Assembly (NCBI GenBank): GCA_965224245.1
Contig: OZ245046.1
Location: 3,264,001-3,328,000 of the forward strand
From: Candidatus Eiseniibacteriota bacterium
GTDB taxonomy: Bacteria > Eisenbacteria > RBG-16-71-46 > CAZAMP01
Reading direction: 5' to 3'
DNA: 64,000 nt
Position numbers and translations under genes: made by a program. The notes under the pieces were generated by a model. It made no database searches. It was not told the DNA's origin and was given only the letters and a program-made list of their open reading frames with translations. Each line of letters opens with the position of its first letter. Positions within the stretch are counted from its first letter, which is position 1. This document shows positions 1 to 64,000 of this stretch, piece by piece.

Positions 1-1
1 G

Positions 2-97
2 GCGAGAGCCGAGCTCGGATACCGCAGCCGGATCCGCCTGGAGGACGGCATGCGCGAGGTCGCCAGGTGGTATCGCGAAGCGGAGTGGCTCCGGTGA
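2..97 (+). CDS. 3' end of a probable NAD-dependent epimerase/dehydratase (partial)
   Basis: Frame 2 reads ARAELGYRSRIRLEDGMREVARWYREAEWLR*, a typical extended-SDR C-terminus. The TGA (95-97) overlaps the next GTG start (GTGA). Confidence 0.55.
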   Translation, partial: ARAELGYRSRIRLEDGMREVARWYREAEWLR

Positions 98-1014
98 CCA
101 CGCACGCGGGGCCGACCCCCGAGCGCGTGGGACCCGCGTTCGCGCGGCGAGAGCGCGGCCTGTTCGCGATGGACTGGGCCGTCATCGTGTATCTGGCCGT
201 GACCGGGATCCTGATCCTCGTCACGCGGCCGGCGCACAGCCCCACGTTGCTCCTGATCCGGGCGTCGGTGTTCGTGGTGATGGTCGCGCTGGCCCGGCTA
301 CCGCGGCCACGCAATCGATTCTGGCTCTTTCTGCGGCTGGCGTATCCGGTGACGTTCTACGGGATGTTCTACGCCGAGCTGTCGGACCTGAACACGATGT
401 TCACCAGCAAGCGTTTCGATTCCATCGTGGTCGGGTGGGAGCGGGCGGTCTTCGGTACGATGCCCAGCGTCACGCTTCGCGACGCGTGGTCCTGGACGCC
501 GCTCTCGGAGTTCCTGCACTTCGCATACGTCTCGTACTACGCGATTCCGACGTTTCTCCTCGTGATGCTGCTGCGCGGGTTTCGCATCGACGCCATCGGC
601 GAGACGGTCACCGTGGTGACGGTGACGTTCATGACCTGCTACGTGTTCTTCATCGGCTTCCCGGTGGTGGGGCCGTTCCACTACCTGACGCCGCCGGACC
701 CGACCTCGCTCGGGGCGGTGTTCCCGCCGCTCGTGCACCGGATCCTCCACGCGGGATCGTCGCCGGGCACGGCGTTTCCGAGCTCTCACGTGGCGATTGC
801 CACGGCGGTCTGGATCCAGGCGTGGCGGCACGATCGGCCGGCGGCGCTGGTGCTGACGGTCATCGTGCCCGCGCTGGCTCTCGGGGCCGTGTACGGCGGC
901 TTCCACTACGGGATCGATGCGCTATGTGGGTTCGTGCTCGCCCTGCTCGTGAACCCGCTCGGCCGCCGCCTCTGGCGCCTGCGCCCGGTGGTTCCGACCC
1001 GACCGGCCGCGTAG
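94..1014 (+). CDS. PAP2-superfamily membrane phosphatase/phosphotransferase (Aur1/Ipt1-like)
   Basis: Multiple TM helices; AFPSSH and HYGIDALCG motifs; start placed at the GTGA overlap. Confidence 0.85.
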   Translation: MTTHAGPTPERVGPAFARRERGLFAMDWAVIVYLAVTGILILVTRPAHSPTLLLIRASVFVVMVALARLPRPRNRFWLFLRLAYPVTFYGMFYAELSDLNTMFTSKRFDSIVVGWERAVFGTMPSVTLRDAWSWTPLSEFLHFAYVSYYAIPTFLLVMLLRGFRIDAIGETVTVVTVTFMTCYVFFIGFPVVGPFHYLTPPDPTSLGAVFPPLVHRILHAGSSPGTAFPSSHVAIATAVWIQAWRHDRPAALVLTVIVPALALGAVYGGFHYGIDALCGFVLALLVNPLGRRLWRLRPVVPTRPAA

Positions 1015-2256
1015 CAGTCGATCGCGCAGCACCCGGGCCTTTCGCTCCGAGCGCTCCTCGCGCCGGCGGGCGATCTCGACCCGGAACGGACTGGGAAGCC
1101 AGAGCGACCAGAGCGTCCACAGCGTGAGCGCCGCGGTCAGGATCGCGAACAGCGTCACGAGCCCGAAGTCGAGCGCGTTGCCTCCGAGGAACCCCCCCGC
1201 GAACGAGCCCGCGAACTGGTGCACGTTGAACACGCCGGTGGCGGTTCCCCTCATGTCCGGAGGTGCGAAGCGCGTGACGAGCGCGGGCAGGATCGGCTCG
1301 ATGGCGGCGATGCCGATGATGAACAGCGCGATGCCGAGAACCAGCGGGGTCAGCCGCGTGGTGCCGAAGACGGCCAGGATGAAGCAGGCGGTCGCCAGCG
1401 CCATGCCCCCTGCGCGCATGATCGGGCGCGCCCATCCCGGATGATCGGCACGGCGCACGGTGGCGAACATGACCAGGAGAGCGCCCACGATTACCGGTGG
1501 ATAGAGCCGCCACAGCTGACCCCAGCCGAGGTGGCGCTCGATCTCGAACGGAAGCACGACGAACACGCACGTGATCGCCAGGTGCACGACGAAGACGCCG
1601 ACGTCGACGATGACCAGCTCTCGCCGGCGCAGGACGTCCCATGCACGCGCGAGCGTGAGGTCGCGGGTGTCGCCGGGCGGCGGCGGATGCCGGAAGAAGA
1701 CCAGTACGTACACGATGCCGATCATCGACAGCACACCGGTCAGTGCGAAGAGCCGCGACACGCCGACGTGGGAGGCCACCAGCGGCCCGAAGCCCATCCC
1801 GAGGGCCAGCGAGCCACCGATCGCCAGCCCCAGAAAGCCCATCGCGCGCGTCCGGGCCACCGGCCGGGTCAGGTCGGCCGCGAACGCGATCAGCACCGAC
1901 GCCACCGCGCCCGATCCCTGGAGCAGGCGGCCCACCAGGAGCCACCAGATGTTGCTGGCCGCCGCGGCGGTGAACGATCCCGCGGCGAAGACGAGGAGCC
2001 CGACCACGATGGCCCGGGGGCGCCCGAGCCGATCGGACATCAGTCCCAGCGGAATCTGGAAGATCGACTGGGTCAGCGCGTACACGCCGACCGACATGCC
2101 GATCAGGATGGACGTGGCGCCGGGCAGGCTCGCCGCGTACGTGCTGAGGATCGGGAGCACCGCGTAGAATCCGAGCATGCGAAGCGACAGAATCGCGGCC
2201 AGCGCGGTGACCGCGCGCCGCTCGGCCGGCAGGAGATGCTGACGTTCGCGCGCCAT
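922..2256 (-). CDS. MFS transporter (YajR-like)
   Basis: About 12 TM segments; motif A-like GLMSDRLGRP and GRLLQGSGA; AAAGGGAG SD before the ATG at 2256. Confidence 0.9.
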   Translation of the reverse strand: MARERQHLLPAERRAVTALAAILSLRMLGFYAVLPILSTYAASLPGATSILIGMSVGVYALTQSIFQIPLGLMSDRLGRPRAIVVGLLVFAAGSFTAAAASNIWWLLVGRLLQGSGAVASVLIAFAADLTRPVARTRAMGFLGLAIGGSLALGMGFGPLVASHVGVSRLFALTGVLSMIGIVYVLVFFRHPPPPGDTRDLTLARAWDVLRRRELVIVDVGVFVVHLAITCVFVVLPFEIERHLGWGQLWRLYPPVIVGALLVMFATVRRADHPGWARPIMRAGGMALATACFILAVFGTTRLTPLVLGIALFIIGIAAIEPILPALVTRFAPPDMRGTATGVFNVHQFAGSFAGGFLGGNALDFGLVTLFAILTAALTLWTLWSLWLPSPFRVEIARRREERSERKARVLRDRLLRGRSGRNHRAQAPEAAAERVHEQGEHEPT

Positions 2257-2444
2257 CGCGCTCCCTTTCACCCGGAATCTCGTACCGGCCGGTCACCCGC
2301 AGGGACGGCGGCCGCGGGCGCCGCGTCGGACCGGCGGACCTTACCGGTCCGCCCGCGGCGCGTCACCCCCCTTGTGGACCGCCGGAATCCGCCCGTACAC
2401 TGCGCCTCGTGGAGTTCGGTGCGTCCAGAGGCATGCTCGGAGGG

Positions 2445-3761
2445 ATGGTGGCCCGTCGTCGGATCCTCGTTCCCGTGCTCGTCGGCGTGGCTCTCGGGCT
2501 GGGGGCACTGGTTGCGTGCTCACCCCGCCCGCCGGGCACCTGCAACGTCATCCTGATCTCGCTGGACACCCTCCGCGCCGATCGGCTCGGGACCTACGGC
2601 TACCCGCGCGGCACGAGCCCCTCGCTCGACGCGTTCGCCGAGCGGGGCGTCGTGTTCGAGACGGCGATCGCCGAGTGCTCGTGGACGCTCCCCTCGCACG
2701 TGACGATGCTCTCCGGACTGTCCCCCCGCTCGCACGGCGTCGTCCTGCCCACGCTCCGGCCCTCGGTCGAGACGCGGCTGCTCGCCGAGATCCTCGACGA
2801 CGCGGGATACGCCACGCTGGGGCTGACCGACGGGGGCTACGTGGCCGGACACTACGGGTTCGATCGAGGCTTCGACGTGTTCGACGACACCGAGAAGGGT
2901 CTGGCCGCGACGCTCGACCTGGCCCGTGCCTTCGTGGACTCGTTGCCGCCCGACGAGCGGTTCTTCCTGTTCCTGCACACCTACGACATCCACTGCCCGT
3001 ACACTCCCGGACCGGAAGCGGCCGCGGCGTTCCGGTCCGAGGGCGCGATCCCCATCACCACCGAGGGACGTTGCGGCAACCCCGAGTACAACTCGATGCA
3101 CCTTTCACCGGGACAGGTGCGCCACGTCTCGGACATGTACGACGCCGAGATCCAGGAGGCGGACCGGGATCTCGAGCCGTTCCTCGCGTTTCTGTCGAAC
3201 ACCGGGCGTCTCGAGGACACGATCGTCATCATCACGTCCGATCACGGCGAGGAGTTCGGCGAGCACGGGCAGATCGGTCACGAGCGCTCGCTCTACCGCG
3301 AGCTCGTCGAGATCCCCCTGATCGTCGTCGCGCCCGGCCTCTCACCCGCCCGGGAAGCTCGGTCGGCCGGACTCGTGGATCTCACCCCGACGATCCTCGA
3401 CCTCGTCGGTGTGCGCACCGAGGCGCCCTTCGAAGGACACGCGCTGTTCGGGCCGGATGCGCCGGCGCCGGACACGCCCCGCTTCAGCGAGCTCGTGTGG
3501 AAGCGCCGGCTGCGCTCGGTGGTGGCCGAGGATCATCACGCCGTCGTCAACCCCGACACCGACGCGTTCGAGCTGTATGATTGGACGCACGATCGACTCG
3601 AGCGACACGACCTCGGGGCCGAACGGCCGGACGTCGCGGAGGCGCTCGACGCGCTCCTCGACGCCCACGCCGCGGCCCCGGTGTCGCGGCGCGCCCGCCC
3701 GATCGAGCAGCTCTCGGAGGAGTCACGCGCGCGGCTCCGCGCGCTCGGATACGTGAACTGA
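2445..3761 (+). CDS. Sulfatase-like (alkaline phosphatase superfamily) lipoprotein
   Basis: Lipobox LVAC; NVILISLDTLRAD, WTLPSH and TSDHGEEF motifs; C-terminal LRALGY. Exact start uncertain (2433/2445/2448). Confidence 0.88.
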   Translation: MVARRRILVPVLVGVALGLGALVACSPRPPGTCNVILISLDTLRADRLGTYGYPRGTSPSLDAFAERGVVFETAIAECSWTLPSHVTMLSGLSPRSHGVVLPTLRPSVETRLLAEILDDAGYATLGLTDGGYVAGHYGFDRGFDVFDDTEKGLAATLDLARAFVDSLPPDERFFLFLHTYDIHCPYTPGPEAAAAFRSEGAIPITTEGRCGNPEYNSMHLSPGQVRHVSDMYDAEIQEADRDLEPFLAFLSNTGRLEDTIVIITSDHGEEFGEHGQIGHERSLYRELVEIPLIVVAPGLSPAREARSAGLVDLTPTILDLVGVRTEAPFEGHALFGPDAPAPDTPRFSELVWKRRLRSVVAEDHHAVVNPDTDAFELYDWTHDRLERHDLGAERPDVAEALDALLDAHAAAPVSRRARPIEQLSEESRARLRALGYVN

Positions 3762-3792
3762 ACGGCGCTTCCGCCGACGGAGTGGATCCCAG

Positions 3793-5331
3793 ATGGTACC
3801 TTCGCAGACCACGCTCGGACGTCTCGTCGCCGATCGAGGCGTGGACTCGGGCTCCGAGCCCGCCGTCTTCTTCGAGGACGAGGTCATCTCGTACGCCGAA
3901 CTCGCCGACTCCGTCCGGAGCGTGGCCAGCGGCTTCCTGGCCGCGGGGCTCCGTCCCGGGGATCGGGTCGGTCTGCTCCTGCCCAACACGCCCGACTTCC
4001 TCCGGGCGTGGCTGGGCGCAGCCGCGGCGGGGCTGGTCACCGTCCCGATCAACCCCGCGTACAAGCCCGACGAGATCCGGTACATCCTGTCCGACTCCGC
4101 CGCGGCGGGTCTCGTCACCGTCGAGGGGCGCGTCGGAGACGTCGAGTCGGTCTCCGTCCAGCTCCCGGAGCTCTCGGCGCGCTTCGTGACCGACGGCCAC
4201 GCGAGGGGCTGGACCCCGTTCGCCGACCTCTCGGGAGACACCGATGCCGACTGGCCGCCGGACGCCGGTCCGGGCGACCCGGCCGCCATCATCTACACCA
4301 GCGGGACCACCGGTCGGCCGAAGGGCGTCGTCCTTTCGCACCGCAACTACCTCTTCGACACGTGGAGCCTCGTCACCCACATCGGGGCCACGGCATCCGA
4401 TCGGTTCCTGTGCTTTCTGCCGCTGTATCACGTGAACGCGCAGGTGGTGTCGGTGCTGAGCGCCTTCTACGTCGGCGGCGCCCTCGCGCTCCTCCGGGAG
4501 TTCAAGCCCCAGACGTTCTTCGAGAACGTCGCACGCTACCGCGCCACGACGTTCAGCGCCGTCCCCACCGTGTACGCGATCCTGAACACGCTGCCCGACG
4601 TGGAGCGGTACGACCTCTCCTCGCTCCGATACTGCGTCTGCGGGGCGGCGCCGATGCCGGTGGAGGTGTTCAACACGTTCGAGGAGACGTTCGGCGCGAA
4701 GATCTGTGAAGGATACGGGCTCTCCGAGGCCACGTGCGGCAACTGCGTCAATCCGCTCGGCGAGGGCGCGCAGAGGAAGATCGGGTCGATCGGGGTGCCG
4801 CTGCCCGGACAGCGCATGGCCATCCTGGACGACGAGGGTCGCGAGCAGCCCGACGAGACCGTGGGCGAGATCGTCGTGGGCGGGGACGCGCTGATGCAGG
4901 GGTACTTCAACAACCCGAAGGCGACCTCAGCCGCGTTCACCGGCGACTGGCTCCGCACCGGCGACCTCGGGTATCGCGACGCCGACGGCTTCTACTTCAT
5001 CGTCGGGCGCAAGAAGGAGATGATCATCCGCGGCGGAGTGAACATCTACCCGAAGGAGATCGAGGAGGTCCTCTACCGCCACCCGTCGGTGCAGGAGGCC
5101 GCCGTGGTCGGGCTCCCCGACGACGTCTGGGGCGAGACGGTGTGCGCGTGCGTGGTCCCCAAGCCGGGAGCCGGCGTCTCCGACGAGGAGCTGGTGTCGC
5201 TCTGCGCGGAGCATCTCGCCGACTACAAGGTGCCCGAGCGCGTGGAACGCTTCGACGCCTTTCCGAAGACACCCACGGGCAAGATCCAGAAGAACGAGAT
5301 CGTCCCGCTGGTCCTCGCGCGAAGGACGTGA
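3793..5331 (+). CDS. Long-chain acyl-CoA ligase / AMP-binding enzyme
   Basis: YTSGTTGRPKG, EGYGLSEA, WLRTGDLG, GRKKEMIIRGG and PKTPTGKI motifs. Confidence 0.95.
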   Translation: MVPSQTTLGRLVADRGVDSGSEPAVFFEDEVISYAELADSVRSVASGFLAAGLRPGDRVGLLLPNTPDFLRAWLGAAAAGLVTVPINPAYKPDEIRYILSDSAAAGLVTVEGRVGDVESVSVQLPELSARFVTDGHARGWTPFADLSGDTDADWPPDAGPGDPAAIIYTSGTTGRPKGVVLSHRNYLFDTWSLVTHIGATASDRFLCFLPLYHVNAQVVSVLSAFYVGGALALLREFKPQTFFENVARYRATTFSAVPTVYAILNTLPDVERYDLSSLRYCVCGAAPMPVEVFNTFEETFGAKICEGYGLSEATCGNCVNPLGEGAQRKIGSIGVPLPGQRMAILDDEGREQPDETVGEIVVGGDALMQGYFNNPKATSAAFTGDWLRTGDLGYRDADGFYFIVGRKKEMIIRGGVNIYPKEIEEVLYRHPSVQEAAVVGLPDDVWGETVCACVVPKPGAGVSDEELVSLCAEHLADYKVPERVERFDAFPKTPTGKIQKNEIVPLVLARRT

Positions 5332-5497
5332 CGGGCGAGCGGTCCGCCCCGGCGACTCCGACGGAGGTCCGGCGTCGGAACGTGGGCGGGACGCGACCTC
5401 GAAACGTCGCAAGCACATCCCGAAGGGACGCTCCGCGGGGTGATCCCTCGATCACCCCGCGGCCATCACCGCCGGGGCCGTCCCTCGACTCGCCCCG

Positions 5498-8400
5498 CTA
5501 CGGCAGAACCACGAGCTTGCGGGTCGCGTGGTGCTCACCGGCCCGCAGGTCGTAGAAGTAGACGCCGCTCGGCACGCGCTTGCCGCCGCCGTCGCGACCG
5601 TCCCACGCGGCCGTGTGGCGGCCGGCGGTCACCTTCTCGTTCACGACGACGCGCACGAGACGTCCCGAGACGTCGAAGATCCCGAGGCGTACGTTCTCGT
5701 CGGACGGCAGGTCGAACCCGATGACCGTTCCCGCGCGGAGCGGGTTGGGCTTCGCACCGTGGACCGCGAACGTGCGCGGCCGCGTCGGGTCGACCGTCTC
5801 CACGGCCACCACCGAGCAGTCGACCGCGTCGCGAGCCCCGACCAGTCCGCATCCGGCGGGCGACTGGTCCGGCGCACACGGTGAGGTGAGCGCGATCCGG
5901 AAGTCGTCGGCGGCCACGTCACAGAACTCGGGGTCGGCCGAGAAGTCGTTCGGTCCGCCGGTACACCCCGCAGTGTCCTCGGTGTTGTTCCAGAGGTCGT
6001 TGCAGTCGAGCGTGACCGTGCCCCCGTCGCACCAGATTCCGCCCGCGCTCGGGGCCAGGCCCGACGCGACGATGTTGTTGAGCAACGAGACCGTGGCCGA
6101 GCCCGTGATCTCGATCGCGCCACCCGCCGTTCCCGCCTCGTTGTCGTGGAACGTGTTGCTCGTCACGTCGGCGTCCCCGGAATCGATCGAGATCGCGCCC
6201 CCCGACACCACGGCCTCGTTCGCGAAGAAGACCGAGCCGGTGATGTCGGCACCCAGGGGCTGATCCAGTCCGATGGCGCCCCCGCGGATCTGCGAGAAGC
6301 AGCTGTCGAACACGCAGGACTCCAGCGTCATGCGCGACTGCAGACCGTACACCGCTCCACCGGCATTCTGGGCCACGCACTCGCGAAACGTGACGTTGCG
6401 GATCGTGGGCGAGACGTTCTGGGCGAAGATGCCGCCGCCGTACCCGTTCGGGAAGCTACCGAACGAGATGCCCTGATAGATCGTCAGGTTCTCGATGTTC
6501 GCGTCGGCCTGGACCTCCATCGCGCGCTGGAACGAGGGCGCCTGCAGCGTGGTCAAGCCCGGACCCGAGCCGATCAGGAAGATGCGCTCGGAGATCGTCA
6601 CCTGCTCCTGGAACGTCCCCGGCCCCACGAACACCGTGTCGCAGAAGTTGGCCGCGTTCACGGCGGCCTGGATCGTCGCGTACTCACCGGGCACGTTCAG
6701 CGTGATGCCCACGCACGGCGGCTCGGGCGACGTGCCCGCGATGTGAAACGTCTGGGGTCCCTCCGGAAGCGCGGTCGCGCTGACCCTGGCCGTCCACAGC
6801 CCCGCCATCGGGGACGTGACGGTCACCTGCTCCATCGGATCGCGGTGGTTCGGACGTTGGACGGCATCAAGCGTGGGGATGCTGGGGGTCAGATCCCACG
6901 GGGAGTACTCGGTTCCGATCGGCGAGACGAGCACGAGGTCGAGGTCGTTGATGAGCGTCGTGAGCGCCCCCGGGCTCGCCGCCGGATCGTTCCAGGCGAT
7001 CGTGACCTGCGCGACCGCTGCGCCGGACGGCACGTCGAACGCGAACTCGGCCGTGTCGCTCGCGTCGTCCAGCGTGCCCTCGCCCCACGCACCGTCCAGG
7101 TACTGGTCGACGGCCGCGTGAACGTCGATCGCGCCGAAGCCGAACGAGTAGTCCGGTCCGACGTTTCCGAGATCGCGCGCCGTGTTGAACAGGAGCGCGC
7201 GCACCAGCGACACCTCGGGCAGGGTGCCGTGGTCGTCGAGATAGGCCCCCTGGACGAGCGCCACGCAGCCCGAGACGGCCGGCGTCGCCATGGACGTCCC
7301 GCAGAATGTGCCGTACGTGTCGCCGGCCTGCGTGGACGTGACGCCGCCGTCGCCGCCGCTCTGGCACCCGGGGCCGACCAGCTCGGGCTTCAGACGCCCG
7401 TCGTCCACCGGCCCCCAGCCCGAGAAGCTCGTCATCGAGTCGTTGTTGGAGTTGATCGCCCCCACCGTGATCGTGTTCTTCGACGCGGACGGCGGCGTGA
7501 TCGTGCCGTAGTCGGGGTTGCCGCAGTCGCTGTCCTGGCGCTCGTTGCCCGCGGAGTGCGCGACCAGGATGATGCCGCCCGCGGCGCCGTTGATGATGTC
7601 GTCGTACTCGGCACTCCCGAAGTCGTAGTCGCCGTAGGCGTCGCAGTTGCCGAGCTCCTCGGAGATCTGGCTGCTCCACGAGTTCTGCGAGATCGACGCT
7701 CCGTAGGTCGCGATCGCCAACGCATGCTCGTCGTACGTCACGTCCCAGTCGTAGCTCGCGAGACCGGCCTGGGGCGCCATTCCGGCCCACTGGAGCGCGG
7801 AGCCCCCCTCGCCCGAGCTGCCGGTGCCGTTGCCCGCCACCGTGCCGCCGACGTGCGTGGCGTGGAAGTCGGGCGTCGCACCGTCGCCGATGCTGAGTCG
7901 TGCCCCGAAGTCGACGTGGTCGGCCACCGCACCGCCGTCCCAGACCGCCACGGTGATCCCGTTGCCGGTCAGGCCGTACGGCGCGTCGTTGACGACGTCG
8001 GCTCCGGTGTTCGCGCGGCATCCGTCGTTGTCTCCGACCTTCGGTGGAGCGGTCTCGCGCACCCAGTAGACGCGGTCGTCCGCACCGATCGCCGCCAGCC
8101 CGGCCGCATCGGTCTGGATCTCGAACGCCCGCAGGAAGCCGGTCTCCTCCAGCACCGTCGCGCCGGCGGCCTCCAGAACCGATCGGGCGTCGGACAGCTC
8201 GACGTCCTCGAAGAAGCGCACGAACAGCCGCCAGTGCCCCTCGGGGGTGACGGCCCAGCCTCGCGGCCCGGCGTCCCGGAGACGAGGGTGCACGCGATCG
8301 TCGGTCAGGATCGGACCGGCCCAGCGCACGAGCAGGCCGGTGGTCGGGCGCGCGAACACGTCGCGCGGCACCGAGACCATCCACGTGTCCTCGGGCAGAT

Positions 8401-8671
8401 ACTGGAGGAAGCGGACACCCCGTTGCTCGAGTAGATCGCGCTCGACCGCGTCGTCCGGCCGCGCCATCTGCAGGAGCACGTGCCCGCGCTCGGTGGGAAG
8501 CGACTCGAGATACCGTTCGGCCTCCGCGGTGCCCGGCTCGGGCGTGAGCGTTCGCGACCGGAGACGAAGCTCGAAGGCGTTCGCCGTCGCGGCGCCGAGC
8601 GCACACCCGATCAGCCCCAACACGGTCACACGGCACACGAGGGTGCGAATCGCTACTCTCGACGAGCGCAT
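5498..8671 (-). CDS. Secreted S8 (subtilisin-family) peptidase with beta-helix region and C-terminal FlgD-Ig domain
   Basis: Signal peptide (ANA|F); triad motifs VWDGG, HATHVGGT and GTSMATP; YATIQAAV plus GGAI repeats; C-terminal PNP...IFDVSGRLVR...WDGRD...SGVYFY. Confidence 0.92.
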   Translation of the reverse strand: MRSSRVAIRTLVCRVTVLGLIGCALGAATANAFELRLRSRTLTPEPGTAEAERYLESLPTERGHVLLQMARPDDAVERDLLEQRGVRFLQYLPEDTWMVSVPRDVFARPTTGLLVRWAGPILTDDRVHPRLRDAGPRGWAVTPEGHWRLFVRFFEDVELSDARSVLEAAGATVLEETGFLRAFEIQTDAAGLAAIGADDRVYWVRETAPPKVGDNDGCRANTGADVVNDAPYGLTGNGITVAVWDGGAVADHVDFGARLSIGDGATPDFHATHVGGTVAGNGTGSSGEGGSALQWAGMAPQAGLASYDWDVTYDEHALAIATYGASISQNSWSSQISEELGNCDAYGDYDFGSAEYDDIINGAAGGIILVAHSAGNERQDSDCGNPDYGTITPPSASKNTITVGAINSNNDSMTSFSGWGPVDDGRLKPELVGPGCQSGGDGGVTSTQAGDTYGTFCGTSMATPAVSGCVALVQGAYLDDHGTLPEVSLVRALLFNTARDLGNVGPDYSFGFGAIDVHAAVDQYLDGAWGEGTLDDASDTAEFAFDVPSGAAVAQVTIAWNDPAASPGALTTLINDLDLVLVSPIGTEYSPWDLTPSIPTLDAVQRPNHRDPMEQVTVTSPMAGLWTARVSATALPEGPQTFHIAGTSPEPPCVGITLNVPGEYATIQAAVNAANFCDTVFVGPGTFQEQVTISERIFLIGSGPGLTTLQAPSFQRAMEVQADANIENLTIYQGISFGSFPNGYGGGIFAQNVSPTIRNVTFRECVAQNAGGAVYGLQSRMTLESCVFDSCFSQIRGGAIGLDQPLGADITGSVFFANEAVVSGGAISIDSGDADVTSNTFHDNEAGTAGGAIEITGSATVSLLNNIVASGLAPSAGGIWCDGGTVTLDCNDLWNNTEDTAGCTGGPNDFSADPEFCDVAADDFRIALTSPCAPDQSPAGCGLVGARDAVDCSVVAVETVDPTRPRTFAVHGAKPNPLRAGTVIGFDLPSDENVRLGIFDVSGRLVRVVVNEKVTAGRHTAAWDGRDGGGKRVPSGVYFYDLRAGEHHATRKLVVLP

Positions 8672-8950
8672 ACGGTCGTCCTCCTGATGCAGGGCGCGCG
8701 TGCGATCACGCGCGCCACTGAGAGACCGTCACCGCGGGTGACGGTCGATGGTCGTGTGTCGGGCGCATCCGACCGAGCGCGCCCGTTGGCCGAGACCGGC
8801 CACACCGCTGGATCGTTGACTTCGTCGCGGGGCGCTCCGTAGAGTCGCCGACGCCCTTCACATGCGGGGCGCCGAAGCCGCGAGGCCGTCGTGTGAACGA
8901 TCCGGGAGTGACCACAGTCCGGGGGAAGTCCGCTGAGAGACGAGCATACC

Positions 8951-11116
8951 ATGACTCGCCGTGGCCATCGCGGCTGCTGTTCCGGACGCCCGCCGGTGCC
9001 GCTCGAGGCCCGCCCGGCCGCCATTCTCGCCTCCGTGCTCGCCCTCCTCTCGGTGGGCCTCGGGTGCGCCCGATCCCCGGATGCCCCGACGCTGGAATGG
9101 CTCCGGCGAGGAACCGCCTATGTGGTCGTGACCGACCCCGTCGAGCTCCGGATCAGCGTCGAGCCGACCCACGGGGGGGCCGACTACGCCTATCTCTACG
9201 GCCCCGACGGTCGCACGCTCGTGCGCCGCCGGCTGTCTCCCGACTACGCCGGCACCGTGGTCAGGCGGCTCACGACCCCCGGCGTCTACACGGTCGTCCC
9301 GAGCCCGTCGCATCGCATGCGTCTGCGGGCGGACGGAGCCCGACTCGTGTATCGGCCGGAGACCGAGTTCCCGTCGCTCCACCAGCGCGACGGCGGGGCC
9401 GGGTACACGTTCCGGGTTCCCGAGGGAACGGAACGGATGACGGTGGCGGCCACCAATCAGCACGACTGGTCGGGATCCGCCGCTCGCGTGCGGATCTTCG
9501 ATCCGGACGGTCGACTCGCGCACACCTTCGAGCTGGACGATCTCGACGAGGCGACGATCCTCGAGCGCGTCGGCGTCTCGGCCGAGCAGCTGGCGTTCTA
9601 CCGCGCCCAGGGCGACACCGCCGTCGTGCCGGAGTTCCGGCTCGTGATCGAGCGGTGGACCGCGACCGACCCCGCGCCCGGCTCCTGGCGGGTGGAGGCG
9701 GGAACGACGGGGCTGGAGGCCGACGACGTCGGGTTCTGGCTCGAGGGCATCGACAACCTGATCGCCCCGGTCGGCGAGTCCCCCGAGCTTCCGGGCTGGA
9801 CCGACGTGGACGTGAGTGCGACCGTGGATGCGGCCCGCGTCGTGGGCCCCACCGGCGACGTCGGCACGGTCTGGGGCTGGACGGTTCACGAGGCCGAGTC
9901 GGAGGCCGCGTATCGCGAGATGGGGTTGTCGGCCAGCAAGCACTTCTATCCGCAGATCGACATGGAGGCCATCAACGACGACGACGACCCGCGTCACATC
10001 GATCCGGCCGGGTTCGATTTCGCGCCGTACGTCTCGCGGCTGGACGCGTACGCCGATCAGCGCATCCCGCTCACGGCGCTGATGGCGATCACGCGCCCCA
10101 CCGCGTGGGCCACGAAGAACCTGGAGGAGATCGCCGAGTTCGCCGAGGCCGCGGTGTCCTACCACCAGATCGACCGCGACCTCTCGCCCGACGCGCTCTA
10201 CTGGCAGTTCCTGAACGAGCCCAACCACGACGTGCACGAACGCGACTACGTCCTCGCGTACCAGAGCGTGGGACGGCGCCTCGCCGAGCGGATCGAGGCC
10301 GGTGGCGTTCCCGTGCACTTCGGGGGGCCGGCCACCGGCAACGCGGCCGGGGACACGCGCGCCGTCCCGTGGTCGTGGATCGAGTCGCTTCTCCGCCATG
10401 CCGACGACGTCACGGACTTCGTCGTGTGGAATCAGTACCGGCTGCCCAGGCTCGAGGACACGTGGCGCTATCGTGCCCACGTGGCGCGCGCCGATTCGCT
10501 GATCCGCGCGCTCGACAGCGACGGCCAGCGCGAGGAGATCCTCATCGGCGCGACGAACCTGCGCGGCGGCATCGTGCTTCAGAACGAGCGTCAGGACGGA
10601 CCCTACTCGGCGCTGTGGTGGCCGTCGGTGCTGTGCCAGACGCTCGGCACCGGGCGTTGCCGGCTGATCAACTACTTCTTCCTGATCGATCACGGCGCCC
10701 GGCGAAAGGGTCTCCTTCACGGCGACTGGCGGCGAAAGCCGGTCGCGCACGCGACCGCGTTCGTGACGTCCCATCTGGGCACCCACGTGATCGGGGCCGA
10801 GATCGACCACGACGGACTGGACGTGCTCGCGACGCGCGGACCGGTCGGTCGCCGCGGCGACGCGGCGACGGCCGTCTCCGACGCCGACCCGTTACACGTG
10901 CTCGTGGTGAACCGGCTCGACCGTGCGGCGCGCTTGCGGCTTCTCGTGGCCGGCGCCCCCGCTGCCGCCCGCGTCGAGGCGAGCCTGTTCGTGACCGACA
11001 CCGGCGAGGTGCGCGCGCTCGACACGCGTTCGAACGCCGACGATGCCGGGTCCCGCTTCGAGGTCCGCGTGCCGCCGCGCACGCTGGCCGCGTGGCGCCT
11101 GCTGCCGGGAGGGTGA
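8951..11116 (+). CDS. Lipoprotein with probable clan GH-A (GH39-like) TIM-barrel glycoside hydrolase domain
   Basis: Lipobox GLGC; YWQFLNEPN (NEP acid/base-type motif) followed by FGGP; C-terminal 'VLVVNR' beta-sandwich; heads a sugar operon. Confidence 0.55.
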   Translation: MTRRGHRGCCSGRPPVPLEARPAAILASVLALLSVGLGCARSPDAPTLEWLRRGTAYVVVTDPVELRISVEPTHGGADYAYLYGPDGRTLVRRRLSPDYAGTVVRRLTTPGVYTVVPSPSHRMRLRADGARLVYRPETEFPSLHQRDGGAGYTFRVPEGTERMTVAATNQHDWSGSAARVRIFDPDGRLAHTFELDDLDEATILERVGVSAEQLAFYRAQGDTAVVPEFRLVIERWTATDPAPGSWRVEAGTTGLEADDVGFWLEGIDNLIAPVGESPELPGWTDVDVSATVDAARVVGPTGDVGTVWGWTVHEAESEAAYREMGLSASKHFYPQIDMEAINDDDDPRHIDPAGFDFAPYVSRLDAYADQRIPLTALMAITRPTAWATKNLEEIAEFAEAAVSYHQIDRDLSPDALYWQFLNEPNHDVHERDYVLAYQSVGRRLAERIEAGGVPVHFGGPATGNAAGDTRAVPWSWIESLLRHADDVTDFVVWNQYRLPRLEDTWRYRAHVARADSLIRALDSDGQREEILIGATNLRGGIVLQNERQDGPYSALWWPSVLCQTLGTGRCRLINYFFLIDHGARRKGLLHGDWRRKPVAHATAFVTSHLGTHVIGAEIDHDGLDVLATRGPVGRRGDAATAVSDADPLHVLVVNRLDRAARLRLLVAGAPAAARVEASLFVTDTGEVRALDTRSNADDAGSRFEVRVPPRTLAAWRLLPGG

Positions 11117-11120
11117 ACAG

Positions 11121-12056
11121 GTGGATATCCGCACCCCCGGTCTCCACGAGCTCGACGCGATCCTGGCCATGTTGACACGAGCCTACCGCGCCGCACGCGC
11201 CGACTTCCCGGACGATCCCCGCGTGCTCGGCGCCTACGGGGCCCACGATCCCGGCGGCGGCCCCGCGAACTGGGTCGTCGCGTTCGACGACGACCGCCCG
11301 CTGGCGGCGCTTCGGTTGTTCTTCCGGACGATCCACACGTCGATCGGTGATCTCGAGATCGGGGGCATCGGCAACGTGGGCACCGACCCGGACGCCGGCG
11401 GCCGCGGCCTCGGCTCGACCGTGATGCGCGCCGCACACGACCGGATTCTCGAGCGCGGCTGCCGTGCGGCGCTCCTCGTCACCGACATCCCCGACTTCTA
11501 CCGGCGTCTCGGCTACGAGACCGTGCGACAGCCGGAGCTCCGGGGTACCGTCGTCCCCGAGCGCGAGACCCCGGTCGCCGCCCGGCGCCTCCGGGCCCCG
11601 GTCGCCGACGAGGTCGACCGGTGGCACGCCCGGCTCGTGGCCGAGACGTCGGGACGGGTCGTACGCTCCGAGGCGCTCTGGACGCGATGGATCCTCGACT
11701 TCAAGGTGGCCGGGACGTCGCTCGACGCCGTCCACGGCGAGGGTGCGTACCTGATCGGCAGACCCGAGAATGAGGGCCGACACTACCGGGTCTTCGAGGC
11801 GGGCGGCGACCCGGCGGCCGTCCTCGCCCTCGTCAGGGCGCACGCGGGCCGCGCGGTGCTGTGGAAGATGCCCGACGACTCGGTGTGTCGTGCGGTGCTC
11901 GCCTCCGCGGACGCCGATGTGTCCACGCGCGAGCGAACGGGTATCATGGCCGCCGTCATGGACGGTGCCGCGGCCGTCGGAGACGGCGCGGCCGCCACGC
12001 ACGACCAGGTCGACGCGTCGCTGTTCTCGGGCTTCCTGGAGCTCGACGCGTTCTAG
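11121..12056 (+). CDS. GNAT N-acetyltransferase (Eis-like N-terminal domain)
   Basis: GGIGNVGTDPDAGGRGLGS (motif A) and DFYRRLGY; GTG start just after the previous stop. Confidence 0.85.
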   Translation: MDIRTPGLHELDAILAMLTRAYRAARADFPDDPRVLGAYGAHDPGGGPANWVVAFDDDRPLAALRLFFRTIHTSIGDLEIGGIGNVGTDPDAGGRGLGSTVMRAAHDRILERGCRAALLVTDIPDFYRRLGYETVRQPELRGTVVPERETPVAARRLRAPVADEVDRWHARLVAETSGRVVRSEALWTRWILDFKVAGTSLDAVHGEGAYLIGRPENEGRHYRVFEAGGDPAAVLALVRAHAGRAVLWKMPDDSVCRAVLASADADVSTRERTGIMAAVMDGAAAVGDGAAATHDQVDASLFSGFLELDAF

Positions 12057-12099
12057 AGAGCGGCATCGCGCCGGGGCGCGATCGACGAATCGAGGTGAT

Positions 12100-12906
12100 G
12101 TGGTCTCCGACGCGCACGTCCACACGCTCGGGCACGAGCGGGCCGACGCGATCATGGCCGCGATGGACCGGATCGGCCTGACGCACACGTGTCTCCTGTC
12201 GCCCCCGGAGCTGGCCTCGACCGAGGCGCAGCGCGACGCCCTCCGATGGATGGCCTCGCTCACGCGCACCGCCCCCGATCGGCTGCTCGGCTACTTCTGG
12301 CTCAACCCCCTCGTGGACCGGGCACCCGAGCTCGTCGCCGAGGCCGCGGCGACCGACGGCATCCGCGCGTTCAAGCTGATGAGCGACCACTGGTACCCCC
12401 ACGACCCGGGCGTCCGGCGCACGCTCGACGCGATCGCGAGGACCGGGATGCCGATCCTCTTCCACGCCGGCATTCTCTGGAGCCACATGGACTCCTCGCG
12501 CTTCTGCCGTCCGGTCGACTTCGAGGTCATGCTGCACTACCCCACGACGCGATTCTGCCTGGCGCACGTCGCCTGGCCCTGGGTGGACGAGTGCCTGGCC
12601 GTGGCCGCGCGCATGCGTGACGGCATCGAGAAGCTGACCGGGGGGCCGAACACGATGTACATCGACCTGTCGCCGGGTACGCCGATGGAGGTCCGGGAGG
12701 AGGCGTTCCGGAAGGTCTTCCTGATCGGCGAGACGAACCGGATCCTCTGGGGAAGCGACGACGCCGAGCCCGAGACGTTCGAGAAGGCGTCTCGCGTGCT
12801 GGCGTTCGATCGCGATCTCCTCGATCGGATCGGCGTTCCGTCGGCGGTGCAGTCTCGCGTGTTCGGCCTCAATCACCTCGAGTTCCTGGGAATGACGACA
12901 TGTTGA
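12100..12906 (+). CDS. Amidohydrolase_2 family metal-dependent hydrolase/decarboxylase
   Basis: DAHVH, PILFHAG, LAHVAWP and ILWGSD motifs. Confidence 0.85.
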   Translation: MVSDAHVHTLGHERADAIMAAMDRIGLTHTCLLSPPELASTEAQRDALRWMASLTRTAPDRLLGYFWLNPLVDRAPELVAEAAATDGIRAFKLMSDHWYPHDPGVRRTLDAIARTGMPILFHAGILWSHMDSSRFCRPVDFEVMLHYPTTRFCLAHVAWPWVDECLAVAARMRDGIEKLTGGPNTMYIDLSPGTPMEVREEAFRKVFLIGETNRILWGSDDAEPETFEKASRVLAFDRDLLDRIGVPSAVQSRVFGLNHLEFLGMTTC

Positions 12907-14288
12907 CCCGTCCCTGCTCCGCCGGCCGCGCCTCCTGCGCGCACGTCCTGACCGCTCTCGTCGCGGCTCTCGCCCTCGGCGGTGGATGCCGCGGATCGAA
13001 CGACACGGGGGGCTCCTCCGCGGAGGGCGACCGATCGGGGGGCGGCACCTCGGCGGGCGATCAGGTGGCCATCCGCTACTTCCGATGGGCCGACCCCTCC
13101 GAGCTGGACGCGACACGCGCCGCGCTCGATGCGTTCCAGGCGGCGAACCCCGACGTGAAGGTCACGCTCGAGTACACGAACTTCGGCGGATACGGCTCGA
13201 AGCTCCAGACACTGATCGCCGGACGCGAGGCCCCCGACGTGTTCGCCCTGTCCGGTGCGTGGCTCCACGACCTCCACGCGCGCGGCGTGCTCGCGGATCT
13301 GGGTCCGTTCGTGGACGCCGACGCCTCGGTGGATCTCCTCGACTTCTACCGGGCACCGGTGACGGTGTTTCAGATCGGCGACGGGCTCTACGGGCTCCCG
13401 CGCGACTTCAACGTGGTCGCGCTGTTCTACAACACCGCGCTCTTCGACGCCGCCGGCGTCGATTACCCGGACTCGACGTGGGACTGGGACGACCTCCGCC
13501 GCGCGGCGCGCGCGCTGACGCGCGACGCCGACGGTGACGGTCGCACCGATCAGTGGGGGCTTCAGGTCTCGAACGACATGGAGGTCTCCTGGGGGAACTA
13601 CGTGTACCAGAACGGCGGCCGCATCCTGACCGAGGACCGCCGCCGCTTCGCGCTGTCCGAGCCGCCCGCGGTCGAGGCGCTCGACTTCCTGACGTCGCTC
13701 ATCTACGAGGATCACGTCTCGCCGTCGCCGCTCGACATGGAGTCGCTCTCGGGGACGCCGTTCCGCAACGGCCGCATCGCGATGATCACGAGCGGCTCGT
13801 GGACGCTGGGCACCCTCGACGCGACCGAGGGCTTCACCTACGGCGTGGCCGCCCTCCCGAAGGGACGCCGGCGCGCGGCGGTCGCCAACGGCGTGGCCCA
13901 CGCGATGTCGGCGAGCACGGCCCACCGGGACGCGGCCTGGCGGCTCATCGCGTTCCTGTCCGGCCCCGAGGGCCAGCGCCTCCTGGCGCGATCGGGCACG
14001 TCCATCCCGGCTCGACGCTCGGTGGCCGAGTCCGAGGACTTCCTCGGCGCCGGCCGGCCGGGAGTGGACCGATCGGTCTTCCTGTGGAGCATGGAGTTCG
14101 CCCGCACGCTGCCGTTCACGCCCGGCCTGGCGCGCTGGGGCGGTGAGGTGATCCAGGCCCTCGACCGGGTCTGGCTCCAGGAGCGCACGCCCCAGGGGGC
14201 CATGCGCGAGATCCAGCCCACGGTCGATGCGATCCTGGCCCGGGAGCGCGCCCGCGCCGGCGACGACGAGCGGACTCCCGCTCCGTGA
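12900..14288 (+). CDS. Sugar ABC transporter substrate-binding lipoprotein
   Basis: Lipobox GGGC; APDVF, YGLPRD and ALFYNTALFDAAG (CUT1 family). Confidence 0.93.
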   Translation: MLTRPCSAGRASCAHVLTALVAALALGGGCRGSNDTGGSSAEGDRSGGGTSAGDQVAIRYFRWADPSELDATRAALDAFQAANPDVKVTLEYTNFGGYGSKLQTLIAGREAPDVFALSGAWLHDLHARGVLADLGPFVDADASVDLLDFYRAPVTVFQIGDGLYGLPRDFNVVALFYNTALFDAAGVDYPDSTWDWDDLRRAARALTRDADGDGRTDQWGLQVSNDMEVSWGNYVYQNGGRILTEDRRRFALSEPPAVEALDFLTSLIYEDHVSPSPLDMESLSGTPFRNGRIAMITSGSWTLGTLDATEGFTYGVAALPKGRRRAAVANGVAHAMSASTAHRDAAWRLIAFLSGPEGQRLLARSGTSIPARRSVAESEDFLGAGRPGVDRSVFLWSMEFARTLPFTPGLARWGGEVIQALDRVWLQERTPQGAMREIQPTVDAILARERARAGDDERTPAP

Positions 14289-14301
14289 GAGCCCTCGCGC
14301 G

Positions 14302-15228
14302 ATGAGAGCCTCCGAGCGACGCGAGCTCGCCGCCGCCCTGGTCTTCCTGAGCCCGGGGCTGGTCACGTTCACCGCGTTCGTGCTGCTGCCGGTGCTTGCG
14401 TCCCTCGGGCTCAGCCTCACCGAGTGGGACCTCCTCTCGTCGCCGCGCTTCGTCGGGCTCGCGAACTTCGAGCGGCTCCTCGGCTTCACCCGCGACGGCG
14501 GCGCATGGGCGGCGCGGGACCCGGAGTTCTGGTCCAGCATGGGCAACACGCTCTTCTACATGCTCACGATCCCGGTGAACCTGATGCTGGCGCTGTTCGT
14601 GGCGCTCCTGATCAACACCGTGGTCCCGATGAAGTCGCTCTTCCGGACGCTCTACTTCCTGCCCGTGGTCTGCACGCTGGTGGCGGTGGCGATCCTCTGG
14701 CGGTGGATCTTCAATCCCAACTACGGACTCTTCAACTGGGCGCTGTCCACGGTCGGCATCGACGGGCCCGCCTGGCTGCTGAGCCGCGCGTGGGCCAAGC
14801 CCGCGATCATGCTCGTGATGCTGTGGAAGGGGCTCGGCTACAGCGTGATGGTGTACCTGGCCGGCCTCCAGACGGTGCCCGACGACCTCCACGAGGCCGC
14901 GCGAATCGACGGCGCCGGCCCCTGGAGTCGGTTCTGGAGGATCACGTTCCCGCTCCTGGCCCCGACGCACTTCTTCCTCGCCGTGATCGGCGTCATCTGG
15001 GGCTTCCAGACGTTCGACACCGTGTTCCTGATGACGGGCGGCGGACCGGCGGGCTCGACCGAGCCGGTGCTCCTGTACCTGTATCAGAACGCGTTCGTGT
15101 GGTTCGAGATGGGCTACGCGTCGGCGATCGCGTGGATCCTCTTCCTGTTGATGATGGCGGCCACGCTTCTGCAGTGGCGGGCCGCGGGCAGCCGCGCTCG
15201 GGGCGGCGCGTCAGAGGAGGCCCTGTGA
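14302..15228 (+). CDS. Sugar ABC transporter permease 1
   Basis: FVGLANF; EAA loop LHEAARIDGAG; MGYASAIAW. Confidence 0.95.
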   Translation: MRASERRELAAALVFLSPGLVTFTAFVLLPVLASLGLSLTEWDLLSSPRFVGLANFERLLGFTRDGGAWAARDPEFWSSMGNTLFYMLTIPVNLMLALFVALLINTVVPMKSLFRTLYFLPVVCTLVAVAILWRWIFNPNYGLFNWALSTVGIDGPAWLLSRAWAKPAIMLVMLWKGLGYSVMVYLAGLQTVPDDLHEAARIDGAGPWSRFWRITFPLLAPTHFFLAVIGVIWGFQTFDTVFLMTGGGPAGSTEPVLLYLYQNAFVWFEMGYASAIAWILFLLMMAATLLQWRAAGSRARGGASEEAL

Positions 15229-16073
15229 CGACCCGGCGCATCCTGGCCACGGCGTTCGTCCTGGTGGGCGCGGTGCTGATGGTGTTGCCGTTCGTGTGGC
15301 TCGTCTCGTCCTCGCTGAAGGGACCGGCCGACATCCTGGCCCTCCCGCCGGACTGGATCCCCGACGATCCGAGGTGGTCGAACTACGCGACCGTGTGGGA
15401 AGGCTCCGGCGTGGACGACGGTCCACTCGGGGTGACCGGTCCACTTCTCGCCGCCTACCTGAACAGCCTCTTCGTGACGTTGTCGGTCACCGCGCTCCAG
15501 CTTCTGACGTCCTCGGCAGCCGCCTTCGCGTTCGCGCACCTCCGGTTTCCGATCCGGGACAAGCTCTTTCTCGGGTACCTGGCCACGATGATGATCCCCG
15601 CGCAGGTCACGATCATCCCGGTGTTCATCATCCTCCGGCAGCTCGGGTGGCTCGACTCGTATCAGGCGCTGATCGTGCCGTTCGTCTCGTCGGCCTACGG
15701 GACGTTTCTCCTGCGGCAGTACTTCCTGACCATCCCGCGCGACCTGGTCGACGCGGCCGTGATCGATGGCTGCGGGCATCTCGGCGTGTTCCGGCACGTG
15801 TTCCTGCCCCTGGCCAGGCCGGCGCTGGCCACGTTCGGGATCCTGGCGTTCCTGGCCACCTGGAACGACTTCATGTGGCCGCTGATCGTCATCAGCTCCC
15901 CGGGCAAGATGACGTTGCCGGTCATGCTGAACCACTACCTGGGACAGTACGGAACGGACTGGACGCGACTCCTGCCGGCGACGGTGATTGCGCTGGTCCC
16001 GGTATTGGTCGTTTACTTGATCGGGCAGCGTCACGTGACCCGGGGGTTCGTGATGAGCGGAATCAAAGGATGA
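15225..16073 (+). CDS. Sugar ABC transporter permease 2
   Basis: LVDAAVIDGC; WNDFMWPL; GTGA overlap with the upstream permease. Confidence 0.95.
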   Translation: MTTRRILATAFVLVGAVLMVLPFVWLVSSSLKGPADILALPPDWIPDDPRWSNYATVWEGSGVDDGPLGVTGPLLAAYLNSLFVTLSVTALQLLTSSAAAFAFAHLRFPIRDKLFLGYLATMMIPAQVTIIPVFIILRQLGWLDSYQALIVPFVSSAYGTFLLRQYFLTIPRDLVDAAVIDGCGHLGVFRHVFLPLARPALATFGILAFLATWNDFMWPLIVISSPGKMTLPVMLNHYLGQYGTDWTRLLPATVIALVPVLVVYLIGQRHVTRGFVMSGIKG

Positions 16074-16085
16074 GGAGCTGACGCC

Positions 16086-16946
16086 ATGCGAACGGCGATC
16101 AACCGATGGGCGTTTCCGGGCAAGTGGTCGCTCGACGAGGTCATCGAGGCCACCGTGCGTCACGGCTTCGACGGCCTGGAGCTGAACCTCGAGGAGAAGG
16201 GCGACGTCGCCGTGGACACCGACCTCGACGATGTCAGGCGGGTCGCGGCGAGGGTCCGGGAGGCCGGACTCGACATCCCGGCGCTCGCCACCGGTCTCTA
16301 CTGGACGCGCTCGCTCTCGTCTCCGGACGACGCCGAGCGCCGCGCGGGACTGAACCTGGCCCGGGCGCAGATGCGCCTCGCCGACGCGATGGACGTCGAT
16401 CACCTTCTGGTGGTGCCGGGGGCCGTGGACGTGTTCTTTCTTCCGGACAAGCAGGCGGTCCCCTACGAGATCGCGTACAGCCGGGCGCAGGAGTCGCTCC
16501 GGATCCTGACCGCCGAGGCGGAGGCCCGGAAGATCGTCCTCTGCCTGGAGAACGTCTGGAACCGGTTCCTTCTGAGCCCGCTCGAGTTCCGCCGCTTCGT
16601 GGATGAGATCGATTCGCTCCTGGTGCGCGCGTACTTCGACGTCGGCAACGTGTTCGCGTTCGGCCAGCCGGCCGACTGGATCTCGATCCTGGACGCGCGG
16701 ATCTCCCGGGTCCACGTGAAGGACTTCAGCCGGAGCGTGGGCACCGCGGACGGGTTTCGCGATCTCGAGGAAGGCGAGATCGACTGGCCGGCGACCATGG
16801 GCGCGCTCGCGCGCGTCGGGTACGACCGATGGCTCACCGCGGAGCTGTTTCCGTCGAAGGGCGCCGATCCGGATGCGTTTCTCGCGAAGACGAGTGCGAG
16901 CTTGCGGCGGTTCGTCGAGATGCACGCCGGGGCGAAGACGTCCTGA
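16086..16946 (+). CDS. Sugar phosphate isomerase/epimerase (xylose-isomerase-like TIM barrel)
   Basis: GFDGLEL, CLENVW, YFDVGN, VHVKD and LTAE metal-ligand motifs; GAGGAG SD. Confidence 0.9.
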   Translation: MRTAINRWAFPGKWSLDEVIEATVRHGFDGLELNLEEKGDVAVDTDLDDVRRVAARVREAGLDIPALATGLYWTRSLSSPDDAERRAGLNLARAQMRLADAMDVDHLLVVPGAVDVFFLPDKQAVPYEIAYSRAQESLRILTAEAEARKIVLCLENVWNRFLLSPLEFRRFVDEIDSLLVRAYFDVGNVFAFGQPADWISILDARISRVHVKDFSRSVGTADGFRDLEEGEIDWPATMGALARVGYDRWLTAELFPSKGADPDAFLAKTSASLRRFVEMHAGAKTS

Positions 16947-17156
16947 CTCCCGGTCGGCACTCTCTCGGAACTTCCGCGTGAGGTATCGACTTCTTCGAGT
17001 GTCGCGGCCCGGGCACGGCGAACACCTGGCGTCGTGCCGCGACTCGATGGTGGCAAGCGAGGTCATGCGTGTACATGGATGCTTCCGAGCGCGAGCCTCG
17101 GCTGACGAGAGCTCCGACGCCGTTGGTCGACTTCACCCGGGGATCTGAAGGCGATC

Positions 17157-17819
17157 ATGCTCGTGTGCCTGCTGATGACCGGGGCGGTCTCGTGTGCCGA
17201 TCGTGAGCCGACTCGCGAAGAGCATCAACCCTTCGGTGGCCCCGTCTTCCTGCCCCCCACCAGTCCCGAGAACGTGCTGCCAACCTCGAGGAGGCCTACC
17301 GCGATCGCATGCTCGATCGGATTGCGTCGTGCCTTGCACCCGGGTACACGTTCGTGCCGGCCGACGAGGACTCTGTGGAGTTCGATGCGCTGACGAGGCA
17401 CGAGGATCTGGGCGCGACGCAGAACATGCTCGAGAACGTCGACGACGTGGCGACCACGATCGACCACGATCAACCACGATGGGTCGGTGCCATCGGAACT
17501 TGCCGCCTTCCCCGGATCTGCGGGCTACCGGATGATCCTGGTCCCACACGTCCGCCTCGACGTCCTCTCCCGCTTCATCGACGAGGATTCGGGCGACCCC
17601 ATCACCTACCACGTCCCCGGCATCTCGTCCCGGTTCGTGTTCGAGCCCGACTCGTCCCGGTCTCCCCCCACCTTCACGATCGTCCTCCACGAGGAGTTCC
17701 CGCCCGACCCGGTCGGGACGTCACCGACCGCGGACTCGAATCCGGTCGAGCACACGCAGGCGAACGCCGCCAGCATCCCGATCATCGACACGACGTGGGC
17801 CGCCCTCAAGGCCCTCTAC
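17157..17819 (+). pseudogene. Frameshifted secreted/lipoprotein gene (lipobox AVSC, TSPENVL-ANLEEAY motif, C-terminal TTWAALKALY)
   Basis: One coherent protein can be read across three ORF pieces, with a 1-bp loss at ~17279 and an extra 10-bp tandem unit at 17451-17480. Confidence 0.6.
17451..17480. repeat. 10-bp tandem repeat x3 (CGACCACGAT CGACCACGAT CAACCACGAT)
   Basis: Read directly from the sequence. Confidence 0.95.
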
Positions 17820-18021
17820 GCCGACCGATCCCCGTTCCCCCACCCCGAGGTTCTCGTTCAGCGATGGAGATGCCCCCGACGCAGCGAGCCGGGATGGGGG
17901 CATGGACCCCGGCGAGTTCCGCAGGGAATCAGGCCGGCCCTTCGAGGGGCCGGCCGCCCGAGGACTGTCCGAGCAGAGGGGTTCATGCCCCCATCGCGGC
18001 TCGCGGAACGACAGGGAGACG

Positions 18022-20034
18022 TCAACGCTCAGGAAGAACCTCGAACCGAACGTCCCGCCAGTCCGACTCCCGCGTGATGGTGTCCCGCGCCTCGAGGACG
18101 AGGCTGTACGTGCCCTCGCGGAGATCGGTCAGATCGATCTCGAGCTCGCGCTCCCACACCCAGCCCGTGGCCTCCTCGGTCAGCTCGGCGGCCACGAACG
18201 GCTTGGCGCCGCGTCCCACGATCGCACGGCCGAAGCCGCGGCGCTCGCCCTCCTCGGGCACCACCGACAGCCGGAGCTCGAGGTAGCCGAGACCCACGGC
18301 GTCGGTGTGATACGCGTACACCTCGAAGCGCACCACGAGCGGCGTGTCCGGCCGGTAGCCCGCCCCCGGGTTCGACAGGAAACCGTCATCGGTCCGATAG
18401 CCCAGCCAGAGATCCGAGACCGCGAACCCGGTCTCGGCCACGGGCCGGTTCAGCTCCAGCGACGCGCTGCCCCGGCGGCCGATGGTGGCGCGGAGGGTGG
18501 CCGCCGTCGGCCCGGGGAAGTACGTCGTGCGGAAGAGACCCGGCTCGACGATCGGGAGCCCGCGGGGAACGGTCGTGGGCGCGATCACGCCGACGCTCTC
18601 GTACACGGGCACCCACGACGTGTCCGAGACGACCACCTCGGCGACGTGCGACCTGCGCTCCCCGGCGAACGTGACCTCCAGGCGGGGCGCCCCCGATTCC
18701 TCGCGGAACCACGCCGCGGCGCATCGGAACGGCGCGGTGTCGACACGTCCGCCGAGGTGCGGGTCATCCGGGAGGTTCGCGCGCAGCCAGTGGTGCTGCT
18801 TCATGCCCCGCTCGATCGGGAACTCGAAGCGACCGTTGTGGAACTCGTCGACGAAGCCGAATCCCTGCGCCTGACCGTTGACGTTGAACCAGTGCAGCCA
18901 GGCCATCGTCTCGTAACGTCGCTCGAGCGGCTTTCCGTAGCGGATGTAGAACTCGCCGGGCGCGATCTCCCAGCCCCGGAAGCCGAGATCGGGTCGGCCG
19001 TACGAGAAGTCCGCCATCGCCACGCGGGATGCGTGGATCACGAACCGCTCGTTGACGGGGGTCCCGGGCGTCGGATCCCGCTCGGCCCAGAAGCCCTTCT
19101 CGGGGGGATACAGGTCGAGCTTCGAGAGCGCGTCCCCGACCGACGTGAAGAGCATCGCGGCATCGGCGTCGAGGTAGATCGGCTCCTCGTACGCCGCCCG
19201 ATCGAACCCCGGCATCATGGCCAGCGCGGAGCGGAAGTGGGCCTCGGCCCGCCCGAAGTCGTCACGGTACTCGTGGAACACACCGGCGATGAGCTGGGTC
19301 TCGACGTCGTTCGGATGGTGCGTGAGGAGCGCCTGCACGTGGGGGGCCGCCACGTCGACGGAGTCGGCGTCCAGCGCGAGCACGGCCATTCGCAGATGCG
19401 AGCGCGCGTCGGTCGGCTGCACGCCGAGGAGACGTCCGTAGAGCGAACGGGCGCGTTCGAGATCCTCCAGGCGATAGTGCCGCCACCAGTCGCGTTCGGC
19501 CAGGACGGCCAGCTCCCGCAGGAGATCCCGGTCGTCCGGGAGCCGCGCCAGCGCCTCCTGATATGCGTTGCGCGCCTCGCTGTAGAATCGGCGCTCGCTC
19601 CGGACCTCGCCCAGATTGCGCTGGTACTCGGGATTGTCCGGCGCCACCAGCGTCAGATCGAGAAGGACGTCCTCTGCGGCCTCGCGTCCCACCGGAGTGC
19701 CGCGTGCGCGGTAGGCCTCCGCCAGATACAGTCGCGCGATCTCGTCGGACCGGTCGAACATGACCGCACGCTTGAGGACGCGCTCGGCGCGCCTGAGATC
19801 GCCCGCGATGTAGGCGCTGATGCCGACCGCCCGGAGGCTGGATCCCTGGGAGATCGCGTCGAGCTCGTCCGCCTCGTCGTCGACGAAGAGCGTGTCAGTG
19901 TCGGCGATCGCGCCGTCGGCGAGCGCGGTGGGTGTGATCGCCGAGTGGAGCGGCCGGAGCAGCGCGATCGCCGTGACGAAGCCCGACACGAGCAGCCGGG
20001 ACCGGATCGCGCGTGCTCCGGAGCGGGTCCTCAC
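18022..20034 (-). CDS. Exported TPR protein with GWxTD-like domain
   Basis: Signal peptide; TPR repeats; FWAERDPTPGTPVNE...RVAMA...GWEIAPGEFYIRYGKP matches the GWxTD layout; GAGGGAG SD before the GTG at 20034. Confidence 0.8.
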   Translation of the reverse strand: MRTRSGARAIRSRLLVSGFVTAIALLRPLHSAITPTALADGAIADTDTLFVDDEADELDAISQGSSLRAVGISAYIAGDLRRAERVLKRAVMFDRSDEIARLYLAEAYRARGTPVGREAAEDVLLDLTLVAPDNPEYQRNLGEVRSERRFYSEARNAYQEALARLPDDRDLLRELAVLAERDWWRHYRLEDLERARSLYGRLLGVQPTDARSHLRMAVLALDADSVDVAAPHVQALLTHHPNDVETQLIAGVFHEYRDDFGRAEAHFRSALAMMPGFDRAAYEEPIYLDADAAMLFTSVGDALSKLDLYPPEKGFWAERDPTPGTPVNERFVIHASRVAMADFSYGRPDLGFRGWEIAPGEFYIRYGKPLERRYETMAWLHWFNVNGQAQGFGFVDEFHNGRFEFPIERGMKQHHWLRANLPDDPHLGGRVDTAPFRCAAAWFREESGAPRLEVTFAGERRSHVAEVVVSDTSWVPVYESVGVIAPTTVPRGLPIVEPGLFRTTYFPGPTAATLRATIGRRGSASLELNRPVAETGFAVSDLWLGYRTDDGFLSNPGAGYRPDTPLVVRFEVYAYHTDAVGLGYLELRLSVVPEEGERRGFGRAIVGRGAKPFVAAELTEEATGWVWERELEIDLTDLREGTYSLVLEARDTITRESDWRDVRFEVLPER

Positions 20035-20263
20035 GTGTGCGTCTCCCTCGTTCGTGGCTGGCGTCGGTCCGATCCGATCGGCGTTCGTCCCACGCATTGT
20101 CCGACGACCGGCGGTGCTCCTGTCAAGTGTCGCCTACTCCTCACGCCGATCCGCGACCGGATCGGGAGCGACACGTGCGCGTCCCTCCCCGCGTTCGCGT
20201 GGGGTCGCTGTGCTAGACTCGCCGGGTTCTCTTGAGTGTCCGGCGTCCGTCCACGGAGGAATC

Positions 20264-21271
20264 ATGCTGCGCGTGGGGCTGATCGGCGCGGGTGTCATCG
20301 CGGACATCCACACGGCGAGCTTCAAGAACCGACCCGACGCCCGGGTCACGAGGATCTTCGCGACGTCCGAGGCCGATCGCAACGCGCTGGCCCACAAGCG
20401 CGGCGCGGAGGCCGTGGCCGACGCCGACGCGATCCTGTCCTCGGACGAGATCGACGTCGTGCTCGTCTGTACCCCCACCGAGTCTCATGCGGACTACACC
20501 GTCCGGGCCCTCGAAGCCGGCAAGCACGTCTTCTGCGAGAAGCCGATGGCGCTCACGCTGGCCGACGCCGACCGGATGTGCCGGGCCGCCGAGGCATCCG
20601 GACACACGCTGATGATCGGGCTCGTCCTCCGGTGGTTCCACGAGTTCCGAAAGCTCCGGGACGTCGTCGTCTCCGGCGCCATCGGGGAGACGCGGGTGGT
20701 CCGGACCACGCGAGCGGCGGGGTTTCCGCGGGGTCGTGACGACTGGTACGCCGACTTCGCGCGTTCGGGCGGCCTCGCGATGGACATGATCACCCACGAC
20801 TACGACTTTCTCCGCTGGTGCTTCGGCGACGTGGCGCGCGTGATGGCGCGCGGTCTGGCCACGCGGTCGCTCGACCATCTCGACTACTGTCTGGTGCTCC
20901 TTCGCTTCCGTTCGGGCGTCATCGCGCACGTGGAGGGGTCCTGGGCTCATCCGTCGGGCACGTTCTTCACACGAGCCGAGATCGCCGGCACCGAGGGACT
21001 CGTCAGCTTCGACAGCCGCCGTGCGGTTCCGTTCGCGCTCTCGCGGCGCCGGGAGCAAGGAGACGCCCCGAGCGTGGCCGTCCCCGAATCACCGGTGGAG
21101 GAGAGCCCGTACCTTCAGGAGATGAACCACTTCCTGTCCGTCGTGCGCGGCAAGGCGGAGCTCCTCGTGACGCCGGCGGACGCGCGCGACGCGCTCCGGG
21201 TGGCCCTGGCGGTGAACGAGTCCATTCGCACCGGCGAGCCGGTCGTGCTCGCCGAGGGAGGTGCGTCGTGA
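20264..21271 (+). CDS. Gfo/Idh/MocA family oxidoreductase
   Basis: GLIGAGVI, AGKHVFCEKP and DMITHDYD; GGAGGA SD. Confidence 0.95.
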   Translation: MLRVGLIGAGVIADIHTASFKNRPDARVTRIFATSEADRNALAHKRGAEAVADADAILSSDEIDVVLVCTPTESHADYTVRALEAGKHVFCEKPMALTLADADRMCRAAEASGHTLMIGLVLRWFHEFRKLRDVVVSGAIGETRVVRTTRAAGFPRGRDDWYADFARSGGLAMDMITHDYDFLRWCFGDVARVMARGLATRSLDHLDYCLVLLRFRSGVIAHVEGSWAHPSGTFFTRAEIAGTEGLVSFDSRRAVPFALSRRREQGDAPSVAVPESPVEESPYLQEMNHFLSVVRGKAELLVTPADARDALRVALAVNESIRTGEPVVLAEGGAS

Positions 21272-22263
21272 TCGGCATCGGCATCATCTCGTTCGCCCAC
21301 ATGCACGGCTGGTCGTACGCGAGCGCGGTGTCGCGCGGCCCGGACACGACGCTGGTGGCGGTCGCCGACCCCGACGCCGGCCGCCTCGAGAAGGCCCGGG
21401 CCAAGCACGAACCGCCGCTTGCCACGCCGGATCCTCACGAGCTCCTCGCGCGCCCCGACGTCGATGCCGTGATCATCTGCTCCGAGAACGCGCATCATGC
21501 CGAGCACGCGGTGGCCGCAGCCGAGGCCGGCAAGCACATCCTGTGCGAGAAGCCGCTGGCCACGAACGCCGACGATGCGGCACGGATGGTGGCCGCCGCG
21601 GCGGCTCGGGATGTACGGCTGATGACGGCGTTCCCGTGCCGGTTCCATCCCGCGGCCCGGCGCACGCATGCCGCGATCGAGTCCGGCTCGGTGGGCCGCG
21701 TCCTGGCCGTGAACGGCACGAACCACGGGAAGAACCCCGGCGGGTGGTTCGTGGATCCGGCGCTCTCGGGTGGCGGCGCGATCACCGACCACACCGTGCA
21801 CGTGGTCGATCTCCTGCGCTGGATGACCGGGCAGGACGTCGAGGACGTCTACGCCGAGTCCACCAGCTTCGACGCGTCGCTCCCCTGTGAGGACGGCGCG
21901 ATCCTGTCGCTGCGCTTCCAGGACTTCATCGCCACGCTCGACGCGTCGTGGTCGCGTCCGCCATCCAACCCGGTGTGGGGCGACGTGACGCTCGAGGTCA
22001 TCGGGGACGGCGGCGTCCTGTCGATGGACCTCTTCGCCCAGGAGCTCACCGTGGTCACCGAGCGCGATCGCCGCGTGGCGCACGAGAACTGGGGCGACGA
22101 CATGGATCGCGGCCTCGTGCGGGCGTTCGTCGAGTGTGTGCGTGACGACGGCGAGCCTGCCGTGACCGGCGTCGACGGGCTTCGCACGGTGGAGGTCGTC
22201 GAGGCGGCGTACCGCTCGGTCCGCTCCGGACGGCCCGAGCGCGTCGTGCGTCGCACCCCGTGA
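21268..22263 (+). CDS. Gfo/Idh/MocA family oxidoreductase
   Basis: AGKHILCEKP and GGGAITDHTVH; N-terminal ISFAHMH; GTGA overlap. Confidence 0.93.
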   Translation: MIGIGIISFAHMHGWSYASAVSRGPDTTLVAVADPDAGRLEKARAKHEPPLATPDPHELLARPDVDAVIICSENAHHAEHAVAAAEAGKHILCEKPLATNADDAARMVAAAAARDVRLMTAFPCRFHPAARRTHAAIESGSVGRVLAVNGTNHGKNPGGWFVDPALSGGGAITDHTVHVVDLLRWMTGQDVEDVYAESTSFDASLPCEDGAILSLRFQDFIATLDASWSRPPSNPVWGDVTLEVIGDGGVLSMDLFAQELTVVTERDRRVAHENWGDDMDRGLVRAFVECVRDDGEPAVTGVDGLRTVEVVEAAYRSVRSGRPERVVRRTP

Positions 22264-22308
22264 CCACACGGGTCACGACTTGACGCCGGGTCACGAGATG
22301 CGACGACG

Positions 22309-24753
22309 ATGAGCGGCCCGCCGTTCGAGCCGTTGCCGGCCGCGGCGTGGTCGGTGCCGTGTGATCGCACGGCCCCCCGGGAGTTCGTTCCCAATCACGA
22401 CAAGTCCGAGGTCGTGGACCCGCCCTACGCCGGGGCACCGCTGGGCGGTCTCGGCGCGGGCACGGTGACCCGGAGCCACCGCGGCGACTTCGTGCGCTGG
22501 CATCTCGCACCCGGCGTGCACCGCTATCACCGACTGCCCGCGTGCGCCCAGGCCATCGCCGTGCATCGGGACGACGACACCCGCGCGTGCATCGACGCGT
22601 TCGCGCTGGGCACGCCTCCGGACGACGGCACCCTGGGAACGTGGTCGTTCCGCCACGCCGGCTTCCGGTACGCTGCGCTGTATCCCCGCTCGTGGTTCGA
22701 CGGAACGGCCGCCGGCGGGCGGATCCGGTGGAGGCTGACCCAGCTCTCGCCGGTCCTCCCCGGCAACTACGTCGAGACCAGCTATCCGGTCGGCGTCTTT
22801 CGCGTCACGTTCCGGAACGACGGAGACGACGCCATGATCGTGTCGTTCCTGACGTCCTGGGAGAACCTCGCCCCGCCGAGCCCCGGGGTCGCGACCGGCG
22901 GCCGCCCGACGCACGCGGTCGCGCCGGAGGACGGCATCCTCTGGCTCGGACGCGCCTCGGAGGACCCCAACGACTCGGGCGCGGTCGCGATGGCCGTGAC
23001 CGGAGGCGACGCCTTCGCGATCGCGGACTTCCCCGCCGACGGCGATGGACACGCGGTCTGGAGCGGCCTCACGGGCGTCGGCCCGGATCGGGAGCCGGGC
23101 CATCGGGAGCCGGGCGGGGACACCACCGACCATCGGCCCGGTGGGGTCCGGCGCGCGGGGGCCATCGGGGCCCGGATCCGGCTCGCCCCCGGGGAGCGCC
23201 GCGACGTCACGTGCGCGATCGCCTGGCACTTCCCGGTGATGCGGTTCGGCGCCGGCCGCGCCTGGTACCGGCGTCACACCGCGTTCGTGGGCCGACACGT
23301 CGGTGGCGGACCGTCCGATCCGACCGACCCCGCCGTCCGCCTCGCCCGCGAGGCTCTGACGTCGGCCACGACGTGGATGACCGCGATCGCAGCCTGGCAA
23401 CGGCCGTATCTCGAGCGTCGCTCGCCCGAGCTGACCCGCGCGCTCTTCAACACGCTCTACATCCTCGCCGACGGCGGAACGATCTGGCAGTCGGGTCCGG
23501 AGGCCACCGAGCACGCCGGCGACGGTGCGCCGGCGGGCGCGGCGCCCGCGGTGCCGGGGTGTCGCGACGTGGGACGCTTCGCGGTGCTGGAGTGCTTCAC
23601 GTACCCCTACTACGCGACGCTCGACGTGCGCTACTACGGCTCCCTGCCGCTCCTGTTCTTCTGGCCGGAGCTCGAGCGGCAGGTGCTGCTCCAGTTCGCC
23701 CAGGCCGCCCTCGCCGAGGACGTGGAGACGCGCGACATGGTCCACGTGGAGGAGCGCGCGGTCCGCAAGCGCCGGGGAACGCTCCCGCACGACCTCGGCC
23801 GCGCGGACGAGGACCCCTGGGTGAAGATCAACGCGTACGACGACATCGATCCGAATCGCTGGAAGGACCTCGGCTCCAAGTTCGTGCTCCTGATCGTTCG
23901 GTACATGGGGCGCGTCCGCTGGGAGGATCGGGGATTCCTCCGGGCCGTCTGGCCCGCGGTGGAGGCCGCGATGGCCCACCTGGCCTCGCAGGACCGCGAC
24001 GGCGACGGGCTGCCCGACAACGAAGGCATCCCCGATCAGACCTTCGACAAGTGGCCGATGACCGGGCTCAGCGCCTACTGCGGAGGGCTGGCGCTCGCCG
24101 CCCTCCGGGCCGCCGAGACGCTGGCCGAGTGGTGCGGCCGGCCGGGCCAGGCTCGCGAGTACGAGCGCTGGCGACGCCGCGCGACCGGCCGGTTCGTGAG
24201 CGCGCTGTGGCGCGGGGACCATCTCGCGTACGACGCGGCACCCGAGAACGCCGAGATGGTCATGTGCGGGCAGCTCTCCGGCGACTGGGCGTGCGCGCTC
24301 GCGGGCTTTCCCACGGTGCTCTCGGAGACCCAGACGCGCGACACGCTGGACACGATCTGGCGATCCTGCAGGGCCGAGCGGAACGGCGTGCTCTGGGGAC
24401 TCCACAACGGCGCGGCATACGTCGCGCCCGACGGCCAGCGGGTCGGACCCGCTCCCGACAATCGACACGCGAAGGAGATCTGGTCCGGCATCAACTACGC
24501 CGTCGTGTCCCAGCTCGTCCTGGCGGGCCTCGACGATCCGGCGGCCCGTCTGGTCGAGGCGCTCGATCGCGTGATCGGTGTGGACTGTCCGTTCGCGTTC
24601 GGCGTGCCCGAGGCGTGGGAGCCTGACGGTCGATTCCGCGGCGCGCTCTACGTGCGACCGCTGGCGGTGTGGGCCGTCGAGGAGGCGCTCCGGCGCCGGC
24701 GGCCCGACGACGGCGCGCCGCCGTTCCTCGTGGGACCGGAGGCCTCCGGATGA
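22309..24753 (+). CDS. GH116 beta-glucosidase / non-lysosomal glucosylceramidase-like
   Basis: GAPLGGLGAG; LECFTYPYYATLDVRYYGS (nucleophile Glu region); DRDGDGLPDNEGIPDQTFDKW (acid/base Asp region); WKDL. Confidence 0.92.
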   Translation: MSGPPFEPLPAAAWSVPCDRTAPREFVPNHDKSEVVDPPYAGAPLGGLGAGTVTRSHRGDFVRWHLAPGVHRYHRLPACAQAIAVHRDDDTRACIDAFALGTPPDDGTLGTWSFRHAGFRYAALYPRSWFDGTAAGGRIRWRLTQLSPVLPGNYVETSYPVGVFRVTFRNDGDDAMIVSFLTSWENLAPPSPGVATGGRPTHAVAPEDGILWLGRASEDPNDSGAVAMAVTGGDAFAIADFPADGDGHAVWSGLTGVGPDREPGHREPGGDTTDHRPGGVRRAGAIGARIRLAPGERRDVTCAIAWHFPVMRFGAGRAWYRRHTAFVGRHVGGGPSDPTDPAVRLAREALTSATTWMTAIAAWQRPYLERRSPELTRALFNTLYILADGGTIWQSGPEATEHAGDGAPAGAAPAVPGCRDVGRFAVLECFTYPYYATLDVRYYGSLPLLFFWPELERQVLLQFAQAALAEDVETRDMVHVEERAVRKRRGTLPHDLGRADEDPWVKINAYDDIDPNRWKDLGSKFVLLIVRYMGRVRWEDRGFLRAVWPAVEAAMAHLASQDRDGDGLPDNEGIPDQTFDKWPMTGLSAYCGGLALAALRAAETLAEWCGRPGQAREYERWRRRATGRFVSALWRGDHLAYDAAPENAEMVMCGQLSGDWACALAGFPTVLSETQTRDTLDTIWRSCRAERNGVLWGLHNGAAYVAPDGQRVGPAPDNRHAKEIWSGINYAVVSQLVLAGLDDPAARLVEALDRVIGVDCPFAFGVPEAWEPDGRFRGALYVRPLAVWAVEEALRRRRPDDGAPPFLVGPEASG

Positions 24754-26027
24754 CCGCGTACCGGCGTGAGGACCGCGTCGACGTCGGCGCGCTGCGAGAC
24801 CGCGTGGCCGCGATGACCGGGGCACACTCGTCCGAAGTGCGCGTCGTGCGCGCACCCTATCGATTCTGTCCGCTCGGGGCCCACGTCGACCACCAGGGCG
24901 GACCGGTCACCGGTGTGGCGCTCGACCGCGCGACGCACCTCGCCTACGTCGGCTCCGAGGATCTGCGCGTGCGACTTCGCTCGGACGACGCGAGCGGCCT
25001 CGTCGACTTCGCGCTGGACGCCGTCCCCGACGCGATCGCCGGCGACTGGGGAAACTACGTGCGCGGCGCCGCGCGGGCGCTCGGGGCCGAACGACCGCTC
25101 TCGCGGGGGCTCAGCGGGATCGTCGCCGGCGAGATGTCACCCGGCGGCGTCAGCTCGTCGGCGGCGCTCGGCGTGGCCTGCCTCCTCGCGCTCGAGGACG
25201 TGAATGGCCTCGACGTGTCCGTGGTCGAGAACGTCGAGCTGGACCGGCGGATCGAGAACGACTACCTGGGGCTGGCGAACGGGATCCTCGATCCGTCGAT
25301 CATCCTCCGTGCGGTCGAGGGCGCGCTCGTGCACCTCGACTGCGGCACCGGCGCGTTCGAGGTGGTGCGCTCGCCGGTCGCGAACGACCTGGCGCTGGTG
25401 GCGGTGTACTCGGGCATCACGGTCGCGCTGGCGGGAACCGGCTACAACCGCCGGGTCGCCGAGTGCCGCGATGCCGCCGCCGCGTTGCTCGCGATGGGGG
25501 GCGATCTCGGCCCTGCGTCCGGAGCCGGCACGGTGGCCGGGCACGCGAGCGACGCCTCCTCGGCACCCACCCTCGGCGACGTACCGCGCGCACACTTCGA
25601 CGCCCACGGGAACGCGCTCCCCGACCCGCTCCGCAAGCGAGCGACCCACTACTTCGGCGAGGTCGAGCGGGTGCGCCTGGGCGTGGAGGCCTGGCGGCGG
25701 GGCGATCTGGCCGAGCTCGGACGGCTGGTCACCGCGACCGGAGAGAGCTCGGTGACCCACTACGAGTGCGGGTCCCCCGAGCTCACCGCGCTGTTCCGGC
25801 AGCTCGTGGAGACCGACGGCGTCATCGGCGCGCGGTTCTCGGGAGCGGGCTTCCGGGGCTATGCGATGGCGCTGGTGCGCCCCGCCGACGCCGAGGCGAT
25901 CGGCGAATGCGCCGCTTCCGCGTTCGCCGAGGCCCATCCCGACCTCGCCCCGCGCGTGCACTGGATGGTGTGCCGCTCGGCCCGCGCGGCCGGCCTGGTC
26001 GACGACGCGGGTCGAGCTCTCTCCTGA
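24750..26027 (+). CDS. GHMP kinase, galacturonokinase-like
   Basis: APYRFCPLGAHVDHQGG, GVSSSAA, IENDYLGLANGILD and GARFSGAGFRG motifs. Confidence 0.85.
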   Translation: MTAYRREDRVDVGALRDRVAAMTGAHSSEVRVVRAPYRFCPLGAHVDHQGGPVTGVALDRATHLAYVGSEDLRVRLRSDDASGLVDFALDAVPDAIAGDWGNYVRGAARALGAERPLSRGLSGIVAGEMSPGGVSSSAALGVACLLALEDVNGLDVSVVENVELDRRIENDYLGLANGILDPSIILRAVEGALVHLDCGTGAFEVVRSPVANDLALVAVYSGITVALAGTGYNRRVAECRDAAAALLAMGGDLGPASGAGTVAGHASDASSAPTLGDVPRAHFDAHGNALPDPLRKRATHYFGEVERVRLGVEAWRRGDLAELGRLVTATGESSVTHYECGSPELTALFRQLVETDGVIGARFSGAGFRGYAMALVRPADAEAIGECAASAFAEAHPDLAPRVHWMVCRSARAAGLVDDAGRALS

Positions 26028-26037
26028 CGGGCCGCCC

Positions 26038-27705
26038 TCAGCGGAACGGGCGGTGCTCGCGAGAGAAGTACTCGCGCGTCATCTCCACCGTCCTCGGCAA
26101 GAGGAGCAGGATCGCGATCAGGTTCGGGAACGCCATCATTCCCAGCGCGGCGTCCCCGAGCTGCCACACGAACTCCAGCGCCGCCACCGCCCCGATGAAA
26201 TGCATGGCGCAGAAGAGCAGCCGGTACGGCAGCACGGCGCCGTCCCCGAACAGGTAGACCGCGCAGCGATCGCCGTAGTACGACCAGCTGATCGCCGTGG
26301 ACAGCCCGAACAGGAACACGGCCAGCGTCACGATGTAGCGCCCATACGTGCCGGCGATGGGTGCGAGGCCGCGCTCGAAGCCCCACGCGGTGAGGGGCGC
26401 GCCGTTCTGTACCATGTTGCCCGAGAGCCAGACGTCGTCCAGCCCGGTGAAGTCGATCACTCCGGCCTCGACGGTCACGGTCCCCGTCCACGGAGCCCCG
26501 CCGGACTCCAGCCGTGCCTCCTCCACCGTGGCGTGGTTGCGGACGAACGTCGCGCCCTCGACCCGGCCGTCGACGACGCTCAGCGTTCCGTCGAAGAGAT
26601 CGGCGTCGGCGACCTCGCCCTCGGCCTGGACCCCCGCGCCCGCGTCCACGACGGTGATGTCGGACTGCGTGGACAGCACGACGGACTCGGCCCGCCGCTC
26701 GTGCCAGACGTCGGTGGTCAGGATCACGAGCCCCGTGATCGAGCAGATGATGAGGGTGTCGATCAGGGGCCCCATCATGGCCACGACGCCTTCTCGCACG
26801 GGCTCGTCGGTCTTGGCGGCGGCGTGGGCGATGGGGGCCGACCCCTGGCCGGACTCGTTCGAGAAGAGCCCCCGCTTGACGCCCCAGGTGAGCATGAAGA
26901 TGAAGCTGCCGCCGGCGAACCCTCCGATCTGGGCCGCCGGCTCGAACGCCGACGACACGATCGCGGCCAGCGTGCCCGGGATGTGCTCGATGTTCAGGAT
27001 CAGCACGATCAGGCCACCCGTCACGTACGTGGCGGCCATCCAGGGCGCCAGCTTGCTCGTGACCGCCCCGATGCGCTTGATGCCGCCCAGGATGACCGAG
27101 GCCACCAGCGCCGTCATGATGCTGCCGGTCAGAACCGTCGGAAGCCCCAGATCCGCACGCATCGCGTCGGCGACTGTGTTCGCCTGGATGCCGTTCCCCG
27201 AGCCGAAGCTGGACAGGATCGCGCAGAACGCGAACAGGACCGCGAGCGGCTTCCAGGCCGGCCCGAGGCCGCGCTCGATGTAGTACATGGGCCCGCCGGC
27301 CGCCGTCCCGTCCGGTCGGATCACCCGGTACTTCATGGCGAGGGTGCACTCGGAGAACTTGAGCGCCATGCCGAACACCGCGGTGACCCACATCCAGAAC
27401 AGCGCACCGGGTCCACCGTAGTGAATGGCGGTGGCCACGCCGCCGATGTTGCCGATCCCGACGGTCGCCGAGAGCGCCGTGGACAGGGCCTGGAAGTGAG
27501 AGATGTCCCCTTCGTGAGAGGGGTCGTCGTACTTGCCGCGTGTGACGTCGAGGCTGTGCTCGAGGCGGCGCACCTGTATGAAGCGGAGCGCCACCGTCGT
27601 GATCAGCCCGGTGACCAGCAGCACCGCCACCATCAACGGGAACGTCTCCGGACGCGCCCAGATCCAATCGGCCAGATTCGTCGCGATTCCGGTCAGTGCG
27701 TCCAT
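26038..27705 (-). CDS. Alanine/glycine:cation symporter (AGCS/AlsT family)
   Basis: SATVGIGNIGGVA, GGPGALFWMW, GGPMYY and RGLFSNESGQGS motifs. Confidence 0.96.
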   Translation of the reverse strand: MDALTGIATNLADWIWARPETFPLMVAVLLVTGLITTVALRFIQVRRLEHSLDVTRGKYDDPSHEGDISHFQALSTALSATVGIGNIGGVATAIHYGGPGALFWMWVTAVFGMALKFSECTLAMKYRVIRPDGTAAGGPMYYIERGLGPAWKPLAVLFAFCAILSSFGSGNGIQANTVADAMRADLGLPTVLTGSIMTALVASVILGGIKRIGAVTSKLAPWMAATYVTGGLIVLILNIEHIPGTLAAIVSSAFEPAAQIGGFAGGSFIFMLTWGVKRGLFSNESGQGSAPIAHAAAKTDEPVREGVVAMMGPLIDTLIICSITGLVILTTDVWHERRAESVVLSTQSDITVVDAGAGVQAEGEVADADLFDGTLSVVDGRVEGATFVRNHATVEEARLESGGAPWTGTVTVEAGVIDFTGLDDVWLSGNMVQNGAPLTAWGFERGLAPIAGTYGRYIVTLAVFLFGLSTAISWSYYGDRCAVYLFGDGAVLPYRLLFCAMHFIGAVAALEFVWQLGDAALGMMAFPNLIAILLLLPRTVEMTREYFSREHRPFR

Positions 27706-27860
27706 GCGCTCTTCCTGTCGTTGCCGACGTTGAGTCCCGAGGCCGCGCGGACGTCACGCGCCCGCTAACTGTTACTGGATCGATGGAACGGGCGGCAAGC
27801 GCTTTCCCGGCCGACGTGGCGTGAGACCGCACTCGCGGTCTCGCCGATCGCTCGCTCGCG

Positions 27861-27889
27861 TTGACCCGATCGACGCGTCGTGCTAGCCT
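27861..27889 (+). promoter_or_regulatory. Putative sigma70 promoter for the propeptide/TPR-bEBP operon
   Basis: TTGACC-17 bp-TAGCCT with an extended -10 TG. Confidence 0.55.
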
Positions 27890-28080
27890 TCGACAACTCC
27901 GCACACCGCTCCGCTCGACCCATCCGATCGGGAGCGCCGCCGTCGTCGACGGCGAGCCCGTCATCGTATTCGCGCCGTTCGTACCGACCAGCCGTCGCAC
28001 CGGCACGACTGGCCGTGCCCGATGTCGATTGACGCGACATCTCATCGTCTCGATGCGCGTCACCCAAAAGGAGGTTCGTA

Positions 28081-28389
28081 ATGCGGTCCCTCGTGTCCCC
28101 CTTCGCGCGGCTCGGCGCGCGAGGCTGCGCGATCGCCGTGGCGTTCGCGCTCGGCGTCTCGGCCACACAGGTGGCCGTGGCCATCCCAGAAGACCCGTAT
28201 CCGATGGTCACGATCTCGAGCGACTTCATCCCGATGGGCGACGACTGGCAGGAGGACTACATCTCGCACGAGACGACCTCCGACCCGACGGTGTCGTCCA
28301 CCGAACGATCGGCCGACACCGATCCGATCGCGGACGAACGTTCCGTGCTCCAGCTCATGCTCACCACGTTGCGTCTCTTCATCCGATAG
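28081..28389 (+). CDS. Small secreted acidic protein/propeptide 1 (102 aa)
   Basis: Strong SD (AAAGGAGG); Sec signal ending AVA; acidic Ser/Thr/Pro body with EDPY and GDDWQE; hydrophobic C-terminus ending LFIR. Confidence 0.8.
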   Translation: MRSLVSPFARLGARGCAIAVAFALGVSATQVAVAIPEDPYPMVTISSDFIPMGDDWQEDYISHETTSDPTVSSTERSADTDPIADERSVLQLMLTTLRLFIR

Positions 28390-28407
28390 CCAGGGAGCCG
28401 AAACGAC

Positions 28408-30669
28408 ATGTACGATTCATTCGAACATACGCACGTCGATGGCGGCGCCCCGGAGGAGGTCCGACTCGCACTGGCGTACCTGAACGTCGTCGGAAGCGAC
28501 GACACGCCGGCCTCCGATGATGCGACCGAGCACGACGACACGCCGGAGATCGACGAGGACGAGCTGATCCGACGCGCCCGCATCGCGATTCGCTGGCTCC
28601 ATCACCAGGGTCGGGTCGACGAGGCCCGACAGCGGCTCACGGGGCTGATCGCCCGGTGCTGTCCCGACGCGACCCGGTCCTGCCGGCTGGCCGCCACGCT
28701 GCACCGGTTGCTGGGCGTGACATACCGTCTGGATGGACGACCGATGCTGGCCGCCGACGAGCTGATGAAGGCGAAGGTCCTGTACGAGTTCGCGCACGAC
28801 CGCCACGGTGTCGCGATGTCGTTGAACGCGCTGGGAAGCCTCTACGGAAGCCTCTACCAGTGGACGATCGCCGAGGAGTGCTTCACCGCCGCACGCCAGC
28901 TCGGTCGCGAGATCGGCATGGTGTCGATTCAGCGGAAGGCCAGCCGGAACCTCGAGTTCGCCTACCTGCGCCAGGGGCGTCTCGTCGAGGTGAGTGCGCT
29001 CTGGCACGAGAGCCGCGCGCTGCCCCCGATGGACGCCGTCGACGATCCCTACCCGCTGTCTGGAGCGATCACGCTGGCGCGTTTGATGCGGACGCGCGGA
29101 TTCCCCGCCTTCGGGCGCCGGGTGGCCGAGCGCGCGCTCGAGGGGGCCGAGCAGGGCGGGTTTCGACGGACCGAGGCGTACGTGCTTCACGTGGTGGGGC
29201 AGTGCGTACTCGACATGGGGGACGTCGACCGCGCGATCGCGCTGTTCAAGCGCGAGCTCCAGCTCGGGCTCGACATGGCGCCCGTGTCCGACGTCGTCTC
29301 GGAGGCCTACCTGGGCCTGGCCCGCTCGTACGCGGCCCGTGGCGACACGACGCGGACCCGGCGCGCGATCGAGGAAGGGCTCCGCATCTCGGACGAGATC
29401 CAGGACGATCAGACCCGGGTGGGATTGCTCTCCGTCCGCGGCATGCTGGCGTTCAACGACGGTGACGTCGCCGCGGCCGATCGCGACCTCCGCGAGGCCC
29501 GCTCGATCGCCGCGCGGTGTGACTTCCAGCTCGACCTGGCGCTCTGTCTCGAGACCGAGGCGTTCCTGCGGCGCGAGGCCGGCGAGGCACCGCTGGCCGA
29601 CTCCCTGATGGCGGACGCCGCGTACGCCTATCGCCGCATCGGCGCTCCCCGGCTGGCTCGCCAGCTCGAACGAGGCCGACGCGCCCTCTCACGGGGCATC
29701 CCTCATCGCCGCCGCGTCGTCGCGGCCGATGCGCGAGCCGAGCGCTGGGAGGCGTTCGGACTGGTCACCCGGGACAAGACGTTCCTGGACGAGCTGGAGC
29801 GCACCGCCCTCATCGCCGAGACTCCGTTGCCGATCCTGATCTGCGGCGAGAGCGGCGTGGGCAAGGAGCTCGTGGCCGGGGCGATACACGAGCTGAGCGG
29901 CCGCCAGGGCGTCCTCGTCGACATCAACTGCCCGGCCATCCCCGAGACGATGCTCGAGAGCGAGCTGTTCGGTTGCCGGCGCGGGGCGTTCACCGGCGCC
30001 GAGGACCGGCCCGGGCTCGTGTCGTCCGCCGACGGCGGCACGCTGTTCCTGGACGAGATCGGCGACATGCCGCTGGGGCTCCAGTCGAAGCTCCTCAGGT
30101 TCCTCGAGACGTCGCGCTACCGCCGCGTCGGCGGCCGCACGCCGCATTCGGTGAACACCCGGCTGGTGAGTGCGACCAACTCGAACCTCGAGGACCGCGT
30201 CCGTAGCGGCGCCTTCCGGGACGATCTCTTTCACCGGATCGCCGGAGTGGTGGTCACGATCCCCGCACTCAGGGATCGACCGACGGACATCGATGTGTTG
30301 ACCGATCACTTCGTGCAGACCTCGGGCGGGAATCCCGCGGCGCTCTCGGCGTCCGTCCGGAGCGCGCTGCGCGGATACGCGTGGCCGGGCAACGTGCGCG
30401 AGCTGAAGCACGTGATCCAGCAGATGGTGTGGAGTGCGTCCGGTCCGGTGGAAATCGGTCTCGACCTCGTGCCCGAGCGCATCCGAACGCGGGTGTGCTC
30501 GCCCCCCTCCGATCCCCTCGATCATGAGACGCTCACGTCGACCTTGGTCGACACGCGCGGCAGTGTTGCCGAGTCCGCGCGTCGTCTCGGCCTGAGCCGC
30601 CAGCAGATCTACCGCCGGATCGAGGAGATGGGCCTCGATCTATCGGAGCTGCGGGGGGCCGGGTCCTAG
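28408..30669 (+). CDS. TPR + sigma54-interaction AAA+ + Fis-HTH transcriptional activator
   Basis: About 430 aa of helical repeats; [36 protein letters not shown] and [26 protein letters not shown]. Confidence 0.93.
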
Positions 30670-30890
30670 GGGCTCGGGTCATGCCCGCGGTCGCGGACGT
30701 CGCCCCCGGGCGGCGTCCGCGCCGCGGCATGGTCTCCCCGGATGCACCACGTCTTGACAGCGTTCCGGGCGCCTTCGAGAATCCTCCGCCGCGCCGGCAG
30801 CGGCCGCAGCACCGGCGGCGGCGCCACCCCGGCGTGCGGCTCCCGACGCCGACGCCACCGGAGAGCGCGCGACGCGCGCGAGGAGGAACC

Positions 30891-31433
30891 ATGCGGGACG
30901 CGGTCAACCGCCTCTGGCCCGAGCTGGAATGGATCACCGACGAGAAGCTCCGTGAGCAGGTCGCGCTGACCTGGCAGCGCGCCCTGGAGCGGAGTCCCCT
31001 CACACCCGAGGACCTGGAGCGCATCCCGTTCACACTCCTGGTGCCCGACTGCCCCGCGACCTTCATGGAGCACAAGCGCTGCGTCGTTCACGTGGCCCGC
31101 GACGCGGCGCGGGCCATGGAGACGTTCCTGGGGCGCGCGCTCCCCATCGACCACGACGTCGTGATCGCGGGCGCGATCCTCGCCGACGTCGGAAAGCTGC
31201 TCGAGTACGAGATGGTCGACGGAGAGGCCCGGCAGAGCACGAGAGGTCGCTACGTGCGGCACCCCTTCACCGGGGTCGCGCTGGCCATGGAGTGCGGCGT
31301 GCCGGACGCCGTCTGCCACATCATCGCCGCGCACGCGGCCGAAGGTGATCTCGTCGCGCGCACGACGGAGGCGTACGTCGTCCACCACGCGGACTTCATG
31401 ACGTTCCTGCCGTTCAAGAACCTGAAGCGGTAG
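30891..31433 (+). CDS. HD-domain (HDIG-type) metal-dependent phosphohydrolase
   Basis: FMEH...AGAILADVGKLLEY...RHPFTG...HHAD (the canonical HD reads AD); GAGGAGG SD. Confidence 0.85.
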   Translation: MRDAVNRLWPELEWITDEKLREQVALTWQRALERSPLTPEDLERIPFTLLVPDCPATFMEHKRCVVHVARDAARAMETFLGRALPIDHDVVIAGAILADVGKLLEYEMVDGEARQSTRGRYVRHPFTGVALAMECGVPDAVCHIIAAHAAEGDLVARTTEAYVVHHADFMTFLPFKNLKR

Positions 31434-31520
31434 CGATGTGCCTCCGCCCGACCCGATCGAGCCCGATCAGATGATCGCGCCGACCGGATGTCGCCCCGGT
31501 GAGGCGCGGTGGGCGTGGGC

Positions 31521-31559
31521 ACAACAAAGGAGGCCCGCGCGTCCGCACGCGCGAGCCTC
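31521..31559 (-). terminator. Intrinsic terminator downstream of yceI-like gene
   Basis: Minus strand: GAGGCTCGCGCGT-GCGG-ACGCGCGGGCCTC followed by CTTTGTTGT. Confidence 0.65.
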
Positions 31560-31594
31560 TGCCTCCGGGGTCTCTGCAGATCGTGCACGGGAGG

Positions 31595-32188
31595 CTAAGC
31601 GTCCTGCTTGTGGATCCCTTCGACGGCGATCGTGATCTCCACGTCGTCTCCGACCAGGAAGCCCCCTGCCTCGAGCGCCTTGTTCCAGGTGAGTCCGAAG
31701 TCCCTGCGATCGATCTTGGTCGACGCGGAGAACGCGACCTTCTGGTTGCCCCAGGGATCGACCGCGGCCCCGCTGAACGCCGCGTCCAGCGTGACGGCCT
31801 TCGTGACGCCGGCCATGGTCAGATCGCCGGTCAGCGTGAACTCTCCATCCCCGGTGACGTTGGCCCCGGTCGACTTGAAGGTCAACGTGGGGTGGCTCTC
31901 GACGTCGAAGAACTCTGGCGACCTGAGATGGTCGTCACGCTGGTCGTTGCCGGTCGTGATGCTGGCCACGCTCACCGTGACCTCGGCGGTCGTTTCGCCG
32001 AGCTTCTCCGGGTCCGCCGTGATCGTGCCCGAGAAATCCGTGAACGAGCCCTGCACGTTGCTGATCCCGAGGTGCCGGATCTTGAACGACATGACCGAGT
32101 GAGCCGTGTCGATCTCGTACGTATTGGCCGACACGACCGCCGGAGCCGTCGCCATCGATACCACCAGCGCCAGAATGACGTTCCTCAT
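31595..32188 (-). CDS. YceI family polyisoprenoid-binding protein
   Basis: Signal peptide; IDTAHS, RDDHLRSPEFFD and IDRRDFGL motifs. Confidence 0.95.
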   Translation of the reverse strand: MRNVILALVVSMATAPAVVSANTYEIDTAHSVMSFKIRHLGISNVQGSFTDFSGTITADPEKLGETTAEVTVSVASITTGNDQRDDHLRSPEFFDVESHPTLTFKSTGANVTGDGEFTLTGDLTMAGVTKAVTLDAAFSGAAVDPWGNQKVAFSASTKIDRRDFGLTWNKALEAGGFLVGDDVEITIAVEGIHKQDA

Positions 32189-32241
32189 CGGTTCCTCCCA
32201 CGCGCGCGACGCGGTCACGCCCGCGCGCACGTTTGCGGTGT

Positions 32242-32736
32242 TCAGGATGTTTCGTCCTCTGCCCCCGGCTCGCGCATCGCGAGCCGGATGTCCTCCAGGA
32301 GCGCAATCAGCGTCCTCAGTCGGTCAACCCCGATGCCCCGGAGCTGCTCCTCGTGGAAGGCGAGCAGCGGCCCGTGCAGCCGGTCGACGAGCGCCCGTCC
32401 CTCGGGGGTGATCCTCGCCGTCACGCACCGCCGGTCGTCGGCTCCGCGCTCGCGGCGGATCCAGCCGTGGCTCTCCAGTCGATCCAGGAGCCGCGTGACG
32501 TCGGGGCCGGGGCTCACCAGGCGCTCCCCGATCTCCCGACACGTCAGCCCCGTCCCGCCCGCCCCCCGCAGGATGCGGAGGATGTTGTAGAGGGGCATCG
32601 AGAGGTCGGCGGTCCGGAGGAAGCCCGCCGCCTGATGCGTCAGGAGGCCCGCCGTCCGGACGATGCTCAGGAATGCCTCCTGAGCCACCGACTCGAACGG
32701 CCGCGACTGCTTGAGCTCGTTTCTAAGCGGTGACAT
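32242..32736 (-). CDS. MarR family transcriptional regulator
   Basis: YNILRILRG, DVTRLLDRLE and DDRR...ITPEG winged-helix motifs. Confidence 0.93.
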   Translation of the reverse strand: MSPLRNELKQSRPFESVAQEAFLSIVRTAGLLTHQAAGFLRTADLSMPLYNILRILRGAGGTGLTCREIGERLVSPGPDVTRLLDRLESHGWIRRERGADDRRCVTARITPEGRALVDRLHGPLLAFHEEQLRGIGVDRLRTLIALLEDIRLAMREPGAEDETS

Positions 32737-32742
32737 GCGGAG

Positions 32743-32776
32743 AGATTATCTGTTTAAACAATCTTTGTCAAGACAA
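32743..32776 (-). promoter_or_regulatory. sigma70 promoter of marR-yceI with two overlapping palindromic operators
   Basis: Minus strand TTGACA-17 bp-TAATCT; palindromes TGTTTAAACA (32751-32760) and TTGTC-AA-GACAA (32765-32776). Confidence 0.75.
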
Positions 32777-32843
32777 CTTACGTGAAAACATTCAATGGTC
32801 GCCGAACTTCCTGTCAAGTCACTCAATATCTTTCAGTTACGGG

Positions 32844-34547
32844 TCAGGCGGGCACCCCGCGCGGGAGGTGAACGTCGAAGATCGCGCCGCCGTCCGGGCC
32901 GGAGCGCGCATCGATCCGGCCCCCGTGAGCCCGGACCAGCCCGTCCACCAGCGTCAGCCCCAGACCCAGGCCCTCGACGTTGGCCCGATCGTCGCCGCGC
33001 ACGAACGGCGCAAAGAGGCGCCGCCCCATCCGCACGGGAACGCCGGGCCCGTGGTCGACCACCGAGAGCCGGACGCCGCCCTGGCCGGCCGCCTCGGGCT
33101 CGACCACGACGTGGATCCGCCGGTCGCGAGAGCCCCGGGCGTACTTCTCCGCGTTGTCGAGGAGGTTCTGGAGGATGTGGAGGACCGCGTCGGCGTCGAA
33201 CGCGACCTCGGGGAGGTCCTCGGCGATCCGGACGTCCAGCGTGGCCCCGCGCGCCTCCAGCGCGGGCCGGACCCGCTCGACGTGCTCGGCCACCGCGGCG
33301 CCGAAGTCGCCGTCGGCCGCGGAGATGTCGAGCCCACCCCGCTCCAGGCGCGTGTACCCGAGCACGTTGGACACGACACGCCCGAGGCGCTCGGCCTCGG
33401 ATCGGATCTTCCCGGCATACTCCTCGGCTCGCCCCGGCTTGCCCAACCCGTCGGCCAGCATGTCCGCGTAGAGACGCATGCCCGCCAGCGGCGTCCGGAG
33501 CTCGTGGGCCGCCGAGGCGGCGAACTGCGCGCGCTCACGTCCGAGACGATCGGTCTGGAGCACGAGCCCCACCAGAATCGCGCCGGCCAGGAGCGCCGCC
33601 GCCGCGACGGCGGCGAAGGTCCGCCGGAAGCGCGTGACGAGCGCCCGGGCTTCCAGATCGGACGCCTGGAAGGCCTGGGCGGCATCGAGGGCCACGTGCC
33701 ACGACGCCCCGGCCAGCTCGAGCGGGGCACCGACCACCGTGTTCCCGGTGGGACGGGTCGCCACCAGATCGGCCGGGTAGTACACGTCCGAGAGGGACGC
33801 CCGCAGCTCCGCGACGTCGACGAGGAACCCCTGCACGACGTTCGACCCTCCCAGCTGCACGAACCGGACCGCGACCAGGGCATCGGCACCGTTCAGCGTC
33901 ACCGTCTGCCACTGGATGGGACACAGCGACACGAAGTCCTCCGTCGCCAGCGACATCGCGAGGTCGGGGGGGAGTCCGTCGGCCGGGTCGTCGAGTGAAC
34001 CGTCCTCGGGCGCCACGATCGGCTCGGACCACGACGCAACCCGCGTGCCGGACGTGCTCTCGCACAGCTCGACCAGGGAGGGACGGACGTTTGCGAGCGC
34101 GGCCGAGAGCCGCTCCTCGGCGGCCAGCCAGTCGATGGGCCCCACGTGATGCTGGAGGCTCCGTCCGTAGGAGAGCCGCGGCATCGAGACCCGGCCCGCG
34201 CCGTCGAACTGGAAGTAGGCGCGGATGAACGGGTCGGTCGGCCTCTGCGACAGCGGTGACGTGGTCGACGAGTGGCACGCGCAGTCGCTGGCCGGGTCGT
34301 GAAACGTCAGCGCGTAGTGGTACACCGGACGCGTCGCCTCGGCCTGGCGGATGGTCTCCAGCCGGCCTCCGATCCGCTCGGCCTCTCCCTCCGCCACCCG
34401 CTGCGCCTGGACCAGGCTCAGGCTCCGGATGCGATCGGTCTCGCGGGAGACGGCCGCGTTGCCGACCACGTACCAGGCCCCGAGCGGGGCGGCGATCGCC
34501 GTGAACGTGAGCGCCGATGCGAGCATGATCCGTTTCGAGAATGCCAT
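32844..34547 (-). CDS. Sensor histidine kinase
   Basis: Two TM segments; AHELRTPL (H-box), NLLDNAEKY, DHGPG and GLGLGL. Confidence 0.95.
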   Translation of the reverse strand: MAFSKRIMLASALTFTAIAAPLGAWYVVGNAAVSRETDRIRSLSLVQAQRVAEGEAERIGGRLETIRQAEATRPVYHYALTFHDPASDCACHSSTTSPLSQRPTDPFIRAYFQFDGAGRVSMPRLSYGRSLQHHVGPIDWLAAEERLSAALANVRPSLVELCESTSGTRVASWSEPIVAPEDGSLDDPADGLPPDLAMSLATEDFVSLCPIQWQTVTLNGADALVAVRFVQLGGSNVVQGFLVDVAELRASLSDVYYPADLVATRPTGNTVVGAPLELAGASWHVALDAAQAFQASDLEARALVTRFRRTFAAVAAAALLAGAILVGLVLQTDRLGRERAQFAASAAHELRTPLAGMRLYADMLADGLGKPGRAEEYAGKIRSEAERLGRVVSNVLGYTRLERGGLDISAADGDFGAAVAEHVERVRPALEARGATLDVRIAEDLPEVAFDADAVLHILQNLLDNAEKYARGSRDRRIHVVVEPEAAGQGGVRLSVVDHGPGVPVRMGRRLFAPFVRGDDRANVEGLGLGLTLVDGLVRAHGGRIDARSGPDGGAIFDVHLPRGVPA

Positions 34548-34550
34548 CGG

Positions 34551-35228
34551 CTAGGGCTCTCCCCAGGCGTACCCGACGCCCTTGACCGTCACGATCAGGC
34601 TCGGCGCCTTCGGATCCGGCTCCACCTTCTGCCGCAGGTTCGCGATCGTCATGTCGACCGTGCGCGTGTTGAGATTGCCGGGCGCGTTCCAGACCTTCTC
34701 GAGCAGCTCCGAGCGTGGGACCGCCCGCTTCCGGTTCGTGTGGAGCAGTCGGATGATCGACACCTCGCGGGGCGTGAGTTCGGTGACGCTCCCCGACCGG
34801 GACACCTCGCAGCGCCCCAGATCGATCGACCCGTCCGGGATCATCACGACCTCGGACTCGGCCGGGGCCCGGTTGCGCCGCGAGAACGCCTCCACGCGGG
34901 CCAATAGCTCCCTCGCGCCGAATGGCTTGGTCACGTAGTCGTCCGCGCCCACCCCGAGCCCGACCACCTTGTCGTCCTCGTCCCCACGTGCGGTCAGGAT
35001 CAGGATGAACAGGTCCGGCCGCTCGTCTCGCAGGCGCCGGCACACCTCGAGACCGTCCGTGCCCGGAAGCATCAAGTCCAGGAGCACCAGGTCGACGGAT
35101 CGATTCCGGCCTGCGAGGAGGGCCGCGTCTCCGTCCAGCGCGGACGTCACGGTGTGGCCGTCGCCCTCGAGGAGATCGACGAGCGCCGCGTTCAGCGCCG
35201 GCTCGTCCTCGACCACCAGAACGTGCAT
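34551..35228 (-). CDS. OmpR/PhoB family response regulator
   Basis: VVEDE, LLDLMLP, GADDYVTKPF, RTVD and TVKGVGY. Confidence 0.96.
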   Translation of the reverse strand: MHVLVVEDEPALNAALVDLLEGDGHTVTSALDGDAALLAGRNRSVDLVLLDLMLPGTDGLEVCRRLRDERPDLFILILTARGDEDDKVVGLGVGADDYVTKPFGARELLARVEAFSRRNRAPAESEVVMIPDGSIDLGRCEVSRSGSVTELTPREVSIIRLLHTNRKRAVPRSELLEKVWNAPGNLNTRTVDMTIANLRQKVEPDPKAPSLIVTVKGVGYAWGEP

Positions 35229-35619
35229 GACGGGACTCCTGCGGGATCGGGCCGGCCGGCTGCGCCTGCACGCGGCGTGACCGACCTCGGCGAACACATC
35301 TCTGCCGACACTATGTCACGAGCGTGGAGGCGGCGCGGTCAATTGCGCGTAAAAGCCCTCGCCGCTTGCCGCCACCCTCCGGCGGCGGCTATGTTCTCGG
35401 CGCCCGACACAGGACGGCCCTACACGGATGAACGGCCACGCCATGGGACGACGTTCGCGCGCCCGCCAACTCCTGCTCCGGCACGCCACGGCGAGCGACG
35501 GCACATCCGCCCCCCGTCCGCCCCCTCATTCGCTCTGCATCCCACGCCGCGCATCCGGGCCTTGCCGGCCCCCATCCAGACGACGCGATATCGACCCAAA
35601 CGATGATCGGAGATCCCCG

Positions 35620-35907
35620 ATGACGATCCTCACCCGCCTCGCCCGCACGGCCGTAACCCTCGCCCTGTCGGCCACGGTCTTCTCGATGACGCTGGCGCCA
35701 TCCGCGCAGGCGGACGTCACCTCCGACGGAGACCCGTGGGAGAACGAGCGACTCGGCGAGCCGGCCGACCCCCCGACCGACACCACGCTGACCGCGAGCG
35801 CGGGGACGACGAGCGACCTCGACGACGCCGGAGATCCCTGGGAGAACGAGCGACTCGCCGGAACGCTCATGGAGAGCACGGCCTGGTTGACTCTCGCGAT
35901 ACGCTGA
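35620..35907 (+). CDS. Small secreted acidic propeptide 2 (95 aa) with two GDPWENERL repeats
   Basis: GGAG SD; signal ending AQA; repeats at 35728-35754 and 35830-35856; hydrophobic C-terminus ending LAIR. Confidence 0.82.
   Translation: MTILTRLARTAVTLALSATVFSMTLAPSAQADVTSDGDPWENERLGEPADPPTDTTLTASAGTTSDLDDAGDPWENERLAGTLMESTAWLTLAIR
35728..35856 (+). repeat. Direct repeat of 27 bp encoding GDPWENERL (35728-35754, 35830-35856)
   Basis: The copies differ only at GAC CCG vs GAT CCC (synonymous). Confidence 0.95.
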
Positions 35908-35981
35908 TCCGAGGCCGGGGTCGCCGCGCCGTGCGGCGACTCCATCATCCCGTCCGCGCCGAGAAGCCGTGCCGGTCGATG

Positions 35982-38039
35982 TCACACACCGGGCCGCTCG
36001 GCTCGTGCCACACGGCTCGGTCCACGAAACGGCCACGGCAGCATCTCGGGAGAGATGCACCCCCCGCTCGACGCCACGTGGGCGAGCGCGCTGCACACGT
36101 CGCGAAGCTCACGAACGTTCCCGCGGCTCCACCCGTGCGCGACCAGACGATCCACCGTCGCCGGATCCAGGCGTGGAGCATCGGCCGCTTCGGGGAGCCG
36201 CTGCGAGAGGAACAGCAACGCCAGCGGCTCGATCTCCTCGGGTCGGTCACGCAACGCCGGCACCGTCACCACACGGCCGGAAAGCAGCTCGAAGAGCTCC
36301 GCATCGAAGGCTCCGCGCTCGATCAGCGGTCTCGGATCCTCGGTGGCGGTGCTGATCAGCCGGAGCGCGTTCTCGGGGTCGTCGTCGCCGCGCGATCGCA
36401 GGAACCGCACGAGCTCGCGCTGCATGCCCCGTGGCATGGACGTGACGTCCTCCAGGATCGCACTTCCGCCGTCGGCCATCGCGAAGTACCCCGACAACGT
36501 CCAGTCGTCGCCGACGTTTCCGGCGGCCGACAGATCCGGGAGCGTCTCGCAGGCGAGGTTCACGCACAGCCGGCCCCGGCGCCCGAGCTTGTGTACCGCC
36601 GCGGCGATCAGGCGCTTGCCCACGCCGGGCTCGCCGACGAGCATCGTGGGAATCTGATCACCGGCCGCCTCGACGAGCTGATCCAGCGTGGCCAGCATCC
36701 GTGGGCTGGATGCCCGAACGCCCATGCGTTCCCAGACCGCTCGCCGCGAGCGCGGCCGCGACAGCGCACGTTCACCCCGCTCCAGCCGGCGCAGGAGGCG
36801 CCCCAGCCCCAGTCGCCGATATCGCCGCGTCGCCCGTTCGAGGTTTCGCTCGCCGATGCGGGAGTGCCCGACGCTGGACCACAGGCGCGCCTGGTACTCG
36901 CGGGTGAGCGCCGCCTCGAACCGATAGCCCCGCCGATCCGCGATCGCGACCGCCTCGGCAAAGAGCTGCGCGGCGAGATCGCGCCGGCCGCGCTCGAACG
37001 CGATCACGCCCGACACGCGCAGCAGGGCGACGCGCTCGAAGTCGTCGTTCAGGGCGTGGGTGAGCCTGAGCCCCTCATGCGCATCGCGCTCGGCGTGCTC
37101 GAGCTCTCCCCGCGCGGCATGCGCCTCGGCGAGCCGCCGGTAGCACTCGAGAACGACATCCCCTTCCGGCGCGATCTCGAGCCCGATCCGAAGCGCCTCC
37201 TTGAAGTGAACGAGCGCCGGCTCCGGGTGTCCCAGATCGAGGAGGGCATCTCCGATGAACTCGTTCGCCAGCGCCTCGCCCCGCCGGAACTCGGTGGACC
37301 GGGAGCGGCGCAGCGCCTCGGCCGCGACCTTGCGGGCGTGGTGCGCCAGTCCGAGGTTGCGGTAGATCTGAGCCCGGACCAGCCACACGTTGGTCACGAA
37401 GTTGGCTCGCTGTGTGCCGTCGAGCTCGCGGGCCACCCGGTGGATGCGACGCAGCGCGTCCACGAACAGCCCCTGCTTGTGCTGGCAGATCGACAGATTC
37501 AGCCAGGCGGCCTGCGCGAGATCGGACTCGCCGGCCTCGCGTGCCCAGAGCTGTCCGACGTGGAACGCCCGTCGCGCCGTGCTCCAGTTCGACAGCATCG
37601 CGTTGGCGGTACCGATGTCGTTCTGCGTCTTGGAGAGCCCACGCGGATCGCGGGCGTCACCGAACAGCCGCAGCGCCTCCTTCAGCTCGTCGATCGCCTC
37701 GTGGGTGTGACCGATGCGGAGCAGGAACACGCCGATCCATCGCTGGAGATGGGCCAGATGCAGGACCTCGTCACACAGCGGCTCGGTCTGGCGCGCGATG
37801 CGCAGGAAGCGGAGTCCGCTCTCGAAGTTGCCCTCGCGATAGAACGCCGACGCGATCTCGTCCAGGACGGCGGGCGTCGGAACCGAGCCGCACACCAGCG
37901 CGGCATGCGCGTGGCTGAGCGCCGCGAAGCGTGGCGTGTCGGCCATGGCGTTCACGACCTGCCGGGTCGCCTCCAGCTCGCGGCTGACCGACTCGAGAAG
38001 CGCGGACAGTGGACGCGGTGGCTCTGCGTGCCACGTCAC
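35982..38039 (-). CDS. TPR + degenerate sigma54-type AAA+ protein (paralog of 28408-30669; no GAFTGA, no HTH)
   Basis: TPR region aligns with the paralog (FRRGEA...APEGDVVLECY vs FRRTEA...[11 protein letters not shown]); GEPGVGKR; ADGGSAILED; GNVREL. Start uncertain, ORF open to 38258. Confidence 0.85.
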   Translation of the reverse strand: MTWHAEPPRPLSALLESVSRELEATRQVVNAMADTPRFAALSHAHAALVCGSVPTPAVLDEIASAFYREGNFESGLRFLRIARQTEPLCDEVLHLAHLQRWIGVFLLRIGHTHEAIDELKEALRLFGDARDPRGLSKTQNDIGTANAMLSNWSTARRAFHVGQLWAREAGESDLAQAAWLNLSICQHKQGLFVDALRRIHRVARELDGTQRANFVTNVWLVRAQIYRNLGLAHHARKVAAEALRRSRSTEFRRGEALANEFIGDALLDLGHPEPALVHFKEALRIGLEIAPEGDVVLECYRRLAEAHAARGELEHAERDAHEGLRLTHALNDDFERVALLRVSGVIAFERGRRDLAAQLFAEAVAIADRRGYRFEAALTREYQARLWSSVGHSRIGERNLERATRRYRRLGLGRLLRRLERGERALSRPRSRRAVWERMGVRASSPRMLATLDQLVEAAGDQIPTMLVGEPGVGKRLIAAAVHKLGRRGRLCVNLACETLPDLSAAGNVGDDWTLSGYFAMADGGSAILEDVTSMPRGMQRELVRFLRSRGDDDPENALRLISTATEDPRPLIERGAFDAELFELLSGRVVTVPALRDRPEEIEPLALLFLSQRLPEAADAPRLDPATVDRLVAHGWSRGNVRELRDVCSALAHVASSGGCISPEMLPWPFRGPSRVARAERPGV

Positions 38040-38309
38040 GGCCGGACCGCCGGTGAGGTCGTCGTCGACAATCGGAGCAGCATCCTGACTCCCGTCGTCT
38101 CGCCGTTGCCTTCGTGCACCGTGCCCGGCGCCGGGTGGGGCCCGGGAATCGTCCGGGGCGTCATAAGTCGTAGCATGGCAGGGGCTTCGCGCGCAAGCAG
38201 CACCCCTTGCCCCGGGGCCGTGGGTTGAGCCGGCCCCCCCGGGCGTGGTCCACTCCACCGCGCGGACCCGTCCCGTCCGACGATACCGCTACTTGAAGGA
38301 ACCACCACC

Positions 38310-39107
38310 GTGCGCCTGTTCGCCATCGGGGATCTCCACATGCCGGGCCCCCTCGGGAAGACCATGGACGTTTTCGGGGATCAGTGGATCGATCACCTCG
38401 ACCGCATCGCCGCCGACTGGGATCGCCGGGTCGGGGACGAGGACGTGGTCCTGGTGCCCGGCGACGTCTCGTGGGCACTCCGCCTGCGCGACGTCGAGAC
38501 CGATCTGGCCTGGCTCGGCGCCCGGCCGGGGACGACGATCCTGATCCGCGGAAACCACGACTACTGGTGGCAGTCCATCGGCAAGGTGCGCAACGCGTTG
38601 CCGCCTCGCTGCCACGCCATCCAGAACGACGCGTGGTGCTCCGAGGACGGCCGACTGGCCGTGGCGGGATCTCGCCTGTGGGACGTCCCCGACCTCCTCC
38701 TCGGGGACATCTTCGAGCCGGGCACCTCCCGCGCGGAGGACGCCGGTGACGCCGGAGACTCCGCGGGCTCCGCGTCCGGGGACGACGGCGCGAACGACGT
38801 GAGAATCTTCCGCCGCGAGCTGTCCCGTCTGGAGGCGTCGCTGTCGGCGATCCCCGCGCGGGCCGAACGCCGCGTGGTCATGACGCACTTCCCACCCACA
38901 AGTCCGTCGTTCGAGGCGACCCCGGTCACCGAGCTGCTCGACGCGCATCGGGTCGACGTCTGCGTCTTCGGGCACCTGCACGGCGTGCGCGCCGGCGTCA
39001 CCTTCGACGGCCGGCTGCACGGCGTGCGCTACGTGCTGGCGAGCGCCGATCATCTCGACTTCCGCCTGCTCGAGATCCCGCTCGACGTCACCCCGCCCGC
39101 GCCTTGA
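38310..39107 (+). CDS. Calcineurin-like metallophosphoesterase
   Basis: GDLH, PGDVSW, RGNHDYWW and FGHLH motifs. Confidence 0.93.
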   Translation: MRLFAIGDLHMPGPLGKTMDVFGDQWIDHLDRIAADWDRRVGDEDVVLVPGDVSWALRLRDVETDLAWLGARPGTTILIRGNHDYWWQSIGKVRNALPPRCHAIQNDAWCSEDGRLAVAGSRLWDVPDLLLGDIFEPGTSRAEDAGDAGDSAGSASGDDGANDVRIFRRELSRLEASLSAIPARAERRVVMTHFPPTSPSFEATPVTELLDAHRVDVCVFGHLHGVRAGVTFDGRLHGVRYVLASADHLDFRLLEIPLDVTPPAP

Positions 39108-40950
39108 CGAACCGCGCGTCGGCACCGCGCACGAACTGGTTCGTGTAAAGCGCGTGGTAGCGGCCGCGCGCGGCGAGCAGCTCCTCATGGCTGCCCGCCT
39201 CCACGATCTCGCCCCCGTCGATCACCAGGATGCGGTCGGCGGCACGGATCGTCGAGAGTCGATGCGCGATCACGAACGAGATTCGCCCGCGGAGCACCGC
39301 GTCGATCCCCGCCTGGATCAGCTGCTCGGTCTCGGTGTCCACCGACGAGGTCGCTTCGTCCATCACGAAGATCTGCGGGTCCGCGAGCACCGCTCGCGCC
39401 AGCGACACGAGCTGCTTCTGCCCGGTCGAGAGACGGCTGCCGCCCTCCCCGACCTCGGTCAGGTAGCCCTCCGGCATCCCGTCGATGAACGCGTGCGCGT
39501 TGGCCACCTCGGCCGCCGCCCGGACCTCGGCCTCGGTCGCGTCCAGTCGACCGTACCGAATGTTGTCGAGGATCGAGCCCGAGAACAGGTGCGGCGTCTG
39601 CAGCACCATGCCCAGGTTCGACTGCAGCCAGCGGAGGCCCCGCCGCCGATAGTCGACGCCGTTGATCTCGATCCGCCCCGACGTCGGCTCGTAGAACCGG
39701 CACACGAGGTTCACGATCGTGCTCTTTCCCCCGCCGGTCGCACCGACCAGCGCGATCGTGTCGCCGGCGTTCACGGTCAGGTCCACCCGGCGAAGCACCG
39801 GCTCGCCGGGCACGTACTCGAACCCGACGTCGCGGAACGCGATCGTCTCGATCACCGCGTCGTGACCGTCCTCGGCCAGGCCGGCGGCGCGCTGGTGGGG
39901 CCGATCGGCCGCGAGGCGCCCCAGCACGTCCGGCGCGTCGCGGATCGCGGGCTCGGTCTCGAGAAGCCCGATCAGCCGCTCCGCCGACGCCTGCGCCGCC
40001 TGGAGCTCGGTGAACCGCTGTGCCAGCTCCTGGATCGGCATGTAGAAGAGCGCGGCGTACTGCATGAACGCGACCAGCGTGCCGTAGCTCAGCCCGCCCA
40101 CCTGCACGTCCAGCCCGCCCTTCCACAACGCGATCCCCACGCCGAAGCTGCCCAGCGTGATCACGATCGGCAGGTACACGGCGGCCTGGAGCGCGTTCCG
40201 CACCGACGCGGCGAACATGGTGCCGGTCAGGGTGTCGAACTCGGCCTGGTTGTCGACCTCTCGCACGAGCGTCTTCGTGGTCGGGACGCCCATGATCCCC
40301 TCGTTGAACGACGCGGTGATCCGGGAGTTCGTCCGCCGCACCAGGCGCTGGCTCTCCAGGAGCCGGCGCTGGAAGAAGACGCTCACCAGCGCCAGCGGAG
40401 GCACGATCAGCATCACGTACAGCGCGAGCCGCACGTCCAGGCTCAGCATCATCACGCTGATCCCGACGATCAGGCTCGTTCCCCAGACCAGATCGAGCGT
40501 CGACCACGGAATGACGTTCGACAGCTTCGCGCAGTCGGACGTCATGCGGGCCATCAGCCAACCCACCGGTCGCGTGTCGAAGAACGAGAACGACAGCTCC
40601 TGCAGCCGGCCGAAGCCGTCTCGCCGCACGTCGTGCGCGTAGCCGGTCGCCACGCGGCCGGCGATCACGATGAAGGTCCAGATGAGAACGCCGATGCCGA
40701 CGACCGCCACCGTGTAACCGGCGACGCCCCGGACGATCAGACCGGTGTCGCCGCCGGTCGCCCCGTCGATGATGACGCCGGTCAGCCAGGGCAGAACGGC
40801 GTCGAAGGCCGCCATGACGGCCCCCGACGCGCCGAGCGCCACGAGCTGACGGCGATACGGCGCCGCCAGCGACAGCACGCGACCCCACAGTCGCGGATCC
40901 AGCCGCGCCGGCTCGTCGACGTCTTCGTGCAAGTCCAGTGCGTCACTCAT
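39088..40950 (-). CDS. ABC exporter, fused permease/ATPase (subunit B of heterodimer)
   Basis: TMD plus GATGGGKST, LSTGQKQ, VMDEATSSVD and AHRLST; ATGA overlap with the partner gene. Confidence 0.95.
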   Translation of the reverse strand: MSDALDLHEDVDEPARLDPRLWGRVLSLAAPYRRQLVALGASGAVMAAFDAVLPWLTGVIIDGATGGDTGLIVRGVAGYTVAVVGIGVLIWTFIVIAGRVATGYAHDVRRDGFGRLQELSFSFFDTRPVGWLMARMTSDCAKLSNVIPWSTLDLVWGTSLIVGISVMMLSLDVRLALYVMLIVPPLALVSVFFQRRLLESQRLVRRTNSRITASFNEGIMGVPTTKTLVREVDNQAEFDTLTGTMFAASVRNALQAAVYLPIVITLGSFGVGIALWKGGLDVQVGGLSYGTLVAFMQYAALFYMPIQELAQRFTELQAAQASAERLIGLLETEPAIRDAPDVLGRLAADRPHQRAAGLAEDGHDAVIETIAFRDVGFEYVPGEPVLRRVDLTVNAGDTIALVGATGGGKSTIVNLVCRFYEPTSGRIEINGVDYRRRGLRWLQSNLGMVLQTPHLFSGSILDNIRYGRLDATEAEVRAAAEVANAHAFIDGMPEGYLTEVGEGGSRLSTGQKQLVSLARAVLADPQIFVMDEATSSVDTETEQLIQAGIDAVLRGRISFVIAHRLSTIRAADRILVIDGGEIVEAGSHEELLAARGRYHALYTNQFVRGADARFVKARAG

Positions 40951-42914
40951 GGGTTCGTCCTCGCCACCGACATCCGGGCGTCGGTCGTCGTGTCGTCCAT
41001 CACCGCGGCGTCGGTCGCGTCGTCCATCGCAGCGTCGTGAGCCGCGCCGGTCATGGCCGCGTGGTCGGCATCCAGCTCGTGAAGCGCTTCGTCCTCGATG
41101 CCCACCTCGGTCTCCAGCGTCGACTGGATCGTCCAGAGTCGCCGGTAGAGACCGCGTTCGGCGATCAGATCGCGATGCGGTCCCTCCTGCACGATCCGTC
41201 CGTTCTCGATCACGAGAATCCGATCCGCGTGCATCAACGTCGAGAGCCGGTGTGCGATCAGGAGCGTCGTCCGCTCGCCGCGACGGCTCTCCAGCGCCTC
41301 GAGGATGAGCTTCTCGGTCTCGGTGTCCACCGCACTGAGCGCATCGTCGAGAATGAGCACGCGCGGGCGATCCAGAAGCGCCCTGGCCAGCGCGACACGC
41401 TGTCGCTGTCCACCCGAGAGCGTCACCCCACGCTCGCCGACGACCGTCTCGTAGCCCAGGTCGAACTCCATGATCGAGTCGTGCACGCACGCCACGCGCG
41501 CGGCGTCCTCGATCTCGGAGTCGCTCGCTCCCTTGCGGCCCAGACGGACGTTCTCGCGAAGCGTCTTCGAGTACAGGAACGGCTCCTGCATGATCACGGC
41601 GATCTCCGATCGGGCTCGCTTGCGCGGCACGAGCCCGAGATCGACCCCGTCGAGGATCACCCGGCCTCGCGTCGGGTCGTAGAGCCGGAGGGCGAGCCGC
41701 ACGATCGTCGACTTACCCGCACCCGACGGACCCAGCAGCGCGACCGTCTCACCCGGTCGGATCGAGAACGAGACGTCCTCGAGCGCCCACGGCCCCTCGC
41801 CGTAGCGGAAGCTGACGTCCTCGAACACGAGCGCGCCCAGCGGCGCTCCATCGGTGACGTCGCCGATCGAGACCGGCGCCTCGGGATCCCGCTCGCGCGG
41901 GGCGGACAGGATGTCGTCGATCCGGCCGATCGCGACCAGCGCCTTGCCGAGCTGGGTCAGGATCCGCCCCATCATGCGGATCGGCCACACGAACATGCTC
42001 ACCGCGGCCAGAAAGAAGTAGAACGTCCCGACCTGGAGGCTGCCGTTCATCAGCCAGAACGCGCCCACACCGACCACGAGCGCCTTCTGACCCATGCACA
42101 GGACGTCCGACACCGACCAGTACCAGGCCATCAACCGGTACAGGACGAAGTCGAGGTCGCGGTGCTCGGCGTTGCGCTCGGCGAAGCGATCGATCTCGTG
42201 GTCCTGTCGCGCGAACGCGCGGACCACGCGGATCCCGGTGAGGTTCTCCTGCAGCCGGCTGGTCAGACGACCCTCGGCCTCGTCGACCTCCTGGAACGAG
42301 GCGCGGACCCGCCGGAAGAAGAGCAGCGAGAACACGAACACCACCGGCAGCAGGACGATCGACACGAGCGTCATCCGGACGTCGAGCATCATCATCAACG
42401 GGATTGGCACCAGCATCATGAACGTGGCGCGTCCGAGCTCCACCACCTGGCTGGCCAGGAACTGCCGGAGCGTCTCCACGTCCGACGTGCAGCGCTGGAC
42501 GAGATCACCGGTCTCGGCATCGTCGAAGAACGACATCGGCAGGTGCTGCAGATGCTCGTACAGTCGATTGCGCACGCGCTCGGCGATGCGCTCCGACGCC
42601 ACCGCCGACCAGCGGGCGCGCAGGTACGTGAACACCCCCGAGATCGCGGTCAGACCGGCGACCGCGACCAGCGCCCAGTGCAGCCCGCCCGCGATGGCCT
42701 CGCGCCCCCCGAGCACGTCGACGGCTCGCCGCACGAACGCCGAGCCCGCCTCGGGATCGTCGGTCAGCGCGCCGTCGATCACGATCTGGGGCACGAGGGG
42801 AACCAGATACAGGAAGCACGACGCCACCGAGAGCGCCGCGATCGCCGCTCCGTAGCGAAGGCGCTGGCCCTCGAGAAGCTGCCAGGTGAGTCGAAGCGTA
42901 GAACGGGATCGCAT
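40947..42914 (-). CDS. ABC exporter, fused permease/ATPase (subunit A of heterodimer)
   Basis: GPSGAGKST, LSGGQRQR and ILDDALSAVD (Asp in place of the catalytic Glu, typical of heterodimeric exporters). Confidence 0.95.
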   Translation of the reverse strand: MRSRSTLRLTWQLLEGQRLRYGAAIAALSVASCFLYLVPLVPQIVIDGALTDDPEAGSAFVRRAVDVLGGREAIAGGLHWALVAVAGLTAISGVFTYLRARWSAVASERIAERVRNRLYEHLQHLPMSFFDDAETGDLVQRCTSDVETLRQFLASQVVELGRATFMMLVPIPLMMMLDVRMTLVSIVLLPVVFVFSLLFFRRVRASFQEVDEAEGRLTSRLQENLTGIRVVRAFARQDHEIDRFAERNAEHRDLDFVLYRLMAWYWSVSDVLCMGQKALVVGVGAFWLMNGSLQVGTFYFFLAAVSMFVWPIRMMGRILTQLGKALVAIGRIDDILSAPRERDPEAPVSIGDVTDGAPLGALVFEDVSFRYGEGPWALEDVSFSIRPGETVALLGPSGAGKSTIVRLALRLYDPTRGRVILDGVDLGLVPRKRARSEIAVIMQEPFLYSKTLRENVRLGRKGASDSEIEDAARVACVHDSIMEFDLGYETVVGERGVTLSGGQRQRVALARALLDRPRVLILDDALSAVDTETEKLILEALESRRGERTTLLIAHRLSTLMHADRILVIENGRIVQEGPHRDLIAERGLYRRLWTIQSTLETEVGIEDEALHELDADHAAMTGAAHDAAMDDATDAAVMDDTTTDARMSVARTNP

Positions 42915-43080
42915 CGAGACTAGCCCTCATCCATTGTAATTCGCTCAAGTACAACTACTTACGCGCGACCGCGCTGAAGCGTCACGAGCGGGATGAGAAG
43001 ACCGATGCCGATGCGAAAGAGTGGTGACGATCCGGTCCAAACCCGCCCGCGGGGAGCGCGGCGGGTTCGGAGAGCGACGT

Positions 43081-43158
43081 TCAGCGCGTCTTCGGCCCGC
43101 CCGCTACGACGTTCCACCGGGGGAACGACGCGGGATCGAACGTGAAGCTGAACTTCAT
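43081..43158 (-). CDS. Putative 25-aa leader peptide MKFSFTFDPASFPRWNVVAGGPKTR
   Basis: Perfect SD (AAGGAGG) before the ATG; followed by a strong hairpin; upstream of the ABC exporter genes. Confidence 0.45.
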   Translation of the reverse strand: MKFSFTFDPASFPRWNVVAGGPKTR

Positions 43159-43484
43159 CTCGCCCTCCTTGCTGGACTCCGGCTTTCGAAGGTCGCGCCA
43201 TGGTAGTCGATCGCGCACCTTCTGGGCAATGGCTTTCGACCTCAAACGGAGTACGACGCGATCAGGTTGCGCGTTTCGTCCATGTTTGTGCTCGTCGACG
43301 CGAGCGACGGCCTCGCGGCCCGCGGGCACCCCCCAAACCGCCCGCCGCGGACGCGTGAATGCCGTGTGAATACAGTGGCAAACCGGCGGATCCGGGCGTG
43401 GTCAGGATGCCCCCACTGGCGTAAAATCTGCGGTTCGCCAATACACGCACCATTGCGACCGACCCATGTACGAAGGAGGTCCCG

Positions 43485-46283
<2,799 letters not shown>

Positions 46284-46299
46284 TCCGTCCGCGACGCTG

Positions 46300-46321
46300 C
46301 CCGGGGCCTGCCGGCCCCGGG
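46300..46321 (+). terminator. GC hairpin after the M16 peptidase gene
   Basis: CCCGGGGCC-TGCC-GGCCCCGGG; no U-tract. Confidence 0.4.
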
Positions 46322-46333
46322 TGGCCGTCGCCC

Positions 46334-46362
46334 TTCACATGACCCTCGAAACTGAGTAGTAT
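46334..46362 (+). promoter_or_regulatory. Putative sigma70 promoter of the nuo operon
   Basis: TTCACA-17 bp-TAGTAT. Confidence 0.5.
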
Positions 46363-46431
46363 CCTCCGCTCGTCATTGCCGGCCGTGGTGGGCGATCCCG
46401 TCCACCGGCGTCTCGCCGAGGAGGCTCGGTC

Positions 46432-46800
46432 ATGGGTGTGCCGAAAGACTACGCGGTCCTGGGGGCCCTGTTCGTGCTGGGGGCTCTCGTCGCCGTCGTG
46501 CCGCTGGCGCTACCGTTGCTCCTGAGCCCGCGCTACCGGGGCGAGAAGACCCGGTCCACCTACGAGTGCGGAATCGACACGATCGGGTCGGCCTGGGGGC
46601 GATTCTCGATCGCATTCTACCTCTTCGCGCTGATCTTCGTCGCGTTCGAGGTGGACATCCTCTACCTGTTCCCGGTCGCGCTCGTGTTCGACGAGGCCGG
46701 AATGGGAATCCGCGACGTCGTCGAGCTGAGCATGTTCCTCGGAATCCTCTCGCTCGCGATCCTGTTCGCCTGGAAACGCGGGGTCTTCAAGTGGACGTAG
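46432..46800 (+). CDS. nuoA: NADH-quinone oxidoreductase subunit A
   Basis: [17 protein letters not shown]; three TM segments. Confidence 0.95.
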
Positions 46801-46832
46801 ACACCGGCGACGACCGCCGCCCGGACGGCGAC

Positions 46833-47387
46833 ATGACGACCGCCAGCGTCGGACCCTCCATCGTCAAGGCCGCCTCGGACACGCTCAGCGAGTCGGAGGA
46901 GAAGCGCCTCATGGCCGAGGCCGAGCCGTTCGTCCGCTTCCACATGCTCGAGGACCTGATCAACGCCGCACGAGCGAACTCTCTGTGGCCCCTGACGTTC
47001 GGGCTCGCGTGCTGTGCGATCGAGATGATGGCGGCCGGCGCCGCGCGCCACGACCTGGATCGTTTCGGGGCCGGGGTCTTTCGTCCCAGCGCCCGGCAGG
47101 CCGACGTGATGATCTTCGCGGGCACGATCTCCCGGAAGATGGGGCCGGTCATCAAGACGCTGTGGGATCAGATGCCGAGCCCCAAGTGGGCCATCTCGAT
47201 GGGCGGCTGCACGATCGACGGCGGTCCATTCAAGTATCCGAATCAGTACGCGATCTACGAGGGCGCCGACGAGCTGGTCCCCGTGGACGTCTACATCCCC
47301 GGATGCCCGCCCCGCCCCGAGGCCCTCATCGCCGGGATCCTGAAGCTCCAGGAGAAGATCCGCGCGGGCAGGAAGTTCGAGGGATGA
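46833..47387 (+). CDS. nuoB: NADH-quinone oxidoreductase subunit B
   Basis: [15 protein letters not shown] and [10 protein letters not shown]; alternative start GTG at 46791. Confidence 0.96.
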
Positions 47388-47935
47388 CCACCGCCATCGC
47401 CGCCGAGCTGAGCTCGGCCTCGCTGACCACCGCGAGCGAGCCCGGCGACTACGCCGCGTCCGGTGTCCACCACCGCCATGTCGCAACGCCGAGCGCCCTG
47501 CCCGAGATCGCCTCGCGGTTCTCGGCTCACGAGTACTTCCTCGAGATGATCACCTGCCTGGACCTGCGACAGACCGACTCCCGCATGCGCCTGGTCTACA
47601 CGTTCAATCGCTTCGACGCGGCCGACCGGCACCTCGTCACGGTCGATCTGGCCCCCACCCGGGAGTGGACCGGTCCGCCGGCCAAGCCCGCGCGGAAGAC
47701 CGACGAGGCCGACGCCACCGAGGCGGACGCCCCCTCGGAGACCGAGGGGGTCAGCATCACCGACGTGTTCTCCGCGGCCGACTGGTACGAGCGCGAGATC
47801 TACGACATGTACGGGGTCTCGTTCCGGGGTCATCCCGACCTGAAGCGGATCCTCCTCCCCGACGACGCCGACTTCCATGCCCTTCTGAAGGACTTCGGAC
47901 GCATCGAGGACGCCGAGAAGGAGCCCGCGTCATGA
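47384..47935 (+). CDS. nuoC: NADH-quinone oxidoreductase subunit C
   Basis: [27 protein letters not shown]...LLKDF. Confidence 0.93.
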
Positions 47936-49092
47936 GCACGCGGACCGCCGATGCGGTCTTCGGAGCCCCGCCCGCGCCGTCACTGCTGCCCCAGGACGAC
48001 GACGGCACCTACTGGCTCAACATGGGCCCGCAGCACCCGAGCATGCACGGCGTGCTCCGGCTTCTGCTCCATCTCCAGGGCGAACGCATCCTGAGCGCCG
48101 AGTGCATCATCGGCTACGCGCATCGCGCCCACGAGAAGATGGCCGAGAACCGCAACTACATGATGTTCCTCCCCAACACCTCGCGCGTCGACTACCTGTG
48201 CGGCATGATCTACAACCTGGCCTTCTGTCAGGCGATGGAGAAGTGGATGTCCATCGAGGTACCGCCGCGCGCCGAGTACATCCGCATCATCACCGCCGAG
48301 CTGAATCGCATCTCGAGCCACCTTCTGTGGTTCGGGACGTTTCTGTTGGATCTGGGCGGCATCACGCCGTTTCTCTACTGCTTCGAGGATCGCGAGCAGA
48401 TTCTCGAGATCCTCGACCGGGTGACCGGGTCGCGGCTCACGTATTGCTACGGGCGCTTCGGCGGGGTCACGATGGACGTCGACGACGTGTTTCTGCGCCA
48501 GACGCGCGACTTCGTCGCGCACCTTCGCGGACGCCTGCCCGAGTACCACCAGCTCGTGACCAAGAACATCATCTTCCAGAAGCGTTGCGTGGGCGTCGGC
48601 GAGATCGCCGTGGACGTCGCGAAGCGCTACGGCGTCACCGGACCCTGCCTCAGGGCGTCCGGCGTCCCGTACGACGTCCGCAAGGCCGAGCCGTACGGCT
48701 ACTACGACCGGATGGAGTTCGACGTGCCCCTCGGTGAGCGCGGCGACCTCCTCGATCGCTACTGGGTCCGCGTACGCGAGATGGAAGAAGCGTGTCGTCT
48801 GATCGACCAGGCCCTGGAGGGGATCAGCGAGGGCCCGATCATGCCCGAGAAATCCCCGAAGAAGTTCAGGCCCCCGGCCGGTGACATCTACTTCGCCGTG
48901 GAGTCGGGGCGCGGGCAGTTCGGAACCTACATGGTCAGCGACGGCACCGACGTGCCGGTCCGCATCAAGCTCCGCACGCCGTCGTTCTCGAATCTGTCGG
49001 CCATGCCGGAGGTCTTCGAGGGGACGATGGTGGCCGACACGATCGCGATCCTGGGCAGCATCGACATCGTGCTGCCGGAGGTGGACCGCTGA
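47932..49092 (+). CDS. nuoD: NADH-quinone oxidoreductase subunit D
   Basis: [24 protein letters not shown] and ELNRISSH; ends DIVLPEVDR. Confidence 0.96.
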
Positions 49093-50072
49093 TGCCCTGG
49101 ACGCTCGCGAACGGCTACTCGAGCCCGTGGCTCGGCGCGCTGATCGGCGTCGGCATCATCATGGGCTACGTCACCGTCAACGCGCTCTTCCTGATCTGGA
49201 TGGAGCGCAAGGTCTCCGCGCGCATGCAGCGCCGGCTCGGTCCCACCGAGGTGGGCAAGTTCGGCCTCGCGCAGACCGCCAACGACGTGCTGAAGCTCCT
49301 GGGCAAGCAGCTGATCACGCCCAGCCACGTGGACAAGCCGCTCTATCATCTCGCGCCGGCGCTCGTGTTCATCCCGGTCATCGCCGGCCTCGCGCTGTTC
49401 CCGGTCTCACACGGCTGGGCGCTCTCGAACACCAACGTCGGCCTGATCCTGGTGTTCAGCTTCGCCGGCATCGGGGTGCTCGGGATGTTCATGGCCGGCT
49501 GGGGATCCAACAACAAGTATGCGCTCCTGGGTGCGATGCGCTCGGTGTCGCAGAACATCGCGTACGAGATCCCGCTCATCCTGTCCACGCTGTCGGTCGT
49601 CCTGATCGCACGGTCGCTCAATCTGCACGACATCGCCGCGGCCCAGAAGAACGTCTGGTTCGTCGTGTTCCAGCCGATCGCCGCCATCATCTACCTGATC
49701 TCGGCCACCGCGGAGACGAACCGGGCACCGTTCGACATCCCCGAGGCCGAGAGCGAGCTGATCGCGGGCTTCCACACCGAGTACTCGGGCATGCGCTTCG
49801 CGATGTTCTTCCTGTCCGAGTACACCAACATGATCATCGTCAGCATGGTGGCGGCCACGGTGTTCCTCGGGGGCTTCCAGGGGCCGCTCCTGCCGGGGCC
49901 GGTGTGGTTCTTCCTGAAGGTGTACGCGGTGATCTTCCTGATGATGTGGTTCCGCTGGACGTTCCCCCGGCTCCGCTTCGATCAGCTGATGAGCTTCGCC
50001 TGGGCCGTCCTGATCCCGCTGTCGATCCTCAACCTGCTCGTAACCGGGATCGTTCTGAAGGTGGTGACCTGA
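49092..50072 (+). CDS. nuoH: NADH-quinone oxidoreductase subunit H
   Basis: ERKVSARMQRRLGP, AETNRAPFDIPEAESEL and PRLRFDQL. Confidence 0.97.
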   Translation: MPWTLANGYSSPWLGALIGVGIIMGYVTVNALFLIWMERKVSARMQRRLGPTEVGKFGLAQTANDVLKLLGKQLITPSHVDKPLYHLAPALVFIPVIAGLALFPVSHGWALSNTNVGLILVFSFAGIGVLGMFMAGWGSNNKYALLGAMRSVSQNIAYEIPLILSTLSVVLIARSLNLHDIAAAQKNVWFVVFQPIAAIIYLISATAETNRAPFDIPEAESELIAGFHTEYSGMRFAMFFLSEYTNMIIVSMVAATVFLGGFQGPLLPGPVWFFLKVYAVIFLMMWFRWTFPRLRFDQLMSFAWAVLIPLSILNLLVTGIVLKVVT

Positions 50073-50713
50073 TGTCCATCGCGCACACCCTGGTCGGCGG
50101 GCTCGGAACGCTCCTCGGCGGCATGGCCATTACCATCAAGCACATGTTCAAGAAGCCGGTCACGCGCGAGTACCCGCGCGTGAAGCCGGAGCTGAGCCCC
50201 GCCTTTCGCAGCGCCATCGAGCTCGTCCGGTTCGACGAGACGTCGACACACGACTGCATTGCGTGCATGCAGTGCGTCAACATCTGCCCGTCGTTCTGCA
50301 TCACGGTCGACGGGACGCGCTACGAGGGCGTCAAGGGCAAGCGCGCCGAGAAGTTCGATGTCGACTACTCGCTCTGCAGCCTGTGCGGGCTCTGCATCGA
50401 CGTGTGCCCGACGGACACGCTCGGCTACTCCAAGATCTACGACGTCGTCGGCTTCGACCGGCACGGCTTCACCTACGACCTCCTGGACGGCTTCCGCGAG
50501 GACGAGGCGCGGTACATCGCGCGTCTTCAGCAGGAAGCCCGGGTCAAGGCCGACGCCGCCGCGGCGAAGAAGGCGGCCGCGGAGAAGGCCGCCGCCGAGA
50601 AGGCCGAAGCGGCCGGAGACGGCGCCCCGAGCGCCTCCGGCACGGGCAGTGCCGCCGGAGACGGCGCGCCGCGCCCCCAAGAGGGCGCGAAGTCGGACGA
50701 GGGCACCCGCTAG
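50072..50713 (+). CDS. nuoI: NADH-quinone oxidoreductase subunit I (2x[4Fe-4S]) with Ala/Lys/Glu-rich tail
   Basis: CIACMQCVNICP and CSLCGLCIDVCP. Confidence 0.95.
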   Translation: MSIAHTLVGGLGTLLGGMAITIKHMFKKPVTREYPRVKPELSPAFRSAIELVRFDETSTHDCIACMQCVNICPSFCITVDGTRYEGVKGKRAEKFDVDYSLCSLCGLCIDVCPTDTLGYSKIYDVVGFDRHGFTYDLLDGFREDEARYIARLQQEARVKADAAAAKKAAAEKAAAEKAEAAGDGAPSASGTGSAAGDGAPRPQEGAKSDEGTR

Positions 50714-50754
50714 CGCGAGGGGCCGCGACCGCTCGAGAAGGGTTGGGCTAGGAC

Positions 50755-51258
50755 ATGGACGCCGGGACGCTGTCGGTTCATCCGACCGCCATGATCTTCG
50801 CCGGGATGGCCATCGTGGGCGCGATCTTCGCGGTCGCGTTCCGCAACATCCTGCACGCGATCTTCGGGCTCGCGATCACCATCGTCGCCGTCGCGGTACT
50901 CTTCGTGTACCTGGCCGCGCCGTTCGTCGCCGCGATGGAGGTCGTCGTCTACGTCGGCGGCATCAGCGTCGCGATGGTGTTCGCGGTCATGTTCGCGTAC
51001 ACGTCACGCTTCCGGAAGACCGGGGTCGGCGACTTTCTCCTGGCCGCCTTGCCGTCGCTGGCGTTCTTCGTGGTGATGCTGGTCATCATTCGCGACTCGA
51101 CGTTCGCCGTGGCCGCACCCGGTCGCGACTTCTCGGTCCCGGCCATCGGGCGTGCGCTCCTCGGCGAGTACAACGTCGTCTTCGAGGCGCTGTCCATCAT
51201 CCTCCTGCTCGCCATCATGGGCGCCATCGTGATCGCCCGCAAGGAGCCGGACTCATGA
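50755..51258 (+). CDS. nuoJ: NADH-quinone oxidoreductase subunit J
   Basis: VVYVGGISV and FEALSIILL; gene order. Confidence 0.92.
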   Translation: MDAGTLSVHPTAMIFAGMAIVGAIFAVAFRNILHAIFGLAITIVAVAVLFVYLAAPFVAAMEVVVYVGGISVAMVFAVMFAYTSRFRKTGVGDFLLAALPSLAFFVVMLVIIRDSTFAVAAPGRDFSVPAIGRALLGEYNVVFEALSIILLLAIMGAIVIARKEPDS

Positions 51259-51560
51259 CGCTCGAGCTGTTCCTGGTGCTGGGCCTCGCCCTGTTCTCGA
51301 TCGGGCTGTTCGCCGTCCTGTCCCGGCAGCACCTGATCGGGATCCTGATCGGCATCGAGCTGATGCTGGCCGCGGCCAGCGTGAACTTCATCGCGTTCAA
51401 CTACTTCGTGGTGTCCGACGCGATCGTGGGGCAGGTCGTGGTGCTGTTCGTGATCGGCCTGGCCGCCGCCGAGGTCGCGATCGCACTGTCCATCGTGCTC
51501 GCCGTGCACCGCGCTCGGCGCACCGTCGACGTCGGCGACCTGTCGCGACTGAAAGGGTGA
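51255..51560 (+). CDS. nuoK: NADH-quinone oxidoreductase subunit K
   Basis: GIELML and AAAEVAIAL; ends LKG. Confidence 0.94.
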   Translation: MTLELFLVLGLALFSIGLFAVLSRQHLIGILIGIELMLAAASVNFIAFNYFVVSDAIVGQVVVLFVIGLAAAEVAIALSIVLAVHRARRTVDVGDLSRLKG

Positions 51561-53419
51561 CGATGACGGCCTCCTCCCTGGCGCTGGTCGCCACGCTCGC
51601 GCCGCTCGCCGGCTTCGCGATCGCGATTCTCGCGCTGCGACGCCGCCACACCGCCGCGGCCAGCGTGACCATCCTGTCGGGCATCGTGTCGGCGGTGGCG
51701 GCGGTCACGCTCCTGTCGCGCGGCGCGCTCGAGGCGCCGCTCACGCGCCGCTGGTTCGAGAGCGAGTTCGCGAGCATGAGCTTCGGGTTCCTTCTCGACG
51801 GACCGAACCTCCTGATGGGCGTCGTCGTCTCGGTGATCGCTCTCCTCATCCAGGTGTACTCGGTGGGGTACATGGCCGGTGATCGCGAGCGGGGACGCTA
51901 CTTCGCGCTGCTTGCCCTGTTCACGTGGACCATGATGTCGCTCGTGTACGCGGCGAACCTCCTGCAGCTCTTCATCTTCTGGGAGCTGGTGGGGCTCGCG
52001 TCGTTCCTTCTGATCGGCTTCTGGTACGAGAAGCCGAGTGCCGCCGCGGCCGCCCGCAAGGCCTTCATCATGACGCGCGTCGGCGACGTCGGCCTCTTCA
52101 TCGGTGTGATCCTGCTCCTGCACCATCTGGGCACGCTGGACATCGCGCGCCTGACCGATCCCGCGGTGTTCGGCGTCCTGGCCCCCGCCACGCTGACCAC
52201 GATCGGCTTCCTGGTGCTGGCCGGGGTGGTCGGCAAGAGCGCGCAGTTCCCGCTCCACACGTGGCTGCCCGACGCGATGGAGGGCCCCACGCCCGTGAGC
52301 GCGCTCCTGCACTCGGCCACGATGGTCGCGGCCGGGGTGTTCCTGTTCGCGCGCCTGGAGCCGCTGGTGACGGCGTCGGACACGGTCGTCACCTGGACGC
52401 TGGGCATCGCGCTCGGCACGGCGATCCTGTCGGCGACGATCGCGATGGTGGTGAAGGACCTCAAGCGCGTGCTCGCCTACTCGTCCATCTCGCAGCTCAG
52501 CTTCATGCTGTTCGGGCTCGCCGGCGGCAGCGTCTTCGCCGGGCTCTTCCACCTCACGACCCACGCGGCGTTCAAGGCGATGCTGTTCCTGACCGCCGGC
52601 GCGTACATCCATCACTTCCACACCAACGACATGATCGCGATGGGCCGGCTCGGCGGCCGCCGCCTCGGGACCACCTCGGCGGCGCTGGTGATCGGAGCCG
52701 CCGCGCTGGCCGGCATTCCCCCGTTCGGCGGCTTCTTCAGCAAGGAGGCGATCATCCACGCGCTCGAGGGCCGACCGGCGGCGTTCACGTGGGGCGTCTA
52801 CGTCGCCGCCTTTCTGACCGCGTACTACAGCTTCCGGATGGTCTTCCTGCTCCTCCGGCCAAACCCCGGCGGGGCACTCGAGCCCGATGAGCCCGGGCAC
52901 GCGCCCGCGGACTTTCACGACGCCCCGTGGGTCATGCGCGGACCGATCCTGGGGCTGGCGGCGGTGACGCTGATCGTGGGCTGGCTGGGACCCGAGATCG
53001 AGCACCTGCTGTCGACCGACCACGGCGGCCACGTCGCGCGCTTCCCCTCGCTGGGGGTCGCGGGTCCGGCCATCGCCGTCGCGCTCGCCGGGGTCGTGGT
53101 CGCGTGGCTCGACTTCGGGCGCACCGGCGTGAGCCAGACCGGGTTCGTGGCCCGGCTCCCGCCGCTCGAGCGCCTGTTCCGGAGGCAGTGGCTCGTGGAC
53201 GACCTCTACCGGACCGTCGTGGTCTCCGCGGTCGCCGTGGTCTCGCGGGCCGCGGCGTTCTTCGAGCAGAAGGGGCTGGATGCGTCGGCCGACAGGGTGG
53301 CCGGCGGCACCGTGCAATCGGGACAGGGCGCCGCGTCGCTCCAGACCGGGCGCCTGCAGCTCTACGTCGCCATCGCCGTCGTTGCGCTCTCGTGGCTCGG
53401 CTACGTGCTCGCGCGATGA
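51557..53419 (+). CDS. nuoL: NADH-quinone oxidoreductase subunit L
   Basis: FWELVG, GKSAQFPLHTWLPDAMEGPTPVSALLHSATMV and THAAFKA. Confidence 0.97.
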   Translation: MTMTASSLALVATLAPLAGFAIAILALRRRHTAAASVTILSGIVSAVAAVTLLSRGALEAPLTRRWFESEFASMSFGFLLDGPNLLMGVVVSVIALLIQVYSVGYMAGDRERGRYFALLALFTWTMMSLVYAANLLQLFIFWELVGLASFLLIGFWYEKPSAAAAARKAFIMTRVGDVGLFIGVILLLHHLGTLDIARLTDPAVFGVLAPATLTTIGFLVLAGVVGKSAQFPLHTWLPDAMEGPTPVSALLHSATMVAAGVFLFARLEPLVTASDTVVTWTLGIALGTAILSATIAMVVKDLKRVLAYSSISQLSFMLFGLAGGSVFAGLFHLTTHAAFKAMLFLTAGAYIHHFHTNDMIAMGRLGGRRLGTTSAALVIGAAALAGIPPFGGFFSKEAIIHALEGRPAAFTWGVYVAAFLTAYYSFRMVFLLLRPNPGGALEPDEPGHAPADFHDAPWVMRGPILGLAAVTLIVGWLGPEIEHLLSTDHGGHVARFPSLGVAGPAIAVALAGVVVAWLDFGRTGVSQTGFVARLPPLERLFRRQWLVDDLYRTVVVSAVAVVSRAAAFFEQKGLDASADRVAGGTVQSGQGAASLQTGRLQLYVAIAVVALSWLGYVLAR

Positions 53420-53503
53420 GACGGTCGAACCCGGGGGCGCGCCTGCGCGTCCCCACCGGGCCCCGCGTCGACGGCGCCGGGCGCCGAGGAGAATGTTGAC
53501 GAG

Positions 53504-54964
53504 ATGGACACGTTCCCGCTCCTGACGACGATCATCCTCACTCCGGTAGCCGCGCTCGCGGTGGTCGTCGCGCTACCCGGGGCGCAAGAGCGCCTGATCA
53601 AGATCGTCTCGGCGGTTGCGGGCGCGATCACGGTGGCCCTGTCACTCGTGATGTGGCGCCGGTACGACACCGGCGGGGCACAGTACCAGTTCGTCGAGAA
53701 GATCGACTGGGTGCCGAGCTTCGGGATCGGCTACCACGTGGGCGCCGACGGCGTCGGCGTGCTGATGACCGTGCTCACCGCCCTCGTGTTCGCCACCGGC
53801 GTCCTGTCGATGTGGACGCTCACCGAGCGCGTCAAGGAGTACTTCGCCTTCATGCTGCTCCTGGTGGTCGGCGTGTTCGGCGTGTTCCTGAGCCTGGATC
53901 TCTTCTTCTTCTTTCTGTTCTACGAGGTCGCCGTGCTGCCGATGTACCCCCTCATCGGTGTCTGGGGGAGCACGCGCAAGGGCTACGCGGCGATGAAGCT
54001 CACGCTGTTCCTGATGCTGGGATCGGCACTGCTCTTCCCGGCGCTGATCGCGCTCTACTGGGCGAGTGGGCTCGGCACGTGGGACCTGACCGTCCTCGCA
54101 TCGCACGCCTACGATCCGAGCTTCCAGCGCTTCGTCTACCCGTTCCTGTATGTGGGCTTCGGAATCCTGGCCGGCATGTTCCCGTTCCACGGCTGGTCGC
54201 CCACCGGACACGTGGCGGCCCCCACCGCGGTCTCCATGCTGCACGCGGGCGTCCTGATGAAGCTCGGCGCGTTCGGCATCCTCCGCATCGCGATGCCGCT
54301 CCTCCCCGAGGGCGCGCACACCTGGGCGCCGCTGTTCGCCGGGCTCGCCACGGTCAACATCGTCTACGGAGCGTTCGTGGCGCTTCGCCAGGACGACTTC
54401 AAGTTCGTGATCGGATTCTCCAGCGTGTCGCACATGGGCATCGTGCTCCTGGGGCTGAATCTCCTCTCCCTCGACGGGATCAACGGCGCGGTGTTCCAGA
54501 TGTTCGCGCACGGGATCATGACGGCGCTCTTCTTCTCCGCCGTCGGCTACATCTACGACCAGGCGCACATCCGGGACATCCACGCGTTCGGCGGGCTCGC
54601 CCGACAGGTTCCGGTCGCGGGCAGCTTCTTCATCGTGGCCGGGCTGTGCGGGATCGGCGTGCCCGGGTTCGCCAGCTTCTGGGCCGAGCTCCTGGTCTTC
54701 GTGTCGGCGGTCCGGATCTACCCGGTCCTCGGTATCCTGGCCGTGGCCGGGCTGGTGATCTCGGCTCTGTTCATGCTGCGCGTCTTCTATCACGCGTTCT
54801 TCGGTCCGGCCAACGATCGGTGGAGCGGGCTGCCCGAGATCACCCCCTGGCTGAGCGTGCCGCGAGCCGTCCTCGTGGCCGTGCTGGTGTTCTTCGGGTT
54901 CTTCCCGTTCCTCATACTGGATCTGATCACGCCGGCCGCCAGGACCCTCATGGGGAGTTTTTGA
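53504..54964 (+). CDS. nuoM: NADH-quinone oxidoreductase subunit M
   Basis: FFLFYE, FPFHGWSP...APTAVS and SSVSHMG; gene order. Confidence 0.95.
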   Translation: MDTFPLLTTIILTPVAALAVVVALPGAQERLIKIVSAVAGAITVALSLVMWRRYDTGGAQYQFVEKIDWVPSFGIGYHVGADGVGVLMTVLTALVFATGVLSMWTLTERVKEYFAFMLLLVVGVFGVFLSLDLFFFFLFYEVAVLPMYPLIGVWGSTRKGYAAMKLTLFLMLGSALLFPALIALYWASGLGTWDLTVLASHAYDPSFQRFVYPFLYVGFGILAGMFPFHGWSPTGHVAAPTAVSMLHAGVLMKLGAFGILRIAMPLLPEGAHTWAPLFAGLATVNIVYGAFVALRQDDFKFVIGFSSVSHMGIVLLGLNLLSLDGINGAVFQMFAHGIMTALFFSAVGYIYDQAHIRDIHAFGGLARQVPVAGSFFIVAGLCGIGVPGFASFWAELLVFVSAVRIYPVLGILAVAGLVISALFMLRVFYHAFFGPANDRWSGLPEITPWLSVPRAVLVAVLVFFGFFPFLILDLITPAARTLMGSF

Positions 54965-54967
54965 GCC

Positions 54968-56392
54968 ATGCCGCACGGCGCACAGTTGTTCCTCCCGGAG
55001 ACGCTCGGGCTGGTGGGCGGCTTGATCGTGTTTCTCGTCGGACTCGGCTCCCGCGACATCTCGCGCACCCGCGCCTCTGCGCTCATCACGTCCGCGGCCA
55101 TGTTCGTGGCCACGCTGGCCACGCTGACCCTGTCCGGAGACCCGTTCTCGCCGGGCATCTTCCGGGTCGACCTGTTCTCGCAGCTCGTGAAGCTGGGGCT
55201 GATCGGCGGTCTCGGGCTCGTCTTGATGCTCACCGACGCGCCGGTCGGCGTCAGGCGCGACGCGCGGGTGGACGTGCCGATGTTCCTCGTCCTCGCGACG
55301 ATCGGCATGATGATCCTGGCCAGCGCGACCGAGCTCCTGACGTTCTACGTCGCGCTCGAGTTCTCCGCGTACGCGCTCTACATCGCCGTGGCGCTGCACC
55401 GCGATCGCGAGACCGGCGGAGAGGCGGCCGCCAAGTACGTGATCTTCGGCGGAGTGGCGTCGGCGATCACCATCTACGGCGCGAGCCTGGTGGTCGGCGC
55501 CGTCGGATCCACGTACCTGTCCCAGATCGCGGCCGCGTTCGCGGCGGGCGCCCCACCGATCCTGGTCGTGGGGGGTGTCCTGGTGCTCGCCGGCATCCTC
55601 TTCAAGCTGGCCGTGGTGCCCTTCCACTTCTGGGCTCCCGACGTCTACGAAGGCGCGCCGCACGAGATCGTCACGTTCGTCGCGTCCGCGTCCAAGCTGG
55701 CGGCGGTGGGTGTTCTGGCCCGTTTCGTGGCGATGCTCGAGCCGTCGGGCCAGCGCCTGGTGGACCTGTTCGCCGTGCTGGCGATCGTGTCGATGACGGT
55801 GGGGAACCTGGCCGCGATCGCGCAGCGGGACGTGAAGCGACTCCTGGCCTACTCGGCCGTCGCCCACGCCGGCTACCTCCTGCTCGGATTCGGCGCGCTG
55901 AGCGAGATCGGTCTGGCGTCGGCGCTCTTCTACGGGATCGTCTACGTGGCGATCTCGATCCTGGCCTTCGTGATCGTGATCACCGTCGGACGAGACGGCG
56001 TCAACCCCACCATCGAGGGCCTGCGGGGACTGCATTCGCGAAACCCGTTCCTGGCGTTCGTGCTGCTGGTCGCGATGTTCGGTCTGGCCGGCATTCCTCC
56101 CACTGCGGGGTTCGCCGGCAAGTGGTTCCTGTTCTCCGCCGCGCTCGAGCGCGATCAGTTCTTCCTGGTGCTCGTGGCCGCGGTGAACAGCACGATCGCC
56201 CTCTACTACTACCTCCAGCTCGTCCGCTCGGCCTACCTGACCGACAGCGGCGGCCTGGGCGTGGTGACGTTTCCGTGGCGCCACCGCGTGCCCGCGCTGG
56301 TGGCGATGGCGGTCACGCTGATCGCCGGCATCTATCCGGCTCCTCTCTGGTCGCTCGCCGAGCGTGCGTCCGCGCTGCTCGGCGGCGGCTGA
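54968..56392 (+). CDS. nuoN: NADH-quinone oxidoreductase subunit N
   Basis: EAAAKY, FKLAVVPFHFWAPDVYEGAP, KRLLAYS and GIPPTAGFAGK. Confidence 0.97.
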   Translation: MPHGAQLFLPETLGLVGGLIVFLVGLGSRDISRTRASALITSAAMFVATLATLTLSGDPFSPGIFRVDLFSQLVKLGLIGGLGLVLMLTDAPVGVRRDARVDVPMFLVLATIGMMILASATELLTFYVALEFSAYALYIAVALHRDRETGGEAAAKYVIFGGVASAITIYGASLVVGAVGSTYLSQIAAAFAAGAPPILVVGGVLVLAGILFKLAVVPFHFWAPDVYEGAPHEIVTFVASASKLAAVGVLARFVAMLEPSGQRLVDLFAVLAIVSMTVGNLAAIAQRDVKRLLAYSAVAHAGYLLLGFGALSEIGLASALFYGIVYVAISILAFVIVITVGRDGVNPTIEGLRGLHSRNPFLAFVLLVAMFGLAGIPPTAGFAGKWFLFSAALERDQFFLVLVAAVNSTIALYYYLQLVRSAYLTDSGGLGVVTFPWRHRVPALVAMAVTLIAGIYPAPLWSLAERASALLGGG

Positions 56393-56578
56393 TCGCGACG
56401 CCCTCACCCGCCCACGCTCTCGTCCGCGCCGCCGGCGACGCCAGGCTCGAACCGTGCCCGAGGCTCGCTAATGATCGTTCGGGCGCCTGCCGATCCTGCG
56501 AGTGATCGCGGGGGCCACCGTCTCGATCATCCAGTCGCCAGGCACGTCGCACGCGCGACACCCGGCAAGGAGTCTCCC

Positions 56579-57526
56579 GTGCCCAGCCCGCCATCGTCCC
56601 TCTGGACCGTCATCCTGGCCGCCGGCGAAGGCTCGCGGCTCTCCTCGCTCACGCGGGCCCTCCACGGCGAGGCACGACCGAAGCAGTTCGCGATGCTGGA
56701 TGGCGCCCGATCGCTTCTGCAGATCACCCTGGATCGCGTGGCCGAGCTGGCCCCTCCCGAGCGCACGATCGTGGTCGTCGGACGTCATCACGCCCGATTC
56801 GCCGACGAGCAGCTCGGCGGGCGCGGAGTCCGGGTGCTCCGACAGCCCCGGAACCTCGACACCGGCCCCGGCCTCATGCTGCCGCTCTCGGCAATCCGCC
56901 GCGTCGACCCCGACGCACCGGTCGCGTTCTTCCCGTCCGACCATCACGTTCCCGAGCCGGCCCCCTTCCTCGCAGCGGTTCGCGAGGCGCTGGCGGCGAC
57001 CGCGACGCATCCGGAGCTCGTGACCCTTCTCGGGGCCGCGCCCGAGCGTCCCGAGACAGAGTACGGGTGGATCACGCCGGGCCCACCGATCCGGGACGCC
57101 GGGCCGCTCCGCGCCGTCGCGGCGTTCGTGGAGAAGCCGGCCCTCGACGTTGCCCGGCACCTGTTGCGGCAGGGCGCGCTCTGGAACACGTTCGCGTCGG
57201 TCGGCCGGGTGTCCGCGTTCTGGCGGGCGTGCGAGGAGACGCTGCCGTGCCACGCGGCGCGCTTCGACGCGGTGCTGGCCGCGGAGCACGATCTCGACGA
57301 TCCGCGGGTGCTCGATCGCCTGTACGACGCGATGTCCCCGGCCAGCTTCAGTCACGACGTGCTCGAGCGCGCGTCCTCGCTGGCCGTGGCCGAGGTCGCG
57401 GGATCGGGCTGGAGCGACCTCGGGAGCCCGGTGCGGGTCCGGGAGTCGCTGAGCGACGCCGACCTGTCGGCACTACGCCCCGAGATGGCCGCGCTGTTCG
57501 AGACCGCCGCAAACGCGGCGGCCTGA
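56579..57526 (+). CDS. Mannose-1-phosphate guanylyltransferase-like nucleotidyltransferase (no PMI domain)
   Basis: VILAAGEGSRL, PKQF, QPRNLDTG, PSDH, FVEKP and GWSDLG; AAGGAG SD before the GTG at 56579. Confidence 0.88.
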   Translation: MPSPPSSLWTVILAAGEGSRLSSLTRALHGEARPKQFAMLDGARSLLQITLDRVAELAPPERTIVVVGRHHARFADEQLGGRGVRVLRQPRNLDTGPGLMLPLSAIRRVDPDAPVAFFPSDHHVPEPAPFLAAVREALAATATHPELVTLLGAAPERPETEYGWITPGPPIRDAGPLRAVAAFVEKPALDVARHLLRQGALWNTFASVGRVSAFWRACEETLPCHAARFDAVLAAEHDLDDPRVLDRLYDAMSPASFSHDVLERASSLAVAEVAGSGWSDLGSPVRVRESLSDADLSALRPEMAALFETAANAAA

Positions 57527-57568
57527 GCGTGTCGGCAGGGGTGGCTCCCCGGGAAACGGCCAGTCGCG

Positions 57569-57751
57569 TGCCATTTGGGCAAAGCGTCGCACAACGAGAC
57601 ATCGCCTCTAACTTGCCTAATTGAAACCAATTGCAATCGAAGTCGATCGATCGAGTTGCTGTACCGGCTGCAGCCGGGCGCCAGCAGGGTCGATCGCGTC
57701 AATCTGACAGTCGCCTTGCGACCCGGCCGGCGCTGCAGTGCCATTTTGACA
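57569..57751. promoter_or_regulatory. Three related palindromic sites (TGYCA-WWW-TGRCA-like), candidate enhancer/UAS
   Basis: TGCCATTTGGGCA 57569-81; CGTCAATCTGACA 57697-709; TGCCATTTTGACA 57739-51. Confidence 0.55.
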
Positions 57752-57842
57752 ACGGGACCCGCCCCGCTCGTCGAGCGAGGGCCTCGAGTCTCGTAAATCA
57801 TTCCACGGCAACAGGTCGAGGTCGCGCCAGCGTGGGTCGAGG

Positions 57843-57860
57843 TTGGCACCCGTCGTGCAT
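57843..57860 (+). promoter_or_regulatory. sigma54 (-24/-12) promoter upstream of groES
   Basis: TTGGCACCCGTCGTGCAT: TGGCAC with exact GG-N10-GC spacing. Confidence 0.7.
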
Positions 57861-57968
57861 GACGGGGAAGTGCCGCGGGGCTCGTGTGGGCTCCGCGCGT
57901 CCGTCGGCTGGACTCACCCCTACCTCGGTGTGCCTCGGCGCCCGAGCAATCCTGGAGACGTTGCCACG

Positions 57969-59973
<2,005 letters not shown>

Positions 59974-60034
59974 ACGTCCTCGCTCCGTTCATCGGGCCGC
60001 GTCGAACGCGGCTCTCCAGATCATCGGTCAGTCG

Positions 60035-60068
60035 CGGCGGAGTCGGCCCACAGGTGCCGGCTCCGCCG
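60035..60068 (+). terminator. Stem-loop downstream of groEL
   Basis: CGGCGGAGTCGGC-8 nt-GCCGGCTCCGCCG (13-bp stem with one G-U pair); weak U-tract. Confidence 0.5.
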
Positions 60069-60366
60069 TCAGCTTCTCGCTCCGGGACGGGCTCGGTGCT
60101 CTCACCGGATCGGCTCCTCGCTTCCCGGAGCCTCCCGGACCGCGATCTCGCGATGCTCGGGCCGGTCCAGGGAACCCCGGGCAGGCGGCCACGGTTGGAC
60201 GGGGAACGGTGCCCGCGGCTCCCAGGGGTCGTCGCTGCCGAGCGCCCGACCGCCCGACCGCCCCCGGGCGGAGGCGCTCCCCGGCCACCCGGGAGCCGGC
60301 CCCGAGCCCTGTGGTATCGTTCTCCCGAACCGCTCCCGAGATCATCGTCGTCGAAAGGACCTGCAC

Positions 60367-61530
60367 GTGCCGCCGTCCCGAACCCCGATCACCGGCGCCC
60401 TGGCGCTCTCGATACTCGTCACCGTCTCCGCCAGCGCCGACCCCGCACCTCTCACCTCGATCCTCGAGGGCGTCGCCGCCCGCTACGAGTCCCTCGAGAG
60501 CTACGACGTGCGCGGGTCGTTCGACGCCCGGTTCGAGAGCGGCGGACGCTCGCAGACGCTGACGTCCGAGATGCACCTGGCCGGGCGCCCGCCGGAGCTG
60601 ATCCGAGAGGAGCTCGTGGGCGCACGCGGTCATCTGATGGTCCAGAACGCGGAGACCCGCTGGATCTTTCTCCCATCGGCCAACAAGTACGAGAAACAGG
60701 ACATCAAGGCCGGTGACGCCCCGGCCACCACCGTGAACCTCACGAAGTTCGCCGAGCTGGACACCTTCGCCGATCGCGCCACCGATCTCGGCGAGGAGCC
60801 GCTCACCCTCGACCCCGACGGAGAGGCGATCGACGTGGTCGCACGCAAGATCGCGCTCCCCGCCGAGGCGTCCGGCCAGGTGCGGCCCGGCGCGTCAGTG
60901 GACAGCTACACGGTGTGGGTCGCGCCCGATTCTCACACGATCGTCCGCGAGGAGTTCGTCATCTCGCGGACGCAGCCCGCCCCCACGACGATCCACGTGA
61001 CCGTCTCGTACGACGACGTCAACGTGGACACCCCGGTGGACGACGCCCTGTTCGCGTTCGAGCCGCCCGCCGGGGCCACGCCGCTGCAGGCCGGCCCCGC
61101 CCCGGGACCGATGGAGGGCAAGGCCGCGCCCGATCTGACGCTGACCACGCTCACCGGCGAGACGATCACGATGTCGGAGCTGCGCGGCAAGGTCGTGCTG
61201 GTCGATTTCTGGGCCACCTGGTGCGGCCCCTGCAAGCGCGAGATGCCGCACATCCAGAAGCTCTTCGAGGACCTGTCGGACGATGGTCTCGTCGTGCTGG
61301 CCATCTCCAACGAGAAGGAAGCCACCATCCGCCGCTACATCGACTCGAAGAACTACACCTTCCCGACTCTCGTCGACGAGGGCGCCGAGGTCACGCGCCG
61401 CTACGGGGTGACGGCGTACCCCACGCTGTTCGTGGTCGACCGCGAGGGCACGATCAGCTCGCACCTCGTGGGGCTGCGTCCCGAGTCCGCGTTGCGGGAA
61501 GCACTCCGGAAGGCCGGTCTCGACGGCTGA
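60367..61530 (+). CDS. Exported LolA-like domain fused to TlpA/ResA-type thioredoxin
   Basis: Signal peptide; beta-rich region ending DDALFAFEPPAGA; VVLVDFWATWCGPC and AYPTLFVVD. Confidence 0.85.
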   Translation: MPPSRTPITGALALSILVTVSASADPAPLTSILEGVAARYESLESYDVRGSFDARFESGGRSQTLTSEMHLAGRPPELIREELVGARGHLMVQNAETRWIFLPSANKYEKQDIKAGDAPATTVNLTKFAELDTFADRATDLGEEPLTLDPDGEAIDVVARKIALPAEASGQVRPGASVDSYTVWVAPDSHTIVREEFVISRTQPAPTTIHVTVSYDDVNVDTPVDDALFAFEPPAGATPLQAGPAPGPMEGKAAPDLTLTTLTGETITMSELRGKVVLVDFWATWCGPCKREMPHIQKLFEDLSDDGLVVLAISNEKEATIRRYIDSKNYTFPTLVDEGAEVTRRYGVTAYPTLFVVDREGTISSHLVGLRPESALREALRKAGLDG

Positions 61531-61590
61531 CGGCGCCGCACGCCCCAAGCGCTCGGCTCCCGCGCCCGCGGCTCGCGGCGCGCGAGTCGT

Positions 61591-64000
61591 TCAGAAGCGC
61601 TCGCTCAGGCGCGCCAGCGCACCCACCAGATCCGGCTTCACGGTCATCAGCGCCGCGAACGGATCCTGCTTCTGCCGGGAGAGACGCGGGACGATCGTCT
61701 TCATCGTGTATGCCTGAGCGGTCAGGGATCCGGTGACCTCCCGCCAGCGAACGGGTGCCGACACCGGCGCCCCCGGGAGCGGCCGGACGCTGTAGGGCGC
61801 CACCAGCAGCTGTCCGTGCCGGTTCTGGAGGTAGTCCAAGTAGACCTTCCCCTGGCGCGCGTCCAGCGCGCGGGCCGTGGTCGCGATGTCGGGGTGATCC
61901 GCCTCGACGGCCCGGGCCAGGAGCTCTCCCAGCATGCGGGACTGGTCGTACGTGCACTGCCCGCCCAGCGGCAGCAACACGTGAAGGCCGGTGGAGCCGC
62001 TGGTCTTGACGAAGCTCTCCAGCCCGATCGAGCGACACAGGGCCCGGATCGCCTTCGCGAGCGTGACGACGTGGGTGAACGGCGCGCCCTTCGGGTCCAG
62101 GTCGAGGATGCACCAGTCGGGATTCTGGAGCGAGCTCACCCGGCTCGACCAGATGTGGAGCGGGATCGCCCCGGAGTTGACCACGTACACGAGCGTCTCG
62201 AGATCGTTGCAGACGTAGTAGCCGATCTCCTTCTCGGAGCTTCCGCTCCAGATGGTCACGGTCTCGACCCAGTCGGGGACGAAGTCCGGCACGTTCTTCT
62301 GGTAGAAGCTCTTCCCGTCGATTCCGTCCGGATAACGCGTCAGCACCAGCGGGCGGTTCGAGAGGAACGTGCGGAGCCACGGCCACACGGCGCGGTAGTA
62401 GTCGATCAGATCGCCCTTCGTGTACCCGTCCTCGGGCCAGAAGACCTTCGGAAGGCGAGTCAGCTTCACGTGCCGGTCCACGGGCTCGTCCTCGACGGCG
62501 GCGGGCTCGATCTCGACCCGATCCTCCACCGGATGGAGACACTCGCGCGGGGGCTTGTCGTCGCGAAGCCGCAGAAAGACCGGGTGCCGGAGAAACCCGC
62601 TCTCGGTCCACGTCTTGTACCGGACGTTGACCACCATCCGCGGCTGCACCCAGCGATGCTCGGCGGACGTGGGCAGCGTCCCGCGGCACGGGGGATCCTC
62701 GCGCTCCATCGACTCGAGCGCGGCGCGGAACGCGTCGAGCTGATCCTCGGAGAACCCCGACCCCACGCGACCCACGTACTCCAGGACGTCCCCGCGATAG
62801 GCGCCGAGGTGAAGCGCCCCGAACCCCGCGCGCGAGCCCTTGGGTCGCGTGTACCCGCAGACGACGAAGTCTCCCTCGCGGTCGGCGGGCAGCTTCAGCC
62901 AGCGCTCGGAACGGCCGCCCCGGTACGGTGCGTCCCGGTGCTTGGCCATGATTCCCTCCAGGCCCATCTCCCGGACCTTCTCGTACATGGCCTCGCCGTG
63001 CGCCTCGATGTGATCGGTGAAGCGGACCGGGCCCGTTCGCGGCGCCAGCCGGGACAGGAGCGCCTTTCGCGCCGCCAGGGGGAGCGGGCGCAGATCGAAC
63101 CCGTCGAACGCCAGGAGATCGAACGCGTACAGCGTCGCCGGCGACGCGACCGCCGCCCGCTCGACGTCCAGGCGCCGCCGCGTCTGGGCCCGCTTCTGGA
63201 GCGCCTGGAAGTCGGGCCGTCCCGCGTCGTCGAGGACGACCAGCTCCCCGTCGAGGATCAGGCCGTCGTACGGCGTCGACTTCACCGCGCGGGCGATCTC
63301 GGGGAACGTGGAGGTGATGTCGTGCCCGTTCCGGGACAGGAGCAGCGGCTCGCCGTCGGCGCCCCGCGAGGCCAGGAGGCGGTAGCCGTCGTACTTCAGC
63401 TCGAAGAGCCAGTCGGAGGACGTGAAGGGCTTGTCCCCCGTCTTGGCCAGCATGAACGAGACCTTCCTCGGCGACACCGCACGCCGCGGCGCGCCGAGCT
63501 CGTTCAGCTCCCGGCGCACCTCGTCGGTACGGGCATCGAGCGTGGCCAGCTCTTCCACGGTCAGCCCCGAGAGGATCGACTCCTCCCCGAAGGGCTCGGC
63601 GCTCTCGCTGGCCCAGTCGTCCGGCCGCTTCTTCAGGAGCCAGTCTCGGCTCCTGGGGTCGTTCTTGTCCGGGCGCACGAGCACCCACCCGCCGCGGAGC
63701 TTGTATCCACGCAGCTCGAAGTGCAGGACACCGGTCGACTCGATCGCCTCCTCGGGATCGTCCAGGGGCATCCACTGGCCGCGATCCCAGACGATCATCG
63801 CGCCCGCGCCGTAGTTCCCGTCGGGGATGACGCCCTCGAAGTCGGCGTACTCGACCGGATGGTCCTCGGTCTGGACCGCCAGGCGATTCTCCTTGGTGTT
63901 CCACGAGAACCCCTTGGGAACAGCCCAGCACAGGAGCGTGCCGCCCCATTCGAGTCGCAGGTCGTAGTGGAGCCGGGTCGCATCGTGCTTCTGCACCACG
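61591..64000 (-). CDS. ligD: NHEJ DNA ligase D (phosphoesterase-ligase-polymerase), 5' end outside window
   Basis: VQKHDATRLHYDLRLE (PE domain), FELKYDGYR and EGIMAK (ligase), LDLDP and KTSGSTGLHV (polymerase). Confidence 0.96.
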   Translation of the reverse strand, partial: VVQKHDATRLHYDLRLEWGGTLLCWAVPKGFSWNTKENRLAVQTEDHPVEYADFEGVIPDGNYGAGAMIVWDRGQWMPLDDPEEAIESTGVLHFELRGYKLRGGWVLVRPDKNDPRSRDWLLKKRPDDWASESAEPFGEESILSGLTVEELATLDARTDEVRRELNELGAPRRAVSPRKVSFMLAKTGDKPFTSSDWLFELKYDGYRLLASRGADGEPLLLSRNGHDITSTFPEIARAVKSTPYDGLILDGELVVLDDAGRPDFQALQKRAQTRRRLDVERAAVASPATLYAFDLLAFDGFDLRPLPLAARKALLSRLAPRTGPVRFTDHIEAHGEAMYEKVREMGLEGIMAKHRDAPYRGGRSERWLKLPADREGDFVVCGYTRPKGSRAGFGALHLGAYRGDVLEYVGRVGSGFSEDQLDAFRAALESMEREDPPCRGTLPTSAEHRWVQPRMVVNVRYKTWTESGFLRHPVFLRLRDDKPPRECLHPVEDRVEIEPAAVEDEPVDRHVKLTRLPKVFWPEDGYTKGDLIDYYRAVWPWLRTFLSNRPLVLTRYPDGIDGKSFYQKNVPDFVPDWVETVTIWSGSSEKEIGYYVCNDLETLVYVVNSGAIPLHIWSSRVSSLQNPDWCILDLDPKGAPFTHVVTLAKAIRALCRSIGLESFVKTSGSTGLHVLLPLGGQCTYDQSRMLGELLARAVEADHPDIATTARALDARQGKVYLDYLQNRHGQLLVAPYSVRPLPGAPVSAPVRWREVTGSLTAQAYTMKTIVPRLSRQKQDPFAALMTVKPDLVGALARLSERF

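Follow-up and report, generated by a model that had tools for sequence, protein, structure and literature searches.

Exported small proteins paired with TPR-domain regulators: a candidate sensory module of an uncultured bacterial phylum

Two copies of a two-gene module are found in the window, the whole 64,000-nucleotide stretch of DNA analysed here. Each pairs a small protein carrying a predicted signal peptide with a regulator built on a TPR domain, and in the first copy the regulator is a complete sigma-54 activator. The pairing occurs far above chance and is not a local oddity. The module is probably a hallmark of the phylum, probably Candidatus Eisenbacteria. No description of it was found in the literature searched, which also yielded no TPR-sensor enhancer-binding protein and none with a dedicated exported partner. 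The genes are the following.

28070..28074, + strand: ribosome-binding site (GGAGG) of small1, read from the sequence, 6 nt 5' of the ATG
28081..28389, + strand: small1, predicted exported small protein of 102 aa, ATG start, from the ORF list
28408..30669, + strand: reg1, predicted cytoplasmic TPR/sigma-54 AAA+ regulator of 753 aa
35620..35907, + strand: small2, predicted exported small protein of 95 aa, ATG start
35982..38039, - strand: reg2, crippled paralog of reg1, 685 aa

The first-pass annotation had reported two small signal-peptide ORFs, each adjoining a TPR-regulator gene, and all four ORFs were confirmed at these coordinates. The genes small1 and reg1 are co-oriented, with 18 nt between the stop codon of one and the start of the other. 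The genes small2 and reg2 are convergent, and their stop codons lie 74 nt apart. Both small ORFs look like real genes by their third-position GC content (GC3; 0.88 and 0.89) and their ribosome-binding sites: GC by codon position is 0.60/0.50/0.88 in small1, and GGAG stands 5' of the small2 ATG. A possible 5' extension of small2 to 35428 has a flat GC profile (0.70/0.70/0.70), so the start at 35620 is preferred. The reg2 frame can be lengthened to 38258, with a GC3 of 0.68 in the added part versus 0.86 in the remainder; the start was set at 38039 because GC3 falls upstream of that position.

The pairing was surveyed with a simple detection rule: a small ORF that has both a signal-peptide-like N-terminus and a G-x-P-x motif must end -200 to +250 nt from the start of a long gene. 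The background on this chromosome is 7 of 1,834 long genes, and three of those seven are themselves TPR activators. In related genomes, a co-oriented upstream small ORF is present at 33/33 evaluable TPR-activator loci, or 32/32 without the unpublished genome G083. This count leaves out seven loci cut by contig ends and four set aside for an AAA+-only match or a short or ambiguous N-terminal region. An independent metagenome collection gave 69 positives at 69 evaluable loci, from 80 fetched and 11 too short to evaluate; the rule itself picked out 65 of the 69, and the remaining four are positive by inspection. Adjacency, proposed from the two window copies, holds at every evaluable relative examined, so the refuting condition first set, that homologous regulators mostly lack a small secreted neighbour, did not materialise. 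The reverse search, from the small protein to the regulator, agrees. At 28 of the 30 best loci for the small-protein profile, a TPR-activator ORF starts -98 to +113 nt downstream; of the other two, one is positive but was missed by the motif pattern and one runs off its contig. The nine loci among the 30 that lie outside the training set are positive without exception. In two relatives the paired genes overlap (gap of -4 nt in genome G001 and -11 nt in the third paralog). Small gene and regulator gene have been kept together through every duplication and speciation sampled, and this genome alone holds five modules with tails unlike one another. Neighbouring genes change from locus to locus while the pair persists.

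The small proteins of the window have the following features, all on the + strand.

small1 residues 1-34: predicted Sec-type signal peptide, AVA before the predicted cut
small1 residues 53-56 (nt 28237-28248): GDDW, in the acidic middle
small1 residues 86-101 (nt 28336-28383): C-terminal helix, AlphaFold2 model
small2 residues 1-31: predicted signal peptide, AQA before the predicted cut
small2 nt 35728-35739 and 35830-35841: GDPW of two GDPWENERL repeats

Signal peptides were called heuristically, from a basic n-region, a hydrophobic run of 10 or more residues without charge and a small-x-small site, with the N-terminal helix of the AlphaFold2 model as a further indication; the small protein of every locus checked has one. 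The AlphaFold2 model of small1 places helices at residues 7-31 and 86-101 with coil in between, and the small2 tail is hydrophobic and ends in IR. The common architecture first suggested for the two proteins (Sec signal, acidic body, GD(D/P)W(Q/E) and C-terminal helix) was borne out. Their direct alignment is weak (30% over 93 aa, E 0.002 as a single comparison). Each matches the profile of the small-protein family, small1 at E 5.8e-6 and small2 at E 7.7e-7 as the top match in its own genome, both being training rows of that profile. The nearest ESM Atlas clusters to small1 are Eisenbacteria hypothetical proteins of ~110 aa (score 0.87), which are candidate relatives, and neither small protein matches any known family in the models searched, Pfam and NCBIfam among them.

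The family preprotein is ~100 aa long. Its predicted Sec-type signal peptide is followed by an acidic stretch of low complexity and then by a C-terminal helix that is basic, aromatic and hydrophobic. Two blocks are conserved, a GDPDxP motif and the tail, with a drifting linker in between. The conserved motif is therefore not GD[PD]W, as the window had suggested: its GDDW and GDPW are divergent local variants of GDPDxP. The conserved tail measures 15-20 residues. Tails are mostly net-positive and rich in Trp and Arg, behind an acidic pro-region, and they differ widely from group to group. Their helical hydrophobic moment is not raised above the level of the middle regions (0.45 versus 0.42), and the small protein of the third paralog is entirely without a hydrophobic tail.

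The regulator reg1 has a complete set of activator domains.

reg1 residues about 50-430: TPR superhelix (Pfam TPR_12 and TPR_2; AlphaFold2)
reg1 residues 453-615: sigma-54 AAA+ domain (Sigma54_activat PF00158, 192.7 bits)
reg1 residues 526-531: GAFTGA loop
reg1 residues 622-695: lid (AAA_lid_14, Pfam)
reg1 residues 706-740: Fis-type HTH (HTH_8, Pfam)

Walker A reads GESGVGK and Walker B LFLDEIG. [quoted passage not shown] AlphaFold2 models residues 1-440 as an all-helical superhelix of ~10 repeats (pLDDT 88.9). The Foldseek neighbours of this model in the PDB are mostly peptide-binding TPRs, including LGN/Pins complexes and Rap with pheromone; the Rap structures 8rtc, 4gyo and 8rsv match at 11-13% identity. 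The top TM-scores, 0.63 and 0.74, are to MalT domain III (PDB 1hz4). Pfam matches, predicted fold and structural neighbours together suggest a peptide-binding sensor domain of the TPR type, as in RRNPP receptors.

The paralogy of reg1 and reg2 asserted earlier is clear, with 33% identity over 603 aa (E 2e-67) and every quoted motif pair present. The joint description of the two as TPR-sigma54 activators stands for reg1 and fails for reg2. The latter retains its TPR repeats, an intact TPR domain and an intact Walker A (GEPGVGK), with a weak Sigma54_activat match (49.9 bits). Its Walker B has ED in place of DE, and neither Pfam nor motif inspection found a GAFTGA loop or a Fis-type HTH/DNA-binding domain. 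By sequence, reg2 is not a functional sigma-54 activator and should be unable to activate sigma-54 itself. With the loop that contacts sigma-54 and the domain that binds DNA both lost, the second module is not directly wired to sigma-54. Most likely reg2 would act as a ligand decoy or modulate reg1.

The small-protein tails co-vary with one domain of the regulator. Similarity among small-protein tails tracks TPR identity (Spearman 0.22, a value reached by 1 of 500 permutations) and shows no correlation with AAA+ identity (-0.03). The tail-TPR correlation is modest, and kinship among rows is only partly controlled.

Twelve Omp85-family matches indicate that the cell has an outer membrane, so that a cell-to-cell peptide would need to cross two membranes in each direction. 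Four Opp/Dpp-type binding-protein genes (SBP_bac_5) are present in the genome; across the 19 neighbourhoods compared, no peptidase, protease or peptide-importer/transporter gene is linked to the module. A sigma-54 promoter was found upstream of the operon at 0 of 28 loci, which suggests that the regulator does not act on the small gene. Adjoining reg1 there is no sigma-54 site scoring at least 9/12, the top score being 8/12 just past its stop codon. Longer TPR-GAF relatives have co-oriented sites of 10-11/12 about 200-300 nt downstream.

The reading that we favour, tentatively and with somewhat less than even confidence, is that the pairs are copies of a sensory module of two genes, in which the small protein is the returning cognate input of the TPR sensor. 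The mechanism might run as follows. (i) The small protein would be exported and then cut outside the cytoplasm. (ii) A fragment with the variable C-terminal tail would go back into the cytoplasm. (iii) There, as cognate input to the sensor, it would occupy the TPR groove and switch AAA+ ring assembly or ATPase activity. (iv) Sigma-54 promoters elsewhere would consequently be switched on or off. A wider form of this proposal is possible but doubtful: a phylum-wide set of mutually insulated exported-peptide/TPR-receptor pairs, 2 to 7 per genome, driving sigma-54 AAA+ motors and including crippled decoy receptors, as an independently evolved form of the cytoplasmic pheromone sensing of Gram-positive kind. 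RRNPP pheromones are 5-10 residues long, and their propeptide genes usually lie downstream of the receptor gene. Several observations count against a returning peptide: the tail is longer than such pheromones; an upstream, closely coupled small gene is seen more often with partners that bind as they are made; one small protein, that of the third paralog, is tail-less; and the hydrophobic moment of the tails is not raised.

That small protein and regulator make no direct contact is rather unlikely. The small protein would then have an envelope or extracellular role of its own, and its tie to the regulator would be no more than a common operon, as with constitutive co-expression or a feedback loop via other components. 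A positive, Trp/Arg-rich tail that follows an acidic pro-region would also be in keeping with a membrane-active peptide, the lack of any known family is compatible with such a role, and so are the 28 operons with no sigma-54 promoter upstream. Linkage, however, is strict across the phylum despite repeated duplication and changing neighbours, and the tail co-varies specifically with the TPR domain. Moreover, small2 has been kept beside reg2, which lost its output domains yet retains the TPR domain.

An export-coupled partner switch is unlikely, and is nonetheless a serious rival to the RRNPP-like reading. Here the nascent small protein would bind the TPR domain in the cytoplasm until Sec export removes it, and the regulator would read whether, or how well, its own partner is exported. 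Such a switch needs neither importer nor protease, and neither is linked; close or overlapping genes (18 nt in the window, negative gaps elsewhere) fit partners made together, and the signal peptide is invariably present. LGN/Pins, the closest folds, hold peptides of tens of residues along an inner channel, and a channel of this kind could accommodate the GDPDxP block and the tail together. Five unlike-tailed modules in one genome would nevertheless be redundant if all read general Sec capacity, it is not obvious why a purely cytoplasmic ligand would need motif conservation within a long exported region of low complexity, and small2 is not co-transcribed with reg2.

Very improbable is a cis-acting leader of the SecM/MifM/VemP kind, with ribosome stalling at the C-terminal end of the small ORF controlling translation of the regulator: a signal peptide and a conserved C-terminal segment directly 5' of the controlled gene do reproduce the monitoring-substrate layout, and the reg1 ribosome-binding site falls inside the footprint of a ribosome terminating on small1, but tails vary widely whereas arrest motifs are sequence-specific, RNA structure at the small1-reg1 junction is not unusual (z +1.14), gaps between small ORF and regulator span -98 to +115 nt, small2 is convergent with reg2, and the downstream gene encodes no secretion component.

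Three kinds of switch are known for sigma-54 activators: phosphorylation, a small-molecule sensor domain and a partner protein. A TPR sensor served by its own genetically encoded, exported partner would add an input class. Were the partner a returning peptide, cytoplasmic peptide-receptor signalling would extend past Bacillota into a double-membrane lineage; were it to act before export, the module would parallel the type III chaperone switches, with Sec in place of type III secretion. On either account, given its ubiquity and multiple copies in a soil phylum that is widespread and uncultured, the module probably plays a central part in state sensing there. About 170 natural pairs have been collected, which makes the question testable without culturing the organism.

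Among known systems, SecM, MifM and VemP resemble the module in that the regulated gene directly follows a small ORF whose product has an N-terminal export signal and a functional C-terminal part. In the module that gene encodes a transcription activator rather than a Sec/YidC component, tails are unlike between groups where an arrest motif would be expected, and one window copy is convergent. MalT also joins a TPR-like ligand sensor, its domain III, to an ATPase-driven activator, but it belongs to the STAND ATPases, has a LuxR-type HTH, responds to maltotriose and lacks an exported peptide partner.

The TPR secretion chaperones IpgC and SicA co-activate MxiE and InvF after their cargo has departed, and ExsE and FlgM are secreted anti-regulators. 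The module may be analogous to these switches, in that a TPR module would bind an export-bound protein and its bound or free state would set transcription. The chaperone switches, however, belong to type III secretion and use a separate chaperone, an AraC-type activator and effector-sized cargo, whereas in the module TPR domain and activator form a single protein, whose partner has a Sec signal peptide. For bEBPs it is established that an N-terminal domain or a partner protein governs the AAA+ ring. With NifA and NorR (GAF), DmpR and XylR (V4R) and PspF (held in trans by PspA), reg1 shares a complete motor and HTH_8; it differs in its sensor, a 10-repeat TPR superhelix, and reg2 lacks the defining loop and the HTH.

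Peptide quorum sensing of the RRNPP kind is described for Bacillota (PMC10075063). Like Rap-Phr, NprR-NprX, PlcR-PapR, AimR-AimP and Rgg-SHP, pairs found in Bacillota and their phages, the module sets the gene of a cytoplasmic TPR-type receptor beside that of an exported propeptide, occurs as several divergent pairs in each genome and has a small protein whose variable C-terminal part follows the receptor domain. It differs in that the output, a sigma-54 AAA+ domain and Fis HTH, lies C-terminal to the TPR domain, and the N-terminal HTH or phosphatase-type output domain of RRNPP(A) receptors is absent. The module also belongs to a phylum with two membranes, its small gene precedes the regulator gene and is closely coupled to it, and the small protein, ~100 aa long, combines a conserved GDPDxP block with a tail of 15-20 residues. 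No homology to Rap, NprR, PlcR, PrgX, AimR or Rgg appears among the Pfam/NCBIfam matches. For the RRNPP-like pair with sigma-54 output proposed in the first pass, adjacency, TPR fold, tail-TPR tracking and multiple divergent modules speak in favour; the lack of a match to RRNPP family models, the gene order, the lack of a linked peptidase or importer and, for reg2, the loss of the sigma-54 output do not support it. Given the lack of a linked transporter or protease and of an operon sigma-54 promoter, the RRNPP reading has partial support: the analogy lies in the logic and does not extend to family membership. The proposed mechanism would be RRNPP logic with another output, in a double-membrane cell.

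Two copies of a gene module, a small exported open reading frame (ORF) with an adjoining TPR sigma-54 activator gene, lie in the window, which comes from a source genome of 6.9 Mb and 70% GC.

Genes of the two modules in the window
28081-28389, + strand: small1, small exported ORF; GGAGG 6 nt 5' of the ATG; GC3 0.88
28408-30669, + strand: reg1, regulator of 753 aa; TPR repeats, full sigma-54 interaction domain, AAA+ lid, Fis-type HTH
35620-35907, + strand: small2, small exported ORF; GC3 0.89; codon-position GC flat in the possible upstream frame extension
35982-38039, - strand: reg2, paralogous regulator; GC3 falls beyond 38039, as upstream of small2

GC3 and codon-position GC of the ORFs and their extensions, together with the ribosome-binding-site evidence, indicate that the coordinates proposed in the first-pass annotation are the best gene models. 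The paralogy of reg1 and reg2 is likewise borne out (33% identity across 603 residues, E 2e-67), and every motif pair quoted for it was found. The start of reg1 follows small1 by 18 nt; small2 and reg2 are convergent, with stops 74 nt apart. The stretch between the modules, 31595-35297, encodes a YceI-like protein and a MarR regulator, along with a histidine kinase and a response regulator of the OmpR type whose gene is divergent from small2; no link between these genes and either module was seen.

The two regulators are not equivalent. Both had been taken as sigma-54 regulators, which holds for reg1, by every sequence criterion a bona fide enhancer-binding protein, but not for reg2. The latter keeps Walker A, has the GAFTGA loop region deleted or replaced, reads ED instead of DE at Walker B and ends right behind the lid, so that the HTH is absent. 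Of the 29 family-alignment rows extending to the loop, reg2 alone lacks a GAFTGA-like one; two relatives carry a GAYTDA variant. The reg2 product is predicted to be unable to contact sigma-54 or DNA. A role as decoy or modulator would suit it, as its TPR domain and the adjoining intact small2 have been kept.

Comparison across the phylum showed the gene pair, a predicted exported small protein and a putatively cytoplasmic TPR-sensor sigma-54 activator, to be strictly conserved and closely coupled. The class in the collection is the entire phylum there, 206 genomes. The sole genome of the same family has one reg1 ortholog (46% identity), which starts where a 111-aa signal-peptide ORF with GDPD stops, the two overlapping. 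A class search with the TPR part of reg1 added TPR activators that are less closely related, about 800 and about 1,030 aa in length. Wherever a TPR-activator locus was evaluable, with some 350 nt or more of sequence 5' of it, a co-oriented signal-peptide-like small ORF lay directly 5' (33/33 loci; 32/32 without the unpublished genome G083). Left out of the 33 were seven loci cut by contig ends and one more, a truncated positive. Four loci with an AAA+-only match or a short or unclear N-terminal region were set aside; none has a small ORF of this kind. In the reverse direction, a profile of 32 small proteins found matches in 104 of the 206 genomes. Among the best 30 of these loci, 28 have the start of a TPR-activator ORF -98 to +113 nt downstream; one of the other two was missed by the motif pattern only and one is cut at a contig end. 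All nine of the best 30 that lay outside the training set were positive (8/8 without G083). An independent metagenome set of 80 loci was fetched with a six-row TPR alignment, and 69 had sufficient upstream DNA: the rule scored 65 of them as positive, and inspection the remaining four. As a control, the detection rule was met by 7 of 1,834 long genes on the source chromosome, three of the seven being TPR activators. The pairing first noticed in the window, with a small signal-peptide ORF beside each TPR activator, is thereby confirmed and greatly generalized (33/33 and 69/69 loci). Some 170 naturally occurring pairs were gathered. A broad TPR-domain profile reached 205 of the 206 genomes at E 1e-25 or better, a figure that is a maximum for the activator family: in the source genome, large TPR proteins of other kinds attain the score too. 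In the 820-aa main group, the module often stands directly 3' of a gene (metagenome loci L126, L162 and L163; also L025), the C-terminal end of whose product we take to resemble cysteinyl-tRNA synthetase.

The source genome holds five modules in all. A third regulator paralog, of the 750-aa type, with four members known so far, is at G000:C1:4951915-4954422 of the source chromosome (L021 4915-7423). Its small ORF, which runs 11 nt into the start of the regulator gene, encodes a signal peptide and GEPW, and the protein lacks the hydrophobic tail found in every other member. A local profile search identified two more modules, with TPR activators of about 1,020-1,030 aa, one of them outside any training set.

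Further modules on the source chromosome
G000:C1:2409077-2413013 (L022 2078-6014): signal-peptide small ORF 5', GDPD-/GEPD-type motif
G000:C1:3028069-3031543 (L194 570-4044): signal-peptide small ORF 5', GDPD-/GEPD-type motif

With the TPR-domain profile of the activators, more than 50 frames in this genome score at E below 1e-10, most of them 900-1,400 aa long (for example G000:C1 54588-57419, 57522-60311 and 294045-298211). A Cys-rich ORF of 83 aa, with a signal peptide and DDDWQ, lies 2 kb 5' of the third module on the opposite strand (L021 2789-3040; G000:C1:4949788-4950039); its likeness to the GDDWQ of small1 may be chance.

The small proteins share an architecture. In small1 and small2, a basic n-region and an uncharged hydrophobic core lead to a small-x-small site, with putative cuts after AVA before I35 and after AQA before D32, respectively. 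Acidic middles (net charge -11 and -13) are followed by a short hydrophobic tail with IR as its last residues. An AlphaFold2 model of small1 from a 32-row alignment has helices at 7-31 and 86-101 with low-confidence coil between. Neither protein matches a Pfam or NCBIfam family, and the 32 small proteins searched against both yielded no family and three stray single matches (E 0.018 or weaker). Net charge is negative in the middle of 26/32 and positive in the tail of 25/32. A total of 94 unique small proteins were collected; in their metagenome rows the motif belonged to the detection rule. GDPD is the form in 80 of the 94, GEPD in two, and GDPW (small2) and GEPW in one each; the other ten, including small1 with GDDW, have looser forms. 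Proline stands at +2 after the motif in 76/84. At the median, 57 residues separate the motif from the N-terminus and 55 separate it from the C-terminus. Within close groups, a GDPDxP block and the tail are conserved and the linker drifts. From these counts and this conservation, the motif GD[PD]W of the first-pass annotation, present in the window copies, is a local, divergent form of GDPDxP and not the motif of the family.

Tails are dissimilar from group to group. Tryptophan occurs within the last 22 residues of 85/94 proteins and two or more Arg/Lys in 90/94; the final residue is Phe in 42/94 and Arg in 21/94. Many tails close with aromatic-x-Phe, 31/94 end in RF, and the window copies close with IR. 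The aromatic-x-Phe endings are reminiscent of C-terminal signatures for outer-membrane assembly factors and PDZ proteases. Two assignments were discarded: an amphipathic tail helix, on a helical hydrophobic moment not above the rest of the chain (0.45 in the tails, 0.42 in the middle regions), and PEP-CTERM-type sorting, as the motif lies 18-71 residues short of the C-terminus and the tail does not form a transmembrane segment. Searched with a profile, 1.84 billion representative proteins yielded 88 small ones (E 0.001 or better), of 84-169 aa in every case, with G[DE]PD in 81/88 and Trp in the last 22 residues in 85/88. In the ESM Atlas, small1 and a typical member both have hypothetical Candidatus Eiseniibacteriota proteins, about 110 aa long, as their nearest clusters (scores 0.87-0.89, leads only).

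The source genome encodes rpoN, Omp85-family genes, and therefore an outer membrane, and four Opp/Dpp-type binding proteins. Upstream of small1, a scan with the sigma-54 consensus found no site at 9/12 or better; upstream of small2 there is one 9/12 site at 160 nt, no more than chance would give, at 28 sites of that score per 64 kb. Related loci have such a site upstream of the small genes in 0/28 cases, and the control strand in 2/28. With no sigma-54 promoter 5' of the small genes, the operon does not, on this evidence, activate itself through sigma-54. Past the stops of long TPR-GAF activators, by about 200-300 nt, are co-oriented sigma-54-like sites matching 10-11 of 12 positions, in 5/5 loci of other genomes and 1/2 in the source genome.

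Sigma-54-like sites of the long TPR-GAF type (locus and position)
L062: 11007
L068: 11292, 11820
L058: 11660
L063: 6442
L064: 6683
L022: 1844

These sites are often followed by a conserved gene for an unknown protein of about 300 aa. In the window, 30670-30685, right after the reg1 stop, matches the consensus at 8/12, within chance expectation; it is like the strong L064 site at 6683, and some 205 nt further on is the probable ATG (30892) of an uncharacterized gene. Over 19 neighbourhoods, module neighbours vary by type and lineage, and no peptidase or importer gene accompanies the module. Shared neighbours occur in the long TPR-GAF type only: genes for an NtrC-type regulator and a histidine kinase, RlmN-like and Ppx/GppA genes, and an uncharacterized 300-aa gene. 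They look like lineage synteny rather than module parts.

The TPR region of reg1 is modelled with confidence as about 10 helix pairs (pLDDT 88.9, pTM 0.87); its residues N181, R254, D295 and E299 are invariant. Its best Foldseek matches include LGN/Pins with long partner peptides, consensus TPR superhelices, O-GlcNAc transferase, Rap with pheromones and, with the top TM-score, MalT domain III. The predicted fold fits a peptide- or ligand-holding scaffold and does not separate mechanisms. A word-indexed protein search with reg1 residues 60-450 returned the query itself only; four close TPR domains detected, among genome contigs, only the single relative from the same family plus a weak match to a Paenibacillus TPR, and nothing among metagenome contigs. 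Similarity of small-protein tails correlates with identity between the TPR domains of their regulators (Spearman 0.22, reached in 1/500 permutations) and not with identity between the AAA+ domains (-0.03), which favours, weakly but specifically, co-diversification of tail and TPR domain.

We infer that the small protein and the TPR regulator touch. A prediction of the complex between the reg1 TPR (55-450) and mature small1 (36-102), from 32-row alignments, scored 0.00, a 'no answer' that counts neither way. A loop in which the exported peptide returns to the regulator is ranked first, as a tentative choice, because the multiplicity of unlike tails, the co-variation of tail and TPR domain and the conserved exported motif are what insulated signal-receptor pairs predict. 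A plain operon mate, the two proteins having no contact, is doubtful. Ranked next after the returning-peptide loop where contact is supposed, an export-coupled partner switch is favoured by the gene coupling and needs no importer, but it accounts poorly for several copies per genome and seems unlikely. A SecM-like leader is very improbable; RNA at the small1-reg1 junction folds no better than shuffled sequences (z +1.14).

The returning-peptide loop recalls the RRNPP systems, to which the first-pass annotation had likened the module. The layout of an exported small protein beside a TPR receptor is indeed the same, but membership fails on receptor homology, output domain and taxon. Peptide-based quorum sensing is placed in Bacillota in the part of the literature consulted (PMC10075063). 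The abstracts searched describe no TPR-sensor enhancer-binding protein and no exported partner of one. Relative to those abstracts, the module is a previously undescribed variant on a known type of system.

Follow-up and report, generated by a model that had tools for sequence, protein, structure and literature searches.

Why should a gene of 95 codons encode the same nonapeptide twice, in DNA copies that differ only silently? The question is raised by ORF95 (P0001), which runs from an ATG at 35620 to a TGA at 35905-35907 on the forward strand of the window, the 64,000-nucleotide stretch of Eisenbacteria DNA analysed here. A preliminary description of the locus took it for a propeptide and the repeated GDPWENERL as the best guess for its mature signal. 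The elements of the gene, in order, are the following.

35608..35612, + strand: ribosome-binding site GGAGA, 7 nt 5' of the ORF95 ATG (direct reading of the sequence)
35620..35907, + strand: ORF95 (P0001), predicted small exported acidic protein (codon-position GC, codon log-odds)
35620..35712, + strand: predicted Sec-type signal peptide, residues 1-31 (judged by eye)
35728..35754, + strand: GDPWENERL copy 1, residues 37-45, at the N-proximal G-D-P position of the family (translation, repeat search)
35830..35856, + strand: GDPWENERL copy 2, residues 71-79, just before and inside the start of the C-terminal helix (translation, repeat search)
35836..35901, + strand: predicted helix at the C-terminus, residues 73-94, whose tail is hydrophobic and contains Trp (AlphaFold2)

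With considerable confidence, ORF95 can be regarded as a real, lineage-specific gene, because its codon statistics, its ribosome-binding site and a Sec-type signal peptide all point the same way. The three codon positions have GC contents of 0.625, 0.594 and 0.885, and the signal at the third position sets in at the ATG. The codon log-odds score of 0.408 bits per codon falls at the 10th percentile of true-gene windows and is attained by 0.03% of wrong-frame windows; the five other frames all score negatively. An antisense ORF (35526-35948, minus strand), which shares its wobble position with ORF95, scores -0.02 or lower and was rejected. Contigs assembled from four DNA runs of one sample, which may be the source sample of the assembly, reproduce 35300-36100 with 0 differences and no variants among the runs, so that the repeat is no assembly artefact of this record.

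The product is, from its sequence, very probably a small protein exported by Sec. Its N-terminus reads by eye as two arginines, a hydrophobic core and A-Q-A followed by D32, and AlphaFold2 predicts a helix over residues 2-24. Signal peptide and codon statistics thus agree with the preliminary description of a real, exported propeptide, and the translation confirms that copy 1 begins five residues past the AQA|D junction. The 95-aa precursor would be exported via Sec and cut after AQA, and the mature protein would comprise 64 aa with a net charge of -12, largely disordered and ending in a hydrophobic helix that contains a Trp. In the AlphaFold2 model (alignment A1) the mean pLDDT is 68.6, with values of 65-79 over the last 20 residues, and the Trp is residue 89, inside the predicted helix. 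Scans of ORF95 against Pfam and NCBIfam returned 0 families each, and an Rfam scan of the locus gave nothing above threshold (one CRISPR-DR28 match, E = 0.89, on the minus strand). No sigma-70-like promoter was found in 35150-36100, and no sigma-54 site near ORF95 or the related gene P0003 reached 10 of 12 positions, the best being 9/12 at 35444.

The repeat itself stands as first described at 35728-54 and 35830-56: over 27 positions there are 2 differences between the DNA copies (GAC/GAT and CCG/CCC), both silent. The copies are spaced 102 nt apart, and the match can be extended to 46 nt at 80% identity. Of the 19 positions that the extension adds to the 27-nt core, 12 are identical, so the flanks, at first called unrelated, are so only in a loose sense; the residues that follow the copies are unlike (G-E versus A-G). 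The six-frame translation of the genome, 13.9 million residues long, contains GDPWENERL nowhere else, nor the shorter DPWENE, and the uniqueness of the nonapeptide means that the duplication is no chance match. With 5.67 synonymous and 21.33 non-synonymous sites, the probability that both changes would be silent under neutrality and equal rates is 0.044, which makes the two silent changes weak evidence of selection on the nonapeptide, as had been said at the outset. The repeat probably arose within the gene, when 27 nt or more were duplicated or converted, and has gained two silent changes since. The two places it occupies are also the two motif positions of the relatives, G-[DE]-[PD]-W-acidic near the N-terminus and [DN]-[EQ]-R just before the tail; in ORF95 one nonapeptide would fill both.

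By itself ORF95 is an orphan, with no homologue of its sequence in any database searched. Searches returned only ORF95 itself from its own genome, a best E of 0.015 from 60 relatives, again only itself among 274 candidates from 5.8 billion clusters, and itself plus P0002 from 1.84 billion representatives. P0002, a 996-aa repeat protein rich in Thr, Ser and Val, was judged a compositional match. The DNA pattern of the nonapeptide had 0 matches in genome contigs and 0 in metagenome contigs. The pattern DPWENER had 110 loci with one match each, which we estimate to be about the chance number; these lie in unrelated proteins, for instance ABC ATPases of Cellulomonas and proteins of Poseidoniales, with no small two-motif ORF among them. 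The best ESM Atlas matches to ORF95, actinobacterial hypothetical clusters at 0.86, lie under the useful range.

What the sequence searches do not provide is found in the neighbourhood, where the following features matter.

28081..28389, + strand: P0003, predicted small exported protein of 102 aa, paralogue-like, 18 nt upstream of EBP1 (BLASTP, shuffles, codon score)
28408..30669, + strand: EBP1, complete regulator with TPR, sigma-54 activator and HTH_8 domains (Sigma54_activat E = 4.8e-57, TPR_12, HTH_8)
32844..35297, - strand: histidine kinase with OmpR-type response regulator, transcribed divergently from ORF95 (Pfam)
35917..35943, no strand assigned: G+C-rich hairpin of 11 bp in the gap between ORF95 and EBP2, which converge on it (folding)
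35982..38258, - strand: EBP2, degenerate TPR and AAA+ regulator of the sigma-54-activator type, proposed partner of ORF95 (Pfam TPR families, Sigma54_activat E = 3.9e-13)

EBP2 is one of three close TPR-regulator paralogues that tblastn finds in the genome, each adjoined by a small ORF with a signal peptide; a fourth TPR match is weaker. ORF95 and EBP2 lie tail to tail, with 75 nt separating their 3' ends. The hairpin between them (-30.6 kcal/mol for a 61-nt segment, z = -1.86; equalled or bettered by 12 of 200 shuffles) might conceivably be a terminator shared by the two genes, one without a U tract. EBP2 is 33% identical to EBP1, and the alignment places a deletion over the stretch that carries GAFTGA in EBP1. 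Pfam detects no HTH_8 domain in EBP2, whereas EBP1 has one; EBP3, the third regulator, has Sigma54_activat, AAA_lid_14 and HTH_8, as have EBP1 and the regulators found across the class. The 2.3-kb frame of EBP2 is open, with codons 100-758 scoring as coding (0.454) and the first 100 not (-0.269).

The small ORFs of the three pairs resemble one another beyond their position. P0003 matches ORF95 by BLASTP at E = 0.002 and has a codon score of 0.377; the third small ORF scores -0.141 and has no hydrophobic tail. The motif G-[DE]-[PD]-W-acidic recurs in both ORFs adjoining the paralogous regulators. Written post hoc as G[DE][PD]W[EDQ][NED], it has 7 occurrences in 13.9 million six-frame residues, 4 of them within the three small ORFs, where 0.002 would be expected per locus. 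Across 30 regulator loci of other genomes, a search for the Trp-acidic motif matched this genome's own locus and no other. The sole other available genome of the same family (f1) is G001, the present one being G000. Its regulator orthologue (E = 3e-61) is overlapped at its start, by 4 nt, by a 111-aa ORF with a signal peptide, which carries W-G-D-P-D-D-D-Q-W and a hydrophobic tail. When the mature parts of the four proteins were compared, the number of 2000 shuffles that reached the observed score was 7 for ORF95 and P0003, 16 for ORF95 and the third ORF, 22 for P0003 and the G001 ORF, 62 for the third ORF and the G001 ORF, 141 for ORF95 and the G001 ORF, and 845 for P0003 and the third ORF; for four of the six pairs the fraction of such shuffles is below 5%, a similarity beyond composition. 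The repeated motif is the part of ORF95 with counterparts elsewhere; its WENERL portion is not kept outside ORF95.

The pairing extends far beyond this family. Throughout the Eisenbacteria class, a predicted exported protein of about 110 aa is encoded just upstream of a TPR activator. When regulators were taken as the starting point, and a locus was counted if 600 nt or more of its upstream sequence was present, a small signal-peptide ORF was present in 18 of 18 (17 of 17 when L160, from the unpublished genome G053, is set aside); applied to 930 long genes of the present genome, the same heuristic finds an ORF of this kind upstream of only 26. Starting instead from the small protein, profile A3 matches 96 of 201 class genomes, about half, and in all 30 loci fetched (29 of 29 without L199, also from G053) the TPR regulator starts 57-132 nt downstream on the same strand. 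In the module the small ORF stops 13-113 nt short of the regulator start or overlaps it. Conservation of the class-wide small protein is highest at G-D-P, present in 65 of 65 family members; GDPD.P is found in 58/65 and a Trp within the last 25 residues in 64/65. The small proteins of the module span 95-130 aa. Sigma-54 sites upstream of 30 class-wide small ORFs have best scores of 8 or less, save one of 10; a sigma-54-like promoter was located on the downstream side of the class-wide regulators. The small protein is undescribed and is unnamed in Pfam and NCBIfam; in the parts of the literature that a search brought up, no paper described a TPR-type activator with a small exported partner.

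Does ORF95 belong to this class-wide module? Profiles do not place it there. An HMM of the 65 members, run against 70160 six-frame segments of this genome, left ORF95, P0003 and the third ORF unmatched at E <= 10, and profile A3 has no match in G000 or G001. Between ORF95 and the class-wide family, hhalign gives a probability of 12% at full length and 0.3% for the mature parts, and one family-profile match to ORF95 at E = 8.1e-7 came from a profile that contained ORF95 itself. With the profile tests failed, the link rests on position, architecture and a tripeptide. As to position, ORF95 does lie beside a TPR regulator of the sigma-54-activator type, but in convergent orientation, whereas the small ORF is upstream and co-directional in the 18/18 and 30/30 other loci. 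As to architecture, it has the signal peptide (by eye), G-D-P twice, a low-complexity middle and a hydrophobic tail with a Trp. By these two measures ORF95 quite probably belongs to a class-general two-gene module. The module would join a regulator of the sigma-54-activator type, equipped with a TPR sensor, to a small exported protein that carries G-D-P and, at its C-terminus, a Trp tail; there would be three such pairs here, that of ORF95 being with the degenerate EBP2.

The reading that we favour, with a probability of roughly 0.45 for the whole, is that ORF95 is the exported partner of a TPR regulator and that its motif was duplicated or homogenised within the gene. What the partner does is suggested by the fold of the sensor. 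The model of the regulator's TPR domain (pLDDT 87.5) matches Rap with pheromone at Z 31.8, RapF with peptide at 30.3, another Rap with pheromone at 30.0, MalT domain III (1hz4) at 29.7 (rmsd 3.7 over 356 residues) and NprR at 27.7. APC/C subunits and APPBP2 tie with Rap in this ranking, and high scores against a wide range of repeat proteins are usual for a TPR superhelix. No Pfam family specific to RRNPP receptors is matched by EBP2 or the class-wide regulators, the latter matching TPR_MalT (E = 3.8e-12 and 4.3e-13). We propose tentatively that the TPR domain, whose modelled fold is similar to that of Rap/NprR-type peptide receptors, would read the exported protein, or a fragment with the Trp-acidic motif or the tail, as its cue. 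Because the regulator has no membrane segment and the small protein has an export signal, direct sensing would require proteolysis and re-uptake. Charge complementarity between the small proteins and the TPR domains proved inconsistent (EBP1 -8, P0003 -10) and was dropped as an argument.

Known systems resemble parts of this arrangement. In the RRNPP systems (Rap-Phr, NprR-NprX, PlcR-PapR, AimR-AimP), too, a small gene with a Sec signal adjoins a cytoplasmic TPR-superhelix regulator. They are found in Firmicutes and phages, whereas this organism reportedly belongs to a diderm candidate phylum. Their propeptides measure some 40-60 aa, unlike the 95-130 aa seen here; their receptors act as HTH proteins or phosphatases, where the output here is an AAA+ sigma-54 activator; and their peptides are variable and pherotype-specific, in contrast to a top motif that is invariant across families. 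An RRNPP-type circuit in a diderm candidate phylum, with exported pro-signals, proteolysis and re-entry of a fragment (in this lineage the Trp-acidic one, twice present in ORF95), binding to the TPR domain, output through a sigma-54 activator and ORF95/EBP2 as a decoy or modulator branch, is a speculative extension to which we accord little probability. MalT domain III and other TPR_MalT sensors offer a close fold match and the Pfam matches of the class-wide regulators; MalT is a sugar sensor with a different ATPase and output, and we know of no small exported partner. Sigma-54 enhancer-binding proteins share Sigma54_activat, AAA_lid_14 and HTH_8 with EBP1, EBP3 and the class-wide regulators. 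Their usual sensor is a receiver, GAF, PAS or V4R domain, in place of the TPR superhelix of about 400 aa found here, and EBP2 departs further in having neither GAFTGA nor an HTH domain. For the motif alone there is an analogy in the kinesin light chain, whose TPR domain binds a Trp flanked by acidic residues, often twice per ligand, and the motifs of ORF95, P0003, the third ORF and the G001 ORF have this Trp-acidic character; kinesin light chain, however, belongs to the eukaryotic cytosol and is evolutionarily unconnected with the regulators here, so that it illustrates no more than how the motif could be read.

Of the alternatives, the one that survives best, though we consider it unlikely, is that ORF95 is the decaying or drifting leftover of a duplicated small-ORF/regulator pair and that its repeat is a recent slippage or duplication product without function. 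The pair could be decaying, given that EBP2 has lost GAFTGA and its DNA-binding HTH domain. The rearranged, convergent gene order, the absence of any homologue found, the low rank of ORF95 among true genes by codon score, and the inability of two substitutions to separate a recent event from selection would all fit. On the other side, both ORFs are intact, the long EBP2 frame still scores as coding over most of its length, and nothing of the ribosome-binding site, signal peptide, two motif positions, tail or high third-position GC has been lost from ORF95.

It is improbable that ORF95 is a precursor from which two identical cores are excised as a nonapeptide pheromone or RiPP-like signal. The identity of the copies with silent differences only (P = 0.044), the closeness of copy 1 to the predicted signal-peptidase site and the adjoining TPR protein with its modelled, Rap/NprR-like fold would suit such a precursor. 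In the neighbourhood from 22309 to 46283, however, a Pfam scan revealed no modifying enzyme, cyclase or leader protease. Present instead are MarR, YceI, a metallophosphoesterase, a two-component system, ABC exporters of the ordinary kind without a peptidase-domain match and, at a distance of 7.6 kb, an M16 peptidase. RiPP leaders do not typically have a Sec signal peptide, the relatives have single, differing motifs, with WENERL unique to ORF95, conserved cleavage sites beside both copies are not evident, and copy 2 is predicted to lie in a helix that runs into the tail, unlike a free cassette. The early suggestion of a multi-copy RiPP or pheromone core therefore finds no support in the scanned neighbours, the type of signal peptide or the relatives.

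Equally improbable is that ORF95 serves the divergent histidine kinase and OmpR-type regulator as accessory protein, ligand or target. Small periplasmic modulators are encoded divergently from cpxRA or zraSR, and CpxP, Spy and ZraP are such modulators encoded beside two-component systems. Like them, ORF95 is predicted to be exported, is divergent from a kinase/regulator operon (intergenic distance about 320-390 nt) and has a short motif twice, and the kinase has a large periplasmic domain between its two hydrophobic segments that would suit an exported partner. Unlike them, it is disordered with no helical hairpin, and its want of any Pfam match means that it has no LTXXQ-type domain. The orthologous kinases (46-50% identity) of G012, G005 and G026, moreover, have no ORF95-like neighbour; beside them are a methyltransferase-like gene, a gene for a 407-aa secreted protein and, in the third, nothing evident. 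Nor does a kinase adjoin the G001 ORF, P0003 or the third small ORF. A functional link of ORF95 to this neighbour is thus not supported.

Least probable is that the small ORFs act mainly in cis, as leader or export-monitor peptides (of which SecM, MifM and VemP are examples) controlling translation of the regulator gene that follows, for although the short distance or overlap between the genes and the general layout of signal peptide and conserved C-terminal segment by the stop codon fit, the most conserved element, G-D-P-D, lies mid-protein outside that segment, and ORF95, with a hairpin and a convergent gene ahead, is upstream of no gene and so cannot act as a cis leader.

To return to ORF95 as the exported partner of a TPR regulator, an orphan ORF leads here to a strictly conserved pair of exported mini-protein and TPR-sensor sigma-54 activator in an uncultivated class. 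Small exported proteins are routinely missed or left "hypothetical". If the small protein is indeed the cue, peptide-receptor logic, which to our knowledge has been described so far only in Firmicutes and their phages, would here be wired to a different transcription machinery; if it is not, the pair still marks an unknown regulatory unit linked to the envelope.

ORF95 is a coding small ORF with a signal peptide and an internal repeat. It is one of three small ORFs paired in this genome with paralogous regulators that join a TPR part to a sigma-54 activator (EBP1 to EBP3), and across the class such a pair is obligate.

Small ORFs, repeat copies and regulators of this genome (G000)
35620-35907, + strand: ORF95 (P0001), 95 aa; ATG at 35620, TGA at 35905-35907, GGAGA 7 nt before the ATG
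35728-35754, + strand: GDPWENERL, first copy, residues 37-45
35830-35856, + strand: GDPWENERL, second copy, residues 71-79
35982-38258, - strand: EBP2, TPR plus a weak sigma-54-activator AAA+ domain (E = 3.9e-13), no HTH; downstream of ORF95 and convergent
28081-28389, + strand: P0003, small ORF of 102 aa, ending 18 nt before EBP1
28408-30669, + strand: EBP1, complete, with TPR, Sigma54_activat (E = 4.8e-57) and HTH_8; seven kb upstream of ORF95
C1:4952215-4954422: EBP3, third close paralogue, found by tblastn with the TPR parts
C1:4951944-4952225 (L176:2445-2726): third small ORF, 93-103 aa, overlapping the EBP3 start by 11 nt

The N-terminus of ORF95 resembles a signal peptide (two Arg, a hydrophobic core and A-Q-A ahead of D32), the middle is very acidic and rich in Thr, Asp and Pro, and the end is hydrophobic. 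The preliminary description had claimed a perfect duplication of GDPWENERL with only synonymous differences in the DNA, and this is borne out, 2 of 27 positions differing, both silently. The copies are spaced 102 nt apart; the match extends to 46 nt at 80% identity in a repeat search, and 12 of the 19 flanking positions outside the 27-nt core agree. We also agree that an argument for selection from two silent changes is statistically weak: at equal rates under neutrality, both would be silent with P = 0.044. Neither the nonapeptide nor its DPWENE part recurs anywhere else in the six-frame translation of the genome (13.9 million residues). Contigs built from four runs of a single sample, which may be the source sample, match positions 35300-36100 without difference, showing only that more than one assembly has the repeat.

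ORF95 is very probably a real gene. Its GC by codon position is 0.625/0.594/0.885 (third positions of neighbouring genes, 0.84-0.92), and the third-position signal turns on at the ATG, the in-frame extension upstream to 35428 being flat at 0.70. In a codon log-odds model trained on 526 long genes of this genome, ORF95 scores 0.408 bits per codon, the 10th percentile among 1422 true-gene windows and a value matched by 0.03% of 7110 wrong-frame windows; all five other frames are negative, and the upstream extension scores -0.552. The 11-bp G+C-rich hairpin 3' of the stop codon is weak (z = -1.86), and Rfam has nothing at it. The long intergenic stretch that separates ORF95 from the response-regulator gene contains a terminator-like hairpin with a T-rich tail (35366-35388, +).

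Searches with ORF95 found no family in Pfam or NCBIfam, only itself in its own genome and in 5.8 billion clusters (word-indexed search), and no homologue in 60 relatives (best E = 0.015). Exhaustive phmmer against 1.84 billion representatives returned itself and one low-complexity repeat protein, which was discounted as a homologue. As a DNA pattern the nonapeptide had no match in species genomes or metagenome contigs, and a heptapeptide pattern gave 110 single matches, all in unrelated proteins. With G or E before it, DPWENER is conserved close to the C-terminal end of a marine group II (Poseidoniales) archaeal protein and also within a Cellulomonas ABC-type ATPase (L042, L045 and L049 among the loci); both contexts are unrelated to ORF95.

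Small ORFs resembling ORF95 lie beside the paralogous regulators. P0003 has a signal peptide and an acidic middle with G-D-D-W-Q-E-D. At its C-terminus, D-P-I-A-D-E-R runs into a hydrophobic tail to I-R, in parallel to the D-P-W-E-N-E-R and tail to I-R of ORF95. The two align over their full length (BLASTP E = 0.002), and the score of their mature parts is reached in 7 of 2000 composition-preserving shuffles. P0003 and EBP1 (28081-30669, +) form a second, more canonical small-ORF/TPR-activator operon within the window; an unannotated ORF of 250 aa with no Pfam match (30681-31433) begins 12 nt past EBP1. The third small ORF has a signal-peptide-like N-terminus and S-D-G-E-P-W-D-D-P-E-E, and sits in DNA of lower GC. 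Among the three it is the most doubtful, because its codon score is poor (-0.141) and it ends in N-E-R with no hydrophobic tail; it may be truncated or degenerating. A fourth, weaker TPR/activator-like protein (1022 aa, C1:2409077-2412145, -, tblastn E = 2.4e-14) has a 237-aa ORF as the sole ORF listed upstream.

EBP1 and EBP2 are 33% identical over ~600 residues. The GAFTGA-bearing segment of EBP1 is deleted in EBP2, where the Walker B region is altered and HTH_8 is missing; contact with sigma-54 by way of GAFTGA and DNA binding by an HTH domain are both closed to EBP2, which, if functional, would be a decoy or modulator. Its frame is open, with a coding score (0.454) from about codon 100 on. 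Up to that point the listed ORF has a non-coding score (-0.269), which puts the probable start of the gene near 37960. With such a regulator beside it, ORF95 itself might be a decaying duplicate, a reading that we consider unlikely.

In the only family mate of this genome (G001), the regulator orthologue (E = 3e-61) is preceded, with a 4-nt overlap, by a 111-aa ORF that has a signal peptide, contains L-D-D-W-G-D-P-D-D-D-Q-W and has a hydrophobic tail with Trp. When the four mature proteins are aligned, an N-proximal Trp-acidic motif and a [DN]-[EQ]-R just ahead of the tail coincide. The motif G[DE][PD]W[EDQ][NED] was defined after seeing the data; of its 7 occurrences in the six-frame translation of the entire genome, 4 fall within the three small ORFs (expected, 0.002 per locus) and the remaining three in unrelated frames. 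Because the nonapeptide carries both aligned elements and occupies both positions, the repeat is read as an intragenic duplication or conversion, by which two motif positions that already existed and resembled each other would have become identical. The same two copies could be the cores of a multi-core pheromone or RiPP precursor, a reading that we regard as improbable.

An OmpR-type response regulator and a histidine kinase lie upstream of ORF95, divergent from it, and ORF95 could be a partner of this two-component system. That also is improbable: the adjacency is probably incidental, because kinase orthologues in three relatives (G012, G005 and G026, 46-50% identity) have different neighbour genes. 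No Pfam family matches the ~290-aa periplasmic segment of the kinase (32844-34547, -), which is conserved in the same three genomes.

A search of 200 class genomes with the TPR part of EBP1 gave matches in 38 of 201 (own genome included) at E <= 1e-10, with 30 loci. Eighteen of the loci have 600 nt or more upstream of the regulator, and every one of these carries a co-directional small ORF of 85-129 aa with a hydrophobic N-terminal window, whose end falls between 98 nt past and 113 nt ahead of the first start codon of the regulator. In the other 12 there is too little upstream sequence; among them, L168 retains the 3' part of a comparable ORF. Applied to 930 long genes of this genome, the heuristic was positive upstream of only 26, 2 of them also with G-[DE]-P. 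A profile of these ORFs, ORF95 included, retrieved 66 proteins from the 5.8-billion-cluster database, all 'hypothetical' and lacking Pfam matches, their named sources being Candidatus Eisenbacteria or Eiseniibacteriota; NCBIfam has no family for them, and one member falls among unnamed Eiseniibacteriota clusters of the ESM Atlas. G-D-P is present in 65/65 family members, GDPD.P in 58/65, GDGG in 49/65 and a Trp within the last 25 residues in 64/65, and the tail is basic (median +4). The N-terminal M-R-R-F-x-x-N-R-W-W is unusually conserved for a signal peptide (P0005-P0069, L149-L175); many C-termini are aromatic (F or W), others R.

A profile built without any sequence from this genome or its family mate (A3) matches 96 of 201 class genomes (f9, 69/85; f17, 9/9; f8, 9/41), and in 30 of 30 fetched loci a same-strand TPR regulator begins 57-132 nt further downstream. 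Without L160 and L199, from the unpublished genome G053, the 18 of 18 loci searched from the regulator become 17/17 and these 30 of 30 become 29/29. The pair lies directly downstream of cysteinyl-tRNA synthetase in five loci (L179, L180, L181, L182, L184), and glutamyl-tRNA-synthetase-like genes lie further upstream in three; from these neighbours, the module is in a core-genome context, not on an island. Matches to the sigma-54-type -24/-12 element (at least 10 of 12 consensus positions) occur in 11 of 14 extended loci (L178-L188), 138-300 nt past the regulator stop, on the same strand and facing the next gene, where ~0.02 per window of that size is expected from the 31 matches found in 203 kb; L177 and L190 lack one, and L189 is not assessable. 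That next gene, which in 4 loci encodes a lipoprotein-like c-type cytochrome and in 3 a protein weakly matching fn3, looks like the regulator's target.

On sequence criteria, membership of ORF95 in this class-wide family fails, because neither the 65-member HMM (E <= 10) nor A3 finds ORF95, P0003 or the third ORF, and profile-profile comparison is unsupportive (12% full length, 0.3% mature parts). What ORF95 and the family have in common is position beside homologous regulators, architecture and the G-D-P tripeptide, whereas ORF95 differs in orientation, being convergent with its regulator. A small ORF acting as a cis-acting leader or export monitor is the least probable alternative and is inapplicable to the orientation of ORF95.

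In an AlphaFold2 model (alignment A1; mean pLDDT 68.6), ORF95 has predicted helices at 2-24 and 73-94, the second starting at the Pro of the second copy, and no structure at 25-72. The EBP2 TPR domain is modelled confidently (pLDDT 87.5, pTM 0.82) and matches Rap from phage phi3T with pheromone (Z 31.8), APPBP2 with degron (31.3), RapF with peptide (30.3), APC/C TPR subunits (about 30), RapJ with CSF (30.0), MalT domain III (29.7, rmsd 3.7), NprR (27.7) and AimR (about 23); the scores lie close together, and TPR repeats readily match one another, so that the model says only that this would be a ligand- or peptide-binding superhelix of the Rap/MalT size class.

ORF95 would be exported, cut after AQA, and its product would work with the TPR regulator. 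The exported protein may undergo proteolysis and re-uptake, the TPR domain reading a fragment, by the same logic as in Rap-Phr and NprR-NprX; we give this a tentative probability of roughly 0.3. It counts against direct sensing that regulator and small protein would occupy separate compartments and that the locus has neither an uptake system nor a protease linked to it. In those parts of the literature available, no link was found between Eisenbacteria and sigma-54, RRNPP and enhancer-binding proteins were linked nowhere except in an unrelated Enterococcus study, and no account of a TPR-type activator that has a small exported partner turned up. The pairing of a secreted small protein with a TPR-sensor regulator is known as such, and we would rate the pair described here as a new form of it.
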